From an uncultured Gemmataceae bacterium (GTDB lineage Bacteria; Planctomycetota; Planctomycetia; Gemmatales; Gemmataceae), in contig CAVVPN010000012.1 in the NCBI GenBank assembly GCA_963750165.1, forward strand, positions 864,001-928,000: a stretch of 64,000 bases of DNA, given 5' to 3'. The notes beneath the pieces are model-generated. The model did not search any database, had not been told where the DNA came from, and worked only from the letters and a program-made list of their open reading frames with translations. Made by a program: the position numbers and the translations under genes. This document shows, in pieces, positions 1 through 64,000 of this stretch (its first letter is position 1; every line of letters begins with the position of its first letter).

Positions 1-159
1 CCCGTGGACGGGTTCCAATTTTCTCAAAACCACAACGCGGACTGACGGCCGCAGGGCAATCGTCGCCGTTGCGTCCGGTGCCGTCGCCACGGCGGCCGGG
101 CTTCCGTAGCCTGACATTGGATCGTTTGCAAGCACGACCAATTCCCACGGAGGCACGGG

Positions 160-1430
160 ATGAAAACACGCTGGCTCCTGCTCGGGCTCGCCGGCCTCGG
201 GCTGTTCGCCCTCGGCGGCGCCGCCGCCGACTGGCCGCAGTGGCGCGGGCCCAACCGCGATGGCATCTCCAAGGAAACGGGCCTGCTCAAGCAGTGGCCC
301 AAGGGCGGCCCCAAACTGCTCTGGCACGTCAAGGACATCGGCTTCGGTTATTCGACACCCGCGGTGGTCGGCGACCGCATCTACCTGCTGAGCAACCGCG
401 GCCTGGATAACGAGTTCGTCCAGGCGCTGCACGTCAAGGACGGCACGCAGGTCTGGTCCACGAAGCTCGGCAAGGTGGGGCCGAACGAGAAGGTCAACTA
501 TCCCGGCGCCCGCTCCACGCCGACGGTGGACGGCGACGTGCTCTATGCCCTCGGCTCCGATGGCGACCTGGCCTGCGTGGAAGTGGCCAAGGCGCGGTGC
601 GCTGGCGCAAGAACCTGCGCCGCGATTACGGTGGCAAGCCTGGCTTCTGGGCCTACGCGGAGTCGCCACTGATCGACGGTGACATGCTCGTTTGCACGCC
701 CGGCGGCAATGACGCGACGTTGCTGGCCCTGAACAAGAAGACCGGCAACCTGATTTGGAAGTGCGCGGTGCCGGGCGGCGACGCGGCGGCCTATGCGTCG
801 GTGATCGTCGTCGAGGGCGGCGGCGCCCGACAGTACGTGCAGTTCCTGCAGAACGGCGTCGTCGGCGTGGACGCACAGAAGGGCAAGCTCCTGTGGCGCT
901 ACGACAGGACCGCCAAGGGCAGCCTGGCCAACATCCCGACGCCGGTGGCCCACGACGGCTACGTCTACAGCGCCACCGGAAAGGGCGGTGCCGGCCTGGT
1001 GAAACTCAAGCCCGGCAATAACGGCGTCACGGCGGCAGAGGTGTATTTCAACGCCGGCCTGCCGAACGCCATCGGCGGCGCCGTGCTGGTCGGCGAGCAC
1101 CTGTACGGCACCAGCTACCGCCAGACGCTGATGTGTGTCGAGTTCAGGACCGGCAAGGTGAAGTGGCAGGACGAGTGCGTCGGCGCCGGCGGCATCTGCT
1201 ACGCCGACGGCCGGCTCTATGTCTTCGGCGAAAGCAATGGCGAGGTCGCGCTGGTGGAGGCGACGCCGGAAGCGTACCGCGAGCGCGGCCGTTTCACGGC
1301 GCCGGCTCAGCCGCAGGACCGTGGCAATCCGCCGGGCAAGGCGTGGGCGTACCCGGTGGTCGCCAACGGCCGGCTGTATCTGCGCGATCTCGGTTCGCTG
1401 TGGTGCTACGACATCCGGGCGGCGAAGTGA
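160..1430 (+). CDS. PQQ-like beta-propeller (BamB-family) secreted protein, split by one frameshift at ~591
   Basis: Signal peptide, then DWPQWRGPNRDG, GYSTPAVVGDRIY, ESPLIDGD and WAYPVVANGRLYLRD. ORFs 160..672 and 597..1430 join if one G is added at AAGG|CGCGG. Confidence 0.85.
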
Positions 1431-1463
1431 GGGTCTTTTCCGCCGCTTGCGGCTTGGATTGTC

Positions 1464-1533
1464 GTGGTGGGTCGGAGCCCGAGCGCCAGCGCGGGGCCAA
1501 GTTCTGCCCCGCGCTGGCGCTCGGGCTCCGACC
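1464..1533. repeat. REP-like palindrome, family B (GGTCGGAGCCCGAGCGCCAGCG...CGCTGGCGCTCGGGCTCCGACC)
   Basis: Inverted repeat between convergent genes; near-identical copy at 30361-30420. Confidence 0.85.
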
Positions 1534-1559
1534 AAAAACCAGAACCGCCCAGGCGGCAG

Positions 1560-2013
1560 TCAGTTCTTGATGCGCTTGTAGCTGAACAGCATCTGGCCGC
1601 TGCCCTCCTTGGTCTTGAACTCGGTCGGCCGCTCCTTGGCGTCCGGCTGATTGACGCACACGATCATCGTCTCGCCGTCGAATTTGTAGATACCGTACAG
1701 GATCTGGTCCTTCCCCATTCCCTCCTTGATGGCGATGTCGATCTGCCTGGGGTTTTTGGCCGCGTTCAACTTGAGCGTCCCGGCCCCGACTTGCATGTCG
1801 CCGAAGTGGACGGTGTACTTGTCGCCCTGAATGTCCAGCCGGACCTTGGCATTTTTGTTCTCCTCGTCGGAAATCTTCTTACCGCCCACCTCAAGCTCCT
1901 TGATGGCCCAGGTGCCCGCCATCTTCTTGAGGTCCTGTTTGGATGCGTCGTCCTGCGCACGACGGCGCTGACCGCAAACAACACGACCACTCCGGCAACC
2001 AACGTCTTCATCA
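1560..2013 (-). CDS. TIGR03067-type planctomycete domain protein, frameshift at ~1957
   Basis: Signal peptide MMKTLVAGVVVLFAVS is in one frame; DLKKMAGTW...GIYKFDGETMIVC...RPTEF is in another. Confidence 0.75.
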
Positions 2014-2182
2014 TGCGTCCTCCTGTGTGATGGGCGATAAGTAAAGAATGTAATCCGAACCCTTCCGGTTGCAAGCTGCGTAGGAAGAACGGCGGCTGGC
2101 CCGGTCCTTGCCGCAGGCGCCCGGGCGGCGCACAATCACCACATCCGGCGACTGAAACGGGACCAAGACGTGAGGCACGGTC

Positions 2183-3088
2183 ATGATGCGGCGGGACCAG
2201 AGTGGGCGGCACGGCCTGAGCCGTGTGGAAGTCATGGTCCTCGGCCTGTTCGCGCTGATCGGGCTGGGCCTGCTGGCCACGCTGCTGCTGCGCGCCCGTG
2301 AGGCGTCCGACCGTGCGCAGTGCGCCGACCACCTCCGCCGGCTGGGCACCGCCGTCCGCAAGTTTCACGGGTCCGCCCAGGCGCTGCCGCCGGCGCGCAT
2401 CGCCGACCGGTACGCCACCTGGGCCGTGCTGCTGGCGCCCTACCTCGTCGCCGACCGAAACAACCCGCTCAAGGACTGGGATGAGACGCTGCCCTACTAC
2501 GTGCAGCCCGCGGCGGTGCGCGAGGGGCAGCTGGGCCTGTTTTACTGCCCGGCCCGACGGCGGCCGGGGCAGGTCAGCACCGAGGGCGACGTGCCGGGCA
2601 ACGGCAATCCTGAGCCGCGTCAGTACCCGGGGGCGCTGGGCGATTACGCCTGCGTCGCCGGCGACGGCGACCCGCGCTTCCCGTGGGACGGCCCCAATGC
2701 TAACGGCCCGTTCGTGATCGCGGAGGTCCTCAAGCGCGACGGCGACCGCGTGCTGGAGTGGCGGTCGCGTGTCGGGCTCAAGGATCTGAAGCACGGTGAC
2801 GTGACGCTGCTGCTGGGCGACAAGCATGTGCCGGTGGTCGGCCGCACCACGGTCGCGGTCGGCGACGGTGCGCTGTACAACGGCGAGTATCCCGGCAGCT
2901 GGTCGCGCGTCGGCGGCCCGGGCTTCGGCCTGGCGGCGTCGGACGAGGAGAAGTACAACCGCAACTTCGGCGGCAACCATGTCGGTGGCATCGCCCAGTT
3001 CATCCAGGTGGACACCAGCTTGAAGGTGTTCACGCCGGAGGTGTCGGAAACACTGCTCGGCAAGCTGATGGTCCGCGAAAAGGACTGA
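2183..3088 (+). CDS. DUF1559 family prepilin-like protein
   Basis: GLSRVEVMV hydrophobic prepilin-like N-terminus, AREASDRAQCADHLRRLG, FYCPAR, LLLGDK and a degenerate H-x-DG tail. Confidence 0.85.
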   Translation: MMRRDQSGRHGLSRVEVMVLGLFALIGLGLLATLLLRAREASDRAQCADHLRRLGTAVRKFHGSAQALPPARIADRYATWAVLLAPYLVADRNNPLKDWDETLPYYVQPAAVREGQLGLFYCPARRRPGQVSTEGDVPGNGNPEPRQYPGALGDYACVAGDGDPRFPWDGPNANGPFVIAEVLKRDGDRVLEWRSRVGLKDLKHGDVTLLLGDKHVPVVGRTTVAVGDGALYNGEYPGSWSRVGGPGFGLAASDEEKYNRNFGGNHVGGIAQFIQVDTSLKVFTPEVSETLLGKLMVREKD

Positions 3089-3134
3089 GCGGCGGTTGGC
3101 AAACGATGGCGCTGGCCGGCGTCGGTTGACCGAG

Positions 3135-3164
3135 CAAGGGGGCCAAGGGGGCCAAGGGGGCCAA
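3135..3164. repeat. 9-mer tandem repeat (CAAGGGGGC)x3
   Basis: Directly visible intergenic tandem repeat. Confidence 0.8.
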
Positions 3165-3204
3165 CTTTTTCATACGTCGAGAATTGAGTGCGAACCAGGG
3201 GGCG

Positions 3205-4404
3205 ATGATGACCCGTGCGCGGCAGTGGGTGCTGACGGACGTGTACGGCGACGTGTGGCTGGACCAGTTCGGCGTCAGCAACGAGACGCTGCGGCTGGCG
3301 ACGCCGCACCCCTGGTCGGTGCGCAAGCGGACGCTGCGCGGCGGCCTGCGCGACGGCGTGGATGTGGTCGAGGTCCACAACGGGGCGCTGGCGTTCACGG
3401 TGCTGCCGACGCGCGGCATGGGGTTGTGGCGCGGCGATTACCGCGGCAACTTCCTTGGCTGGCGGACGCCGGTGCATGGGCCGATCCACCCGCGGCACGT
3501 TTCGCTCGACGCGCGCGGCGGCCTCGGCTGGCTGTACGGCTTCGACGAATGGCTGTGCCGCTGCGGTCTGGCGTCGAACGGGCCGCCCGGCGAGGACGCC
3601 TACACGGACCGGAGCGGCCAGGCGCACCGCGACCGGCTGACGCTGCACGGCCGCATCGCCAACCTGCCGGCGCACTACCTGGAGGTGAGCGTCGGCCTGG
3701 AGGCGCCGTTCGAGCTGACGGTGCGCGGCCAGGTCGAGGAGGCGGCGTTGTTTTCGCCGAACCTGCTGCTGACGACGACGTACACGACGGCGCCGGGCTC
3801 GAACCGGCTGGTGATCCATGACGTGATCGAGAACCGCGGTTCGCGGCCGGCGGAGACGCAGATGCTGTATCACCTGAATGTGGGGCCGCCGTTCCTGGAG
3901 GCGGGCGGCCGAGTGCTGGCGCCGATCCGCGAACTGGCGCCGATCAGCACACGGGCGGCGGAAAGCATGGACACCTACGAGACGTACGCCGGCCCGGTGG
4001 CCGGCTACGCGGAGCAGGTGTACTGCTACGACCCGGCGGCGGACGCGCACGGCCACACGCTGTCGCTGCTGGCGAACGCGGCGGCCAACCTCGGCCTGGC
4101 GGTGCGCTTCAATCGGCAGGAGCTGCCGTGCTTCACGGTGTGGAAGAACACGGCGGCGCTGGAGGACGGCTACGTGACGGGCCTGGAGCCGGCGACGAAT
4201 TACCCGAACTTCAAGGGCTTTGAACGGCAGCAGGGCCGCGTGCCGCTGCTACCGCCGGGTGGGCGCTTCTCGTGTACGTGGAGCATCGAGGCACACGACA
4301 GCGCTGCGGGCGTCGCGGCGGTGATGGCGGAGGTGGCGCGGATTCAGGCGCAGACACCGGCGGTGATTCATCGGACGCCGCAGCCGCGGTTCTCGCCCGG
4401 GTGA
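3205..4404 (+). CDS. Aldose 1-epimerase-like / DUF4432 family protein
   Basis: LRGGLRDGVD, VLPTRGMG, GFDEWLCRCGL, TLHGRIAN, WKNT and GYVTGLEPATNYPN. Confidence 0.85.
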   Translation: MMTRARQWVLTDVYGDVWLDQFGVSNETLRLATPHPWSVRKRTLRGGLRDGVDVVEVHNGALAFTVLPTRGMGLWRGDYRGNFLGWRTPVHGPIHPRHVSLDARGGLGWLYGFDEWLCRCGLASNGPPGEDAYTDRSGQAHRDRLTLHGRIANLPAHYLEVSVGLEAPFELTVRGQVEEAALFSPNLLLTTTYTTAPGSNRLVIHDVIENRGSRPAETQMLYHLNVGPPFLEAGGRVLAPIRELAPISTRAAESMDTYETYAGPVAGYAEQVYCYDPAADAHGHTLSLLANAAANLGLAVRFNRQELPCFTVWKNTAALEDGYVTGLEPATNYPNFKGFERQQGRVPLLPPGGRFSCTWSIEAHDSAAGVAAVMAEVARIQAQTPAVIHRTPQPRFSPG

Positions 4405-4480
4405 CAGACCGCTGTCACTTCAAGGACGCTCCAACCGCTTGAGGAGTGCGGGGCGGGGAAACGAGGGGATTGCTCCCCGG

Positions 4481-4526
4481 TCCCAGGGCGTTGCCCTCGG
4501 CTAAGTTGTTCGGCCCCTTCGGGGCA
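4481..4526. repeat. REP-like element (CCCAGGGCGTTGCCCTCGG...GCCCCTTCGGGGC)
   Basis: Two short palindromes between convergent genes. Confidence 0.55.
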
Positions 4527-4578
4527 AAGATAAGATAAAAACCCGCAGTTGGAGTGTCCAGCGACATCTGATCCGTCT

Positions 4579-6997
4579 TCACGGCGTTTTCGGCCCCGCC
4601 GGCAGCGGCCGCGGGATAACCCACGGCCGCGGCAGTCCCGGCGCCACCGGCGGCGGCAGCGGCGTCGCGGCCGGGCCGTTGCCCGGATCGTAAATCCGGC
4701 TGCTCTCCCACTCCACCACCGGGCTTTCCAGTGCCTTGCTGCGCAACTCCACGCGCATGCGCACGTCGCCGGTCTTGCCCGCCACGGCTGTCACCTGGAA
4801 CTTCGCCGTCTGCTGCGGCGGCAGCGCCGCCAGCGGCGCGAACGTCACCTGCTGGCCCACGACCGTCGCCTTCGTCGGCCCAGTCGTGCCGTCCGCCAGC
4901 GGCGTCAGCTCCGGCGGCAGCGTCGCCACAATCTCCACCTGGCCTGCGTCCAGCGAACCGGTGTTGGTCACCTGAATCTCATACATGATTTTGTCCTTCA
5001 GCCGCACCGGGTCGCCCACATCGACCATCTTCAACTGCAGCGCCGGCACGCCACTCAGCTCCACGCTCGCCTGCGCCGTCACGTTCAGCCCCGGCGCCAG
5101 GGCCACGACGCGTTGCAGCGCCGACGGGCTCGCCTTCTCGCCGCGCAGCGCCAGCTTCACCTCCGCCTGGCCCTGTGCCGGCAGCGCCGCCAGCTGCCAG
5201 ACTACCTCGCCGTTCTCCATCTTGCCCGTCGGCGTCGCGTTTTGCAGCGTCATCTCCGCCGGCAGCTTGTAGCGCAGCTGCACCCCAGGCAGCGCCGCCG
5301 CGCCCTGGTTGCTCACCTGCACGCGCCATTCCGTCGTCTGGCCGACGTACTGTTTCTTCGGCCCGTCAATGCTCAGGCCCAGCTGCGCCTGCTGCGCCAG
5401 CAACACATGCTCGGCCTGGTCGCTCAGGTTGCCGGCCGCGGTCGCCGTCACGCGCGTCACCAGCCGGCCGGGCACGCGCGGCACCAGCGGCAACGGCGGC
5501 AGTGTCACGCTCTGGCCCGGCGGAATCGTACCCACATCCTTGCTGACCACCTTCGCCAGCGGGTTCGTCGCCAACCCGTGCTCCAGGCCCTGGTCGAAGC
5601 GCACCGTCACGCTCGCCTGCTCGAGCGGCACCGTGCCCGGGTTCGCCACCGTGATCTGGTAGTTGACCGGCACGTTCACCACGCCCGTCGCCGGCGCACT
5701 CACGCTCACCTTCAGCCCCGGCTGGCCAACCACCGTCACCGCGCACCGCTCGTCGCGGAGGTTCTCCTCCGTGACCACGCGAGCGCAGTTGTTCACCGTG
5801 CCGACCGCCGTTGTGCGGAATACCGCCTGGATGGTGTGCGCCTGGCCCGGCGGCAGCCGGCCCAGCGTCCAGATCAGCTGGCCGCCGCTCACCACCGCTG
5901 GCGGCTCGGAGCGCACGTATTGCAGTCCCGGCGGCACCGGGTTCGTCACCGTCATCGACCGGGCCTCGACCTTGCCGCTGTTGGCGACCGTGATCGTGTA
6001 GGTCAGCTCCTGGCCGACCGTCGCCAGCGCCGGCCCGGTGTGCGTCAGGCTCACCGCGGGCGCTAGCCATTCGACGGTGGTGTCGCCGTTGGCCAGCACG
6101 ATGCCGACGCCGCTCGGCGCCGTCGGGTCCGGCGGCCGGATGACCTCGATGCCGATGCGGTTCACGCCCGGCCGCGCTCCCAGCCTGCACCAGGCTCGCC
6201 GAGGCGTTGCCGCGGTCGTCGCTCACCGCCACCACCTCGTCGCGCTTCGTCTGCGGGAACAGGGCAGGCGGGCCGTCCAGCACCTTGTAGCGAACGCGAT
6301 AACCGGCCAGCGGTTGCTGGTCCGTTGGCCGTAGCACGCGCGTCGTCAGCACGTGTTCGCTGCCGGAGTTCGCCACGGCCGGCGGCGGGAACACCCACGC
6401 CGCGTCCACCCAGCGCAGCGTCACCACCTGCTTGCTCTGTTGCCAGTCGTAGATGCCCGGGGCGTAAACAGTCACGTGCGTGTCGCCCTCGACGGCGGCG
6501 CTAACCAGACACCACGTCTGACCGGGGCGCACCACGAAATCGTCGGCCGAGCTGGCGGTGCCGCGTGTGATGTGGTGCTCGCAGTAATTGGTGTAGCTGA
6601 CGGCGTACTTGTTATCGACCTTGTAACCGCGGCCCGGCCAGAAACCGCTCTCGTCCACTTCCAATATGTTGCCGACGCCCTCGACCATCCATTCGACGCG
6701 GCGGTCGCGGCGCGGCACATTTTTCTCATCATAAATGGTAGCGATGATAACGTGCTGCGTGCGCACCGGGTTGGTGACGACGGCGTTGGGACGCACTTCC
6801 AGGCGGATGGCGTGCGGGTCGAAGTTGGCATAGTAGCCGGAACCGGTCGGCTTGGCATGGGTGCGGATGATGTCGCCGGTCGGCCACAGGTAGGGGAAGT
6901 AGCTGGGGTTCTGGGAGACACCGAAGCAGCCGGGCAGCGCGCACAGCGATCCCGCGATCAGCAGGACCAGGCACAACCGCCGCACCGTCGGCCTCAT
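4579..6997 (-). CDS. DUF11-repeat, OmcB-like lipoprotein, frameshift at ~6180
   Basis: Lipobox-like ALPGC; repeated 'LTYTITVANSG / YQITVANPG / WRVQVSNQG / YEIQVTNTG' DUF11 units. The 3' part of ORF 5366..7111 joins ORF 4579..6165. Confidence 0.8.
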
Positions 6998-7083
6998 GGG
7001 CTCTTCCCGGGGCGCACTGGCCGCCGACCCCCGCGGGGGGCGGTGCGTCGCTTCAGAGGCGGCGGTTCGTTTGCGAACCGGGG

Positions 7084-7111
7084 TGTATACGCCGGCGCTC
7101 CGATTTTGCAA
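7084..7111 (-). promoter_or_regulatory. Putative sigma70 promoter for the DUF11 gene
   Basis: Minus strand TTGCAA-16 bp-TATACA about 90 bp upstream of the start. Confidence 0.45.
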
Positions 7112-7156
7112 GCCGAAACTTCGCCGGGGGTGCGCCGCTACATTTTGGCATTTTCA

Positions 7157-7292
7157 GGCGAGCGGCGCGGCGTCAGCCCGCCGGTGACACACTGCACCGG
7201 CGGGCTGACGCCGCGCCGCTACTGCCGGCACCGGCGGGCTGACGCCGCGCCGCTACTGCCGGCACCGGCGGGCTGACGCCGCGCCGCTCGCC
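7157..7292. repeat. REP-like family A element with the right arm in three tandem copies (34-bp period)
   Basis: GGCGAGCGGCGCGGCGTCAGCCCGCCGGT followed by ACCGGCGGGCTGACGCCGCGCCGCT at 7196, 7230 and 7264. Confidence 0.9.
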
Positions 7293-7360
7293 TGGGAGTG
7301 CCAAATTCCTGCGGCAGACCTTCGCCGGCATCGGCCGACGCATTTCGAGAGAATTTGCTC

Positions 7361-7388
7361 TTGACCCGATTCGCCGATGGATTATAAG
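7361..7388 (+). promoter_or_regulatory. Putative sigma70 promoter for the secretin operon
   Basis: TTGACC-16 bp-TATAAG. Confidence 0.45.
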
Positions 7389-7660
7389 CCGCCCTCCACT
7401 TGCCAACATTCCATGCGTGATCCCTGTGACGGCGCGGCCAACGCGCCCGCGGTGGGTCCGCCCCGGTTTGGAGGTCCGCCTCGGGGGAGGCGGGCGCCGG
7501 CCCGGGAAGGTGAGCCCTGTGGGGGGCTGGCAACGGAGGACGCCCGCGTGCGCCGCATCGGACATCGGGAACCCGCAGGTTCGGGGAAGCTCGCTGCGCC
7601 AGGGGACTGGCGGCCACGAACGCAACCGCACGGCGATCGGTCTCAGCCGAAAGGAAGACT

Positions 7661-9658
7661 ATGAGGAACAAAGCCGTCAACCACAGACAACCACGGAGCG
7701 GTGGCCGTTCGGGCCAACGCACGACGCGCCGCGGTTGGGCCGGCGCGGCGTGGGTGTGCGGCCTCGCCCTGTTGGGGGCGTTCGCCGGCGCACGGCCCGC
7801 GGTCGCCCAACCGCCGGGCCCCCAGGTTCCTGTCCTATCGGCGCCCGGCTTCTTTCCGCCGGGCCCCGCACTGCCCCAGGCACAGGACCAGGCTAAGAAC
7901 AAGCTCGTCCAGCCGATCCCGGTGGGGCCGATGCCGCGGCAGTTCGGCCCGTTCATCCCGGATCAGGCGCGGCTGCAGCGCCTGCCAGGCACCATCATCG
8001 GCACGCCGCCTCGTCCCTCCCGGGAAACCCTGGAGAAGTACAGTAAGTTCGTCAGGAAGTTCGATGATCCCGAAGTGCAGATGGAGCTGGTCGTCGGCCG
8101 CACGCGCCTGATGGAACTGTACCAGGTCCCCAAGCGCGTGCAGATTGCTGACGATTCCATCGCCAGTTACACGCTCGTCAGCCCGAAGGATCTGTCGCTG
8201 ATCGGCCGCAACACCGGCATCACCGTCCTGACCCTGTGGTTCGCCGACCCGAAGGAACCCACCAAGGAAACCATCCTGATCTACCACGTCAACGTCGTGC
8301 CGGACCCTGGTTTGAAAAAACGCCTGGAGGACATTTACAAGGCCCTGGGCGACGAAATTAACTGTGCCTTCCCAGACAGCGTGGTCTGTCTGCAGCTGGT
8401 CGGCGACAAGCTGGTGGTCAACGGCTGGGCCCACGACATCTACGAGGCGACGCAGATTCTGCGTATCGTGCGGGCCAACTTCCAGGGCCGGCACATGTAC
8501 CCCGAAACCACCAAGGTGCCGGTGGCTCCGCGCGGCCTGGCGCCGGAGGAACTCGGCCCCGAGGGCGCCCTGGCGGCGCCGGGCACGGAGAACTACCTGA
8601 GCGCCGGCGGCCCGAACGTCATCAACAACCTGAAGGTGCCCGGCGAACAGCAGGTGTGTTTGAAGGTCACGGTTGCGGAGGTGAACCGTGCCGCGGAGCG
8701 GAGCATCGGCTTGAACTTCAGCGTCTTGAACAGCGCGGGCAAGGCGGTCTTCGCCAATAACACCGGCAGCATCTCCTCGGCCGGCCTGACGTTCGGCGGC
8801 GGCAACGGCATCGGCACCAACCTGGCGGGCCTGACGAATGTCCAGAACACCTTCGGCATCACACCGCTGGCGGGCCTGGCCATCGGTGCGGGCGGCTACA
8901 ACAACCTGCCGGCGGCCCTGGACAACGGCCAGGTGCGGCTGGCGATCAGTGCCCTGCGCACGCTGGAGTTAGCCCGGTCGCTGGCGGAGCCGAACCTGGT
9001 GACCATGAACGGCATGACGGCCACCTTCCTGGCGGGCGGCGAGTTCCCGGTGCCGGTGGTGACCGGTTTCACGGCGGCGGGCTTGCAGGGCGTGCAGTTC
9101 GTGCCCTACGGCGTGCAGCTGAACTTCACGCCGTACATCACCGACCGCGACCGCATCCGCCTGGTGATGTATGCGTCGATCAGCACGCGCGACCTGGCCA
9201 ACGGCGTCAGCAACATCGGCGGCTCGTTCATCCCGAACCTGACGACGCGCAATTTCCAGACGACGGTGGAGCTGCGCGAGGGCCAGACGCTGGCGGTGGC
9301 CGGCCTGATTCAGCAGAACATGGGGGCTGACGCGCACCGCGTCCCGTTCATCGGCGACGTGCCGATTCTGAACAACCTGCTCGGCTTCAGCCGCACGAGC
9401 ATGGGCGAGCAGGAACTGGTGGTGCTGGTGACGCCCGAGTTGGTGCATCCGCTGGATTACAAGGAGGTGTCGCCGCTGCCGGGCTCGGACATGTTCGAGG
9501 CGAACGACCTGGAGTTCTACGTGCTGGGCCGGCTGGAGAGTCACTACCCGGTGGACTATCGCAGTACGGTGCGGACGGACTGGGAGCGCATTCATGCGTA
9601 TCGGCGCATGGAGGGGATGTACCTGGCGGGGCCGCACGGCCACGGGGGCGATCATTGA
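7661..9658 (+). CDS. cpaC: Type II/III secretin, RcpA/CpaC (Tad pilus) type
   Basis: N-terminal pilus-formation domain (RVQIADDSIA...GRNTGITVLTLW); QVCLKVTVAEVNR, LAEPNLVTMNG, FLAGGEFPVP, TTVELREGQTLAVAGL and ELVVLVTPELV. Confidence 0.9.
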   Translation: MRNKAVNHRQPRSGGRSGQRTTRRGWAGAAWVCGLALLGAFAGARPAVAQPPGPQVPVLSAPGFFPPGPALPQAQDQAKNKLVQPIPVGPMPRQFGPFIPDQARLQRLPGTIIGTPPRPSRETLEKYSKFVRKFDDPEVQMELVVGRTRLMELYQVPKRVQIADDSIASYTLVSPKDLSLIGRNTGITVLTLWFADPKEPTKETILIYHVNVVPDPGLKKRLEDIYKALGDEINCAFPDSVVCLQLVGDKLVVNGWAHDIYEATQILRIVRANFQGRHMYPETTKVPVAPRGLAPEELGPEGALAAPGTENYLSAGGPNVINNLKVPGEQQVCLKVTVAEVNRAAERSIGLNFSVLNSAGKAVFANNTGSISSAGLTFGGGNGIGTNLAGLTNVQNTFGITPLAGLAIGAGGYNNLPAALDNGQVRLAISALRTLELARSLAEPNLVTMNGMTATFLAGGEFPVPVVTGFTAAGLQGVQFVPYGVQLNFTPYITDRDRIRLVMYASISTRDLANGVSNIGGSFIPNLTTRNFQTTVELREGQTLAVAGLIQQNMGADAHRVPFIGDVPILNNLLGFSRTSMGEQELVVLVTPELVHPLDYKEVSPLPGSDMFEANDLEFYVLGRLESHYPVDYRSTVRTDWERIHAYRRMEGMYLAGPHGHGGDH

Positions 9659-9730
9659 GTTGTCCGTTGTCCGTCGTCCGTTGCCACTGACAACGGACAA
9701 CGGACAACGGACAACGGACAACGGACAACG
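9659..9730. repeat. Heptamer tandem hairpin (GTTGTCC)n / (ACAACGG)n
   Basis: About 3.5 units on the left arm and about 6 on the right arm, inverted. Confidence 0.9.
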
Positions 9731-9743
9731 AAGGAATCAGCCA

Positions 9744-10430
9744 ATGAAACGGTTCTATTCAATCTCCGCGCTGACCATGGCCGTGCTGGGGGGACTGGCG
9801 GCGCTGGGGGTGATCGGTTGCTACTGCGACCGGTGCGGCAAGGCAGGGGACGGCGAGGGCGGCGTGGCCCACGGCCGTGCAGCCAGGCCGCCGGTGGCGA
9901 TGCCGGCGCCGCTGGGCACCTACGTCAACCGGCTAAATCTGACGCAGGCGAACAAGGCGGAGGCCGCGGACTTCGTATTTTACCCCGACGAGTGGTACAT
10001 GAACGGCACCCAGCTGGGGCCGTACGGCAAGTACCACCTCAAGGAGGTCATCAAGCGGCTGGCGACGGTGCCGTTCCCGGTGGTCATCCAGCCGATCTCG
10101 GAGGTGCCGACCAACGACGCCCGGCGGCAGCTGATCGTGGCCGCGCTGGCGGCGGCGGGCGTGCCCGATCCGGAGCCGCGCGTGATTATCGCTTACTCCG
10201 ACGCGGAGGGGCTGCGCGGCGAGGACGCCGAACTCACGTACTACCAGCTGCTCTACAGCCGGCTGTACCAGGGGAACTACGGTCGCGGGTTCTTCCGGAG
10301 CGGCATCGGCGGCTTCGGGGCCGGCTTCTTCGGCCGCGGCAATTTGATGGGCGGCTTCGGCTTCGGTGGTGCCGGCGGCTTCGGCGCCTACAGCAGCGGC
10401 TTCGGCGGCCTGTATGGGTATGGCTTCTGA
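9744..10430 (+). CDS. Putative lipoprotein (pilotin/CpaD-like position) with a Gly/Phe/Tyr-rich tail
   Basis: Hydrophobic signal ending VIGC; lies directly after the secretin; C-terminal GGFG-like repeats. Confidence 0.65.
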   Translation: MKRFYSISALTMAVLGGLAALGVIGCYCDRCGKAGDGEGGVAHGRAARPPVAMPAPLGTYVNRLNLTQANKAEAADFVFYPDEWYMNGTQLGPYGKYHLKEVIKRLATVPFPVVIQPISEVPTNDARRQLIVAALAAAGVPDPEPRVIIAYSDAEGLRGEDAELTYYQLLYSRLYQGNYGRGFFRSGIGGFGAGFFGRGNLMGGFGFGGAGGFGAYSSGFGGLYGYGF

Positions 10431-10432
10431 CG

Positions 10433-10530
10433 CAGTGGTCGGTGGTCAGCGGTCAGTGGTCAGTGGAAGACGAAACCTCATTGTCTTCCACTGACCACTG
10501 ACCGCTGACCACCGACCACTGACCACTGAC
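10433..10530. repeat. Heptamer tandem hairpin (CAGTGGT)n / (ACCACTG)n with perfect 39-bp arms
   Basis: 10433-10471 is the exact reverse complement of 10483-10521, including the variant units. Confidence 0.9.
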
Positions 10531-10543
10531 GAGGGCAAATGCC

Positions 10544-11383
10544 ATGAGCGCGTCCCGATGGCCGGTGCTGCTGGTGCTGAGCCTGTTGCCGGCCGGTGGC
10601 TGCCTGACGGCGGACAAGACCACGGCCGAGGCAACCGGCAGCAATGCTGTGGAACTGCCGCCGCGCGAGGGGGCCAGGGCGTGCCTGGCCGTGGCCACGG
10701 CGTTCGAGCGCGAGAGCAAGGAGAAGGAGGCCGCCATACAGTACGAGCGGGCGCGGGCCCTCGACCCGGGCCTGAAGGTGTCGCGGCAGCTGGCGGTGCT
10801 GTACGACAAGATCGGCGAACCGCAAAGGGCCCAGCGGGAGTTCGAGACGGCCCTGGTGCAGTCGCCGAAGGACGCCGAACTGCTCAACAGCTTCGGCTAC
10901 TTCTGCTACAACTGCGGCAAACTGGACGTGGCGGAGGCACGACTGCGGGAGGCGCTGGCGATCAACCCGAAGTATCAGCGGGCATGGAACAACCTCGCCC
11001 TGGTGCTCGGCCAGCAGCAGCGCTATGACGAGTGCCTGGAGGCGTTTCGCAAGGTGGTCAGCGAGGCAGACGCCCACTCGAACCTGGCGTTCCTGCTGAC
11101 CACCCAGGGCAAGGTGGCCCAGGCGAAGGAGGCGTACCGCCACGCGCTGCAGCTGGAGCCCAACCTGCTGCGGGCGCGACTGGCGCTGGAGAAGCTGGAG
11201 CACCCCGGCTCCAAGGCGCCGCCGGCCTCGACGACCGAGGACGCGCGGCGGAAGGAGATGCGGGAGCGGCTGCTGGCCCGGACGCGGACGACGACGACGA
11301 CGCCCGTGGCAGCCGCGGAACCGCCGCCGCTGCCGACGATTGTGGTGGCGCCGCCGACCGTGAAACCAGCGGAGGAAAAATAA
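10544..11383 (+). CDS. TPR lipoprotein (TadD-like)
   Basis: Lipobox-like LLPAGGC; TPR motifs such as LLNSFGYFCY, AWNNLALVL and AHSNLAFLL. Confidence 0.8.
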   Translation: MSASRWPVLLVLSLLPAGGCLTADKTTAEATGSNAVELPPREGARACLAVATAFERESKEKEAAIQYERARALDPGLKVSRQLAVLYDKIGEPQRAQREFETALVQSPKDAELLNSFGYFCYNCGKLDVAEARLREALAINPKYQRAWNNLALVLGQQQRYDECLEAFRKVVSEADAHSNLAFLLTTQGKVAQAKEAYRHALQLEPNLLRARLALEKLEHPGSKAPPASTTEDARRKEMRERLLARTRTTTTTPVAAAEPPPLPTIVVAPPTVKPAEEK

Positions 11384-11387
11384 GTCG

Positions 11388-11470
11388 GCACAGAGAACGC
11401 ACAGAGAAGACAAAGAATTGCTTATCAATTCTTCTGTCTTCTCTGTGCGCTCGCTGCGTTCTCAGTGGTG
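11388..11470. repeat. Imperfect hairpin with CACAGAGAA-type units; possible bidirectional terminator
   Basis: GCACAGAGAAGACAAAGAATTG / CAATTCTTCTGTCTTCTCTGTGC between convergent genes. Confidence 0.7.
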
Positions 11471-11480
11471 AATGATCGGG

Positions 11481-11873
11481 TCAATCCATGGGCGCGGGCG
11501 GCGCCTGGCGGAACAGCCGGCCGCTGGTGCTGAGGAACTCCAGCGGTTGGTTCTCGGGCTGGACCAGCCAACCGCTGACCCCCTGCGGATTCTTGGTGTA
11601 GGACACGCCGTGGACCAGATTCCAGTGCCGCCCCTGGTCGTCCGTGAAGGAGCGGCCGCACTTCCAGTCCCGGGCGGCCAGCACCACGCCCTTGGCCGTG
11701 GCGGGGCCGAAGGCCGACTTGCCCGTGACCGGCGGCGGCGTCAGCACAAAATAGTTCGTGTACTTCATCTTTTTGTCTTTGATCGTCTGCGACGTCACCA
11801 CCTGGCCGGCCGCCTGCCCGATCAATCCCAGCGCCAGCACCCCCGCCAGCGCCCACTGCACACACGTCTTCAT
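11481..11873 (-). CDS. Hypothetical secreted protein
   Basis: Signal peptide MKTCVQWALAGVLALGLIGQAAG; high-GC3 codon pattern. Confidence 0.65.
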   Translation of the reverse strand: MKTCVQWALAGVLALGLIGQAAGQVVTSQTIKDKKMKYTNYFVLTPPPVTGKSAFGPATAKGVVLAARDWKCGRSFTDDQGRHWNLVHGVSYTKNPQGVSGWLVQPENQPLEFLSTSGRLFRQAPPAPMD

Positions 11874-12274
11874 CGGCGTCCCCCTTTCGGCTCGTCGAAC
11901 CATCGGGTTTCACGGCACAGGCCCACGGCCCGTTGCCATTCCGGACACACCGGCTTTCGGATCTTTATCTAATGTTACACCAGATTCGACTGCCCGAAAG
12001 CAAAAAAGTCAGGATTTTCGCAAGCGCCCGCGGCGGTGACACAGGGCTGTCACCGCGCGGCCGCCTGCCAACGTGAGGCTAAATCCAACAATGCCGGTTA
12101 GAGAAACTGTGCCTGGTGACGGAAGGAAAATCACAGGCCACGGGACCGGGGATGGCCTTGTAGGACCACCTGGTTCCGTTAATCTCGTTATGTGATTTCC
12201 TTGCATGCGGGAAAATCATCGATGCGACCTACCCGCCAGGTGGCTCACTCTCAAACCGGCAACGGAGAACTATT

Positions 12275-13699
12275 GTGATACACCGCCGTCATCGCTACCG
12301 TCCCGCTTTGGAGTTTCTGGAGGACCGCACCTGCCCGACGCTGACGAAGGTCAGCCTGATCGCCGGCACTCTGACGATCACCGGCAGCCCGAGCGCCGGC
12401 AATGCGGTTGGGCAGGATCTCCTCATCCAGCGCGTGGCAGGCACCAACTTCAAAGTCCTCGACAACGCCGCCACGCCGATCAACTACGGCACCTTCACCG
12501 TCACCAACGGTCTGCGCCTCAACCTGACCTCGTTCACCACCGACATCAACATCGACCTCAACGCCGGCGTGCTGCCGGGCAGCGTTACCATCGACCTGGG
12601 CAACGGCGACGCGGACGCCATCGCCCCGGGCATGCTCGCGCCGCATCCGGTCAGCATCTACGACGGCAGCGGCATGAACACCGGCACCATCAACGGCGGC
12701 GTCACGGTGTTGCGCGGCTCGGGTCAGGAGGTGGTTGCCCTCGGCCAGATTGGCCCGCTGGACACCAACCCCACCGCCCACGCCATCCACATCAACGGCG
12801 GCGTCACCGCCACCGCCAGCACGCAGGGCGGCTTCGCGGGCAACAGCCTGTTCGTCGGCCCCGGCACTGTGGTCAACGGCAGCGTGTCCGACACGCAGTA
12901 CAGCCAGATGACGGTGGGCGCCTTCGGCTTCACGGGCGGCCAGGTGGGCGGCAGCTTGACGGTGAACCTCACCAACTCCCCCATCGGCGCCTCGGTGGTG
13001 GTGCTCGGCTTCGTCGGCGGCAACCTGTCGGTCAGCGGCAGCAACAACGGCGACTTTGTGGCGGTGCGCGACCCCAACCCGGGTGGGGCGGGCGACGTGC
13101 CGGGCAGCATCGGCGGCAGTTTCAGTGTCAACCTGGGCAGCGGCTTCAACCTGGTGGACATGGACCCGGCGACGTTCGTGGGCAAGAGCTTCAGTGTGAC
13201 GGCCGGCAACGGCACCACCCTGTTCGGGTCGCCGATCTTCGGCTTCGGCGGCACGGTCGGTGGCAGCATGACGCTGAACTTCGGCAACGGGCCCAACACG
13301 ATCCTGTTCGGCGGCACGGCCCTGATCGGTGGTAGTCTGAACCTGACCGTGGGCAACGGCGCCAACTCCATCGACCTGAATGGCACGGTAGCGGGCTCGG
13401 TGACCGCGACCACGGGCAACGGCACCAACACCTTCACGGTGGACACCGGGGCGCAGCTGCTCGGGCCGGTCGTGAACTTCAAGGGCGGCACCGGCAGCAA
13501 CACTGTGACCATCGCCAACGCCGTCAACAGCTTCGCCCTGCACGTCACCTTCACCAACGGCACGCGCGCGCTCGACCTGAGCGCCGTCACCGCGTTGGGC
13601 AGCACCATCATTGACTTCGGCATCGGCGGGGGGACCAAGACCTTGCTCAACTCCGCGGTCCCGGTCACGTGGATGGAGGTTATCAGGAATTACCCGTGA
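12275..13699 (+). CDS. Planctomycete extracellular-motif protein, Gly/Thr/Asn-rich beta-solenoid
   Basis: N-terminal RPALEFLEDRTCP signature; repeats of the type 'IGGSLNLTVGNGAN'; GGAG RBS before a GTG start. Confidence 0.8.
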   Translation: MIHRRHRYRPALEFLEDRTCPTLTKVSLIAGTLTITGSPSAGNAVGQDLLIQRVAGTNFKVLDNAATPINYGTFTVTNGLRLNLTSFTTDINIDLNAGVLPGSVTIDLGNGDADAIAPGMLAPHPVSIYDGSGMNTGTINGGVTVLRGSGQEVVALGQIGPLDTNPTAHAIHINGGVTATASTQGGFAGNSLFVGPGTVVNGSVSDTQYSQMTVGAFGFTGGQVGGSLTVNLTNSPIGASVVVLGFVGGNLSVSGSNNGDFVAVRDPNPGGAGDVPGSIGGSFSVNLGSGFNLVDMDPATFVGKSFSVTAGNGTTLFGSPIFGFGGTVGGSMTLNFGNGPNTILFGGTALIGGSLNLTVGNGANSIDLNGTVAGSVTATTGNGTNTFTVDTGAQLLGPVVNFKGGTGSNTVTIANAVNSFALHVTFTNGTRALDLSAVTALGSTIIDFGIGGGTKTLLNSAVPVTWMEVIRNYP

Positions 13700-13762
13700 G
13701 TTGCTCGGTAGCAGCCCTGCGGCGCTTTCGTAGTGCGGTCGGCTCGTCTGCATAGGGAAGGG

Positions 13763-13783
13763 GTGCAGGCGGGCCGCCTGCAC
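13763..13783. repeat. Palindrome family E (GTGCAGGCGGGCCGCCTGCAC)
   Basis: Same unit occurs twice inside wspE at ~52937-52986. Confidence 0.75.
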
Positions 13784-13823
13784 TGCGAAAGCACCGCAGG
13801 GCTGCTGTGTCTCTTCGGTCGTT

Positions 13824-15208
13824 TCAGGCGAACACCTCGATGGCCTTGATGATCTCATCCAGGTCGTTGGGCACCTGCACCGCTCGGTTGGCGAACGACG
13901 CACGCCGCACGCCGCGGTGGCCCAGCACCTCATCAAACGTCTTCTGGTCGGCGCTGTGATACGCGACCGTCGCCGTCGGATCCTTCAACTGATGCCCCGT
14001 CAGAATGCACACCACGCGCTCGTCAGCACCGATGACGCCCGCCTGACGCAGCTTCCGCGCTCCCGCCACGCTCGCCGCGGACGCTGGCTCGCAGCCCAGA
14101 CCGCAGGCGCCCACCTTGGCCTTGGCGTCCAGGATGTCCTGGTCGCTGACCTCGCGCACCACGCCGCCGCAGTGCTCCAGCGCCCGGAGCGCTTTCGGCA
14201 GATTCACCGGATGATTGATCTCGATGGCGCTGGCGATGGTCGCGGCCCGCGCCGCCAGGCCCTGGAAGTAGCCCTCGATAATGGTCCGGTCCGGCACACC
14301 CTGGTTCCAGCGCAAGTTGAGGCGGTCGTGCAGCTGGAAGAAGGTATTCGCCCCCGCCGCGTTGATGACCGCCAACCGCGGCACGCGCGTCAGCAGGCCC
14401 AGCTGCTGCAGCTCCATGAACGCCTTGCCGAAAGCGCTGACATTGCCGAGGTTGCCGCCCGGCACCACCACCCAGTCCGGCGGCTCCCGGCGCAGCGCCT
14501 CCAGGACGCGGTACATGATCGTTTTCTGACCTTCGAGCCGAAACGGGTTGATGCTGTTGACGAGGTAGATGCCGAGCTTACGCGCCACCTGCTGCACGCG
14601 CTGCATGGCGTCGTCAAAGTCACCGGCGATCTGCACCGTCAGCGCCCCGTGGTCGAGCGCCTGCGCCAGCTTGCCGTAGGAAATCTTGCCGCTGCCGATG
14701 AAGATGATGGCCCGCATGAGCCCGGTCGCGGAGCAGAAGACCGCCAGCGACGCCGAGGTGTTGCCGGTGCTGGCGCACGCCGCCCGTCGCGCCCGACCAG
14801 CCGCGCGTGCGTGAATGCCGCGGTCATGCCGTTGTCCTTGAAGCTGCCCGAGGGGTTCATGCCCTCGTACTGCAGGAACAGCCGGCCCGCGTTCATGCCG
14901 ACGTAGTTCGCCAGCAAGTCGGCGCACTGCAGAATGGTCTGACCCTCGCCGATGGTCATCACGCACTCGGGCGGCGCGAACGGCAGCAGTTCGCGGAAGC
15001 GCCAGACGCCGCTGAAGCTGAGCGGGTTGGCGCGGTCGGCCCACTTGCTCTCGAACCAGGACAGCGCGGACGGTGGACGCAGCCGGTCCCAGTCGTAGGC
15101 CACGTCGAGCAGGCCGCCGCAGCGCGGACAGACGAAACTCGTCTCGTCCACCGCGCAGGCGGCGGCGCAGGCGGGGTTGATGCAGCGCTGAAAGACGACA
15201 TCCGCCAT
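13824..15208 (-). CDS. thrC: Threonine synthase, frameshift at ~14793
   Basis: N-terminal Zn-ribbon, [13 protein letters not shown] (PLP lysine), [38 protein letters not shown] and TGHQLKDP. Confidence 0.92.
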
Positions 15209-15212
15209 GACG

Positions 15213-16585
15213 TCAGTAATCCTTGGTTGAGAACCACCAGCAGGCAACGCCCACAAACAGGACGATGTACGCCAGCGACACGGTGAGGGTTTCCCACCAG
15301 TGGATCTCGCGCAGGGCGATGGCCTCGGCCAACGGACCGGAGACGAGGTCTGCCAGGAGCAGTTTACTGCCCAGCGCGTCGAGTTCGGTGGTGCGCGGCG
15401 TCACGAAGTGGATGGCCCGGAAGGCCTGGCCCCAGGCGTTATCGCCCCAGCGCTGGCTTTCGGGGATGTTCTCCTTGATCTCCATTTGCCGACGGTTGTC
15501 GAACACGCCGTGAACCGATCCGATCACGAAGAACACAAACCAGGCGGCACAGGTCGCCAGGATGGCAACGACCGCGCTGCGCGTTAGCACGGACACGAAC
15601 GTCGAGACCGCGTACAGGATGGCGAAGAAGAACGTGAAGACGAAAATCATCAGCAGGAACGTGTTGGCCCAGACGCCGGAACGCAGCCCCAGGGCCAGCC
15701 AGATGCCGAGCAGGGCCACCGCGGTGTTGAGGAACACGAACGTTAGACCGCCGATGTATTTGTAGACCAGCAAGAGCCAGCGATGGATGGGTTTGACGAC
15801 TAACAGGTCCACGGTGCCCTTGCGCAGCATGTTGGGGATGAAAAAGGCGGTGATGATGACACTGATGAGCAGCGTCACCAGCGAACCGATCCACAGCACG
15901 ATGGAGGCCAGAATCCACAACGCCATGCCCAGCGGCGCCCGCGCGTGAACGTGAGCGGCATGTAGCCGAAGAACAGCCCGACTTCCGTCGGCCAGATGCG
16001 GTGCGTGGCGGCTGTGGGGGCGGTGTCCATTTCCAGGAAAACGCCTTCGGCGCGCTTCTCGGGGGTGCTGTCCCTGGCGAACTTGTTCTGGTCGTTGTCC
16101 GCCACACGCAGGTCGGTGATTTTGAAGATCTCGTATTCTTCCACCTTGCCAAGGTCGCGGCGCATCTCCGGGATCCGGTCGCTGAACGATTTGCGGGCCG
16201 CGGCGGCGAAGTTCCTGTCGCCCAGGTCCACGTAGAAGGTCACGCGGTATTCGCTGCTCGGCGAATCAGGGTTGCCCTTGAGCAGTTCCACCCCCTGATA
16301 GACCGGCTCCGCGTGCCTCGGCCGGCGCCGGATGATATTCCCGTTCTGGTCGAATTCGACGTGCTCCGGTGGCGGAGGTTCCATCTGCGCCCCGCGGTTA
16401 TTTTTTTTCAGAGGCAAGCCGCCACGGTTGAACATGGAACTGAAGGCCTCGTCCGCCTTGAGGGGTGTGAAGGACATGGTCAGCATGAACAGCGTGATTA
16501 ACAGCGACATGGCGACCAGGGCGTAAATCACCTTGCTGTCGATCGCCTCGCGGAACGAGTCGCGCAGGATGGCCAGGTATTTCAT
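15213..16585 (-). CDS. ABC transporter permease, frameshift at ~15939
   Basis: MKYLAILRDSFREA N-terminus; FIPNMLRKGTVDLLVVKPI; multiple TM helices; ends FSTKDY; follows the ABC ATPase. Confidence 0.82.
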
Positions 16586-16647
16586 GGGTGCAAAAATCCT
16601 GTCAGGGGCGGCAAGAGCTGGGGATGTTAGTTGTGGGTTGCAGCGTG

Positions 16648-17670
16648 TTAGCGGTAACGCTCCTCGGAGCCACGGCGGCGCGGTTCCCGGCGGTCGTAGT
16701 CGTCGTCATCACGGTCGCGGTCGCGCCGCGGCGGACGGCGGTCGCGCGGCCGATCCACGCCCGGCTCGGCGGAGTCCACTGTCGCCATGAACAACTCTTC
16801 CAGCGTCTGCCGCTTCTCGACCAGGTGCCGGATGCTCAACTGCCGCGACCGCAGCAGATCGACCACCACGTCAATGCTCTGGTCCGCCGTCAACTCCAGC
16901 TGCCAGAGGTCGCCCACCGGCACGGCCGCGAAGCCTATCTGCGACAGCTCCGCCTCGGGGAACGCCTGGCCCTCCGCTAGCCGAATTTGGTAGCGGCCCA
17001 CCTGCCGCGTCAGCGTCTCGATGTCGCCCTCACGGATCATCTCGCCGCGCTGCAGGATCGCCACGCGGTCGCAGATCAGCTCGACCTCGCCCAGCAGGTG
17101 CGAGTTGATGAAGATGGTCTTGCCCTGCTCGCGCAGCCGCAACAGGATTTCGCGGATTTCGCGGCGGCCTACCGGATCGACGCCGTCGGTCGGCTCGTCG
17201 AGGAAGATGATGGCCGGGTCGTGGAACAGCGCCTGGGCGATGCCGACACGCTGCTTCATGCCCTTGGAGTAGGTGCGAATCTTGTAGTGCATGCGGCCCT
17301 TGATGCCGACCATCTCCAGGTAGTGCGGAATGCGCTTCTGCCGCTCCGGCCGACTCACGCCCAGCAGGCAGCCGTAGAAGTCGAGCAGGCTGTAAGCGCT
17401 GTGGTAGTCGGGGAAGCGGTGGTCCTCGGGCAGGTAGCCGACCTGCTTGCGCACCGCCACGTCGCCGGCCTCCGCGCCCAGCAGGCTGGCCTCGCCCTCC
17501 CAGCCGCGGGCCACGCCGAGCAGGATTTTGATGAGCGTCGTCTTGCCGGCGCCGTTCTGGCCGAGCAGGCCGAAGATGTTACCCGGCGCCACCTTCAACG
17601 TCACGCCGCGCAGCGCCTGGATGTTGCCGTAGTTCTTGACCAGGTTGCGCGTCTCGATCACCGCGGACAT
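16648..17670 (-). CDS. ABC transporter ATP-binding protein
   Basis: Walker A GQNGAGKTT, signature YSKGMKQR, Walker B IIFLDEPT and H-loop NSH. Confidence 0.95.
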   Translation of the reverse strand: MSAVIETRNLVKNYGNIQALRGVTLKVAPGNIFGLLGQNGAGKTTLIKILLGVARGWEGEASLLGAEAGDVAVRKQVGYLPEDHRFPDYHSAYSLLDFYGCLLGVSRPERQKRIPHYLEMVGIKGRMHYKIRTYSKGMKQRVGIAQALFHDPAIIFLDEPTDGVDPVGRREIREILLRLREQGKTIFINSHLLGEVELICDRVAILQRGEMIREGDIETLTRQVGRYQIRLAEGQAFPEAELSQIGFAAVPVGDLWQLELTADQSIDVVVDLLRSRQLSIRHLVEKRQTLEELFMATVDSAEPGVDRPRDRRPPRRDRDRDDDDYDRREPRRRGSEERYR

Positions 17671-17783
17671 GAGCGTCACTCCCAAGGGGTTGGCCTTGCA
17701 CGAACGGCGTCAAGTTTACCACGCCGTGGCGCTGTGTGTAACCGTTATTCGTTGCGGGGACGGGAATCTTCACCGTACCGGCC

Positions 17784-17858
17784 GAGCGGGGTCGCGTCAG
17801 CGCCCCGTGCGCGTGCCACAGCTCGCTCTGCCACGCGGCGCTGACGCGACCCCGCTCG
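17784..17858. repeat. REP-like palindrome, family A variant
   Basis: GAGCGGGGTCGCGTCAGCGCC...GGCGCTGACGCGACCCCGCTC. Confidence 0.8.
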
Positions 17859-17866
17859 CTCTGGAG

Positions 17867-19090
17867 TCACCCGTTCGCCACGTCCTGGAACCCGAACGGC
17901 GCCTCCGCGTCGGCGCTGCGGACGAACATCGCCCGCCGCCCCTGCAGCACCGCCAGCAGCTCCGGCAGCACATGGACCGCCCGCCAACCGCGGGTCAGCG
18001 ACGTGTCCTCCGGCAGCGGCTGCCGCGCCCGGTGGGCCTTGACCAGCGCCTTCACGTCCGCGTTGCTGGCGACCAGCGGCGTCGCCAGGTGGTTGCGCAC
18101 GCACCAGTCGCCGAGCACCGCCACCAGCAGGTTGACCAGCCACGTCAACTGCGGCGGATCCTGCTCGCGCTCCGCCACCGTCGGCCACGTCTCCGGCGGC
18201 AGCGCCTGCGCCCGCTGCACCGTGTCGATGATCGCTTGCAGGTCGCGCCGCGCCAGGCCGCGCACCACGTGCAGGTCGCGCTCCTTCGCCGGGATGCGCC
18301 GCGCGATCTCGATCAGCAAATCATCCCGGACGACGGTGCGCGGCGGTCGGTTGACGCGCGCCGCCGCCTCCTCGCGCCAGTGGAACAGTTCGCGGACAAT
18401 GGCCAGCCGCTTGCGGTCCAGCGCGCCGAGGCCGCGCAGCTTGCGCCACTTGTCGGCGCTGACGGTGACGCCCGCCTCGTCCGGTGTGCTGTTCACGGCC
18501 AGGCGGCCGAACTCCTCCCTGGCCCACTCCTGCCGGCCCAGTTCGTCGAGCCGCGCCGACAGCTTGCGCCACAGTGCCAGCAGGTAGCGCACGTCATCGT
18601 AGGCGTAGTGAATCTGCGAGCGCGTCAGCGGCCGGGTGTGCCAGTTGGTGAGCGTCTCGCCCTTGTCGAGGCGGACGCCGAGCAGTTGTTTGACCAGCGG
18701 GCCGTGGCCGATGGGGTACTGCAAGCCGACCAGGCCCGCGGCGATCTGCAGGTCGAACAGGTTCGCGGGCGTGCGGCCGCTGAGCAAATGGCACAGGCGC
18801 ACTTCCTCGCGGCCGGCATGGACGATGATCTGCCGTTCCGGGTGGACGATGACGTTCCAGAAGGCGTCGAGCGGCCCGACGGTGAACGGGTCGATGAGGT
18901 ACAGCGCGTCGGGCGCCGCGACCTGAATCAGGCACAGGTTGGGATGGTACGACTCTTCGCCGACGAACTCGGTGTCGAGTCCGAGGCGCGGGCAGGCGGC
19001 GAGATGTTGACAGCACGCGGCCAATTCGTCCGGCTGGGTCACCAGCACTTCGCGGACAGGTGAGACATCATCACTCGAAGAACGACGCAT
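17867..19090 (-). CDS. rnd: Ribonuclease D (3'-5' exonuclease plus HRDC)
   Basis: GLDTEFV, LCLIQVA, HAGREE, LFDLQIAAG, WHTRPLT..QIHYAYDDV and HRDC WREEAA.RVNRPP. Confidence 0.9.
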   Translation of the reverse strand: MRRSSSDDVSPVREVLVTQPDELAACCQHLAACPRLGLDTEFVGEESYHPNLCLIQVAAPDALYLIDPFTVGPLDAFWNVIVHPERQIIVHAGREEVRLCHLLSGRTPANLFDLQIAAGLVGLQYPIGHGPLVKQLLGVRLDKGETLTNWHTRPLTRSQIHYAYDDVRYLLALWRKLSARLDELGRQEWAREEFGRLAVNSTPDEAGVTVSADKWRKLRGLGALDRKRLAIVRELFHWREEAAARVNRPPRTVVRDDLLIEIARRIPAKERDLHVVRGLARRDLQAIIDTVQRAQALPPETWPTVAEREQDPPQLTWLVNLLVAVLGDWCVRNHLATPLVASNADVKALVKAHRARQPLPEDTSLTRGWRAVHVLPELLAVLQGRRAMFVRSADAEAPFGFQDVANG

Positions 19091-19192
19091 CAGCTCCACT
19101 TCCAGCAACGGCAGCGCTCCGGGGGCTTCCACAGCCTTGATTGTAGGGCAGCGCGGAAGGCGAGTCCACCGTAGCCGTTCCCGCAACACCTC

Positions 19193-19260
19193 GGCGATCG
19201 GCGCGACGTCAGCCCGCCGTGTCGGAGACTGCACGGCGGCCTGACGCCGCGCCGCTCGCC
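19193..19260. repeat. REP-like palindrome, family A
   Basis: Matches the 7157 and 23311 copies. Confidence 0.85.
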
Positions 19261-19274
19261 GGGGCCGTCGCCAT

Positions 19275-20076
19275 TTATCCCCCGGCGTCGCGGACGCCCC
19301 AACCGCCGTCCACCGGCAACACCACACCGGTGAGCAGCCGTGCCTCGTCGCTGCACAGGAAGACCGCCGCCTCGGCACAGTCGGCGGGCTGCCCGGGGCC
19401 TTCGGCCAGCGGTTGCTTGCGCGAGGAAGTGCCGGATGTCCGGGTCGGCGGTGGCGCGGGCGGCCGCGGGCGTGTCGATGAGGCCGGGAGCCAGGACGTT
19501 GACGCGAATGCCGTCGGCGGCGTAGCGAGCCGCGGCGTAGCGGCTCAGGGCGATGACGCCCCCCTTGGCCGTGGCGTAGGCGGCGGTGTCGAAGAAGTCC
19601 GGCGCCGGGTCGAACGCCAGCACGCTGGCCATGTTCAGGATGACGCCGGGCTGTTGCTCCTGGAGAAAGTGGCTCACCGCGGCGCGGTTGGTGAGGAAGG
19701 TGCTGTAGAGATTGAGGTCGATGGTACACAGCCAGCCGTCGTCTGTGCAGGTGTGCAGTGGGCCATCGCCGAACTGTCGGCCACTGCCGCCGGCGACGTG
19801 AAAGAGCACGTCGAGACCGCCAAGGAGCTTCAGCGTTTGTTCGAACAAGTGCCGCACCTGCTCGGGGTCGGTGGCGTCGGCGGTGGCGGCCCAGACGTGC
19901 CACTCCGAGGGGCAGCTGAGCCGCAGTTCATCGAGGGCGTCCTGCGGGCTGGGTTCGGGCAGCCCGGCAATGACGACCGACGCCCCCTCGTCCAGGAAGC
20001 GCTCGGCGGCGGCCAGGCCGATGCCCGAGGTGCCGCCGACGATTAGACAGCGCTTGTCCGCCAGCCGCCCGGCCAT
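19275..20076 (-). CDS. SDR family oxidoreductase, frameshift at ~19420
   Basis: GGTSGIG, YATAK and IRVNVLAPG; C-terminal LTGVVLPVDGGW is in another frame. Confidence 0.88.
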
Positions 20077-20099
20077 GATCCCCCTCCGATCAGAACGAT

Positions 20100-20195
20100 T
20101 CACCACAAAGACACCAAGAACACAAAGAAGACATAAACACAATAATCGCCGTTCTCTTCGGTCTTTCCTTTGTGTTCTTGGTGTCTTTGTGGTGA
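20100..20195. repeat. Nonamer-unit hairpin (CACCACAAAGACACCAAGAACACAAAG / CTTTGTGTTCTTGGTGTCTTTGTGGTG)
   Basis: 27-bp perfect inverted arms built of ~9-nt units. Confidence 0.85.
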
Positions 20196-20196
20196 G

Positions 20197-20994
20197 TCAT
20201 TCTCCCTGTCGCCCATACAGTGGCGCCACGCTGCGCGCGTACTGCGTGTAGAAGAACTCCAGCTGCTCCTCGACGCTGCGGCTGCCGACGAACTGATGGC
20301 TCGGCAGAAACACCGGCTCAACACCACGGTCCAGCAGCCGCTGCGCCACCTCGCAGCGCAACAGGTTCATGACCATCGCGCCGCCGAGCGTGCTGAACGG
20401 CCCCGTCTTGTTCGTGCAGCCCGCCAGCGCCAGCAGCGAATCGCCGACCGGCGCCCCATTATCGAGCACCACGTCCACCACGTCCATTAACTTCTTGCCC
20501 GACGGGTGCGCCGGCCTGGCCTGTTCGCAGTGCGCCTTGCTGACGACGCCAATCACCGCCAGACCGCGCTGTTTCGCGCCCTCCGCCATCTCAATAATGA
20601 CTTCGCGGATGCCGCTTGTCGAGATGACAATCATCACGTCCTTGGGGCCGAAGCGGAAGTTGCGCAGAATCTGCTCGGCGTAGCCGAGGGTCTTCTCCAG
20701 GTGCAGGCTCTGCCGCAGACCGTTGGGGCCGACGATGAGATTGTGGAACGTCAGACCGAGTTCGACGATGGTGTGCCAGCCAACGAAGCAGCCCTGGCGC
20801 GGCGTCATTTCCTCGCAGAGCATACGGCTGTGACCGCAGCCGAACAGGTGGACGAGGCCGCCGACGGCGATGGCGTCGGTGCAGAGCGCCGCGGCACGGT
20901 CGAGTTCGGCACGCTGGCCGTCGAGCAGCCCCTGGAGGCGACGCAGGGCCTCGTGATAAAATTCCTCGGCGGCGCGGAGGGTTGGCGTCGGCAT
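20197..20994 (-). CDS. SIS-domain sugar isomerase-like protein (UPF0309-like)
   Basis: VHLFGCGHS, IVISTSG, HPSGKKL and DNGAPVGD. Confidence 0.85.
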   Translation of the reverse strand: MPTPTLRAAEEFYHEALRRLQGLLDGQRAELDRAAALCTDAIAVGGLVHLFGCGHSRMLCEEMTPRQGCFVGWHTIVELGLTFHNLIVGPNGLRQSLHLEKTLGYAEQILRNFRFGPKDVMIVISTSGIREVIIEMAEGAKQRGLAVIGVVSKAHCEQARPAHPSGKKLMDVVDVVLDNGAPVGDSLLALAGCTNKTGPFSTLGGAMVMNLLRCEVAQRLLDRGVEPVFLPSHQFVGSRSVEEQLEFFYTQYARSVAPLYGRQGE

Positions 20995-21007
20995 GGGATT
21001 TCTCTTC

Positions 21008-21063
21008 GTGGGGCAGACATTCCTGTCTGCCGGTGACCTGGCAGACAGGAATGTCTGCCCCAC
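21008..21063. repeat. REP-like palindrome (GTGGGGCAGACATTCCTGTCTGCC...GGCAGACAGGAATGTCTGCCCCAC)
   Basis: Perfect inverted arms, each itself palindromic. Confidence 0.85.
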
Positions 21064-21095
21064 GTTTAGCCTAGCAAGCGGCGCGAGGTGCGGAC

Positions 21096-21359
21096 ATGCT
21101 GGACGAGTTCATCGGCCGAAAAGTAGTGATCGACCTGCGCAGCCCGTTCGTGTGTCTGGGCACGCTCAGTCGGGTGAGCGAGCACTTCTTGGAGGTGCGC
21201 AACGCCGACCTGCACGACCTGCGCGACACCGAGACGACGCGCGAGAACTACGTCGCGGCGTCGCAGGCCACCGGCATCAAGCGCAACCGCAAGCGCGTGG
21301 TGGTGGCGCGCGCCGAGGTGGTGGCGCTGTCGGCGCTGGAGGATGTGGTGGACGAGTGA
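21096..21359 (+). CDS. Small protein with an Sm/LSm-like sequence pattern
   Basis: 87 aa with a GAGG RBS; pattern LDEFIGRKVVIDL...GTL.....LEVRNAD and VVVARAEVVALS. Confidence 0.6.
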   Translation: MLDEFIGRKVVIDLRSPFVCLGTLSRVSEHFLEVRNADLHDLRDTETTRENYVAASQATGIKRNRKRVVVARAEVVALSALEDVVDE

Positions 21360-21376
21360 CCGCCGGCGCCCGGCGT

Positions 21377-21796
21377 TCAACGGTGCCGCTGAAAATCGCT
21401 CCTGGGAACGCGGAATCCACCCGCTTGCGGGTCGCCGAAGTAAACGGCCTCCGGTGTCCAGGTCACTTTGCCCCATTTTTTCTGGGCCTCGACAAAACTG
21501 CTGGCGTGACCGATGGTGCCCAAGTCGTATAAATAGTCCGACCCGTTGCTCGGCCGGCCGATCAGGATCTGGACCTTGACGACAACGGCATCCCCGTCCG
21601 GTTCCACGAAGGCGTGAGCGCCGTAAAAGGACGCGAACTGCTCGCCCTGGTCGCCGTCGCCCCAGTCCAGCACGAGCGTGCGGCCCACCATGCCCGTGCC
21701 GTCTTCCGAACCGCGCAGCCAGCCGAGGACGAAGCCGAGCCCGACGCCGATCAGCACCAACAACAAACAGCCGAAGACGGTCGCCCAGCGTTTCAT
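21377..21796 (-). CDS. Hypothetical membrane-anchored protein
   Basis: N-terminal TM helix; 139-aa ORF in the minus-strand gene run. Confidence 0.65.
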   Translation of the reverse strand: MKRWATVFGCLLLVLIGVGLGFVLGWLRGSEDGTGMVGRTLVLDWGDGDQGEQFASFYGAHAFVEPDGDAVVVKVQILIGRPSNGSDYLYDLGTIGHASSFVEAQKKWGKVTWTPEAVYFGDPQAGGFRVPRSDFQRHR

Positions 21797-21834
21797 AATA
21801 AATCCCCAGGTACGGAACAGGCACCGCAGCCTAC

Positions 21835-22212
21835 TCAGTCCCCCAACACCTCCGGCATTTCCGCGCTGGTGCGAAACTCCTCAGCGCTGACCGCCCCCTG
21901 TTCCGTCACCACCTCTCCGCCGCCGATCGCCGCGCACGCCCACGCCACGGCGTTCCACAGCTGCCGCAGCCCCGCGTCGGCGTTGCCCCACGTCACCACA
22001 GCCAGCGTGTCTTCGCTGCGGCGCAGCGTCACCATGCCCTGCGGCGCCGCGACGCGTAGCTCGCGCCAACCGGGCGCCGGGTCCTCGTCGGGAAAGGCCA
22101 GTTCGCCGTCGATCATCCGCAGTTGCAGCGGGTAGCCGCGCCCGGCCAGGAAGTCGCGCAGCGCATCCCAGGTCACGCCGCCCGCCGGCCGCACCGTATG
22201 CTCCATGCCCAT
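21835..22212 (-). CDS. Hypothetical protein
   Basis: Coupled to the dipeptidase stop; LRMIDGELAFPDE..WRELR motif; high-GC3 codons. Confidence 0.7.
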   Translation of the reverse strand: MGMEHTVRPAGGVTWDALRDFLAGRGYPLQLRMIDGELAFPDEDPAPGWRELRVAAPQGMVTLRRSEDTLAVVTWGNADAGLRQLWNAVAWACAAIGGGEVVTEQGAVSAEEFRTSAEMPEVLGD

Positions 22213-22217
22213 GTCGC

Positions 22218-23294
22218 TCACCCCCTTGCCCAGGCCGTGCGGAAGAACCGCAGCCAGTTGCCGTGCATGATCCCCTCAATGTCCGACGCCGAGTAGCCGC
22301 GTGTTTTCAGCATGTCCGGCAGGCGCTGCAGGTCGGCGATGGTGTCCAGGTCGCACGGCGTCTGTTCGCGGCCGAAGCCGCCGTCGAGGTCGGTGCCGAT
22401 GGCCGCGTGCCGGGCGTTGCCCGCCAGCTGGCACACACGGTCGATGTGGTCGAGCATCGCCTCCAGGTTGACCACCTCCGGCTTCGTTTCGCCGCGGACC
22501 CAGCCGGGGTACAGCATCCACGAATCCAGCGCCGCGCCGATCACCGCGCCACGGCCGACGAGCCGCTTGATCTGTTCGTCCGTCAGCTGGCGCTGGTTCG
22601 GCACCAGGGCGCGGCAGTTGTGATGACTCGCCAGCACCGGGCCACCGTAAATGTCCAGCGCCTCATCGAAGCACTGGTCGGACAGGTGCGTCACGTCAAG
22701 GATCATGCCGACCTGCTCCATCGCCTTGAGCAGCGGCTTGCCGGGCGGGAACAGGCCGCCCTCGGTGCCGGTGCCGTGCGCGTACGGGCTGACGCCGTAG
22801 TGCGCCGGCCCGATGATGCGCAGGCCCACCGCCCACCACTCGAGGATTTGTTCCGGCGACAGCACCGGGTCCGCTCCCTCCATGCTCAGGATGAAGCCGA
22901 GCGGCTCCGCGGTGTTTTCGTTGTGCTGCCACGCCTGCACGTGCGCGTCGAGGGTCTTGCGGTCCTTGATGAAGCGTAGGACGCCCTGCTGTTCCAGGGC
23001 GCGGTAGTAGGCGAGCTGGCCGTGTGCCGCGGCGTAGGCGGCGGCCATGTTGGTGTAGCGCTGGATGGCGGGCATCAGGTCCGGCCGCATCAGCCGCGCC
23101 AGCAGCGTGGCGATGAAGACCGCGATCTTGCCGCGGCGCAGTTCGGGGAACGAGACGGTGTTGCAACCGCGGCCCTTGCCGGTCATGCCGTCGGCCTTCT
23201 CGGCGGCGCGGATCTTCTCCACGGGCAGCAGCAGATCGCGGTTCCAGTCGATGGCGTTCCAGGCCAGGTCCAGGTGTGCGTCGAAAATGAGCAT
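22218..23294 (-). CDS. Membrane dipeptidase (peptidase M19)
   Basis: FDAHLD, SMEGAD, LDVTHL, ASHHN and IGTDLDGG. Confidence 0.92.
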   Translation of the reverse strand: MLIFDAHLDLAWNAIDWNRDLLLPVEKIRAAEKADGMTGKGRGCNTVSFPELRRGKIAVFIATLLARLMRPDLMPAIQRYTNMAAAYAAAHGQLAYYRALEQQGVLRFIKDRKTLDAHVQAWQHNENTAEPLGFILSMEGADPVLSPEQILEWWAVGLRIIGPAHYGVSPYAHGTGTEGGLFPPGKPLLKAMEQVGMILDVTHLSDQCFDEALDIYGGPVLASHHNCRALVPNQRQLTDEQIKRLVGRGAVIGAALDSWMLYPGWVRGETKPEVVNLEAMLDHIDRVCQLAGNARHAAIGTDLDGGFGREQTPCDLDTIADLQRLPDMLKTRGYSASDIEGIMHGNWLRFFRTAWARG

Positions 23295-23310
23295 AGGAAA
23301 ACTCCTCAGC

Positions 23311-23378
23311 GGCGAGCGGCGCGGCGTCAGCCCGCCGGTACTTCCCAACACCGGCGGCCTGACGCCGCGCCGCTCGCC
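23311..23378. repeat. REP-like palindrome, family A
   Basis: Matches the 7157 consensus. Confidence 0.9.
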
Positions 23379-23416
23379 CGCGGTTCACTACACGGCAACA
23401 TCGGCTCAGTTTACCC

Positions 23417-24837
23417 CTACCAGCCCGCGTTTGCCATGATGATTGCCCCCACGACGACCGCCGCCACCGCCACCAGCAGCGGCAGCGCCACGCGCCGCAC
23501 CAGTCGCATCGCCTCGGTCCTCGTCAGCGACGCGCTCATCAGCGTCACCGCCGACACCGGCGACAGCGTCCGCCCCGCCGCGGAGCCCAGCGACACTACC
23601 GCCCCCGCCAGCGCCGGGTCGAGCCCCAACCGCAGCGCCGGCCCCGCGAAGAAGCCAAAGAGACTCGTCGTCGCCGCCATGCCGGAGCCGGACACGAACG
23701 CGAAACCCAACGACAACACCCCTGCCGCGATCAGCAGCAGTGCCGTGCTGTCGCCGACCAGGCCGGCCAGCGCCTCGTTCAGTTTGATGAGCCGGACACC
23801 CTCGCCGAAGCAGTTCGCGGTCACGATCAGCGAGATGATGTTGGTAAAGCCGTAGCCGCCGCCCTCGAAGAACACGCCCATCACGCCGAGGCCCTTGCGC
23901 CACGCCACCGCCGCGGCCGCCACGACGCCGACCAGCATGGCCGCGCCGATCAGCCGGCTGTCAAACAGGCCGCGCTCCGCGCTCGTCAGCTGCTCCGGGT
24001 TCGCCGCCGGCACCAGCCAGCGCGTCGGCACGTCGATCAGGCTGAGCGGCGGTCCCGTCAGGAACAGCAGCACCAGCGGCACCAGCGGCACCGCGGCGCT
24101 CAGCGGGTTGACACGGAAGTCGTCGGCCGGCAACTCGGGCTGCGGCGCGACGACCTCGGCCCGGCGTTCGGCGCGCAGCGACAGCAACCATAGCGTCAGC
24201 GTCGCCGCGGCCAGGCCGAGCAGGTTCAACGGCAGCAGCCGATCCACGCACTGCCGGCTGGACAGGTTCAGCGGCCCCTGTTTCCGCTCGGCCGCCGCCT
24301 GTTCGCTGACCTCGACGACCGTACGCAGTTCCGGCGCCCGGGGTTGAGCAGTTCGCCACCCACGGACGAGCCGAGCAGCAGCGCCGCCCCGACCGTCACC
24401 GGCGAGAAGCGCGCCGCCAGCAGCACCGGCACCACGACGGTGCCGATGGTCACCGCCGTGCTTGACTGGCTGACGACCGGGATGTTAACCAGGAAGCCGA
24501 CGACGACTGTGCCGGGGATGAGCAGCACGCGGACGCGCTGCACTGGCTTCATCAGCAGATGGACCAGATGGCGGTCGCAGCCAGTGTAACGCAGCACATA
24601 CGCGAAACCCATCGCGGTGCAAATGGGCACGACGTAGCGCTCGTCGGAAAAGGTTTTCAGGAACATCTGGACGACGGCCATCAGGGCGTTGCCCAGTTCT
24701 TCCGCGTCGCCGCGCTGGCTGCCGCCGAGGGCCGCCAGCACCAGGGCCGCCAGCAGCAGCACCAGCCGCACGTCATGGCGGCGGACCACCAGATAGACCG
24801 CCAGGGCGATGACGACGCAGCCGGCCAGTTGGATCAT
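23417..24837 (-). CDS. dcuC: DcuC-family C4-dicarboxylate transporter, frameshift at ~24338
   Basis: DVRLVL, PICTAMGFAYVLRYTGCD.HLV, GGELLNPG, SGSG and GRTLSPVS; many TM helices. Confidence 0.82.
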
Positions 24838-24850
24838 GCCAGTCTCTCGA

Positions 24851-24933
24851 TTGCAGATTGCAAATTGTAGATTGCAAATTGAAAGACAATACCCCAGAAC
24901 CCCTCGTCTTTCAATTTGCAATTTGCAATCTAC
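24851..24933. repeat. Heptamer tandem hairpin (ATTGCAA/ATTGCAG)n
   Basis: AT-rich inverted arms ...TTGCAAATTGAAAGA / TCTTTCAATTTGCAA... Confidence 0.85.
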
Positions 24934-25020
24934 TTGCCTTGACCACCGTTCCTCCCGACGGTATGAGTCCCACCCCGCGTGAGAGTCGTTTCGTGGTTCC
25001 CGGCCACAGGAGCAAATCGC

Positions 25021-26796
25021 ATGGGTGCGCACGTTGTCACAATCCAACCAACTAGCCTATCCCGGCCTGCCCTCGGCCGCGGTCGCCTGGCCCTGATCGG
25101 GGCGGTGCTGCTGGGCCTGTGGGGCGCCGCCGCGGCGCAGCAGGGCGCCCCGCCGCCGCCGCAGGGCGTCGAGGTCATGACTCGCGGCCCTGTTCACGAG
25201 GCGTTCGCCACGCCGACCGTCGAGGCCAAACCGACCATGACCGTCGGCAAGCAGCCGCCGGCCCCCCTCGACGAGCTGCCGCCCGACGAGCGGCCCGAGG
25301 GGGACGTGGTGTGGATCGCCGGCTACTGGGCCTGGGACGACGACCGCACCGATTACCTGTGGGTGAGCGGCTGTTGGCGGACGAAGCCGCCGGGCAAGGA
25401 GTGGGTGGCCGGCTACTGGCGCGAGGCCGACACGCAGCAGTGGCAGTGGGTGCCCGGCTTCTGGCACAGCGAGCCACAGCAGCAACAGCAGCCGGTCGCG
25501 CAGGGCCAACCGCCGCAGCAGCAGGACGCAGGCGTGACCTACTACCCGGCGCCGCCGGCGCCGCCGAACGTGGCGCCGCCGGGCAAACCGCCGCAGGATG
25601 ACGTGTTCTACGTGCCCGGCTACTGGCAGTGGAACGGCACCGCCTACGCCTGGCGCAGCGGCTTCTGGACGCGGGTGCAGCCCGGCTATGTCTGGGTGGC
25701 GAGCCACTACCGCTGGACGCCAAGCGGCTACGTCTTCATCCCCGGCTACTGGGACATTGCGGTGGCGCGCCGCGGTATGCTGTACGCACCGGTGGTGGTT
25801 GATTACCGTGTGGTGCCGGCTACCTACGTTTACACGCCAGCCTACGCCGTCAGCGACACGCTGGTGATGGACACCATGTTCGTGCGGCCGTGCGCCTGCC
25901 ATTATTATTTCGGCGACTACTACGAGCCGCGCTACCGGGCCCTGGGCTACGAGAGTAGTTACGTCTACAGCACGCGCAACTACGACAGCATTGTCGTGTA
26001 CCGCACTTACGAGTACCGCAGCCAGCCGGACTACGTCAGCATTCAGATCAACCTGTTCGGGAGCCGCTCGCGCGGCGAGGCCCCGGTGCCGCCGCGCACC
26101 CTCGCGCAGCAGACTACCATTATTAACAACTACAACACCACGGTGGTCAACAACACGACCATCAACAAGACGGTGAACAACGTTAATAACAACGTGAACA
26201 ATAATGTGACCAACAACCAGTTCCAGATGGTGGCGCCGGCCAAGCAGGTAGCGGCCGCCAAGGGCATGACCACGGTGCCGGTGGACACCACCACACGCTA
26301 TGCAGCCAAGCAGGCGGCGCAGACCACGCAGCTGGCCGCCGTGACGCAGCGCAAGCAGGCGGAGCACGTGCCGCCCGGCAGCTCGCCGAAAGCCCCGGCC
26401 GCGCCGCGCGTCGCGGCGCTGAAGGTGCCACCGACGAAATCGGCCGCCTCCCTGCCGAGCGCGACCCACCCGCATGGCCTGCAAGCGCCGAACCCTGGCG
26501 TCCACCAACAGCCGGCCGGCCACCTCAACAACGTCGCCGGCACGGTCAACCCGAACGTCAAACCCAACACGGCCGTCAACCCCGGCTTGCAGAACACCAG
26601 GCCCGGGCTGACGCCGAACGGCCAACCGCTGTCCCAGCCCAACCAGCAGAAGACGGGCACGACTCCACCGCCGCGCGGCACCACGCCGCCACCGCAACAG
26701 CGGCCGCCGGTGGTGACGCAGCCACCGCCGCGGCAGAACCCGCCTCCGCCACAGAAGAAGGATGAGAAAGATAAGAAGAAGCAGCCGCAGCAGTAG
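25021..26796 (+). CDS. Secreted YXWGXW-repeat protein with Asn-rich and Pro/Gln-rich tail
   Basis: Signal peptide; RGPVHEAFA; repeats WIAGYWAW, WVAGYW, WVPGFW, YVPGYWQW and FIPGYWD. Confidence 0.85.
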   Translation: MGAHVVTIQPTSLSRPALGRGRLALIGAVLLGLWGAAAAQQGAPPPPQGVEVMTRGPVHEAFATPTVEAKPTMTVGKQPPAPLDELPPDERPEGDVVWIAGYWAWDDDRTDYLWVSGCWRTKPPGKEWVAGYWREADTQQWQWVPGFWHSEPQQQQQPVAQGQPPQQQDAGVTYYPAPPAPPNVAPPGKPPQDDVFYVPGYWQWNGTAYAWRSGFWTRVQPGYVWVASHYRWTPSGYVFIPGYWDIAVARRGMLYAPVVVDYRVVPATYVYTPAYAVSDTLVMDTMFVRPCACHYYFGDYYEPRYRALGYESSYVYSTRNYDSIVVYRTYEYRSQPDYVSIQINLFGSRSRGEAPVPPRTLAQQTTIINNYNTTVVNNTTINKTVNNVNNNVNNNVTNNQFQMVAPAKQVAAAKGMTTVPVDTTTRYAAKQAAQTTQLAAVTQRKQAEHVPPGSSPKAPAAPRVAALKVPPTKSAASLPSATHPHGLQAPNPGVHQQPAGHLNNVAGTVNPNVKPNTAVNPGLQNTRPGLTPNGQPLSQPNQQKTGTTPPPRGTTPPPQQRPPVVTQPPPRQNPPPPQKKDEKDKKKQPQQ

Positions 26797-26823
26797 AGTC
26801 CAGGTTGCGCTGTAGCAAACCAG

Positions 26824-26891
26824 GGCGAGCGGCGCGGCGTCAGCCCGCCGGTGCTTCATCGTACCGGCGGCCTGACGCCGCGCCGCTCGCC
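26824..26891. repeat. REP-like palindrome, family A
   Basis: Matches the consensus. Confidence 0.9.
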
Positions 26892-27232
26892 CAAACCCAG
26901 GCCAGGTGCCCCGAAATAATTTTGTAAACCTAACACTTCAACAAAGCCGCCCATCCCGCACCGGAACCGCGCCCCACAAGCTCTCCCAGGCGCCTCGACC
27001 GCTGCTGACGGAGTCGCCGCCGCGTCCGCGCCAGCCCCCGCTCTGCTTACTGCCGCTACCACCTGAAAAGCCTCAGTGAATTTTCTGACTTTCTCAGGCC
27101 CCGTCATTTCGCACTTTTTCCAGCATTGGGCATATTAGGGGTGTGGTCAGTCGGACCTATACCCCGACCAAGCCCACCGGCACGGTTGCCGTGATTGGGG
27201 GCGGTCGGCTCGTCCCGCAACAAGGAGAAGGC

Positions 27233-28372
27233 ATGGTTTGGCAACGTATTCGCATCGCAGTGCTCGTGTGTACGGTCCTGGCGCTCTCAACCTCGGCGGC
27301 GCTGGCCCAGGACGAAGAGAAGGGTGACAAGAAGGCTCAGGCCGAGAAGCTGCAGCCACCCACTGAAAAAGTGCCCATCCAGCCCGGCGGCCCAGCCATG
27401 GGCGGCCCCGGCGGCCCGATCGTCAGCGGCCCGGGCGGCGGCGGCTGCGGCGGCGGCTGCGGCGCCCCCTGTGGCACCCGCACCGTCTACGTGACCGAGT
27501 GCGTACCGGAAACCTACACCGCCACCCGCACGGTTTACCGCACCGAGTGCCGCACGGAGAACTTCACCTACATGAAGTGTGTGCCCGTGCAGGAGTGCCG
27601 TGAACGCACGGTGTGCTGCACCCGCCGCGTCCCGGTCATGAAGACCGTGTGCAAGAAGGTGTGCGTCACCGTCCCGGTGTGCGAGACACGCACGGTCATG
27701 AAGCCGTGCTACAGCTACCAGAACGTCACTACCATGAAGTGCCGCACGGTGGACCGCGGCCACTACGAGTGCCGTGAAGTCTTCTCGTGCTGCAAGGCGA
27801 TCGGCCAGTTCTGCGGCGGCCTGTTCAGCGGCGGCCACCACAACCGTGGCGGCGACTGCTGCAACCCGTGCCCGCCGTGCCCGCCGCCGCCGCCCACGCG
27901 GACGGTCAAGGTCTGGGTGCCGTGCATGGTCACCGAGCAGTGCCCCGTGACCTGCTGCAAGAAGATCTGCACCATGGTGCCGAGCACCTGCACCGTGACC
28001 GTCAACCGCACCGAATGGCGGGAGCAGACCTGCCAGGTTTGCACCTACCAGTGCGTGACGGAGAACCGCGTTGAGAAGTACACGGTCTGCGTCATGAAGC
28101 AGGTGCCGTGCCAGGGCTGCCGCACGGTGCGCGTCTGCGTGCCCTGCCAGGAGACCTACACGGCCTGCCGCATGGTGAGCCGTACGGTCTGCCGTCAGGT
28201 GGCCGACACCTGCTGCAGCCCGTGCAACGACTGCTGCAACCCCTGCTGCACCACCACCGGCCGCAAGCACAAGTTCGGCGGTCTGTTCGGCGGCACGGGC
28301 GGCCTGTTCGGCGGCGGCCACGGCCGCGGCCAGAGCTACCAGAGCTACCAGAGTGGCGGCTGCTGCAACTAA
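27233..28372 (+). CDS. Secreted Cys/Thr/Val-rich protein (YTV-like planctomycete envelope protein)
   Basis: AAGGAG RBS; signal peptide; ~47 Cys; ETYTA/EKYTV and VPV units. Confidence 0.8.
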   Translation: MVWQRIRIAVLVCTVLALSTSAALAQDEEKGDKKAQAEKLQPPTEKVPIQPGGPAMGGPGGPIVSGPGGGGCGGGCGAPCGTRTVYVTECVPETYTATRTVYRTECRTENFTYMKCVPVQECRERTVCCTRRVPVMKTVCKKVCVTVPVCETRTVMKPCYSYQNVTTMKCRTVDRGHYECREVFSCCKAIGQFCGGLFSGGHHNRGGDCCNPCPPCPPPPPTRTVKVWVPCMVTEQCPVTCCKKICTMVPSTCTVTVNRTEWREQTCQVCTYQCVTENRVEKYTVCVMKQVPCQGCRTVRVCVPCQETYTACRMVSRTVCRQVADTCCSPCNDCCNPCCTTTGRKHKFGGLFGGTGGLFGGGHGRGQSYQSYQSGGCCN

Positions 28373-28563
28373 GTGTCCTCCGCATCGCTCCGCTGTCACC
28401 CCTGGCGGAGATGCACCCCGCCTCGCCGGTCACTCCCGGCGAGGCGTTTGTCTTTTTCCCCTGCTCCCCTCGCCTCCTTATCAGGGGGAGAGGGGTTGGG
28501 GGTGAGGGGGTTTCTTCCGTTTACGTTTCGCGCTTTTGCATACAATCCACTCCCGGGTCTTCA

Positions 28564-28654
28564 CTGATCTGGCGAGCGGCGCGGTGTCAGCCCGCCGTGT
28601 GCGCCAGGTGCTGGCGCACACGGCGGGCTGACGCCGCGCCGCTCGCCAGATCAG
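28564..28654. repeat. REP-like palindrome, family A, with extended arms
   Basis: CTGATCTGGCGAGCGGCGCGG...CCGCGCCGCTCGCCAGATCAG. Confidence 0.9.
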
Positions 28655-28693
28655 GACGAGAATCGATTCCTGACCCCAACCCGGGAACACGCC

Positions 28694-29791
28694 ATGCCGA
28701 CTGTCGCGGACCTCGCTCACTTCCTGAAGCAGCTGGCCCCGCCGACGCTGGCCGCCGACTGGGACAACGTCGGCCTGTTGCTGGGCGACGAAACCACGGC
28801 AGTGCAGCGCGTCATGACCTGCCTGACCGTGACACCCGAGTCCGCCGCGGAGGCCGTCGCGGAGGGGGCGCAGTTGATCGTCACGCATCACCCGGTACTG
28901 TTCCGCGCCGCCAAACGACTGACCTCCGTGACCGCAGAGGGCCGCCTGCTACTGCCGCTGATCCGGGCCAGCGTCGCGGTCTACAGCGCCCACACCGCCT
29001 ACGACAACGCGGAGCACGGCATCAACGCCCTGCTGGCGCGGCGGCTGGGACTGCTCGATGTGAAGCCGCTGCGGCCCGGTGAGGGACCGCGGCAATGCAA
29101 GCTGGTCGTGTTCGTGCCGGACAAGGACCTGGGGCCGGTTGCCGACGCGGCGTTCGCCGCGGGCGCCGGCCACATCGGCCAGTACCGCGAGTGCAGTTTT
29201 CGCCTGGCCGGCACCGGCACGTTTTTCGGTTCCGAGGCCAGCAATCCGACCGTGGGCCAGAAGGGCCGCCGTGAGGACGTTTCCGAATGGCGGCTGGAGG
29301 TGGTGTGTCCCGAGCGCTCGGTGGATGCGGTGGTCGCGGCCGTGCGGCGGGCGCACTCCTACGAGGAGCCCGCTTACGATGTGTATCCACTGCGGCCGGC
29401 GCCGTCAGCGCTGGGCAGCGGTCGCGTCGGCCGTCTGCCGAAGCCGACGCCGCTGGCTAAACTGGCGAAGGCGGTGCAGAAGCAACTGGCCGCGAAAGCC
29501 GTGCAGACGGTTGGCGCGCTGGAAAAGCCCGTGGAGCGGCTGGCCATCGCCTGCGGCGCGGCGGGCGAATATTTTCACGACGCGGTGCGTGCCCGGGCGG
29601 ACGCCTTCCTGACGGGAGAGATGCGTTTCCATGATCTGTTGAGCGCGCAGGCGGAAGAGGTGGCACTGCTGCTGCCGGGACACTTTGCCACCGAGCGCTG
29701 CGGCGTCGAGGAGCTGGCGCAACAATTACAAAAGCGCTGGCCTGACCTGACCGTCTGGGCCAGCCGGCAGGAGCGCGACCCGATCAACTGA
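28694..29791 (+). CDS. Nif3-like dinuclear metal centre protein (YqfO/YbgI) with PII-like insertion
   Basis: WDNVGLL, IVTHHP, SAHTAYD, GAGHIGQYRECSF, HSYEEPAYD and GHFATE. Confidence 0.93.
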   Translation: MPTVADLAHFLKQLAPPTLAADWDNVGLLLGDETTAVQRVMTCLTVTPESAAEAVAEGAQLIVTHHPVLFRAAKRLTSVTAEGRLLLPLIRASVAVYSAHTAYDNAEHGINALLARRLGLLDVKPLRPGEGPRQCKLVVFVPDKDLGPVADAAFAAGAGHIGQYRECSFRLAGTGTFFGSEASNPTVGQKGRREDVSEWRLEVVCPERSVDAVVAAVRRAHSYEEPAYDVYPLRPAPSALGSGRVGRLPKPTPLAKLAKAVQKQLAAKAVQTVGALEKPVERLAIACGAAGEYFHDAVRARADAFLTGEMRFHDLLSAQAEEVALLLPGHFATERCGVEELAQQLQKRWPDLTVWASRQERDPIN

Positions 29792-30107
29792 GCAATCGCC
29801 GGGGTTGGCGCAGGCCGTCCGGTTCGGCGTTTGTCCGCTTTGTACAATTCGGGCTTGACAGATTGTAAAACCTGCTGTGGAGAGCCGAAACGGCCTGTCC
29901 GCTTGTAAAGATTGCTCGTCCGCTCAACCCGCGGCAACCGCGGCAGTTGCGGAAAAACGCTGGAAAAAGGCCCGGCCGCCCCCTTGCCGGCGCTGGAGTT
30001 GCAATACTCCGAAAGCGTTCAGGACCACCAATCGGATCGCCAGATCACATGGCACCAGGGTCGTCGCAGGACGCGACGGCCGGATCGCCGGGACAAGGAG
30101 TCAGTCC

Positions 30108-30338
30108 ATGAAGACCAGCAATTGGGCCGCCGTCACGCTGCTCGCCGTTATCCTCACCGCCGCCGCGATGGCCTGGATGGGCTGGTTCGGCAGCGGCCGT
30201 CACGCCCGGGCCGCTGGCCGCACCCCGCAGGCCAGCGCCCCGACCCGTGCCGCCGATGTCATGGACTCCGCCGCCGCCTGGCGCTACCGCCGCAGCCAGG
30301 GCCCCAACTGGAAGCTGGCCATGTGCTATCATCCCTGA
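30108..30338 (+). CDS. Small hypothetical membrane or secreted protein (76 aa)
   Basis: AAGGAG RBS; N-terminal hydrophobic helix. Confidence 0.6.
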   Translation: MKTSNWAAVTLLAVILTAAAMAWMGWFGSGRHARAAGRTPQASAPTRAADVMDSAAAWRYRRSQGPNWKLAMCYHP

Positions 30339-30360
30339 TCCGAGATCGCCCTGGATTGGC

Positions 30361-30420
30361 GTGGTGGGTCGGAGCCCGAGCGCCAGCGAGGAGCCCCGCG
30401 CTGGCGCTCGGGCTCCGACC
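30361..30420. repeat. REP-like palindrome, family B
   Basis: Near-identical to 1464-1533. Confidence 0.88.
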
Positions 30421-30463
30421 AGAAACCTGTACTCCCCAACCCCCCGACCCGAAGGAGAAGCCA

Positions 30464-30562
30464 ATGCAACGCATGGACGCGGTGACCTTGATGGAGTGTG
30501 ACGTGCCGGAAAGCGGCGCGGACTGGGAAGACCCGTGGATCGACCTGGGCGGCGAAGGTTGA
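30464..30562 (+). CDS. 32-aa acidic peptide ending WIDLGGEG
   Basis: AAGGAG RBS 6 nt before ATG; MQRMDAVTLMECDVPESGADWEDPWIDLGGEG*. Confidence 0.6.
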   Translation: MQRMDAVTLMECDVPESGADWEDPWIDLGGEG

Positions 30563-30575
30563 AGCTCCTTTCCCT

Positions 30576-30639
30576 GGCGAGCGGCGGGGCGTGAGCCCCC
30601 TGTTTGGCGCAGCCCAACAGGCTCACGCCCCCCGCTCGC
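30576..30639. repeat. REP-like palindrome, family A variant
   Basis: GCGAGCGGCGGGGCGTGAGCC...GGCTCACGCCCCCCGCTCGC. Confidence 0.75.
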
Positions 30640-30652
30640 TGAACTGTTTTGC

Positions 30653-32185
30653 TCACCGCTTCACTCTGGACCGCTTCGCCTCCTTGACGACTGGCGGCCC
30701 CGCCGCCGGCAGGATGCGCGTGCTCTCCTCCTCGCGCACCGGCCCGCCTGCCTTCAACTCGTCAGCGGTGATCTCCACCTTGAAGCGCACGTCCCCCGGC
30801 GTCCGAGCCTGGACGAATACCTCATATTCCGCCTTCGTCCCGGGCGCCAGCGTCGGCAGCGGCGCGAACTGGAACGTCACGCCCTCGGCGGTGGCCGCCG
30901 GCAGTTTCTCCGGCGGGGCGCTCGCTCCCACGGCCCGCGTCGCCAGCAGTTGCGGCGGCACCGTCACCTGCACGCGCAGGTTCTTGACCGGCGCCGTGCC
31001 CTGGTTCACCACCTGAATGGGATAGCTCGTGCGGCCGCCGACGGCGATCGGGTCGTCGCGGTCGATCATCTCCAGCGACAGCGCCGACACGCCCTGGAAC
31101 TTCGTGCAGAATTCTGCCTCGGCACGCACTTCCCTGTCCGCCAGGGCCCGGGCGCGGACGCACAACTCCCCCGCCTGGTTCGCCCGCAGAAACACCTCCA
31201 CGGTGCGGCTCTGCCCCACGGGCAGCGTCCCCAGCAGCCAGGCCACCTGGTTCTTGACCAACTTGGCCTCGTCGCTGGCCCGCAGGTAGGTCGTGCCCGC
31301 GGGCAGCAGGGCCGCGAGCAGCACGTTGGTCGCCGCCGCCTTGCCGGTGTTGCGGACGGTGAGGCGGTAGCGCGTGGTGGGGCCGGCGTACTGGGCCTTC
31401 GGGCCGTCAATGCTCAGCTCCAGTTTCGCCCGGTCGCCCTCCTCCAGGATCAGCGGTGGCTCGATGGTTTTTTTGCCGCCGGGTGGCAGCGGCGGCTCAG
31501 TGGTCTTCTTGCCGCCGGGCGGCAGCGGCTTGACTTCGGGCGGCGCTACCTGCGGCGGTTTGACCTCGGGCGGTTGTAGCAACGGCGGTTCGGTCAGCAG
31601 CGGCGCCGCGCGGACCAGGCGCGTCGTCACGCTCTGGCCATGCTCGAACTGAACGCGGGCGCAGTTCTTGACGTCCTCGGCGCAGGTCGGGCAGAGCACC
31701 AGGACGATTTCGCGGCAGGCGCACGGCCCCAGGGTGCCGAAGTGCCAGCGCAACTCGGAGTCGGTCACGTTCGGCGCGGGCGTGGCCCGGACAAAGCGGG
31801 CGTTGGCGGGGATGGGGTTGCGCACCAGGACGTGATGGGCCGCCGCCGCGGAGTCGTTCTTGATGCAGATGTGGTATTCGAGTTCCTGGTCGGCACTGGC
31901 GCAGGCGTTGACGCGGACGCTGAGGCTGACCACCGGCGTCGGCGGGTCCAGGGGGCAGACGCTGCCGAGGATCAGCGGCGCCCCGACCAGCGGCTGCATG
32001 GGCGGCGGTGGCGTTGGTGGCGGCGCGGCCAGCGGCGGCTCCGGCGATTGCGGTGTGAACTGCACCGGCTGGGCGACCTTGCCGGTCTGACCCTGGGCCG
32101 CCCCCTGTTCCAGCGCCCGCAGCGCCCCCCAGCAGCCGAACAGGCCCAGCAGCACCCAGCCTGCGATTTGTCGCCGTGCGCCCAT
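30653..32185 (-). CDS. Second DUF11-repeat, OmcB-like secreted protein
   Basis: Signal peptide; ELEYHICIKNDS, YRLTVRNTG and YPIQVVNQG units; C-terminal PGDVRFKVE..EEESTRI like the first paralogue. Confidence 0.82.
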   Translation of the reverse strand: MGARRQIAGWVLLGLFGCWGALRALEQGAAQGQTGKVAQPVQFTPQSPEPPLAAPPPTPPPPMQPLVGAPLILGSVCPLDPPTPVVSLSVRVNACASADQELEYHICIKNDSAAAAHHVLVRNPIPANARFVRATPAPNVTDSELRWHFGTLGPCACREIVLVLCPTCAEDVKNCARVQFEHGQSVTTRLVRAAPLLTEPPLLQPPEVKPPQVAPPEVKPLPPGGKKTTEPPLPPGGKKTIEPPLILEEGDRAKLELSIDGPKAQYAGPTTRYRLTVRNTGKAAATNVLLAALLPAGTTYLRASDEAKLVKNQVAWLLGTLPVGQSRTVEVFLRANQAGELCVRARALADREVRAEAEFCTKFQGVSALSLEMIDRDDPIAVGGRTSYPIQVVNQGTAPVKNLRVQVTVPPQLLATRAVGASAPPEKLPAATAEGVTFQFAPLPTLAPGTKAEYEVFVQARTPGDVRFKVEITADELKAGGPVREEESTRILPAAGPPVVKEAKRSRVKR

Positions 32186-32413
32186 GACAGACCCCTCCCG
32201 GTTGACCGGCACCATTGTCCCGGGATTCCGCGCTGTTTTCCGCAGAGAAATCGCGGTTTCCCTGCACGGCGGCGTTTCGCCCACCCTTACAGGCGCTCCG
32301 GTCGGCATGCCTGGACGTTGCTCCAGCGGTGCAGCCGAAATTCTCCGCACAACCGTCTCAGCCGGGCGCGGCGCCAGCAATTGCAGCGGTTCTGAGCGGC
32401 CGAACGAATGGAC

Positions 32414-32441
32414 TTGACAGCGGGGGATAGTCCTCTAAAAT
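32414..32441 (+). promoter_or_regulatory. Sigma70-type promoter upstream of the polA region
   Basis: TTGACA-16 bp-TAAAAT. Confidence 0.6.
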
Positions 32442-32560
32442 AGAAAAAAGAAATTAACAACCTCCTTGCTGGTGTTCCCATCCTGGTTTCCCGTTATCCG
32501 CGGTTGAGTGCTTTCTTTGTGGTGGATTCCTTGATCCCTTGACGCTCCCCCGTTAACAAT

Positions 32561-32785
32561 TCCGGTTCTGAAACCGGACCAGAAACCTGGATGCCCACGC
32601 AATCGCCTCGCCCCGAAGCGCCACCCCCGTTCTTCGGCGCTTCCGCCGTTGTCGCCCCTGGTGGTTCGCAAGCACGAACCACCGGATACTTCAATTACGG
32701 ACCTCTGAACCTATTTCCCTTTAACCGCGTCAACCAATCATCCAGGAGCGTTACCGATTTCGCCTATCCGTGAGCGGATGGGCGG
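32561..32785 (+). ncRNA. Candidate structured ncRNA (6S-like rod) or structured polA leader
   Basis: CCTGGATG (32586) pairs with CATCCAGG (32739); nested ACGC/GCGT, GTTC/GAAC and TCCG/CGGA; apical GGTGGTTCG/CGAACCACC; flanking hairpins at 32561 and 32761. Confidence 0.35.
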
Positions 32786-32824
32786 CCTGCCCCGGAACTT
32801 TCCGCTTCCAGGTAATTGCGGCCG

Positions 32825-35707
32825 ATGTCCACGGGCCCCCGTCAAACCCTGTACGTGCTCGACGCGCATGCCCTGATCTTCCAGGTGTTCCACGCCGTCG
32901 GCCCGATGAGCAGCCCCAGCGGCCTGCCGACCAACGCGCTGTTCGGCTTCGCCCGCTATGTGCTCACGCTGCGCGGTAAGAAGCCGGACTATCTGCTGGT
33001 GGCCTTCGACCGCTCCGAGAAGACGTTCCGCGACGACCTGTACCCGGCCTACAAGGCCAACCGCGGCCCCATGCCCGACGACCTGGCGCCGCAGATTCCG
33101 CTCATCCACCAGCTGCTGGAGGGGCTGCGCGTGCCGGTGCTCAGCGCCGCCGGCTTCGAGGCCGACGACGTGATCGCCACCGTCGCCGCCCGGGCCGCCG
33201 CGAAGGACATCGACGTTTTCATCTGCACCAGCGACAAGGACGCCCGTCAGCTCATCAGTGACCGCATCAAGGTCTACAACCTGCGCAAGGGCGAAATCCT
33301 GGACCGTGACGGTCTGCTGCGCGACTGGGGCGTGACGCCCGAGCAGGTGATCGACTATCAGGCGCTGGTCGGCGATTCAGTGGACAACATCCCCGGCGTG
33401 CCCGGTATTGGGCCGAAAACCGCCGCGGAATTGCTGCAAAAGTTCGGCACCCTCGACAACCTGCTGGCGCACCTGGACGAGGTGTCGGGGACCAAGCGCC
33501 GCGAGAACCTGCTGGCCGCCCGCGCCACGGTGCCGCTGGGGCGACAGCTCGTCACGCTCCGCACCGACGTGCCGTTGAACATTGACTGGGCCGCCTGGCG
33601 GTTGCAGGAGTGGGACGCGCCGCGGCTGTTGCAGTTATTCGAGGAGTGGAATTTCCGCCGCTTTCACGACGAGGTGCTGGCGTCAGCACCACACCTGGCG
33701 AAGACCAGCCGCACGACGCGCCGGGCCGGCAAAACGGCGCAGGCCGGGCAGTCCGCTCAGGGCGAATTGTTCCCGGACGAGGGCGAAGCGACCGCCGTGG
33801 CGGTCGCGGTCGCGCCGGACGCCGCCGCGGCCAACGGCCAGGCGGAGCAGTGGGAGTCGGCGTATCACCTCGTCAACACGGAGGAGGAGTTCGCGGACCT
33901 GCTGGCGAAACTGCGGCAACAGCCGTGCTTCGCGGTGGATCTGGAGACAACGAGCCTGGAGCCGCACGCGGCGGAGTTGGTCGGCCTGTCGTTCTGCTGG
34001 CGGCCCGGCGAGGCGTACTATGTGGCGGTGCGCGGCCCGGAGGGCGAGGCGGTGCTGGACGCCGGCCGGGTGCTGGCGGCACTGCGGCCGTTGCTGGAAT
34101 CGCCGGCCGTCGGGAAAATCAACCAGAACATCAAATATGACACCCAGGTGCTGCGTCAACAAGGTGTGCGCCTTTCGGGGATCCAGGGCGATCCGATGGT
34201 GGCGCATTACCTCTTGCACGCCAGCGAGCGCGGCCATAGTATAGACGTTCTGGCAAGAGATTACCTCCACCACCAAGTGATACCTATCACCGATCTGATC
34301 GGCCCCAGGGGAAAGAAACAATTACGGATGGATCAGGTAGCCACCGCGCGCGTGGCCGAGTACGCCAGCGAGGACGCCGACGTGGCCTGGCGCCTGGCCG
34401 ATCTGCTCCATAAGAAATTGACCGAATATCATCTGGAGAAGTTGTATTCCGACCTCGAAGTCCCGCTGATTGACGTGCTGGCAGAGATGGAGTTCACCGG
34501 CATCCGCCTCGACGTGTCGCGGCTGCAACAGCTCAGCACTCAGTTCGCGCAGGAGTTGCAGGCTCTGGAACAATCCATCCACCAGCTCGCCGGCCACGAT
34601 TTCAACATTGCGTCGTTGAAACAATTGCGCACCGTCCTGTTCGTCGAGCAGAAGTTGCCCGTCAAGCGCCGCACGGGCATCAAGGGCGAGCCGAGCACCG
34701 ACCAGCAGACGCTGGAGGAGCTGGCGGCAGAGGGTCACGAACTGCCGCGGTTGCTGGTGACGCACCGCAAGGTTGCGAAGCTGAAGGGCACCTACGTCGA
34801 TACGCTGCCGGAACTGGTGAACCCGAAGACGGGCCGGCTGCACGCCTCGTTCAATCAGGCGGTGACGAGCACGGGCCGGCTCAGCAGCAGCGAGCCGAAC
34901 CTGCAAAACATCCCGATCCGCAGCGAACAGGGCGAGCAGATTCGCCAGGCGTTCGTGCCGGAGCCGGGCTGGCTGCTGCTGACCGCCGACTATTCGCAGA
35001 TCGAACTGCGGCTGCTGGCGCACTTCAGCGGCGACGACGCGCTGCGGCAGGCGTTCGCGGAGGAGCGCGACATCCACGCCCAGGTGGCGGCGCAGATTTA
35101 CCACGTGCCGCTGGCCGAGGTGAATGCGCTGATGCGGCGCATGGCGAAGACGGTGAATTTTGGTGTCATTTATGGCATCAGCGCCTTTGGCCTGGGCGAA
35201 CGCTTAGAAATGTCGCAGGAGCACGCGGCCAAATTCATTGAGGCCTACTTCGCGGGCTACCCGAAGGTGCTGGCGTACCAGCAGGAGTTGCTGAAGAAGT
35301 GCAAACAGCAGGGCTACGTGAGTACGCTGCTGGGCCGCCGCCGTTACTTCGACGTGAAGGCGGAGAACGGCATCCGGGTGGACTCGTCGTACCAGCGCCG
35401 CAACCAGATGGAGCGCGAGGCGCTGAACATGGAGATTCAGGGCACCGCGGCGGACCTGATCAAGATGGCGATGCTGAATGTGCAGCGCCGGCTGCAGCGC
35501 GAGCGGCGGCGGGCGCGGCTGTTGCTGCAGATTCACGACGAACTGGTGTTTGAAGTGCCGCCGGACGAGGTAGAGATTATAGCGAAGCTGGTGACGGAGG
35601 AGATGACCGGGGCGCTAGCGGACAAGTTGACGGTGCCGCTGCGGGTGGACGTGGGCGTGGGGCCGAACTGGCTGGACGTGCAACCGCTGGTGGAGAAGGC
35701 GGCGTGA
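32825..35707 (+). CDS. polA: DNA polymerase I
   Basis: 5' exonuclease (FEADDVIAT, GDSVDNIPGVPGIGPKTA), 3' exonuclease AVDLETT, and polymerase motifs ADYSQIELR, KTVNFGVIYG and QIHDEL. Confidence 0.98.
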   Translation: MSTGPRQTLYVLDAHALIFQVFHAVGPMSSPSGLPTNALFGFARYVLTLRGKKPDYLLVAFDRSEKTFRDDLYPAYKANRGPMPDDLAPQIPLIHQLLEGLRVPVLSAAGFEADDVIATVAARAAAKDIDVFICTSDKDARQLISDRIKVYNLRKGEILDRDGLLRDWGVTPEQVIDYQALVGDSVDNIPGVPGIGPKTAAELLQKFGTLDNLLAHLDEVSGTKRRENLLAARATVPLGRQLVTLRTDVPLNIDWAAWRLQEWDAPRLLQLFEEWNFRRFHDEVLASAPHLAKTSRTTRRAGKTAQAGQSAQGELFPDEGEATAVAVAVAPDAAAANGQAEQWESAYHLVNTEEEFADLLAKLRQQPCFAVDLETTSLEPHAAELVGLSFCWRPGEAYYVAVRGPEGEAVLDAGRVLAALRPLLESPAVGKINQNIKYDTQVLRQQGVRLSGIQGDPMVAHYLLHASERGHSIDVLARDYLHHQVIPITDLIGPRGKKQLRMDQVATARVAEYASEDADVAWRLADLLHKKLTEYHLEKLYSDLEVPLIDVLAEMEFTGIRLDVSRLQQLSTQFAQELQALEQSIHQLAGHDFNIASLKQLRTVLFVEQKLPVKRRTGIKGEPSTDQQTLEELAAEGHELPRLLVTHRKVAKLKGTYVDTLPELVNPKTGRLHASFNQAVTSTGRLSSSEPNLQNIPIRSEQGEQIRQAFVPEPGWLLLTADYSQIELRLLAHFSGDDALRQAFAEERDIHAQVAAQIYHVPLAEVNALMRRMAKTVNFGVIYGISAFGLGERLEMSQEHAAKFIEAYFAGYPKVLAYQQELLKKCKQQGYVSTLLGRRRYFDVKAENGIRVDSSYQRRNQMEREALNMEIQGTAADLIKMAMLNVQRRLQRERRRARLLLQIHDELVFEVPPDEVEIIAKLVTEEMTGALADKLTVPLRVDVGVGPNWLDVQPLVEKAA

Positions 35708-35738
35708 CAAGCAATGGTTGTCCAGCGGCCTGCCATCG

Positions 35739-36077
35739 ATGGGAAAATATCTTTTTCACTACCTGGAACTTCTCTCGTACTTGGGGTCGGGAACGCCGGA
35801 GGACCCAGGTGGGGATTTTCAGATGTCTTGTTGGATTGACGCTCCGAATCGGGAAGCGGCGCTGAAATGGGGGCACATTCTCCTGGGAGATTATTTCAGG
35901 GCACGCTACTCGAAATCGCCACGCAAAGAGCGGTACATCGGTGCGCCGGTTTACGAAGGTGAAATTGTAGAAGACGAAGACATCCTTAACGAAGCCCAAA
36001 CGTGGAACATTCCGTGTTGCCAAGATGGTGAAGTCCCGAACTGGCGTGAGCCCTGGCGATGCACCAATATCGGCTAA
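35739..36077 (+). CDS. Hypothetical protein, lower GC
   Basis: 112-aa ORF with atypical codon usage inserted after polA. Confidence 0.55.
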   Translation: MGKYLFHYLELLSYLGSGTPEDPGGDFQMSCWIDAPNREAALKWGHILLGDYFRARYSKSPRKERYIGAPVYEGEIVEDEDILNEAQTWNIPCCQDGEVPNWREPWRCTNIG

Positions 36078-36147
36078 CACCACGGGATCCGGTTGGCCGT
36101 GGCTGGTGATTGAGAGATTACCTTTGCCTTTATCGAGCGGCAACTTG

Positions 36148-36450
36148 GTGCTTAAAGGCTTGGAGGTTATTGCCAGCGTGAGTGTTCGTCTCGACGGCGA
36201 CCGTTACCGCGGGACGATTTCCCTGGTCGGAACGCCGCCGCCGCTCCAGAATCTGTTTGAGGTATTTGGGGCGATGGTCGAAGGGCAGACGTTCGGCCTG
36301 GCGGATGAGGTTGAAGACAAGATCGCCGCGTTGGCACTCAAAGTCGTATTCGAGGACGGCACGGCAGCACAGGTGGAAGACCTGCAAGTGTACCCGAGCA
36401 CGCGGCGGGTGTCGTTCAAGACGCGGCAGCTGTCCGCGGCCGCGAAGTAA
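36148..36450 (+). CDS. Hypothetical protein (start uncertain)
   Basis: Open frame ending ...VEDLQVYPSTRRVSFKTRQLSAAAK*. Confidence 0.5.
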   Translation: MLKGLEVIASVSVRLDGDRYRGTISLVGTPPPLQNLFEVFGAMVEGQTFGLADEVEDKIAALALKVVFEDGTAAQVEDLQVYPSTRRVSFKTRQLSAAAK

Positions 36451-36489
36451 CGGTGGCGGGGGAGGAGATGCCGCTTGCGGCGTAGCGCC

Positions 36490-37095
36490 ATGACGCCCGT
36501 CCTCGGCCTGATCGGCGGCATCGGCAGCGGCAAGAGCGCCGTCGCCGCCGCGTTCGCCCGGCTCGGCGCCGCCGTCATCGCCGGCGACCAGCTCGGCCAC
36601 GAGGCCCTGCGGCAGCCGGACATTTTGGCCCAGGTCGTCGCGCACTTCGGCCCCCAGGTGCTCGACGCCGCCGGCGCCATCGACCGCCGCCAGCTGGCCG
36701 CGGTGGTCTTCGCCGACGACGCCCAGCGGCGCACTCTGGAACGGATTGTGCATCCCTACATCGAGGGCCGCATCCGTCAGGAAATTGCCCGGGCCCGCTC
36801 CGACCCGGCGGTGTCCCTCATCGTCCTGGACGCGGCCATCCTGCTCGAAGCGGGTTGGGACCGGCACTGCGACCGGTTGGTGTTCGTCCAGGCCCCGAAC
36901 GCCGTGCGGCAGCAACGCCTGGCCGGCCTGCGCGGCTGGGGCGCGAAGGAGGTGCAGGACCGTGAACAGGCTCAGTGGCCGTTGATCGACAAGGCGAGCC
37001 GGGCGGATTTCGTGCTGGATAACGACGGCACCCCCGAACGGCTCGAAGACCAGGTGCGGACACTTTTTCAGCAGTGTGCCGCCGACCGTTCTTGA
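36490..37095 (+). CDS. coaE: Dephospho-CoA kinase
   Basis: GLIGGIGSGKS, IDRRQLAAVVF, LERIVHP and DAAILLE. Confidence 0.95.
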   Translation: MTPVLGLIGGIGSGKSAVAAAFARLGAAVIAGDQLGHEALRQPDILAQVVAHFGPQVLDAAGAIDRRQLAAVVFADDAQRRTLERIVHPYIEGRIRQEIARARSDPAVSLIVLDAAILLEAGWDRHCDRLVFVQAPNAVRQQRLAGLRGWGAKEVQDREQAQWPLIDKASRADFVLDNDGTPERLEDQVRTLFQQCAADRS

Positions 37096-37258
37096 ACCCC
37101 TGACGGAATCGTTTATCATTAAACCATTAACCCCTTGACAACCCTACCGCTGGCGCTGGCCGCGCGCGACACCCGTAAGTACCCGTCGTTGTCGCACCGG
37201 CTCTGGGCTTCTGGCCCGCCGCTCTGTGCCAGCACGAACGACGAAGGAGAACGTTGAC

Positions 37259-38770
<1,512 letters not shown>

Positions 38771-38775
38771 GGCAG

Positions 38776-38808
38776 TCTCCCCTCGCCCCTGAAGGGGGCG
38801 AGGGGAGA
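38776..38808. repeat. GC hairpin between rho and ribH
   Basis: TCTCCCCTCGCCCC-TGAAG-GGGGCGAGGGGAGA; related sequence at ~28466-28510. Confidence 0.65.
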
Positions 38809-38820
38809 AAGAGTTCATCC

Positions 38821-39300
38821 ATGCCCACCATCTACGAAGGCGATTTCGCGCCGCCGCCGGGCCGCTTCGGTCTCGTGGCGGCGCGGTTCAATTCCCTGAT
38901 CGTCGAGGCCCTGCTCGCCGGTGCCCTCGACGCGCTGCGCCGCCACGGTGTTGCCGACGACGCCATCGACGTGGCCTGGGTGCCCGGCTCCTTTGAACTG
39001 CCGCTTGTCGCCCGCCGCCTCGCCGCCAGCCGGAAGTACGCCGCGGTGATCTGCCTCGGTGCCGTCATCCGCGGCGACACCGACCATTACGATTACGTCG
39101 CCGGCGGCGCCGCCACCGGCATCGCCCAGGCGGCGCTGGCGACCGGTGTGCCCGTCGTCTTCGGACTGCTGACCTGCGAGACGCTGGAACAGGCCCTCAA
39201 CCGCGCCGGCGCCAAGGCCGGCAACAAGGGCGCCGACGCCGCCCTCACCGCCATCGAAATGGTCAACCTCCTGCGCCGCCTGCCGGACGCACCCCCCTGA
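38821..39300 (+). CDS. ribH: 6,7-dimethyl-8-ribityllumazine synthase
   Basis: [32 protein letters not shown] and [10 protein letters not shown]. Confidence 0.97.
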
Positions 39301-39454
39301 CCCACCGCGGAACCAACCTGAATGTCGCGCGGCGGGCGCGGCGCTTGCCGGGAGCGGCGGTTTGTATAGAGCAACTCACGCCAGAGTCGCCCGGTAGCAT
39401 TTTCGGTTGTCCGGTGCGGCGGCTGGTGCGAGCGCGACCCCAGAGGGCCAGACC

Positions 39455-41074
39455 ATGACACCGAACCGGATGGAGTGCCCGAAGTGCGGGATGGGCCTGA
39501 AGTCGGACAAACCGCTGTCCGTCGGCCGGAGCCTGACCTGCCCGAATTGCGGCGCCCGCCTGAGCATTGACGCCCGCGTGCAGGGCGTCCGCTGGAGGGC
39601 CATCTTCCTCGTGCTGCTGGTCGTCGTCGTGCTGCTGGGCGGCGGGGCGCTGGCCACGTACTTCGCCGGCCTGTGGCCGGGCGCGACGCAGCAGGCCGCC
39701 GCCGACACCGACAAGAAGCAGGACGACAAGGACAAAAAGGACGACAAGGAACACAAGGGCGACCAGCCCGAGCAAAAGAAGAAACCCGACCCGCCAGAAC
39801 TGATCCCGGACGAATCCAAACCCAAAACGAAGAAGAAGGACAGCCCGCTGTCGCACCAGCAGCAGCTTGCGGTGGACCGGGCCATCGCCTTCGGCGTTAC
39901 CTACCTGAAGGCCGCACAGTTCAAGGACGGCTCCTGGAAGGCGGAGGGCGACACGCTGCCCGACCACATCCCGGCCATCAGCGCCCTGGCGGCGCTGACC
40001 CTGCTGGAGTGCGACGTGCCGAAGACCGACCCGGTCGTGCAGAAGGCGGCCGCGTACCTGCGCGGCCTGGAGGCGTCGCCGAGGAAGCTCCAACCCACCT
40101 ACGACGTGGCCCTGGCCCTGCTGTTCCTCGACCGGCTGGGCGACGCCCGGGACGCGGACCTGATCCGCACGCTGGCGCTGCGCATCGTGGCCGGCCAGCG
40201 GGCGAGCGGCGGCTGGAACTACGACTGCGAGGTGCTGACCCCGGCGGACGCGGTGACGCTCGGCCAGTTCCTGGAGAAGACGCGCACCAGCGTCACCGCC
40301 GACGTGTCCGCCGGCCGGCTGGGGCTGCAGGTGGTGGACCCCGCCCAGGTGAAGCTGGACGGCGGCGCCGCCCTGCCGGACAACCTGAAGGGTTTGGCGG
40401 TCTGGCGTGCCGACGTGCCGACGAACGGGGTGGACTCGGACAACTCGAACACGCAGTTCGCGGTGCTGGCGCTGTGGGCGGCCAAGGTGCGCGGCATCCC
40501 GGTACAGCGGGCGCTGGCCCGCGTGGTGCAGCGCTTCCACCAGTCGCAGAACCCCGACGGCAGCTGGGGCTACGAGACGGCCGGCGGCCGCAAGGCGACC
40601 GCGGGCGACCGCCAGCCGCCCGACGCCATGACCTGCGCCGGCCTGCTGGGGCTGGCGGTGGGTCAGGGGCTGGTCAACGAGGCCCGCGGCGCCACGACCA
40701 AGGGCCGCAAGCCGGCCGCCGAACAGGATCCCGCCATCGGCCGCGGCCTGGACTACCTCGGCAAGGCCGTCGGCAACCCGAACAGGCCCTGGGAGAACGC
40801 CAGCAGCGTGCCGCTCGTCAACCTGTATTACCTGTGGTCGGTGGAGCGGGTCGGCGTGATCTTTGGCGTGGACAGGATTGGCGGCAAGGACTGGTACGGC
40901 TGGGGCGCGGAAATCCTGACCATCCACCAGACGATCCAGGGCGACCAGGGCCACTGGCCGACCGGCAACTTCTACGGCCAGCACCCCACGGTCAACACCT
41001 GCCTGGCCCTGCTGTTTTTGAAGCGGGCGAACCTCGCCAGGGATCTGTCGCGCCGCCTGGTGATCGAGGACTGA
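39455..41074 (+). CDS. Zn-ribbon/TM-anchored prenyltransferase-squalene oxidase repeat protein
   Basis: CPKC...CPNC and a TM helix; QW-like repeats QFKDGSW, QRASGGW and QNPDGSWGY; DNSNTQFAVLAL; YYLWSVER. Confidence 0.82.
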   Translation: MTPNRMECPKCGMGLKSDKPLSVGRSLTCPNCGARLSIDARVQGVRWRAIFLVLLVVVVLLGGGALATYFAGLWPGATQQAAADTDKKQDDKDKKDDKEHKGDQPEQKKKPDPPELIPDESKPKTKKKDSPLSHQQQLAVDRAIAFGVTYLKAAQFKDGSWKAEGDTLPDHIPAISALAALTLLECDVPKTDPVVQKAAAYLRGLEASPRKLQPTYDVALALLFLDRLGDARDADLIRTLALRIVAGQRASGGWNYDCEVLTPADAVTLGQFLEKTRTSVTADVSAGRLGLQVVDPAQVKLDGGAALPDNLKGLAVWRADVPTNGVDSDNSNTQFAVLALWAAKVRGIPVQRALARVVQRFHQSQNPDGSWGYETAGGRKATAGDRQPPDAMTCAGLLGLAVGQGLVNEARGATTKGRKPAAEQDPAIGRGLDYLGKAVGNPNRPWENASSVPLVNLYYLWSVERVGVIFGVDRIGGKDWYGWGAEILTIHQTIQGDQGHWPTGNFYGQHPTVNTCLALLFLKRANLARDLSRRLVIED

Positions 41075-41198
41075 CGGCGGTTTGTTGGAGCGGCGGGGGC
41101 GGACTGCCGCCCCTGCCGATTTTTTTCCAACCGGGCGAAAAAAACGGGAACAGCCGGGACGCCTCCAGCCAATGCATGGTGAGGAAAGGGCGACGGCG

Positions 41199-42515
41199 AT
41201 GAGCCAGTTGGCCAGGGTCATTGAGCATTTACGCGGCGTGCTGCTGCGGCCGCACGGCGCCGGCACGGACGGCGACCTGCTGGAGCGCTACGTCGTGGCA
41301 CGCGACGCGGCGGCCTTCGAGACGCTGGTGCGCCTGCACGGGCCGATGGTCTGGGGCGTCTGCCGCCGGGTGCTGGGTCACGCTCACGACGCGGAGGATG
41401 CGTTCCAGGCGGTGTTCCTGGTGTTGGCCCGCCGGGCGGCGTCGGTGTGGCCGCGCGAGCGCGTCGGCGCCTGGCTGTACGGCGTGGCCCGGCGCACCGC
41501 CCTGGGACTGCGGCGGTCGATGGCTCGACGGCGGCAGAAGGAGCGGGACGCGGCCGCGCTGCCGCGGCCAGTCGGCGGCGACGACGCATTCGCGGAACTG
41601 CGGCCCGTCCTCGACGAGGAGGTGGGCCGACTGCCGGAGCGCTACCGGGCGGCCCTGGTGCTGTGCGACCTGGAAGGCAAGACGCGCAAGGAGGCGGCGG
41701 AGCAGCTCGGCTGGCCCGAGGGGACCGTCGCCAGCCGGCAGGCGCGGGCGCGGGCGCTGCTGGCGCGGCGGCTGGCGCGGCGCGGGATGACGCCCGGCGG
41801 CCTGGCGGCGCTGCTGGCCGGGGAGGCGTCGGCCGCGCCGCCGGCGGGGTTGGTGGCCGCCGCGGTGCAGGCGGCGGGTTGGAGAACGGTGTCACGGGCG
41901 GCGGCCGCGAGCGTTTTGTCCGCCGAGGCGGTCGCCATCGCGGAAGGAGTGCTGAGAGCCATGTTCATCGTCAAACTGAAATGGGTGGCCGTGCTGCTTC
42001 TGGCCGGCGTCGTGTGCGCCGGAGCGGCCGTGTCCGCCCACGTCCTGGGAACCCAGCCGACGGGGGTGGGGCAGCCAAACGACCCGGCGCGGCAGGCGCC
42101 GGCCAGGGAAGCCGGGGCCGAGCAGGGCAAGAAGGGGGACAAGAAGCCCAGCGAACCGCCAGCGGACAGCCCCAAAATCCAGGCGCTGCTCAAGGAGCGG
42201 CTCGCCATTCTGAAGGAACAGGTCGCGGTGCTGCAGAAGCGCTTCGAGCAAGGGGTTGTCACCGCGGAAGTCCTGTTGCGTGCGCGGCGCCGGGCCTGCC
42301 AGGCGGAGTTGGAACTGTGTGCCACCGACCGGGAGCGGGTGGAAGTGCTGCAACGGCTGCTGGCGCTGGCCAAGGAAACAGAGGCGAGGACGGCACAACT
42401 GGTCAAAACGGGCGCGGCTTCGCAATCCATCCTGCTGGAGGCCCGGGCGGATCGGCTCGAGGTCGAGATCGCCCTGGAACGCGCCCGGCTTCGGCTTGGC
42501 GCGGCGGGTAAGTGA
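41199..42515 (+). CDS. ECF sigma factor with TM and C-terminal helical extension (Gemmata-type)
   Basis: TDGDLLERY, AFETLVRLHGPMVWGVCRR, DAEDAFQA and LCDLEGKTRKEAA..LGWPEGTV; TM after MFIVKLK. Confidence 0.9.
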   Translation: MSQLARVIEHLRGVLLRPHGAGTDGDLLERYVVARDAAAFETLVRLHGPMVWGVCRRVLGHAHDAEDAFQAVFLVLARRAASVWPRERVGAWLYGVARRTALGLRRSMARRRQKERDAAALPRPVGGDDAFAELRPVLDEEVGRLPERYRAALVLCDLEGKTRKEAAEQLGWPEGTVASRQARARALLARRLARRGMTPGGLAALLAGEASAAPPAGLVAAAVQAAGWRTVSRAAAASVLSAEAVAIAEGVLRAMFIVKLKWVAVLLLAGVVCAGAAVSAHVLGTQPTGVGQPNDPARQAPAREAGAEQGKKGDKKPSEPPADSPKIQALLKERLAILKEQVAVLQKRFEQGVVTAEVLLRARRRACQAELELCATDRERVEVLQRLLALAKETEARTAQLVKTGAASQSILLEARADRLEVEIALERARLRLGAAGK

Positions 42516-42529
42516 TCCAACGTGGTGCA

Positions 42530-42612
42530 GGCGAGCGGCGCAGCGTCATCTTTACCAGCCCGAAACGCCAGCGAGGGTTTCTGCGTCCCTCGCTGGCGCT
42601 TCGGGCTGGTAA
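42530..42612. repeat. Half family A REP plus family B-like palindrome
   Basis: GGCGAGCGGCGCAGCGTCA, then TTACCAGCCCGAAACGCCAGCGAGGG...CCCTCGCTGGCGCTTCGGGCTGGTAA. Confidence 0.75.
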
Positions 42613-42617
42613 GCGCG

Positions 42618-43580
42618 CTAAATGCCGCGTTTCTTGACCGCGAGCTTGCCGTCGTCGATGAGCTGTTCCAGGGCGGAGCGGTCCAGCGTCGGCGCCTGGA
42701 CGCCGTTCTCCGGCACCGGCAGGCTCGCCACCCAGGCGCAGGCGTTGAGCAGCAGCGTGCGGAAGTTGTCGTTGCCGAGGTTGGTGTGCTTGTGCAGGCC
42801 GGTGAAGCCGAAACCGCGGCCGCCGTCGGGGCGCCGATAGGCCCACGCCACCACCTGCGGTTCACCCTTTTTCACGGCCTCGTACACCGCCGGGTTGCCG
42901 CCGTGTGAGGTCGCTTTCTTGCCCTCGCCCTGCACCGTCTTCAGCGGCGGCACCGCCTTGAGGATCGGCGTCACCCCCTGCATTTTGTCCACGAAACGCA
43001 TGTGATAGTACCACTCGTCGTTGATGCTGAACGGCTTGACGCCGCGCGTCACCTCATGTTTGGGCAACTCCTTGAAGTCCGGCGTCCAGAACGGGTTGAC
43101 GGACCAGAACGTCTCGAAGTAGCCGCCGAGCCAGTTCAGGTAGTTCTTGCCCTGGTCGCCCTTGTTGACCTCGACGCCGTAGTGGATGGCCATGAAGCCG
43201 GCGCCGCGGCCGACCGCTTCCTTGACCGCCGGGTTGACCGCGGAGCCGCCGTGGTTGAGCAGCACGATCACCGCGTCGGCGTGCTTGAGGTCCTTCGGCC
43301 ACTTCGCTTTGGTGTAGACGGTGCAGTAGGCGTCGGGGTATTTCGCGTTGAGGGTGCGAGCGAAGTAGATGGCGGCGGCCAGAAATTCGTGGTTGCCGCG
43401 CGGCCCGTGCGGGGCGGTGTCGGCGACGAATACGATGCGCTTGACGCCCTTGGCGGCCTTCTGGGCCGCGTAGTCGAAGATGTCGCGTTCCTTGCCGCCG
43501 GCGTGCGCGGCAGCGGCGCCGAGGAGCAGGACGGCCACGGCCAGCAGCAGCGGACTGCGGCGGAGCAAGCGGGAGAGCAT
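42618..43580 (-). CDS. ThuA-like domain secreted protein
   Basis: Signal peptide; HGPRGNHEF, IHYGVE, DEWYYHMRF and RPDGGRGFGFTGLH. Confidence 0.85.
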   Translation of the reverse strand: MLSRLLRRSPLLLAVAVLLLGAAAAHAGGKERDIFDYAAQKAAKGVKRIVFVADTAPHGPRGNHEFLAAAIYFARTLNAKYPDAYCTVYTKAKWPKDLKHADAVIVLLNHGGSAVNPAVKEAVGRGAGFMAIHYGVEVNKGDQGKNYLNWLGGYFETFWSVNPFWTPDFKELPKHEVTRGVKPFSINDEWYYHMRFVDKMQGVTPILKAVPPLKTVQGEGKKATSHGGNPAVYEAVKKGEPQVVAWAYRRPDGGRGFGFTGLHKHTNLGNDNFRTLLLNACAWVASLPVPENGVQAPTLDRSALEQLIDDGKLAVKKRGI

Positions 43581-43736
43581 GCGGGACCTCGTGGGGTTGT
43601 GGGTTGGTGGGCAGGGTGTCTCGACAATTCGTGATGCTACGGCGGCGCGGGGCCGGTGTCAACGAAGTGGCGGCGCTGGACAGCGGGACCGGGAACGCTT
43701 ACGCTGCACGGTGGTGAGGCACCGGAGGGCGGGCAC

Positions 43737-44423
43737 ATGACCGAGGCGGAATGGCTGGCGGCAGAATCCCCCGAACGGCTTCTCCTGTGGCTCGGGGCCA
43801 AGAGTCGTCGCCGTCGATCCGTTCGCAAGAATGGGCTGTTTGTGGCCGCTTGCGCCTCGCGCGTGAAGTCATTCATGACACAGGGAATCACGCTGCGGGG
43901 ATTGGAATTGGCCGAACGCATGGCCGAAGGCGTGGCCGGCGAACCTGAGTACAATGCGTTCCTTGCCGATTTCCAGAATATGTCGCATCCAGGTACGCCT
44001 GGGCCGCAAGAAGCGGCAAGAGTGGTGCCGTTTTATGCTGTGCATGTCACACTTCCCCATCGCATCGGACAATCATCCGAAAAGCAGGCTGTCAGCGCGG
44101 CTCGATGTTGTGCCGGCGTCTATTACGCTGCCAACGATGTCCCATGTGCGATGCGAGAGATCGCCGTCCAAGCTGACTATCTGCGGGACATCGTTGGCAA
44201 CCCCTTCCGCTCCGTCGTCCTCGATCCCACCTGGCGGACGCCGACGGTGCTGCAGCTCGCGCAGGCCCTCTACCACGACCGCGCCTTCGACCGCCTCCCC
44301 ATACTCGCCGACGCCCTCGAAGAAGCCGGCTGCACCGACGCCGCCATTCTCGGCCACCTGCGCGGCCCCGGCCCGCACGTCCGCGGTTGCTGGGCGCTCG
44401 ACCTGCTGCTGGGCAAGGAGTGA
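43737..44423 (+). CDS. Gemmataceae multicopy family protein (MTEAEWL...LADALEEAGC...HVRGCW)
   Basis: N-terminus and C-terminus match a recalled expanded Gemmata family; GGAGG RBS. Confidence 0.75.
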   Translation: MTEAEWLAAESPERLLLWLGAKSRRRRSVRKNGLFVAACASRVKSFMTQGITLRGLELAERMAEGVAGEPEYNAFLADFQNMSHPGTPGPQEAARVVPFYAVHVTLPHRIGQSSEKQAVSAARCCAGVYYAANDVPCAMREIAVQADYLRDIVGNPFRSVVLDPTWRTPTVLQLAQALYHDRAFDRLPILADALEEAGCTDAAILGHLRGPGPHVRGCWALDLLLGKE

Positions 44424-44439
44424 TCGATTCCGCCAACGT

Positions 44440-44762
44440 GCGTGCATTCACTTGCCTGATGGCCGTTTTCACGGCGTACCCACCCGCGAACCCGACCAGC
44501 ACTTTCACCAGATCCAGTGCCAGGTCCGCTCGGCCGAAATACAGGGAAAGCCAGCAGATCACGACCAGGGCCAGGGAGATGATGATTGCCATCCAGAAAA
44601 AGTAGCGCTGCTTCGTCTTTCGCCACTCGTGATCCAACTTGGCCAGCTCGAACCTCTGCTCCTTGGTGAGCAGGGGAAACGCCGGGCAACTTTATCGATG
44701 GACGAACTCGCCTCGGAGACGAGTTCGTCAACGTCCCGCTTCGTCTCGGACCTCTTGGCCAT
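44440..44762 (-). CDS. Small membrane protein, frameshift at ~44675; 3' end uncertain
   Basis: AGGAG RBS; MAKRSETK... continues in another frame as LLTKEQRFELAKLDHEW...two TM helices. Confidence 0.45.
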
Positions 44763-44771
44763 GCGGATCTC

Positions 44772-45022
44772 CTATCCCTGGCTCACCAACGCGGCCCGGG
44801 CCTTCAGGTCTGCCACCAGATCGCGCAGACGGTCGCGGAACTGCTCCATCTCTTCATCGCTCAATCCATCGATGAACCGCTCCATTGGTTCGGTGAGCGC
44901 CCGCGCCGGAGCGATTCGACCAGTTCCATGACGAGGTCTTCCTGGTCGCTTTCGGGCTGCGCCGTTTCCAGCTGCCCGCGGATTTTCTTCCCTGCTTCCT
45001 CAACAATTTGCTCGTGCTGCAT
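44772..45022 (-). CDS. Small acidic helical protein, frameshift at ~44901
   Basis: GGAGG RBS; MQHEQIVEEA... continues as ALTEPMERFIDGLSDEEMEQFRDRLRDLVADLKARAALVSQG*. Confidence 0.5.
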
Positions 45023-45090
45023 GGTAAGCCCTCCGTTTGAGTGCGAACCCATTGTACCAGGTGGGAAAAGATTTTCCCGGCCGTTTCAGG

Positions 45091-46341
45091 TCACACCGCC
45101 TGATACCCCTTCGCCGTCTTCTCCTTGACCAGCCTGTCCGCCTGCTCCGCCGCCGCCTTCGCGCTGACGAGGTACTGCGTGCTGCTCTGCCCCGCGCTGC
45201 CGATGCGGCCGTAGCGCACCGTCACCTCACTGCCCTGCACCGACACTTCCCAGAACTTGTGCGCCGCCCCCTCCGACAGCTCGAACCGCCGCACCGCGGC
45301 CGGGGGCGCTGGCGGGGCGGCCGGCGCCGGCTGCGGCGCCTCCGCGCGGACGCCGATGAACGACGGGAAGCGCGGCACTCCGCCTTCGGACAATTCCTGA
45401 TAGCGGAACGTGATCGTGCTGCCGACCGGCGGCGGCTGCTGGCGCTCCGCGTCGGAAAAGCCGGTGCCCACGGAGAAGCGCGTGCCGTCCGCCAGTTCCA
45501 CGAACAGCGCCCCCAGCCGGCCCTTGTGCTTGCCCGCCCCCTCCAGGTGTTGCAACACTCGCGCCTCCGCGTCGTGGAAGCGCTTGACCTTCAGCAGCGT
45601 GGACGAGCGGCCGCTCTCGTACTTCGAGCCGGGCCGGCGCATCATCAGCCCTTCCGCCCCCAGCGCCTCCAGCCGCTCCAGCTCCGCCCGCAGGTGGTCG
45701 ATGCCGTGACAGCGCTGCTGCTCATGGGCCAGGGCGTACATGGCCTTGCTGCCCGTGAGGCACTCGCGCACAAACTCCTGTCGTGCCTCGAACGCCTTCT
45801 CCAACTTCGGCGCGTCGAAGACGACGTAACGCACCTGCTTCCAGAGGTCGGTCTTGTCCTGGCGGCGCACGAGGCCCGAAGTCTTGTTGAATTGCTTGCG
45901 GCCAATCCACAGTTCACCGTCCAGCGGTTCGGACGGTAGCCCGATAGTGAACCAGTCCGGTACGTGCCATTGGTTGCCCTGCCGCGACCAGAAATGTTGG
46001 CCGTCCCAGAACGCCCGCACGCCATCCAGCTTTTCGCTCAGCCACCAGCCCGTCGGGTCGAGGACGCAGTCCCACGTCTCGGCCAGCAGCAGCGGCGGTG
46101 CGCCGGCTCCCTTGGCGGGCGACTCGGGCTTGGGCGGCAGCGGAGCGCCGAGGCGGGCCTGCTCCGCTTCCTCGCCGCGGAACTGACGCAGGTGCTTGCA
46201 GGTGCGGCGCTCGATCGGCACCGACTGGTTGCGCCACGCCGGGCAGCTGCACGAGTAGACGCCGCCCACGTTTTTGAGGACGTACGGCTTGACACCGGAG
46301 CCCTGGATTTCTGCCGTCTGGCCGTCTTGCAGGTCCGCCAT
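45091..46341 (-). CDS. ATP-dependent DNA ligase with N-terminal SWIM Zn finger and C-terminal WGR domain
   Basis: YSCSCPAW...TCKH; SEKLDGVRA (adenylated Lys), LDGELW, EGLMMR, LLKVK and OB-fold VGTGFSD...PRFPSF; KFWEV...YGRIG...EKTAKGY. Confidence 0.92.
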   Translation of the reverse strand: MADLQDGQTAEIQGSGVKPYVLKNVGGVYSCSCPAWRNQSVPIERRTCKHLRQFRGEEAEQARLGAPLPPKPESPAKGAGAPPLLLAETWDCVLDPTGWWLSEKLDGVRAFWDGQHFWSRQGNQWHVPDWFTIGLPSEPLDGELWIGRKQFNKTSGLVRRQDKTDLWKQVRYVVFDAPKLEKAFEARQEFVRECLTGSKAMYALAHEQQRCHGIDHLRAELERLEALGAEGLMMRRPGSKYESGRSSTLLKVKRFHDAEARVLQHLEGAGKHKGRLGALFVELADGTRFSVGTGFSDAERQQPPPVGSTITFRYQELSEGGVPRFPSFIGVRAEAPQPAPAAPPAPPAAVRRFELSEGAAHKFWEVSVQGSEVTVRYGRIGSAGQSSTQYLVSAKAAAEQADRLVKEKTAKGYQAV

Positions 46342-46440
46342 GTGTCGCCCTCCGCGCAGTTGGGATGGGGAATGAGTGTATTGATTGAAAGAAACTGTAC
46401 ACGGTGGCACGGCGACGGCCAAGGTGAGTAGCCGCCCCGC

Positions 46441-46490
46441 TGACCCCGTTTACGTTTCGCGCAGCCCCGCGCGAAACGTAAACGGGGTCA
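46441..46490. repeat. Perfect 22-bp-arm palindrome between the ligase and the wsp operon
   Basis: TGACCCCGTTTACGTTTCGCGC / GCGCGAAACGTAAACGGGGTCA; a 17-bp arm fragment also lies at 28517-28533. Confidence 0.85.
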
Positions 46491-46562
46491 GGTGATGTCC
46501 GGCGCCGTATATTTCCTGAAGGGAGCCCGCCCGGCGCACGTTCACCGAGAGAAGCCACACCC

Positions 46563-47774
46563 ATGACTGAGGCTGTTACGTCACCCCCGCGGCCCCTCGT
46601 GGACCGCCCCGCGACCGTTCTGCTGATCGATGACCAGGCCATCGTCGGCGAACAGGTACGCCAGATGCTGGCCGGTGAACCGGACCTGGTCTTCCACTTC
46701 TGCCAGGAGCCTGCGAAGGCCATCGCCGTCGCCAACCAGGTGCAGCCAACCGTGATCCTGCAGGACCTGGTCATGCCGGACATCGACGGCCTGTTGCTGG
46801 TGAAATTCTTCCGCGCCAACCCGGCGACCAAGGCGACGCCGATGATCGTCCTGTCGAGCAAGGAGGAGCCGGTCATCAAGGCCCGCGCCTTCGCCCAGGG
46901 CGCCAACGACTACCTGGTGAAACTGCCGGACAAGCTCGAACTGGTCGCGCGCATCCGCTACCACTCGCGCAGCTACCTGAACCTGCTGGAGCGCAACGAA
47001 GCCTACCGCCAGCTGCAGGAGAGCGAGCGCCGCATGGCCGAGGAGATCGCCCAGGCGGCCCGCTACGTGCAGTCGCTGCTGCCGGCGAAGCTCACCGGCA
47101 CGCCGGCCATCGACTGGAAGTACGTGCCGAGCACCGACCTGGCCGGCGACATGTTCGGCTACCACTGGCTGGACCCGGACCACCTGGCGCTGTACCTGCT
47201 CGACGTGAGCGGTCACGGCGTCGGCTCGTCGCTGCTGGCGGTGTCCGCGGCCAACGTGCTCGCCGCCCAGTCGCTGCCGCACACCGACTTCCGCGACCCC
47301 GCCCAGGTGCTCAGCCGACTCAACGACGTCTTCCAGATGGAGAAGCAGAACGGCAAGTATTTCACGATCTGGTATGGCGTCTATCACCAGAAGGACCGCA
47401 CGCTGGCCTACGGGAACGCCGGCCACCCGCCCGCCCTGCTCTACCAGGGAGCCGACGCCGCCAGCACCGGCCTGCATCAGCTGGACGCCCTGGACCCGAT
47501 GGTCGGCATGCTGCCGCCGGACGTGCCGTTCGAGAGCCGCACCGTTCCCCTGGAGCCGCACGCTCGCCTGCTCATCTACAGCGACGGCGTCTTCGAGGTC
47601 GAGAAGCCCGACGGCTCCATGTGGGCGCTGTCGGAGTTCCTCACGTTCATGACCGACTTCCCGCTGGAAGGCGAGCCCGTCCCCGAGCGTCTGCACCGCC
47701 ATGTCCGCGAACTGGGCCGCTCCGACACCCTGGCCGACGATTTCTCGCTCATCGATGTGCGCTTCGGACCCTGA
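46563..47774 (+). CDS. WspR-like receiver domain fused to PP2C/SpoIIE (RsbU-like) phosphatase
   Basis: [46 protein letters not shown]2C: AGDMFGY, LDVSGHG, NAGHPP, YSDGVFE, ADDFSL. Confidence 0.9.
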
Positions 47775-47917
47775 CGGTAAGTGGGGATGTGCCAGAGACG
47801 CAAGCCCGGCCTGGGACTCCGCGGCGGACGACGGCCGCCAACGTCTGGCGTCTGGCAAGGCGGAAGATTTATACTGCAAGGATGATTCGCGAACCCGGCC
47901 CGTGGGAGGCTGTCTTG

Positions 47918-49561
47918 ATGCGCTTCAATAACGTCTCGATCCGGACCAAGTTATTCGGCAAGGTGGTCGTGGTCACGGCCGGGCTGGCGACCATTCTGGG
48001 GCTGGCCCTGTGGATCACGTCCACCTACCAGGTGGGCGGGCCGGTGTACAAGCGCATTCTCCAGGCCAACGAGCTGTCGCCGGACCTGACGCCCGCGACC
48101 CTGGCGATCCCGCGCATCTTCATGACCCTGCAGATTCTGGCGGAAGCCGACGAACTCCCGGAAATCCAGCGGCAGATCGACAGCCTGCGCAGCATGGAAC
48201 TGGAGTACCGCCGGCGCTTCGACTACTGGCGGCGGGAGTTGCCGAGCGGACCGATCCGGGACGGGCTGGAGCGCGAAACCGACCCGCCTGTCCGGGAAGT
48301 GTTCCGCATCGCCCGTGAGGACTTTTTACCCCTGGTCAACAAGAAGGACCGGGTCGGGGCGACCAAGGTTTTGAAGGAGAAGATCACGCCACGCTACCAG
48401 GAGCACCTGAAGGCGGCGGAACGGCTGCTGGACCTCATTAACAAGGACACCGCCCAGCGCGAGGCGGAGGTGCTGGCGGCCACGGCGTCCGCCCAGTGGA
48501 TCATGCTGGGCGTGGGCCTGCTGGTGCTCGGGCTCGCGGTGACCCTCAACGTGCTCATCGCCCGCAGCATCCTGCGCTCGACCGGCGTGCTCACCCATCG
48601 GATCGACGAGATGGCCGGCGGCGCCGGCGACCTGACCGCTCGGGTCCAGCTGGACACTCACGATGAGATCGGCCGCCTGGCCGACGGCATCAACGCCGTG
48701 ATCGAACGGCTGCACACGATGGTCGCCAAGATCCGCGAGGCGAGCCTGCAGCTGCTGTCCACGGCCTCGGAGATCGCGGCCACGGCCCGGCAACAGGAGG
48801 GCACGGCCCAGGGCCTCAGCGCCTCGACGACCGAGGTGGCGGCCGCGGTGCGCGAAATCTCAGCCACGAGCAAGGAACTGTCCGGTACGATGGAGCAGGT
48901 GTACGACAGCGCCAGCCAGGCCGCGACGCTGGCCACCGGGGGCCGGACGCAGCTGGGCGCCATGGAGGCGGCGATGCAGCAGCTGGTGCAATCGACCGCA
49001 TCGATCTCGGCCAAGCTGGCGACCATCCGCGAGAAGGCGGACAACATCAACCTGGTAGTGACCACCATCACCAAGGTGGCGGACCAGACGAACCTGCTGT
49101 CGATCAACGCCGCCATCGAGGCGGAGAAGGCGGGCGAGTACGGCCGCGGCTTCCTGGTGGTGGCGCGCGAGATTCGCCGGCTGGCGGACCAGACGGCGGT
49201 GGCGACGCTGGACATCGACAACATGGTGCGGCTGATGCAGGACGCGGTCAGTGCCGGCGTCATGCAGATGGACAAGTTCGGCGAGGAGGTGCGTGCCGGC
49301 GTGGGCCGCATCGCCCAGATCAACGGCGCCACCGGGCAGATCATCGAGCAGGTCGAGGGGCTGCGCGGCCGCTTCCAGCAGGTTAACGAGGGCATGCGCA
49401 ACCAGTCCACGGGAGCGCAGCAGATCAACGAGGCGATGATGCAGATCGCCCAGGGCACGCAGCAGACGCTGGCGGCGCTGGAAGAGTTCAACCGCGCCAC
49501 CGCCCACCTGCGCGCCGCGGTCGAGGGGCTGAACAAGGAGGTCGCGCAGTTCAAGGTGTGA
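47918..49561 (+). CDS. wspA: Methyl-accepting chemotaxis protein, WspA-like
   Basis: TM-periplasmic-TM-HAMP, then [43 protein letters not shown]. Confidence 0.9.
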
Positions 49562-49562
49562 C

Positions 49563-49619
49563 TTTCTGCCGCTTGCGGCTTAGCGCTCCGGAAGTGCGCT
49601 AAGCCGCTAGCGGCAGAAA
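49563..49619. repeat. Palindrome family C (GCCGCTTGCGGCTTAGCG...CGCTAAGCCGC)
   Basis: Inverted repeat; fragments at 1441, 36470 and 61579. Confidence 0.7.
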
Positions 49620-49642
49620 AACCAGAACCCACGGGGTTTCCC

Positions 49643-50101
49643 ATGCAGGCGCTCGCATTCCAGGTCGGCGCGGACCAGGTGGCGCTCGACGTCCGCGCCG
49701 TCGTGGAGGTGGTGCCGCGCGTGCGGCTGCGGCAGCCGGCCGGCGGGCCGCCGTGGCTCGCGGGGCTGTTCGTCTACCGCGGTCAGGTGGTGCCGGTCCT
49801 CGACCTGTTCCGCCTGGTCGGCGCCGGCGAGTGCCCGGCCGACCTGAGCAGTCGCATCATTCTCGTGAACGCGCCCGGCGGCGCTCCCGACCGCTACCTC
49901 GGGTTGCTCGCGGCTGGCGTCGCCGACCTCCGCAGCGTTCCGGACGTGAGGCCGCCGGTGGATCTGGCACAACCGGGCCGGCCCAGCCTCGGGCCGCTGC
50001 TGGCCGACGGTAGCGATGTGCTGCGGCTGCTGGACCTGAGCGGCCTGGTGCCCGGGGAGCTTGGCCGGTTGGCCCTGGCGGCCGCGGAGGCAGACCGATG
50101 A
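49643..50101 (+). CDS. wspB: CheW, WspB-like
   Basis: VVEVVP, PPWLAGLFVYRGQVVPVLDL and SSRIILV. Confidence 0.88.
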   Translation: MQALAFQVGADQVALDVRAVVEVVPRVRLRQPAGGPPWLAGLFVYRGQVVPVLDLFRLVGAGECPADLSSRIILVNAPGGAPDRYLGLLAAGVADLRSVPDVRPPVDLAQPGRPSLGPLLADGSDVLRLLDLSGLVPGELGRLALAAAEADR

Positions 50102-51357
50102 GCGCGGACGCCGTCGCTGATTTGCTGCGGGAACGGCTCGGCCTGGACCCCGACACCCTCGGCGCCGGTGTTATCCCCGCCGCGGTGCGGACGCGCATGG
50201 CCGCCCTGAGTGTGACCGACCCGGCGGCGTACGCGCAGCAAGCGCGGGCAGCGGCGCAGGAATATCAACGACTCGTGGACACAATCGTCGTGCCGGAGAG
50301 CTGGTTTTTCCGCGGCGGCACACTGTTCACGCACCTGGCCGACCACGTCAGCCGCGCCGCCCAGGCGCGGGGTGCTCCGGTGCGCGTGCTGTGCGTCCCG
50401 TGCGCCGCCGGACAGGAACCGTACTCCCTGGCGCTGGCGCTGCAGGAACATAACGTGCCCGCAACGGCGTACCACATCGAGGGCGTGGATGTCAGTCCGC
50501 GGCTGGTCGAGCAGGCCCGCGCCGGCATCTACGGCCCCTTCTCATTCCGCGAAGTGGAGCCGGCGCTGCAGCGCCGCCTCTTCCGGCCGGCCGCGAACGA
50601 CCAGTGGCAATTGCTGCCGGCGGTGCGCAGCCGGGTCTGCTTTCGCGTCGGTAACGCCATTGATCCGCACTTGTTGTTCGGCGAGCCGCCCTTCGACCTG
50701 ATCTTTTGCCGCAATTTGCTGATCTACCTGCACCCGGCGGCGCGGCGGCAAGTGCTGGACAATCTGGACCGACTGCTAGCCCCCGACGGCCTGCTCTGCA
50801 TCGGTCACGCGGAGCCGCTGGCGCAGTACGACGCCCGCTTCGCCGCCACGGGGCCGCGCGAGTTTTTCCTGTACCGGCGGGCCGGCGTGGCGGAGCGACC
50901 CGAGTCTGCCGTCCCGGCGAGCGGGGGGCGTCAGCGACTGGAGACGGGCCACACGTTGGAGCCCGAGTGCGCCCGTCCGAGCCCGAGCGCTAGCGAGGGG
51001 CCCCGCGCTGACGCTCGGGCTCGGATCGGCCCTTCAACTGCCGAATCTCCTGTCGAGCCGGCCGACGCCCGCCAGTTGGCCGACGCCGGCCGGCTCGACG
51101 AGGCCCTGCGCCTGTGCCGCGCCCAGCTCGACAGCGGCGCGCCGACGGCCGCGCTGTACAGCCTGCTCGGCGTGATTCACCAGGCACGGCACGAGGACGC
51201 CGACGCGGAAGCCGCGTTCCGCAAGGCCCTGTACCTGGAGCCTGAGCATTCGGAAGCACTGTTGCACCTGTCGCTGTTACACCAGCAGCGCGGCGACACG
51301 GCCCAGGCGGATCGGTTACGGCAGCGACTGCGCCGATCCGCGGGAGGCGACTCATGA
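50098..51357 (+). CDS. wspC: CheR methyltransferase with C-terminal TPR, WspC-like
   Basis: VPESWFFR, PCAAGQEPYS, DLIFCRNLLIY and GHAE; TPR FRKALYLEP.H.EALLHL. Confidence 0.9.
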   Translation: MSADAVADLLRERLGLDPDTLGAGVIPAAVRTRMAALSVTDPAAYAQQARAAAQEYQRLVDTIVVPESWFFRGGTLFTHLADHVSRAAQARGAPVRVLCVPCAAGQEPYSLALALQEHNVPATAYHIEGVDVSPRLVEQARAGIYGPFSFREVEPALQRRLFRPAANDQWQLLPAVRSRVCFRVGNAIDPHLLFGEPPFDLIFCRNLLIYLHPAARRQVLDNLDRLLAPDGLLCIGHAEPLAQYDARFAATGPREFFLYRRAGVAERPESAVPASGGRQRLETGHTLEPECARPSPSASEGPRADARARIGPSTAESPVEPADARQLADAGRLDEALRLCRAQLDSGAPTAALYSLLGVIHQARHEDADAEAAFRKALYLEPEHSEALLHLSLLHQQRGDTAQADRLRQRLRRSAGGDS

Positions 51358-52028
51358 ATGTTGCCCTGCCCGTCGCCCCGACCACGATGGACTGCTGGAA
51401 CCGCATCGGCGTGCGCGGCGACCGCTCCTGCCCGGAGTTGGCGAAGGTCGTGCATTGCCACAACTGCCCGGTGTTCGCCACCGCCGGCCGCAATTTTCTC
51501 AACGCGCCGGCGCCGGCGGGCTACCTGGAGGAGTGGACCGCCCGATTGGCGGCGCCGCCGGAGGACACGGCCACTGACCTGCAGAGTGTGCTGATTTTCC
51601 GCATTGGCGAGGAGTGGCTGGCGCTGCCGGTCGAGGTCCTCACGGAGGTCACGCCCTGGCGGACGCCGCACCGTGTACCGCACCGCGGCGGCCTGCTGGC
51701 CGGCCTCGTCAACCTCCGCGGCGAGCTGCACCTGTGCGTCCTGCTGGATCAGTTGCTCGGCATCCGCAGCGACCGCACCCAGGCGGCCGGACCGGAGGCG
51801 GCGGGGCGGCTGCTGGTCGTGGTGTGGCGGCAGCAACGCTGGGTGTTCCCGGTCGATGCCGTGGACCAGGTACACCGCTTTTCACGGGCCAATCTAACGC
51901 CGGCGCCGGCGACCGTGGCCCGGTCGCACCATCGGTTGTCGCAGGGCGTGTTTCCGTGGGACGGCCGGTCGATCGGCCTGCTGGACCCGGAGCGGTTGTT
52001 TCACGGCCTGGAGGGGAAGCTGCGATGA
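51354..52028 (+). CDS. wspD: CheW with N-terminal Cys motif, WspD-like
   Basis: DCWNRIGVRGDRSCPEL...HCHNCPVF, LIFRIGEEWLALP and GLVNLRGEL. Confidence 0.9.
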   Translation: MNVALPVAPTTMDCWNRIGVRGDRSCPELAKVVHCHNCPVFATAGRNFLNAPAPAGYLEEWTARLAAPPEDTATDLQSVLIFRIGEEWLALPVEVLTEVTPWRTPHRVPHRGGLLAGLVNLRGELHLCVLLDQLLGIRSDRTQAAGPEAAGRLLVVVWRQQRWVFPVDAVDQVHRFSRANLTPAPATVARSHHRLSQGVFPWDGRSIGLLDPERLFHGLEGKLR

Positions 52029-54766
52029 GCGGCGCGGAGGTATCGCTGTTCCGCCTGTTCCGGGAGGAGGTCGCGGCCCACACGGCGACGCTGAGCGCCG
52101 GCCTGGTGGAGCTGGAGGCTGACGCCGCCAACCCGCAGCGCATCGAGCCGCTGATGCGGGCCGCTCACTCGCTCAAGGGGGCCGCCCGCATCGTCAACAT
52201 CGACCCGGCCGTGCGCCTGGCCCACGCCCTGGAGGACGCGCTCGTCGCCGCCCAGGAGGGCCACGTCCGCCTCGAACCCGCGGACATTGACCAGTGCCTG
52301 CGGGCCGCCGACCTGCTGGCCACCCTGAGCCAGATCGACGAGGACGCCGTGCCCACCTGGTCCGCCGAACACCAGGCGCGAGTGGAGCAACTCGCCGAGG
52401 TATTTCGCGGCATTCAGCAGGGCCAGCCGACGGCCACCGCGCCGGCGGTCGCTCCCACGAACGGGGCCGCCGCGCCGGCCGCGGAGCCGCGCGGCCTGGT
52501 CTTCACCGAGGAACCGGCGCCCGCCGCGGACGATGATTCGATGCTGGGCCTGTACCGCGAAGAGGTGCGCGTTCACGCCGCGGTTCTGAGCGATGGCCTG
52601 CGCCGCCTGGCCGCGGGACCGCTGCCGGCGGCGGACGTGGACGCCCTGATCCACGCGGCCCACACGCTGAACGGCGGCGCCCGGCTGCTCGGGCTGGAGC
52701 CGGCAGCCCAGGTGTGCCAGGCGTTGAAGCAGGCGCTCACCGCCATCCGCGACGGGGCGCTGCGCCTCGGGCCGGCGGAACTGGATGTCTGCGGTCGGGC
52801 GCTGGCGTTTCTGACGGGGCTGCAGCAGGTCAACGAGGAGACGCTGCCGGAGTGGACCGCCAGCCAGGGCGCGACCGTAACGGAACTGCGGCAGGCGCTC
52901 GACGGGTTGCCGCGGAGTCCGGTCACTGGACCCGTAGTGCAGGCGGCCCGCCTGCACAGCGATGGTGCAGGCGGGCCGCCTGCACCACGGGAAGCGGCGC
53001 CCGCAGCGAAGGAAAAAGACACGGCCCCGGAAGACGCCGTGGTCCGCGTGACGGCGCTGAGCCTGAACCGCCTGATGAGCCTGGCCGGCGAATCGCTGGT
53101 GCAGGCCCGCTGGCTGGCCCCGTTCTCGACGGCGCTGCTGAAACTGAAGAAACACCAGGACCACCTGCGCGGCCTGCTCAACGCCATCGCCCAGGCGCTG
53201 CCGCCCAGTCGCGACGGCGACGAGCTGCCCGGCCTGGTGGCGGAGGCGCGGCGGCTGGCGGACCACTGCCGGCAGGTGCTCGGCGAACGCACCGGCGAGT
53301 TCGATGACCACGCCAGCCGGGCGGAGGACCTGAACACCCGGCTGTACCGTGAGGTCATCAGCAGCCGTATGCGGCCGTTCGCCGACGGCGCCCACGGCTT
53401 CCCGCGCCTGGTCCGCGACCTGGCCCGCAGCCTCGGCCGCAAGGCCCGCCTGGAAATTGACGGGGCCGACACGCCGGTGGACCGCGACATCCTGGAAAAA
53501 CTGGACGCGCCGTTGAACCACCTGCTGCGCAACGCTGTGGATCACGCCATCGAGTCGCCGGAACTGCGCCGCGCCGCCGGCAAACCCGAGGCTGGGCTGA
53601 TCCGCGTCGAGGCCCGCCACCGCGCCGGCATGTTGGCGATCACCGTCAGCGACGACGGCCGCGGCATCAACGTGGAATCCGTGCGCCGCAAGGTGGTGGA
53701 CCGCGGCCTGGCCACGGCGGCCATGGCGCAGTCGCTGTCCGAGGTGGAGTTGCTGGAGTTCCTGTTCCTGCCCGGCTTCTCGACGGCGACGGCGGTGACG
53801 GAGGTGTCGGGCCGCGGCGTCGGCCTGGACGTGGTGCTGACCGCGGCGCGAGCGGTGGGCGGTTCGGCCCGCGTTACGACACACCTGGGCCGCGGCACCG
53901 CGTTCCACCTGCAGCTGCCGATCACGCTGTCGGTGCTGCGGGCGGTGCTGGTGGAGATCGCCGGCGAGGTCTACGCCTTCCCGCACAACCGCATCGAGCG
54001 CATCCTGCGCGTGCCGCGCGCGGAGGTGCGCTCACTGGAGAATCGGCAATACCTCGTGCTGGACGGGCTCAACGTCGGCCTGGTGCTGGCGGCGCAGGTG
54101 CTGGACCTGCCGGCGGCGCCGCCGGCCGACGAGGACGTGTGCGTCGTGCTGCTGGGCGACGGCACCGGGGTGTACGGCCTGATCGTTGAGGCGTTTCGCG
54201 GTGAGCAGGACCTGGTGGTGCGGCCGCTGGACGCACGGCTCGGCAAGGTGCCCAACCTCAGCGCCGCCGCCATCCTGGACGACGGCTCGCCGGTGCTGAT
54301 CGTGGACACCGAGGACCTGATTCGCTCGGCAGACCGCTTCATTCAGGAGCGGACGCTGCGCCGCTACGAGCCGGTGGCGAAGGCGGAGCGGCCGCGCAAG
54401 CGCGTGCTGGTGGTGGACGACTCGATCACGGTGCGTGAGGTGGAGCGGCAGCTGCTACGGCACCACGGCTACGAGGTAGCGCTGGCGGTGGATGGTCAGG
54501 AGGGTTGGAACGCCGTGCGCTCCGAGCCGTTCGACCTGGTGGTCAGCGACGTGGACATGCCGCGCATGAACGGCTTCGAACTGGTGCGGGCAGTGCGCCG
54601 CGACCCGGCGCTGCGGCAACTGCCGGTGATTATCGTCTCGTACAAGGACCGCGAGGAGGACCGGCTGAAAGGCCTGGACGCCGGCGCGAATTATTACTTA
54701 ACCAAGAGCAGCTTTCATGACGAGACGTTTCTGCGGGCGGTGGCGGATTTGATCGGTGAAGCGTAA
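52025..54766 (+). CDS. wspE: Hybrid CheA-REC kinase with two Hpt domains, WspE-like
   Basis: RAAHSLKGAA and HAAHTLNGGA; HLLRNAVDH, DDGRG, PGFST..SGRGVGLD; CheW domain; REC VDDSITVRE..DVDMPRMNG..YLTKSSFHD. Confidence 0.92.
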   Translation: MSGAEVSLFRLFREEVAAHTATLSAGLVELEADAANPQRIEPLMRAAHSLKGAARIVNIDPAVRLAHALEDALVAAQEGHVRLEPADIDQCLRAADLLATLSQIDEDAVPTWSAEHQARVEQLAEVFRGIQQGQPTATAPAVAPTNGAAAPAAEPRGLVFTEEPAPAADDDSMLGLYREEVRVHAAVLSDGLRRLAAGPLPAADVDALIHAAHTLNGGARLLGLEPAAQVCQALKQALTAIRDGALRLGPAELDVCGRALAFLTGLQQVNEETLPEWTASQGATVTELRQALDGLPRSPVTGPVVQAARLHSDGAGGPPAPREAAPAAKEKDTAPEDAVVRVTALSLNRLMSLAGESLVQARWLAPFSTALLKLKKHQDHLRGLLNAIAQALPPSRDGDELPGLVAEARRLADHCRQVLGERTGEFDDHASRAEDLNTRLYREVISSRMRPFADGAHGFPRLVRDLARSLGRKARLEIDGADTPVDRDILEKLDAPLNHLLRNAVDHAIESPELRRAAGKPEAGLIRVEARHRAGMLAITVSDDGRGINVESVRRKVVDRGLATAAMAQSLSEVELLEFLFLPGFSTATAVTEVSGRGVGLDVVLTAARAVGGSARVTTHLGRGTAFHLQLPITLSVLRAVLVEIAGEVYAFPHNRIERILRVPRAEVRSLENRQYLVLDGLNVGLVLAAQVLDLPAAPPADEDVCVVLLGDGTGVYGLIVEAFRGEQDLVVRPLDARLGKVPNLSAAAILDDGSPVLIVDTEDLIRSADRFIQERTLRRYEPVAKAERPRKRVLVVDDSITVREVERQLLRHHGYEVALAVDGQEGWNAVRSEPFDLVVSDVDMPRMNGFELVRAVRRDPALRQLPVIIVSYKDREEDRLKGLDAGANYYLTKSSFHDETFLRAVADLIGEA

Positions 54767-54769
54767 TAG

Positions 54770-54847
54770 AATTGCCAATTGACAATTGACAATTGCCAAT
54801 TGAAAAACATCGCAGGTGCTGTCTTTCAATTGGCAATTGGCAATTCC
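54770..54847. repeat. Heptamer tandem hairpin (CAATTGA/CAATTGC)n
   Basis: AATTGCCAATTGACAATTGACAATTGCCAATTGAAA / TTTCAATTGGCAATTGGCAATT between wspE and wspF. Confidence 0.88.
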
Positions 54848-54860
54848 CACGGAGTGGGTC

Positions 54861-55898
54861 ATGCGCGTGGGCATCGTCAACGATCTGGCCCTGGCCTGTG
54901 AGGTGCTGCGGCGGGCGGTGACCGCGGTGCCGGGCTACGCCGTCGCCTGGGTCGCGGTCAACGGCGCCGAGGCGGTGCGTCTGGCGCACGACGACCCGTC
55001 TGATGTCATTCTGATGGACCTCATCATGCCCGTGATGGACGGCGTCGAGGCCACGCGGCGCATCATCAGCGCCACGCCCTGCCCCATCCTGCTGGTCACG
55101 AGCAGCGTTCACGGCAACTTCAGCAAGGTCTACGAGGCGATGGGCCACGGCGCCCTCGACGCGGTGGACACGCCCACGCTCGGGCCGCAGGGGGCACTGG
55201 TCGGTGGCGACGGGCTGCTGACGCGGCTGGCCCGGCTGGAGCGCGAACAGGTTGCGCTACGATCCGCGGCGTCGGATCGGGCGCCCCCGACTCCCGGCCC
55301 CAGGCCGCCGGCTGGTAGGGCCACGCCAGCGCTGCTGGCCGTGGGGGCCTCAACCGGCGGCCCGGACGCCCTGGCGCGCGTCCTGGCGGCGCTGCCCGCG
55401 ACGCTGCCGGTAGCCGTGGTGCTCGTCCAGCACATCGGGGTCGGCTTCGCGCCCAGCCTGGCCCAGTGGCTTCAGGGCAAGACGGCCCTGCCGGTGCGCC
55501 TGGCCGCCACGGGCGAGGTGCCGCGTCCGGGCGTGATCCTGCTCGCCGCCACGGACGACCACCTCGTACTGCAGCCCGACGGCCGGCTGGCCTACACGCA
55601 CGAGCCGCGCGAAAATCCCTTCCGGCCCTCGGTGGATGTGTTCTTCCAGAGCCTGGCGCAGGGCTGGCCGCGCCCGGGGGTGGCGGTGCTGCTAACCGGC
55701 ATGGGCAGCGACGGCGGCGCGGGGCTGCTGCGGCTGCGTCAGGCCGGCTGGCTGACGCTGGCCCAGGACGAGGCCACCAGCGTGGTCTATGGCATGCCGA
55801 AGGCCGCCGCCGAACTCGGCGCCGCCTGCCTGACGCTGCCGCTGGACCGCATCGGCCCGGCCGCCGTCGGCCACCTGCAGGGCGCGCGCGGCGGCTGA
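54861..55898 (+). CDS. wspF: CheB methylesterase with REC domain, WspF-like
   Basis: MRVGIVND, ILMDLIMP, GASTGG, VQH, RPSVDVFF and TGMGSDG. Confidence 0.93.
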   Translation: MRVGIVNDLALACEVLRRAVTAVPGYAVAWVAVNGAEAVRLAHDDPSDVILMDLIMPVMDGVEATRRIISATPCPILLVTSSVHGNFSKVYEAMGHGALDAVDTPTLGPQGALVGGDGLLTRLARLEREQVALRSAASDRAPPTPGPRPPAGRATPALLAVGASTGGPDALARVLAALPATLPVAVVLVQHIGVGFAPSLAQWLQGKTALPVRLAATGEVPRPGVILLAATDDHLVLQPDGRLAYTHEPRENPFRPSVDVFFQSLAQGWPRPGVAVLLTGMGSDGGAGLLRLRQAGWLTLAQDEATSVVYGMPKAAAELGAACLTLPLDRIGPAAVGHLQGARGG

Positions 55899-56159
55899 CC
55901 GGCAGACCCTCGGTTGCTTCGACAGCCCGGCAAGGCGAACTTGATGGGGCATCCGTTCGGTCCCAAGCGACGCCAACACGGCGCCTCCAGGGAGTATTGG
56001 GAATTGAACAACCCGCGCCGAATGGATCCGCGAGGCGGACGGCGGGAGAAGGGCAGGCAGCCGTAGGACGATTTTCAGAAGCGTGTTCGGAAAACAGAGG
56101 GCGCAAGGGTGGCGGAGGTGTTGGGCGACAACAGGCCGCCTCTGGCACGCCCGCGGTCG

Positions 56160-56981
56160 TTACTCGTAGCGCCGCAACAGCAAATACTCCACCAACCACA
56201 ACAACGTCCCCAGGCTCTGATCGTTGCGGTCGCGGCCCGGCTCGAACTCCGACAGCGCCACCGCCGTGACGTTCGCGCCCCACGCCGCGTCCAGCAACCG
56301 CAGCAGCAGCGGCGGACTGAGCCCGAACGGCAGCGGCTGCGCCAGCGCCGGAAAGTACGCCGCGTCGAAGACGTCGCAGTCGATGTCCAGCACCACCCGC
56401 CGCGCTGCCCCCGCCGCCTGCCGCAGCCAGCGCAGCGCCGGCCCCGGATCGATGGCCAGCGCCGCCGCCGAAAACGTCTGCTTGTAATAGCGGCCGACAT
56501 ACTCCGGCGTCAGCAGCAACTCGCGGTGGCCCAGGTTTACCAACGGCGGCAGCGACCCCGCGGCGTGCAGCAGAAAATTGCCGTGCGACAGCTCCGCCGT
56601 GCAGTCCGTCAAGTTGTACACGTCCAGGTGAGCGTCGAACTGCACCACCAGCGTGCCCTCCGGCTCGGCGCTCAACTCGTCGTACAGCGGCAGCGCTCCG
56701 AGGTGGTTGCCGGCCAGCCAGAACACCAGATCGCCGCGCCGCCACGCCTGCCGCAGCGCTCGCCGGCCGCGCCGCCGCCAGTCGCCATAATCGGCCAGCG
56801 TCTCGAAGCCGACCTCGCGCAGCCGCACCTGCTCCTGGTAGGCCCGCGCCCGCGTCGGCTGCCGTTCGCGGCGGTTGTCGTCGAACATCTCGGCGATGGC
56901 ATCGCGCAGCAACTCCGCTCCGGCGCCGGCACCGCGGCTGCCGAATAAATCGAAAGGGAAAGCGATGACGCTGGTACTCAC
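56160..56981 (-). CDS. Arginase/ureohydrolase family protein
   Basis: AGNH, FDAHLD, SHG, DIDCDVFD and SEFEP; GTG start. Confidence 0.82.
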   Translation of the reverse strand: MSTSVIAFPFDLFGSRGAGAGAELLRDAIAEMFDDNRRERQPTRARAYQEQVRLREVGFETLADYGDWRRRGRRALRQAWRRGDLVFWLAGNHLGALPLYDELSAEPEGTLVVQFDAHLDVYNLTDCTAELSHGNFLLHAAGSLPPLVNLGHRELLLTPEYVGRYYKQTFSAAALAIDPGPALRWLRQAAGAARRVVLDIDCDVFDAAYFPALAQPLPFGLSPPLLLRLLDAAWGANVTAVALSEFEPGRDRNDQSLGTLLWLVEYLLLRRYE

Positions 56982-57096
56982 GCGCAACCCGCCCCGTCGG
57001 CCGCCCTTGCCATTCGCCCAGGGCCGGCCAGCGTATACAATGAAGGCCATTCGACTTCGGCTGTTCCTTTCAGATATAGGACCGGGGCCCGTCCTC

Positions 57097-57618
57097 ATGC
57101 AAGCCATCGGTGATTTTTACGTGGCCCACACCGCGGTCGTCCTCGGTGACGTGGTGCTGGCACCGGGCGTGAACGTCTGGTACGGTACGGTGGTCCGCGG
57201 CGATCTGGCGACCATCACGCTCGGCCCCAATGTTAACCTCCAGGACGGCTGCGTCGTGCATACCGACTTCGGATGTCCCATGCTTGTCGAGGAAGGCGTG
57301 GTGGTCGGCCATCTGGTGATGCTGCACGGCAGCCGTGTCGGCCGCGATAGCCTGGTCGGCATCGGCGCCCGACTGCTGGCGGGCAGTGACATCGGCGCGG
57401 AGTGCCTGATCGCCGCCGGGGCGCTGGTGACCGAAGGGAAGAGGATTCCGCCACGCTCGGTCGTGATGGGCGTACCGGGCAAGATCGTTCGCGAAGTCAC
57501 CGACGCGGAGGTGCAGCGGACACGCGACATCTGCCAGCATTATCTCGACCGGGCGCGGCGGCACGCGGCCGGCGAGTTCCCACCGCCGTGGCAGCGCGGC
57601 GCACGAGAGGACCGATGA
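57097..57618 (+). CDS. Gamma carbonic anhydrase family (hexapeptide repeat) protein
   Basis: VWYGTVVRGD, NLQDGCVVH, VGHLVMLHG and VMGVPGK. Confidence 0.9.
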   Translation: MQAIGDFYVAHTAVVLGDVVLAPGVNVWYGTVVRGDLATITLGPNVNLQDGCVVHTDFGCPMLVEEGVVVGHLVMLHGSRVGRDSLVGIGARLLAGSDIGAECLIAAGALVTEGKRIPPRSVVMGVPGKIVREVTDAEVQRTRDICQHYLDRARRHAAGEFPPPWQRGAREDR

Positions 57619-58781
57619 ACGCACCGCTGGAAACCCTGATCTACACGCAGCAAAGCTCGCCGGAAATCAACCTGGCGACGCCGAGCGACCGCCGCGCGGA
57701 CATCGACGCCAAGCAGGCGCAGATCGCCTTGCTGCTGCGCGACGTGCAGTGCGAGGGGCTGGTGGTGCTCGACCCCGAGAACTTCGCCTGGTTGAGCGCG
57801 GGCGGGGCCGCTCGCAGCATCGTGGACCCGGCCGACCTGCCAGCGCTGTACTTCAGCCCCGACGGCCGCTGGGCGCTGTGCAGCAATGTCGATTCGCAGC
57901 GCCTCTTCGACGAGGAACTCGACGGCCTCGGCTTCCAGTTGAAGGAGTGGCCGTGGCACTGGGGCCGGGCACAACTGCTGGCGGACCTGCTCCAGAGCCG
58001 CAAGGCCGCCAGCGATCTGCCGCTAAACGGCTGCAAGGTGATCGCGGACAAACTGCGGTCGCTGCGGCGGCGGACCACCCCCTATGAGCAGGCCTGCTAC
58101 CGGGCGCTGGGGCATCTGGTCAGCCACGCCCTGGAAGCGACCTGTCGCAACCTGAACCCCGGCGACACCGAGCGCGAGGTCGCCGGCCAGCTGAGCCACC
58201 GCCTCATCCACCGCGGCGCCAACCCGGTGGTGCTCGGTATTGCCGCCGACGGCCGCTCGCAGCGATACCGGCAATGCGGCTTCACGGCGGCGCCGGTGCG
58301 GTCGCTGTGTGTCGTCAGCGTGCTCGCACGCAAGTATGGCCTGTGCGCCGCCGCCAGCCGATCGGTCTGCTTCGGTGCGCCGGAGGCCGCGTTCCGCCGC
58401 GATCACGACACCTGCTGCAAGATCACCGCCAATTACGTCGCCAGCAGCTGGCCGGACGCGATGCCGCGGCAGATTCTGGCCGCGGCGCGGCGGCTCTACC
58501 AGTACAACGGAGCGGAGCACGAGTGGCTGCTGAGTCCCCAGGGCCATATCACCGGCCACTCCCCGGTCGAGTTGCCCTTGACGCCACAAACCGAGGAACT
58601 GCTGGGCAACAACTGGGTGGTGAACTGGCGCGCCAGCGTGGGTGCGGCGCTCAGCTGCGACACCTTCCTGCTCACCCGGGAGGGGCCGCGCGCGGTGACG
58701 GCGCCGGAGAACTGGCCGCTGAAGCGCATCCGCATCCAGGGCGATGAATTCGTCCGCCCCGACGTGCTCGTCCGCGGCTGA
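57615..58781 (+). CDS. M24/creatinase-fold protein with degenerate metal ligands
   Basis: NFAWLSAGG N-domain; PGDTEREVAG, KYGL...SRSV, QGHITG and DTFLLT. Confidence 0.7.
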   Translation: MNAPLETLIYTQQSSPEINLATPSDRRADIDAKQAQIALLLRDVQCEGLVVLDPENFAWLSAGGAARSIVDPADLPALYFSPDGRWALCSNVDSQRLFDEELDGLGFQLKEWPWHWGRAQLLADLLQSRKAASDLPLNGCKVIADKLRSLRRRTTPYEQACYRALGHLVSHALEATCRNLNPGDTEREVAGQLSHRLIHRGANPVVLGIAADGRSQRYRQCGFTAAPVRSLCVVSVLARKYGLCAAASRSVCFGAPEAAFRRDHDTCCKITANYVASSWPDAMPRQILAAARRLYQYNGAEHEWLLSPQGHITGHSPVELPLTPQTEELLGNNWVVNWRASVGAALSCDTFLLTREGPRAVTAPENWPLKRIRIQGDEFVRPDVLVRG

Positions 58782-58862
58782 TCGGTCTTGGCAAACGCCG
58801 CCACCTTTGTTATGGAGGCCCGCCCCCATCATGGGGACGGCCGGTTTCAGTGAGTCGCATCC

Positions 58863-59750
58863 GTGCATGAAACAGCCGCCGGTGCGCCGCGCCACGTCGC
58901 GGTGTTGCCGGCCGAGGTTCTGTCGCTGTTGCAGCCGCAGCCCGGACAGACGTTCGTGGACTGCACTGTCGGCGCCGGCGGTCACGCCCGGCTGCTCGCC
59001 GAGCGGCTCGGCCCTGACGGCCTGCTCATCGGCCTCGACCAGGATCCGGCCATGCTGGAACTGGCCCGGCCGCGCCTCACCGGCTGTCGCGTGGAGTTGC
59101 GGCACACGAACTTCGAGCATCTGCCCGGCGTGCTGGCGAAGCTGGGCATCATGGCGGTTCATGGCGTGCTGGCGGACCTGGGGTTTTGCTCCGATCAGCT
59201 GGAGGCAGCGCGCGGCCTGAGTTTTCAGCAGCCCGGGCCGCTCGACATGCGGCTCGACCAGACGCGCGGCCAGACCGCGGCGGATTTGCTGCGGCACCTC
59301 AACGAGCGCGACCTGGCCGACCTCATTTACCAGTACGGCGAGGAACGCCACAGCCGCCGCATCGCCCGCCGCATCGTGGAAGCGCGGCGGCTGACGCCGG
59401 TGGAGACGACGGAGCAACTGGCGGAGTTGGTGCGGCGCTGCGTGCCGCGGTCGAAGAGTGGCATCGACCCGGCGACGCGGACGTTTCAGGCGCTGCGGAT
59501 CGCCGTCAATGACGAACTGGGAGCGCTGGAGCGGTTGCTCAAGGCGCTGCCGCGTTGCGTCCAGCCGGGCGGCCGCGTGGCCCTCATCAGCTTCCATTCG
59601 CTGGAGGACCGGCGAGTCAAGCACGCGCTGCGCGACCGTGCGGTGTGGCAGGCGTTGACGCGCAAGCCGGTGCAGGCGACGGACGAGGAAGTGGCCGGCA
59701 ATCCGCGGGCCCGCAGTGCCAAGCTGCGGGCGGCGGTGCGCGGCGCGTAG
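58863..59750 (+). CDS. rsmH: 16S rRNA (cytosine1402-N4)-methyltransferase
   Basis: HVAVL..EV, DCTVGAGGH, ADLG, PLDMR, ATRTFQALRIAVN, ISFHSLEDR and NPRARSAKLR. Confidence 0.97.
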   Translation: MHETAAGAPRHVAVLPAEVLSLLQPQPGQTFVDCTVGAGGHARLLAERLGPDGLLIGLDQDPAMLELARPRLTGCRVELRHTNFEHLPGVLAKLGIMAVHGVLADLGFCSDQLEAARGLSFQQPGPLDMRLDQTRGQTAADLLRHLNERDLADLIYQYGEERHSRRIARRIVEARRLTPVETTEQLAELVRRCVPRSKSGIDPATRTFQALRIAVNDELGALERLLKALPRCVQPGGRVALISFHSLEDRRVKHALRDRAVWQALTRKPVQATDEEVAGNPRARSAKLRAAVRGA

Positions 59751-59798
59751 TGGGTGGGGCGGGCGGCCCCACGGCGGCCGAAACGGAAAGGAGTCCCG

Positions 59799-61565
59799 AT
59801 GACCCGCGAGACCAAGCTTTGTCTGGGGATGGCCGGCGCGTTCGTCAGCTTGCTGACGGTCGTGGTCGTCAACAAACTGCAGGAAGGCGAACCGCCGGCG
59901 ACACCGGTGGTGGTGCGAACCGAAACCAAACCGGAGGTCCCGAGCAAACCGAAACCGGCGGCCAAATCGCTACCGGAATCCGAGGTAAAACAGGCCGTCA
60001 ATACTCAACCGGGCCATTTACCTCCGCTGCCGGCGACACAGGAGATCAAGCCGGACACTCTCCAGGTGCCTGCGGTGGCGCCGACTTACGGGAACTACAA
60101 CACCACGGCTCCTCCCGTGCCGTTACCGGAGAACAAATCGGCTACCTTTGGCGCACCGACGGCTTTGGCGCCACCCGTACCGCTGCCGCCCGACGGCCAG
60201 ACGACGCCGGCGAAGACCCCGAACACCCATCCGAACCAGCTGGTGAGCCAGGCGCCCGCAACCACCAATCTCAATGGCCCGGCCCCGACCTTCAACATCC
60301 CGCCGGTCACGGGCAAGGACAGCTTCAACACGAATGGTGCGTCGCTGGTGAAGCCCGCGTCTGCCCAGAGCCCGGGAAATGACAAGAACCTGCCACCGGT
60401 GCCGTCGGTGCTGCCGACGCCGGTGCCGCCGACCGACCTGAAGCCGAACGCGCCGCCGGCCATTCCGACTTCCTCGGGAGTGCAGCAAAAGAACGACAAA
60501 AGCCCGGTCACTGAGGACGTGTTGAAGAAGCAGGTGATGGCAATGGGGCAACCTCCGGTTCCGGCGGCACCGACCCCGGCCGTCTCCACTGCCCCGGTAA
60601 TTCCCGCGGTAAATGCGTCGGACCTCAAGCCGATCGTGCCGCCCGTCGCGCCCAGCAACACCGGCAAGCCCGGCGGGTCGTCCGGCCCTCCGACGCCCAT
60701 GTCACCCGACTACTTGACGAACTCGAAGCCCCCGGCGGTCCAGCGCCTTGACAACCTCGCGCCGCCGCCGACCGCACCGCTGGCTCTGAACGGCGGCGCG
60801 CCGAAGCCGGGTGAACCGCTGCCGCCGGTGTCAATTCCCAACGCGGGCGGAGTCCAGACCGGAGCACCCGCGCTGCGGCCCAGCCCTGCGACGATGCAGC
60901 AGCCACCGGTCACGGTCGGCGCGACGCCGGTGGTCAAGGACTTCCTGGTACAGAACATCACCCTCAAGCCGGAGGACACGAATTTCGCCGAGTTCACCAG
61001 GCAGCACTGTATCTCGGCGAGCTACGCCCAGGCGCTGCTCCAGTACAACCTCGAAGAGAATCCAGCGAACTCGGGCCTGCGGCAAAATCCGCCGCAAATG
61101 CAACCCGGGATGACGGTCAAGGTGCCGCCGGTGAGTGTGCTGGAGGATCGTTATCCGCACCTGCTGCCCGGACTGAAGCCGCTGACGCCCACGCCGGCCC
61201 CCGCAGCCGCTCCGCCGCCAGCCGCCGTCAACCCACAGCTGCGCACGTCCTCCATGTCGCCAGCGGCCGAGCCCACGGTATCGGTGAGCACACTGCCGGC
61301 GGCCCCGGTGCGGTCGTCCGTGCCGGTGGTGGCCGCGCCCGCTGCACCGGTGATTCCCGCTGGGCCGCCGGTCGCGAGCACGGGCGGCGCCGTTGCGACC
61401 GCGGGCTCACGGCAGTATGTCGTTCAGGTGCAGGGAGAACGGATGCGAGACATCGCCGAGCGGACGCTCGGAGATCCCGAACGGTGGAGCGAAATTTATC
61501 GGCTGAACGAGACGATCAACCCGGCGTATCCGATCCCCGTCGGCACGACGCTGCGGTTGCCGTGA
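59799..61565 (+). CDS. Bitopic Pro-rich protein with C-terminal LysM domain(s)
   Basis: AAGGAG RBS; N-terminal TM; long P/T/A linker; YVVQ..GERMRDIAERTLGDPERWSEIYRLN...GTTLRLP, plus a degenerate LysM-like unit (YAQALLQYN..QPGMTVKVP). Confidence 0.82.
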   Translation: MTRETKLCLGMAGAFVSLLTVVVVNKLQEGEPPATPVVVRTETKPEVPSKPKPAAKSLPESEVKQAVNTQPGHLPPLPATQEIKPDTLQVPAVAPTYGNYNTTAPPVPLPENKSATFGAPTALAPPVPLPPDGQTTPAKTPNTHPNQLVSQAPATTNLNGPAPTFNIPPVTGKDSFNTNGASLVKPASAQSPGNDKNLPPVPSVLPTPVPPTDLKPNAPPAIPTSSGVQQKNDKSPVTEDVLKKQVMAMGQPPVPAAPTPAVSTAPVIPAVNASDLKPIVPPVAPSNTGKPGGSSGPPTPMSPDYLTNSKPPAVQRLDNLAPPPTAPLALNGGAPKPGEPLPPVSIPNAGGVQTGAPALRPSPATMQQPPVTVGATPVVKDFLVQNITLKPEDTNFAEFTRQHCISASYAQALLQYNLEENPANSGLRQNPPQMQPGMTVKVPPVSVLEDRYPHLLPGLKPLTPTPAPAAAPPPAAVNPQLRTSSMSPAAEPTVSVSTLPAAPVRSSVPVVAAPAAPVIPAGPPVASTGGAVATAGSRQYVVQVQGERMRDIAERTLGDPERWSEIYRLNETINPAYPIPVGTTLRLP

Positions 61566-61623
61566 ACGGACGCCGCTGGCGGCGTAGCGGAAGCGCGCTA
61601 CGCCGCTCGAGCGGTTCGCAGTT

Positions 61624-61691
61624 GGGTGTAGCGGAAGTCGCCAGACTTCCGTCCGGTGCTGCTCGGAAGTCTGGCGACTTCCGCTACACCC
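61624..61691. repeat. REP-like palindrome (GGGTGTAGCGGAAGTCGCCAGACTTCCG...CGGAAGTCTGGCGACTTCCGCTACACCC)
   Basis: Perfect 28-bp arms with GTAG near the end, between convergent genes. Confidence 0.88.
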
Positions 61692-61723
61692 ATTCGCAAT
61701 CTGCAATAGCGGCACCCCACGCT

Positions 61724-62076
61724 CTAGAACTGGTCGAGCCAGAAGTGGAAGCCTCTGTAGTACTTCTGTGGCTGCCACAGTTCGTAGCGCCACTTCGGTT
61801 CGAGGAACGGCGGATAGGCCATGTACGCCGGTGGCCGCATGTAGGGCGCCCCTGCGGCTCAGGCCATTGCGGACTGTACGCCGGCCAGTAGTTGTGCGGG
61901 AAGTAGTAGTAAGGGTAGTAGTAGAACCGTTGCAGCTGGTACGCCTGCGACTGGTTCTGGAACTGGTTGTACGGCGGAGACGGATACGGCGGATGCTGGG
62001 CTTCGCTTTGCGACGCCAGCAGCCCCACCAGGCCGAGCGACCCAGCGAGCAGGGCGGCCCACGTTCGACGTGCCAC
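61724..62076 (-). CDS. Small secreted Tyr/Pro/Trp-rich protein, frameshift at ~61849
   Basis: AGGAGG RBS and GTG start; signal peptide; RFYYYPYYYFPHNYWP, then (other frame) PYMRPPAYMAYPPF..WRYELWQPQKYYRGFHFWLDQF*. Confidence 0.75.
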
Positions 62077-62358
62077 GGTCTGTCCTCCTGACAAGACGCC
62101 TCTTTGCGATTCCTTCCCTCTTCACTCTAGCCGAGAAAACCACCCGCCGCCGACCCCGGCCAGCCGGAGGGGGACTTTTTTCGAGAGTGGACACCAAAAT
62201 TTTCCGCCCGCGCCACTTTTTCTTTCTACAACAAAATTAGCGGGTACTACGTTTTCACTGTGGGTAACATGAGCAATATTCAAGATTTATATCGATTCCA
62301 GAAAATATGAATAAATATAGCGAATAAATAGTCTCCGGTGACTGGGCAAATTTTACCG

Positions 62359-62387
62359 TTGCAATCACTAACTTGGGCTGTTATAAG
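62359..62387 (+). promoter_or_regulatory. Putative sigma70 promoter
   Basis: TTGCAA-17 bp-TATAAG downstream of a very AT-rich tract (62200-62335). Confidence 0.5.
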
Positions 62388-62466
62388 GTTGCCTTCTTGT
62401 AAATCCGGTGAACGGAACCGGGTTGGAACGAGGTGTCAACAACTTTGCATCAGGAGGAATCTACGG

Positions 62467-63177
62467 ATGTACACCTCAGTGACAGTTCTCGCCCTGTCGA
62501 GCGTGCTGGCCTTGTCAGGTGCGGAGGGACCGAGCTGGTCGAAAGACTACGCGGCGGCGCGGAAGCAGGCGGCGAACGCCGGTAAGCCGGTGGCGGTGTT
62601 CTTCGGCAGCGGCCCGGCCGGCTACGAGAAGGTAGCCCGCGACGGCGGCTTCAACGCCGCGACGCTCAAGGCCCTGGCAGACAACTACGTCTGCTGCTAC
62701 GTGGACGTGAGCACGCCGGCCGGTCAGGCGTTGGCGAAGGCGTTCGAGATCAGCAAGGGCGTCGGCCTGGTGCTGAGCGATCGCACCGGCAAGTTGCAGG
62801 CGTTCTCCTGTGACGGCGACCTGTCCGTCGCGGACCTGCGCCGCTGCCTGGAGCGCTTCGCCGATCCGAACCTGGTCGTGCGCACCACCGTGACCGACCT
62901 GAACGAGCGGACGAGCTATTATTCGCCGTCGAGCGTCGCGGTCAGCGGCTACAACGCGGCGGCCTCGGCCGGCATCACCTACGGCGGCATGGGCTACGGC
63001 GGCATGGGCTACGGCGGCATGGGCTACGGCGGCATGGGCTACGGTGGCATGGGCTACGGCGGCATGGGCTACGGTGGCATGGGCTACGGTGGCATGGGCT
63101 ACGGCGGCATGTTCGGTGGCGGCGGCTCCTGCCCCACGTGTGGCGGTGGTGGCGGCTTCGGCGGCCGGCGTCGTTGA
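62467..63177 (+). CDS. Secreted thioredoxin-like fold protein with (GGMGY)n tail
   Basis: AGGAGG RBS; WSKDYAAARKQA...KPVAVFF...YVCCYVD; 15-bp tandem repeat; terminal CPTC...RRR. Confidence 0.75.
   Translation: MYTSVTVLALSSVLALSGAEGPSWSKDYAAARKQAANAGKPVAVFFGSGPAGYEKVARDGGFNAATLKALADNYVCCYVDVSTPAGQALAKAFEISKGVGLVLSDRTGKLQAFSCDGDLSVADLRRCLERFADPNLVVRTTVTDLNERTSYYSPSSVAVSGYNAAASAGITYGGMGYGGMGYGGMGYGGMGYGGMGYGGMGYGGMGYGGMGYGGMFGGGGSCPTCGGGGGFGGRRR
62980..63112 (+). repeat. 15-bp coding tandem repeat TACGGCGGCATGGGC (8 full units plus a partial)
   Basis: Directly visible. Confidence 0.92.
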
Positions 63178-63178
63178 G

Positions 63179-63272
63179 CAGTGGTCCGTTGTCCGTTGTA
63201 ACGATCAGGGTTGCGGCACTGGGAAGTTCCTGGTGCCGCAACCCTTTTTCTTCCACGGACCACGGACCACTG
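63179..63272. repeat. Heptamer-unit inverted repeat (GTGGTCC/GTTGTCC ... GGACCAC)
   Basis: CAGTGGTCCGTTGTCCGTTG ... CCACGGACCACGGACCACTG. Confidence 0.7.
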
Positions 63273-63370
63273 GCCAAGGGCCAGATTGTGTCCCATACTT
63301 GGTGAACGGAACGTGGACTGCACTCACCGCGCGCCCTGCCGGCGCCGACCCTTTTACCCCTGGCATCCCT

Positions 63371-64000
63371 ATGTCCACTGTCTTTTCATTCCGGCCTGGG
63401 CCGCAGGGGCATACGCTGCTGCCGTTCATCGCCCGCTTCACGATTCTGTTGATCCCCTCGGGGCTGCTGCTGCTGGCCAGCCTGCGACACCCGCAGGGGC
63501 ACAATCTCATGCTCTGGTGCGGCACCGCGTTCCAGGGCATTGTCTGCGCCATGACGATGCTCAACCGCCGTAACTGGCGGCAACCGCTGGGGCCGTCCGT
63601 CATCACGCTGTACCTGATCGCCCTGGCCTGGCTGTGGTTCGGCGACGGCCGCGATGACTGGTTCACCCACCTGGCCAAGGCGATCCTGCTGGTGGTGCCG
63701 CTCTGCGTCTTCGCGCAGCTGACGCTGGTCGAGTCCGGGGCGACGGCCATTCGCAAGGCCCGCACCCTGTCCGACCGCCTCTCCGGCCGCAAGGACTGGC
63801 CCGCCGACCTGAACACCTGCCGATCGCTGCCGGAGGTCAAGGCGTTCCGCGCCGCGCTGTCCATCGACGCGGCGCCGGCGCTGGCGCTCTTGCAACATCC
63901 GCGGATCGAGGTGCGCGTCGCGGCGCTGGCGGCGCTGGAGTTCCGCCGGGACTGGCGGCCCGGTCAGGCCGAGTTGGTGTTGCAGACCGCTCAGCGTGCC
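63371..64000 (+). CDS. Membrane protein with HEAT-like repeats (partial, runs off the window)
   Basis: MSTVFSFRP..., four hydrophobic helices, then LLQHPRIEVRVAALAALE; frame open to the window end. Confidence 0.7.
   Translation, partial: MSTVFSFRPGPQGHTLLPFIARFTILLIPSGLLLLASLRHPQGHNLMLWCGTAFQGIVCAMTMLNRRNWRQPLGPSVITLYLIALAWLWFGDGRDDWFTHLAKAILLVVPLCVFAQLTLVESGATAIRKARTLSDRLSGRKDWPADLNTCRSLPEVKAFRAALSIDAAPALALLQHPRIEVRVAALAALEFRRDWRPGQAELVLQTAQRA

Follow-up and report, generated by a model that had tools for sequence, protein, structure and literature searches.

A Wsp-type chemosensory cluster of an uncultured Gemmataceae bacterium with a receiver-phosphatase as putative output regulator

What does a Wsp-type chemosensory array control when the response regulator encoded with it carries a protein phosphatase domain? 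The question is raised by a 64,000-nucleotide stretch of DNA from an uncultured Gemmataceae bacterium (the window, whose numbering is used here), in which Pfam and motif checks identified seven genes, all on the forward strand, with intact catalytic motifs. Their order, wspABCDEF preceded by a co-oriented REC-PP2C gene, had been proposed in an initial annotation and is borne out by the Pfam assignments and coordinates. The 5'-most gene (46563..47774, +) encodes the output regulator, composed of a WspR-type receiver (with D68), a 48-residue helix (residues 124-171), and a PP2C/SpoIIE phosphatase domain, as assigned by Pfam, WspR matches, invariant residues, AlphaFold2, and Foldseek. After 143 bases, in which a promoter and terminator scan returned nothing, follows a wspA-like chemoreceptor gene (47918..49561, +) whose product has two membrane helices, a periplasmic helical domain, a HAMP domain, and an MCP signalling domain (Pfam, hydropathy), and shares 37% identity over residues 7-547 with a Crenobacter wsp receptor. 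Next come genes for a wspB-like CheW (49643..50101, +; Pfam; 32-35% identity to Mesorhizobium and Crenobacter wsp CheW), a wspC-like CheR-TPR methyltransferase (50098..51357, +; Pfam with TPR weak and below the cut-off, motifs, 36-38% identity), a wspD-like CheW with a Cys-rich N-terminus (51354..52028, +; Pfam, motifs, 33-40% identity), and a wspE-like CheA-REC hybrid kinase with 2xHpt-HATPase-CheW-REC architecture (52025..54766, +; Pfam, motifs, 48% identity), with 4-base overlaps at the wspB-C, C-D, and D-E junctions. In the kinase, the His is kept in both Hpt domains; the double Hpt was considered as a special trait and rejected because GGDEF clusters have it too. The last gene encodes a wspF-like REC-CheB methylesterase (54861..55898, +; Pfam, NCBIfam PRK12555 above cut-off, motifs, 51-52% identity), for which the ATG at 54861 (MRVGIVND, as in homologues) is a more likely start than the GTG at 54816.

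By gene order, make-up, and identity, this locus belongs with the Wsp-type (ACF) systems. The wspA-wspF order is co-oriented, and the CheR-TPR protein, the CheA-REC hybrid, and the multidomain regulator occur with no stand-alone CheY. The proteins share 32-52% identity with those of named WspR-type clusters of Crenobacter and Mesorhizobium, used here in place of P. fluorescens queries; the 2021 Wsp survey (PMC8552884) takes an identity of 30% or more to Wsp proteins as its criterion. In this intact Wsp-type system, a protein phosphatase occupies the place that the c-di-GMP enzyme has on the response regulator of Pseudomonas.

The regulator itself combines two halves. Pfam places REC at residues 19-132 and SpoIIE (PF07228) at residues 205-401 (E=1e-38; 133.7 bits against a cut-off of 25), with the PPM fold and metal-binding Asp motifs present, and finds neither a GGDEF family match nor a WspH-type histidine kinase output domain. 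Residues 13-162 match the WspR structures 3bre (E=2.9e-58) and 3i5a (5.8e-56), far ahead of the best non-WspR structures, P. aeruginosa RssB (full-length, 6e-27) and PleD (4e-14). The receiver and stalk have a median identity of 59% to 69 GGDEF-type receivers, and the receiver falls with WspR receivers in a tree. In 30 aligned homologues, D23, D24, D68, S98, and K120 of the receiver are invariant, as are D196, D214, H218, G219, S340-D341-G342, D392, and D393 of the phosphatase. The initial reading of a WspR-like receiver and helix, followed by an intact RsbU/SpoIIE domain at the point where GGDEF is expected, is therefore confirmed by the profile scan, the structural matches, and the tree.

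An AlphaFold2 model of the regulator (pLDDT 93.3) returned P. aeruginosa RssB as the first Foldseek match (E=3e-27), with SiaA-PP2C also among the matches; the NCBIfam RssB equivalog, at 99.3 bits against a cut-off of 700, indicates that the protein is not RssB. The regulator is predicted to form a dimer, for which the model scored 0.63 compared to 0.00 for the best of three controls; the threshold thereby passed is attained by 20 of 30 homodimers and 1 of 23 monomers with solved structures. The runs had at least 59% of contacts in common and pLDDT of at least 83, and the predicted contacts involve the receiver, the helix, and residues 220-231, a path that resembles the one described for RsbU and RssB (PMC12143880). 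This pass may stem from resemblance to the solved RssB and WspR dimers.

The initial annotation reported no GGDEF gene in the window, and indeed none of the seven GGDEF matches in the genome lies there; a true wspR elsewhere in the genome was looked for, and no second WspR-type receiver was found. An ECF sigma gene, one of 34 similar matches in the genome, lies 4 kb upstream of the cluster; as a candidate output target it was dropped as uninformative. The regulator gene could be a bystander, or the partner of a second chemosensory system, with the Wsp kinase signalling elsewhere: the 143-base gap to wspA would fit this, as would the second che cluster of the genome (G000:C12:949-959 kb) and, in some relatives, a REC-PP2C gene next to a cheA that is not of Wsp type (six loci), which means that the regulator is able to occur outside Wsp clusters. 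We regard the bystander reading as very improbable, however, given the WspR-type receiver and the lack of another such receiver among those searched in the genome, as well as the pairing with wsp genes across the order sample, in which the receiver is present in 64/64 wspD-positive but 4/87 wspD-negative genomes, including genomes in which both genes are far apart (e.g., G424 and G492). Moreover, 96 deduplicated loci have the regulator gene after cheB, its canonical place, and a move to the 5' end has also taken place for wspH in Burkholderia (PMC8552884).

The survey of wsp clusters that the initial annotation had called for shows that the PP2C output is not a local swap, as it is found across the order sample and in several phyla. 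The receiver is present in 67 of 137 genomes of the window's family (about half), and all 29 best matches from this family that were taken as loci are of PP2C type. The class also occurs in at least four other phyla, and in Methylococcus, Syntrophaceae, and Acidobacteriota records REC-PP2C occupies the usual wspR position. At least three wsp genes accompany it in 99 of 113 long PP2C loci.

The neighbours of these clusters suggest a possible partner switch. STAS or RsbW genes flank 26/81 PP2C clusters versus 0/26 GGDEF clusters, and the phosphatase, STAS, and RsbW are linked in 15/81 related clusters, where a STAS background of 1-5% per 20 kb is expected; at 65% clustering the same contrast is 3/11 versus 0/10 (p=0.21), and by the tree it comes down to one independent pair. 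Profile-free neighbour clustering put STAS (20 lineages) and RsbW (16) at the top, and Pfam confirmed 35 of 35 candidates sent to it. These linked STAS proteins belong to the Pfam STAS type, bear an SSAG-like Ser motif, and are accompanied by HATPase_c_2 kinases. In five dual clusters holding both outputs, STAS follows the PP2C gene, not wspR, in four. Among the nearest relatives of the window's cluster, L206 has the same gene order with a STAS gene immediately upstream, for which the window's genome has no clear orthologue (best 25%). The anticipated STAS/RsbW partners are thus the top recurrent neighbours of such clusters elsewhere, but neither gene is present in the window; phosphatase, STAS, and RsbW kinase are all encoded in its genome, unlinked. 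Candidate STAS genes with the Ser motif lie at G000:C4:367432-367794 (adjoining an RsbW gene), C3:1667993-1668385, and C11:2174961-2175548.

In the window's own lineage, the phosphatase might instead reverse Hanks-type Ser/Thr kinases or serve as an RssB-like proteolysis adaptor, with STAS linkage belonging to other phyla. Long loci of the window's gene order have STAS or RsbW in only 3/25 cases (STAS in only 1/25), and a Ser/Thr kinase cluster appears among the neighbours in 17 loci of 9 lineages, although this count may be background because planctomycete genomes are rich in such kinases. The first fold match, RssB, is both adaptor and phosphatase (PMC12143880), yet shares just ~25% identity with the regulator, and a single subfamily (99 support) holds all Wsp-type PP2C domains together with the STAS-linked ones. 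We therefore consider such a role unlikely.

We favour a chain in which WspE of the receptor-kinase array very probably phosphorylates D68 of the adjacent WspR-type receiver, and the phosphorylated receiver would switch on the PP2C domain via the predicted coiled-coil dimer. The substrate is probably a STAS protein, unlinked in this genome and opposed by an RsbW-type kinase, and its dephosphorylation might, with about an even chance, release a sigma factor; the chain as a whole, from array through WspE, REC-PP2C, and STAS/RsbW to a sigma factor, seems to us evenly balanced between right and wrong. The PP2C form likely signals to a partner-switch protein and so would be a third, putative output branch of the Wsp family. 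The transcriptional output first proposed stays putative, as neighbour clustering found no sigma factor recurring beside the clusters (ECF in only three loci) and PP2C-STAS signalling can feed a diguanylate cyclase in SiaABCD (PMC9239204). With the same upstream steps, STAS could act without a sigma factor, its target being for example a diguanylate cyclase or an enzyme of the biofilm or envelope, and the output could then still be c-di-GMP. The SiaA-SiaB-SiaC partner switch governs the cyclase SiaD (PMC7647112; PMC9239204), and the SiaA fold match, the seven GGDEF matches in the genome, and the dual clusters are in keeping with this. By contrast, STAS has no recurrent GGDEF neighbour in clusters with PP2C alone, and STAS proteins with HATPase_c_2 kinases are described as parts of sigma-type switches (PMC13712970). 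A HenR link for the phosphatase domain was looked for in that source and not found. We think a sigma-free output rather unlikely.

The notion that a GGDEF output was rewired by a domain swap found no support, as the trees leave the direction unfixed. GGDEF forms are basal in the receiver tree with long outgroups and nested among PP2C forms in an unrooted WspE tree; in the rooted WspE tree (L334 left out as a long branch) the two are sisters, with two rows of PP2C type at the base, and a test that excluded HK, dual, and unclassified rows does not reject a PP2C clade (p-AU 0.81). The GGDEF and PP2C systems thus have the look of sister groups of long standing. Surface or envelope sensing, as first proposed, is likewise putative. 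The receptor's periplasmic domain gives no Pfam match at E 0.1 and shares 18% identity with a WspA-type domain of 4HB form, so that it can at best be called a divergent four-helix bundle; 4HB appears only below cut-off in its relatives, the match to Mesorhizobium is limited to the signalling part, and receptors of other PP2C clusters have Cache domains. We offer only tentatively, as a doubtful scenario, that the Wsp systems divided early, with a GGDEF branch on one side and on the other a PP2C branch that spans several phyla and may equal or exceed the Pseudomonas form in age. The PP2C branch would wire a surface- or envelope-sensing array to a STAS/RsbW switch and sigma factor, through which Gemmataceae and methanotrophs would answer attachment or envelope stress with a transcriptional programme. 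In planctomycetes and methanotrophs, control of attachment or of stress responses is a candidate role for the system.

Some of the surprise is reduced by earlier work, since ACF outputs are known to vary. In 2012, Table S2 of PMC3447774 listed ACF clusters with a REC-Ser/Thr phosphatase in Methylococcus capsulatus and Desulfovibrio salexigens; compared by table rows alone, these share a CheR-TPR chemosensory cluster and REC-phosphatase regulator with the window, and a named Methylococcus record (L042) carries the REC-PP2C family in such a context. Neither row connects the regulator to WspR or states its partners, range, or function. No characterisation of this architecture was found in the literature searched; Table S1 of Wuichet and Zhulin 2010 may list such regulators.

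Pseudomonas Wsp/WspR (REC-GGDEF) shares with the window the wspA-F order, CheR-TPR, the CheA-REC hybrid, and the receiver and stalk, and differs in having GGDEF for PP2C; the window further differs in its 5' regulator gene, Planctomycetota host, and divergent receptor periplasmic domain. The 2021 survey (PMC8552884) recognizes only WspR or WspH outputs, confined to beta- and gammaproteobacteria, a picture to which the PP2C form would add a third class. The Burkholderia WspH system described there likewise has a WspR-like receiver on another, c-di-GMP-independent output and a gene moved to the 5' end, but WspH is a histidine kinase. Shewanella Che1 with CrsR-CrsA joins a chemosensory locus to a sigma-controlling partner switch, the kind of link proposed here, although Che1 is of F7 type with CheY and CheD, not Wsp, and CrsR has its own anti-sigma domain (PMC9855816). 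The REC-PPM phosphatases RsbU and P. aeruginosa RssB-RssC (3f7a, 3eq2; PMC12143880) have the same REC-helix-PPM plan, and a crossed-helix dimer is predicted here as well, but the receiver of the Wsp-type regulator is not of RssB type and is tied to a chemoreceptor array. The WspR-type REC-PP2C regulators are natural chimeras with which to test the proposal that coiled-coil linkers allow phosphatases, kinases, and cyclases to exchange their sensor modules (PMC12143880).

Seven co-oriented genes at positions 46563-55898 encode, as identified with Pfam, a REC-SpoIIE regulator, an MCP, a CheW, a CheR-TPR protein, a second CheW, a CheA-REC protein with two Hpt domains (WspE) and a REC-CheB protein (WspF). 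All catalytic motifs inspected in CheA, CheB and CheR are present, and the six wsp proteins share 32-52% identity with those of named WspR-type clusters (Crenobacter, Mesorhizobium). Pfam bears out the genes and order proposed in the initial annotation. The cluster is a genuine and intact Wsp-type system whose output is PP2C. The named best hits point to a Gemmataceae planctomycete as the likely host. A REP-like palindromic repeat lies in the wspA-wspB spacer (49569-49613), its 18-mer occurring in 66 exact copies in the genome; the wspE-wspF spacer (54770-54840) carries AT-rich CAATTG repeats that are rare in the genome, and an ATP-dependent DNA ligase-WGR fusion (45091-46422, minus strand) is divergent from the cluster.

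The regulator's receiver had been noted to resemble WspR, and its best structure matches are indeed to WspR (residues 13-162, E=3e-58 and 6e-56), with weaker matches to full-length RssB (6e-27) and PleD (4e-14); in the receiver tree it falls among the WspR-type receivers, which form one group separate from generic and RsbU-like receivers. As anticipated, the C-terminal domain is SpoIIE in the Pfam scan, and the receiver and metal-binding residues are invariant across 30 homologues. The AlphaFold2 model (pLDDT 93.3) comprises the receiver, a single 48-residue helix and a PPM fold. In Foldseek, P. aeruginosa RssB came out at the top, WspR next, and SiaA and SpoIIE lower; the WspR stalk is defined in PMC2270323. 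Linker length is constant, with one length in 164 of 184 measured PP2C linkers and 10 shorter by seven residues. The regulator is most likely an RsbU-type phosphatase, as predicted, under control of a chemoreceptor array.

A true wspR elsewhere in the genome would be a rival output, but none was found in this 93% complete assembly: of the seven GGDEF matches genome-wide, not one lies in the window or carries a WspR-type receiver, and after the regulator the best receiver matches reach only near 30%. Among 151 genomes of an order sample, the WspR-type receiver is present in 68 and wspD in 64, all within the 68; although co-occurrence of adjacent genes is trivial, the match persists where the genes lie far apart (genomes G424 and G492). 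At least three wsp genes accompany 99 of the 113 PP2C loci with enough flank, drawn from 196 loci with duplicates included. After 97% deduplication, the REC-PP2C gene comes after the wsp genes at 96 loci, ahead of wspA at 34 and in divergent orientation at 15; a further 31 loci, many of which are short, show no wsp gene beside it. In six loci (L361, L366, L367, L188, L190, L192) a WspR-type REC-PP2C copy is divergent from a non-Wsp cheA cluster, and genomes G427 and G510 carry such a copy beside non-Wsp cheA plus a second, wsp-linked one. The genome under study has a second chemosensory cluster (contig C12, 949000-959000), which includes a CheY-like gene standing alone and a receptor that looks soluble.

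In a survey whose query was biased toward PP2C forms and in which output was typed for the best 30 matches only, the receiver was found in 19/401 genomes of the window's phylum (PP2C in 18/20 matches), 36/151 of the order of the Methylococcus record (PP2C in 29 of the best 30 loci), 18/301 of the phylum of the Syntrophaceae record (12/19 PP2C, 6 GGDEF), 5/251 Acidobacteriota (all PP2C) and 65/401 of the class of Crenobacter (GGDEF in 27 of the best 30 loci). It is also present in Chlamydiota and Verrucomicrobiota records, and the same receiver also carries histidine kinase, class III cyclase or GAF-HD domains; its fusions with class III nucleotide cyclases or with GAF-HD lie at L172:2-1465, L246:1426-2919 and L082:1429-3240. 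Loci L172 and L316 have a tandem second receiver protein ahead of the REC-PP2C gene. Record L029, titled Alcaligenaceae, is likely a mislabelled bin: its regulator receiver matches the query equally to that of Gemmataceae record L031, its neighbours are those of L031, and it groups with Gemmataceae.

In the WspE trees the GGDEF systems lie together on one side of a branch (support 90-98); the AU test does not reject a PP2C clade (p-AU 0.81). The phosphatase domains form one subfamily, which also contains cyanobacterial and membrane-bound phosphatases. The PP2C/GGDEF split is thus old and does not represent a rewiring peculiar to this organism; the suggested direction, from GGDEF to PP2C, is one of two that the trees allow.

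STAS or RsbW genes occur in 26/81 PP2C loci versus 0/26 GGDEF loci, counting wsp-linked loci 15 kb or longer (95 shorter or unlinked PP2C loci and 3 GGDEF loci dropped), in 17/43 versus 0/18 at 75% clustering, and in 3/11 versus 0/10 at 65%; the background rate is ~1-5% per 20 kb. Because PP2C loci supplied part of the profile seeds, three checks on the linkage were run. A permissive rescan of the GGDEF loci found no STAS; Pfam confirmed 35/35 submitted STAS/RsbW candidates; and in profile-free clustering STAS and RsbW were the two most recurrent neighbours. Placement varies across the 26 lineages, the partner genes mostly adjoining the regulator or lying at an edge of the cluster, and in dual-output clusters (wspR plus REC-PP2C, n=5) STAS follows the PP2C gene in 4/5. 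These five, loci L294-L298 from the Methylococcus-record order, carry wspR (GGDEF) downstream of cheB, with REC-PP2C in divergent orientation at the opposite end. Two points count against the STAS reading: the PP2C versus GGDEF contrast amounts to a single independent pair, and in the window's gene order a partner occurs in only 3/25 long loci (STAS in L206, REC-RsbW in two). REC-RsbW fusions lie within or next to wsp clusters at L373:3801-4724 and L022:15095-16270.

Candidate partners of the expected kinds are encoded elsewhere in this genome, with about seven STAS and five RsbW-type proteins and an adjacent pair at C4:366882-367794; the window has neither STAS nor RsbW genes. An architecture similar to the REC-RsbW fusions (C3:2767995-2768975; 24-28% identity), also unlinked, could be the kinase that opposes the phosphatase.

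On the model of Wsp, the state of the receptor, adjusted by CheR and CheB, would govern WspE autophosphorylation, and WspE phosphate would pass to regulator D68. A regulator homodimer model scored 0.63 (best control 0.00), passing a mark that 20/30 solved homodimers and 1/23 monomers pass, with at least 59% contact agreement between runs and pLDDT of at least 83. The modelled contacts involve the receiver, parallel helices and phosphatase residues 220-231, resembling the linker/alpha-1 arrangement that PMC12143880 describes for RsbU and RssB; likeness to these solved structures may account for the model's pass. Once active, the phosphatase would act on a STAS protein, removing its phosphate. 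The likeliest end of the pathway is sigma release, at only about even odds, because neighbour clustering found no sigma factor recurring beside related clusters and because SiaABCD (PMC7647112, PMC9239204) routes PP2C-STAS to a cyclase. As for input, P. aeruginosa Wsp senses envelope stress, its periplasmic domain being dispensable for surface sensing (PMC9170161); receptors of other PP2C clusters, however, have Cache domains, and purines are reported to bind a Wsp-like receptor of Halomonas (10.1101/2024.04.09.588698).

For Methylococcus capsulatus and Desulfovibrio salexigens, PMC3447774 (Table S2) lists CheR-TPR clusters whose regulators are REC-Ser/Thr phosphatases, and it attributes the same architectures to an earlier classification. 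Full-text searching of a largely open-access literature, together with the PMC3447774 supplement, found no study of WspR-type REC-PP2C. Planctomycete WspA-F and 'WspR' are annotated in PMC6461901, the available part of which does not mention a phosphatase output, and Che1 is tied to a CrsR-CrsA switch in what is available of PMC9855816. The available main text of PMC8552884 gives WspR and WspH as the sole Wsp outputs and mentions neither a phosphatase nor Planctomycetes; judged by its output domain, the present system is neither a WspR system nor a WspH system.
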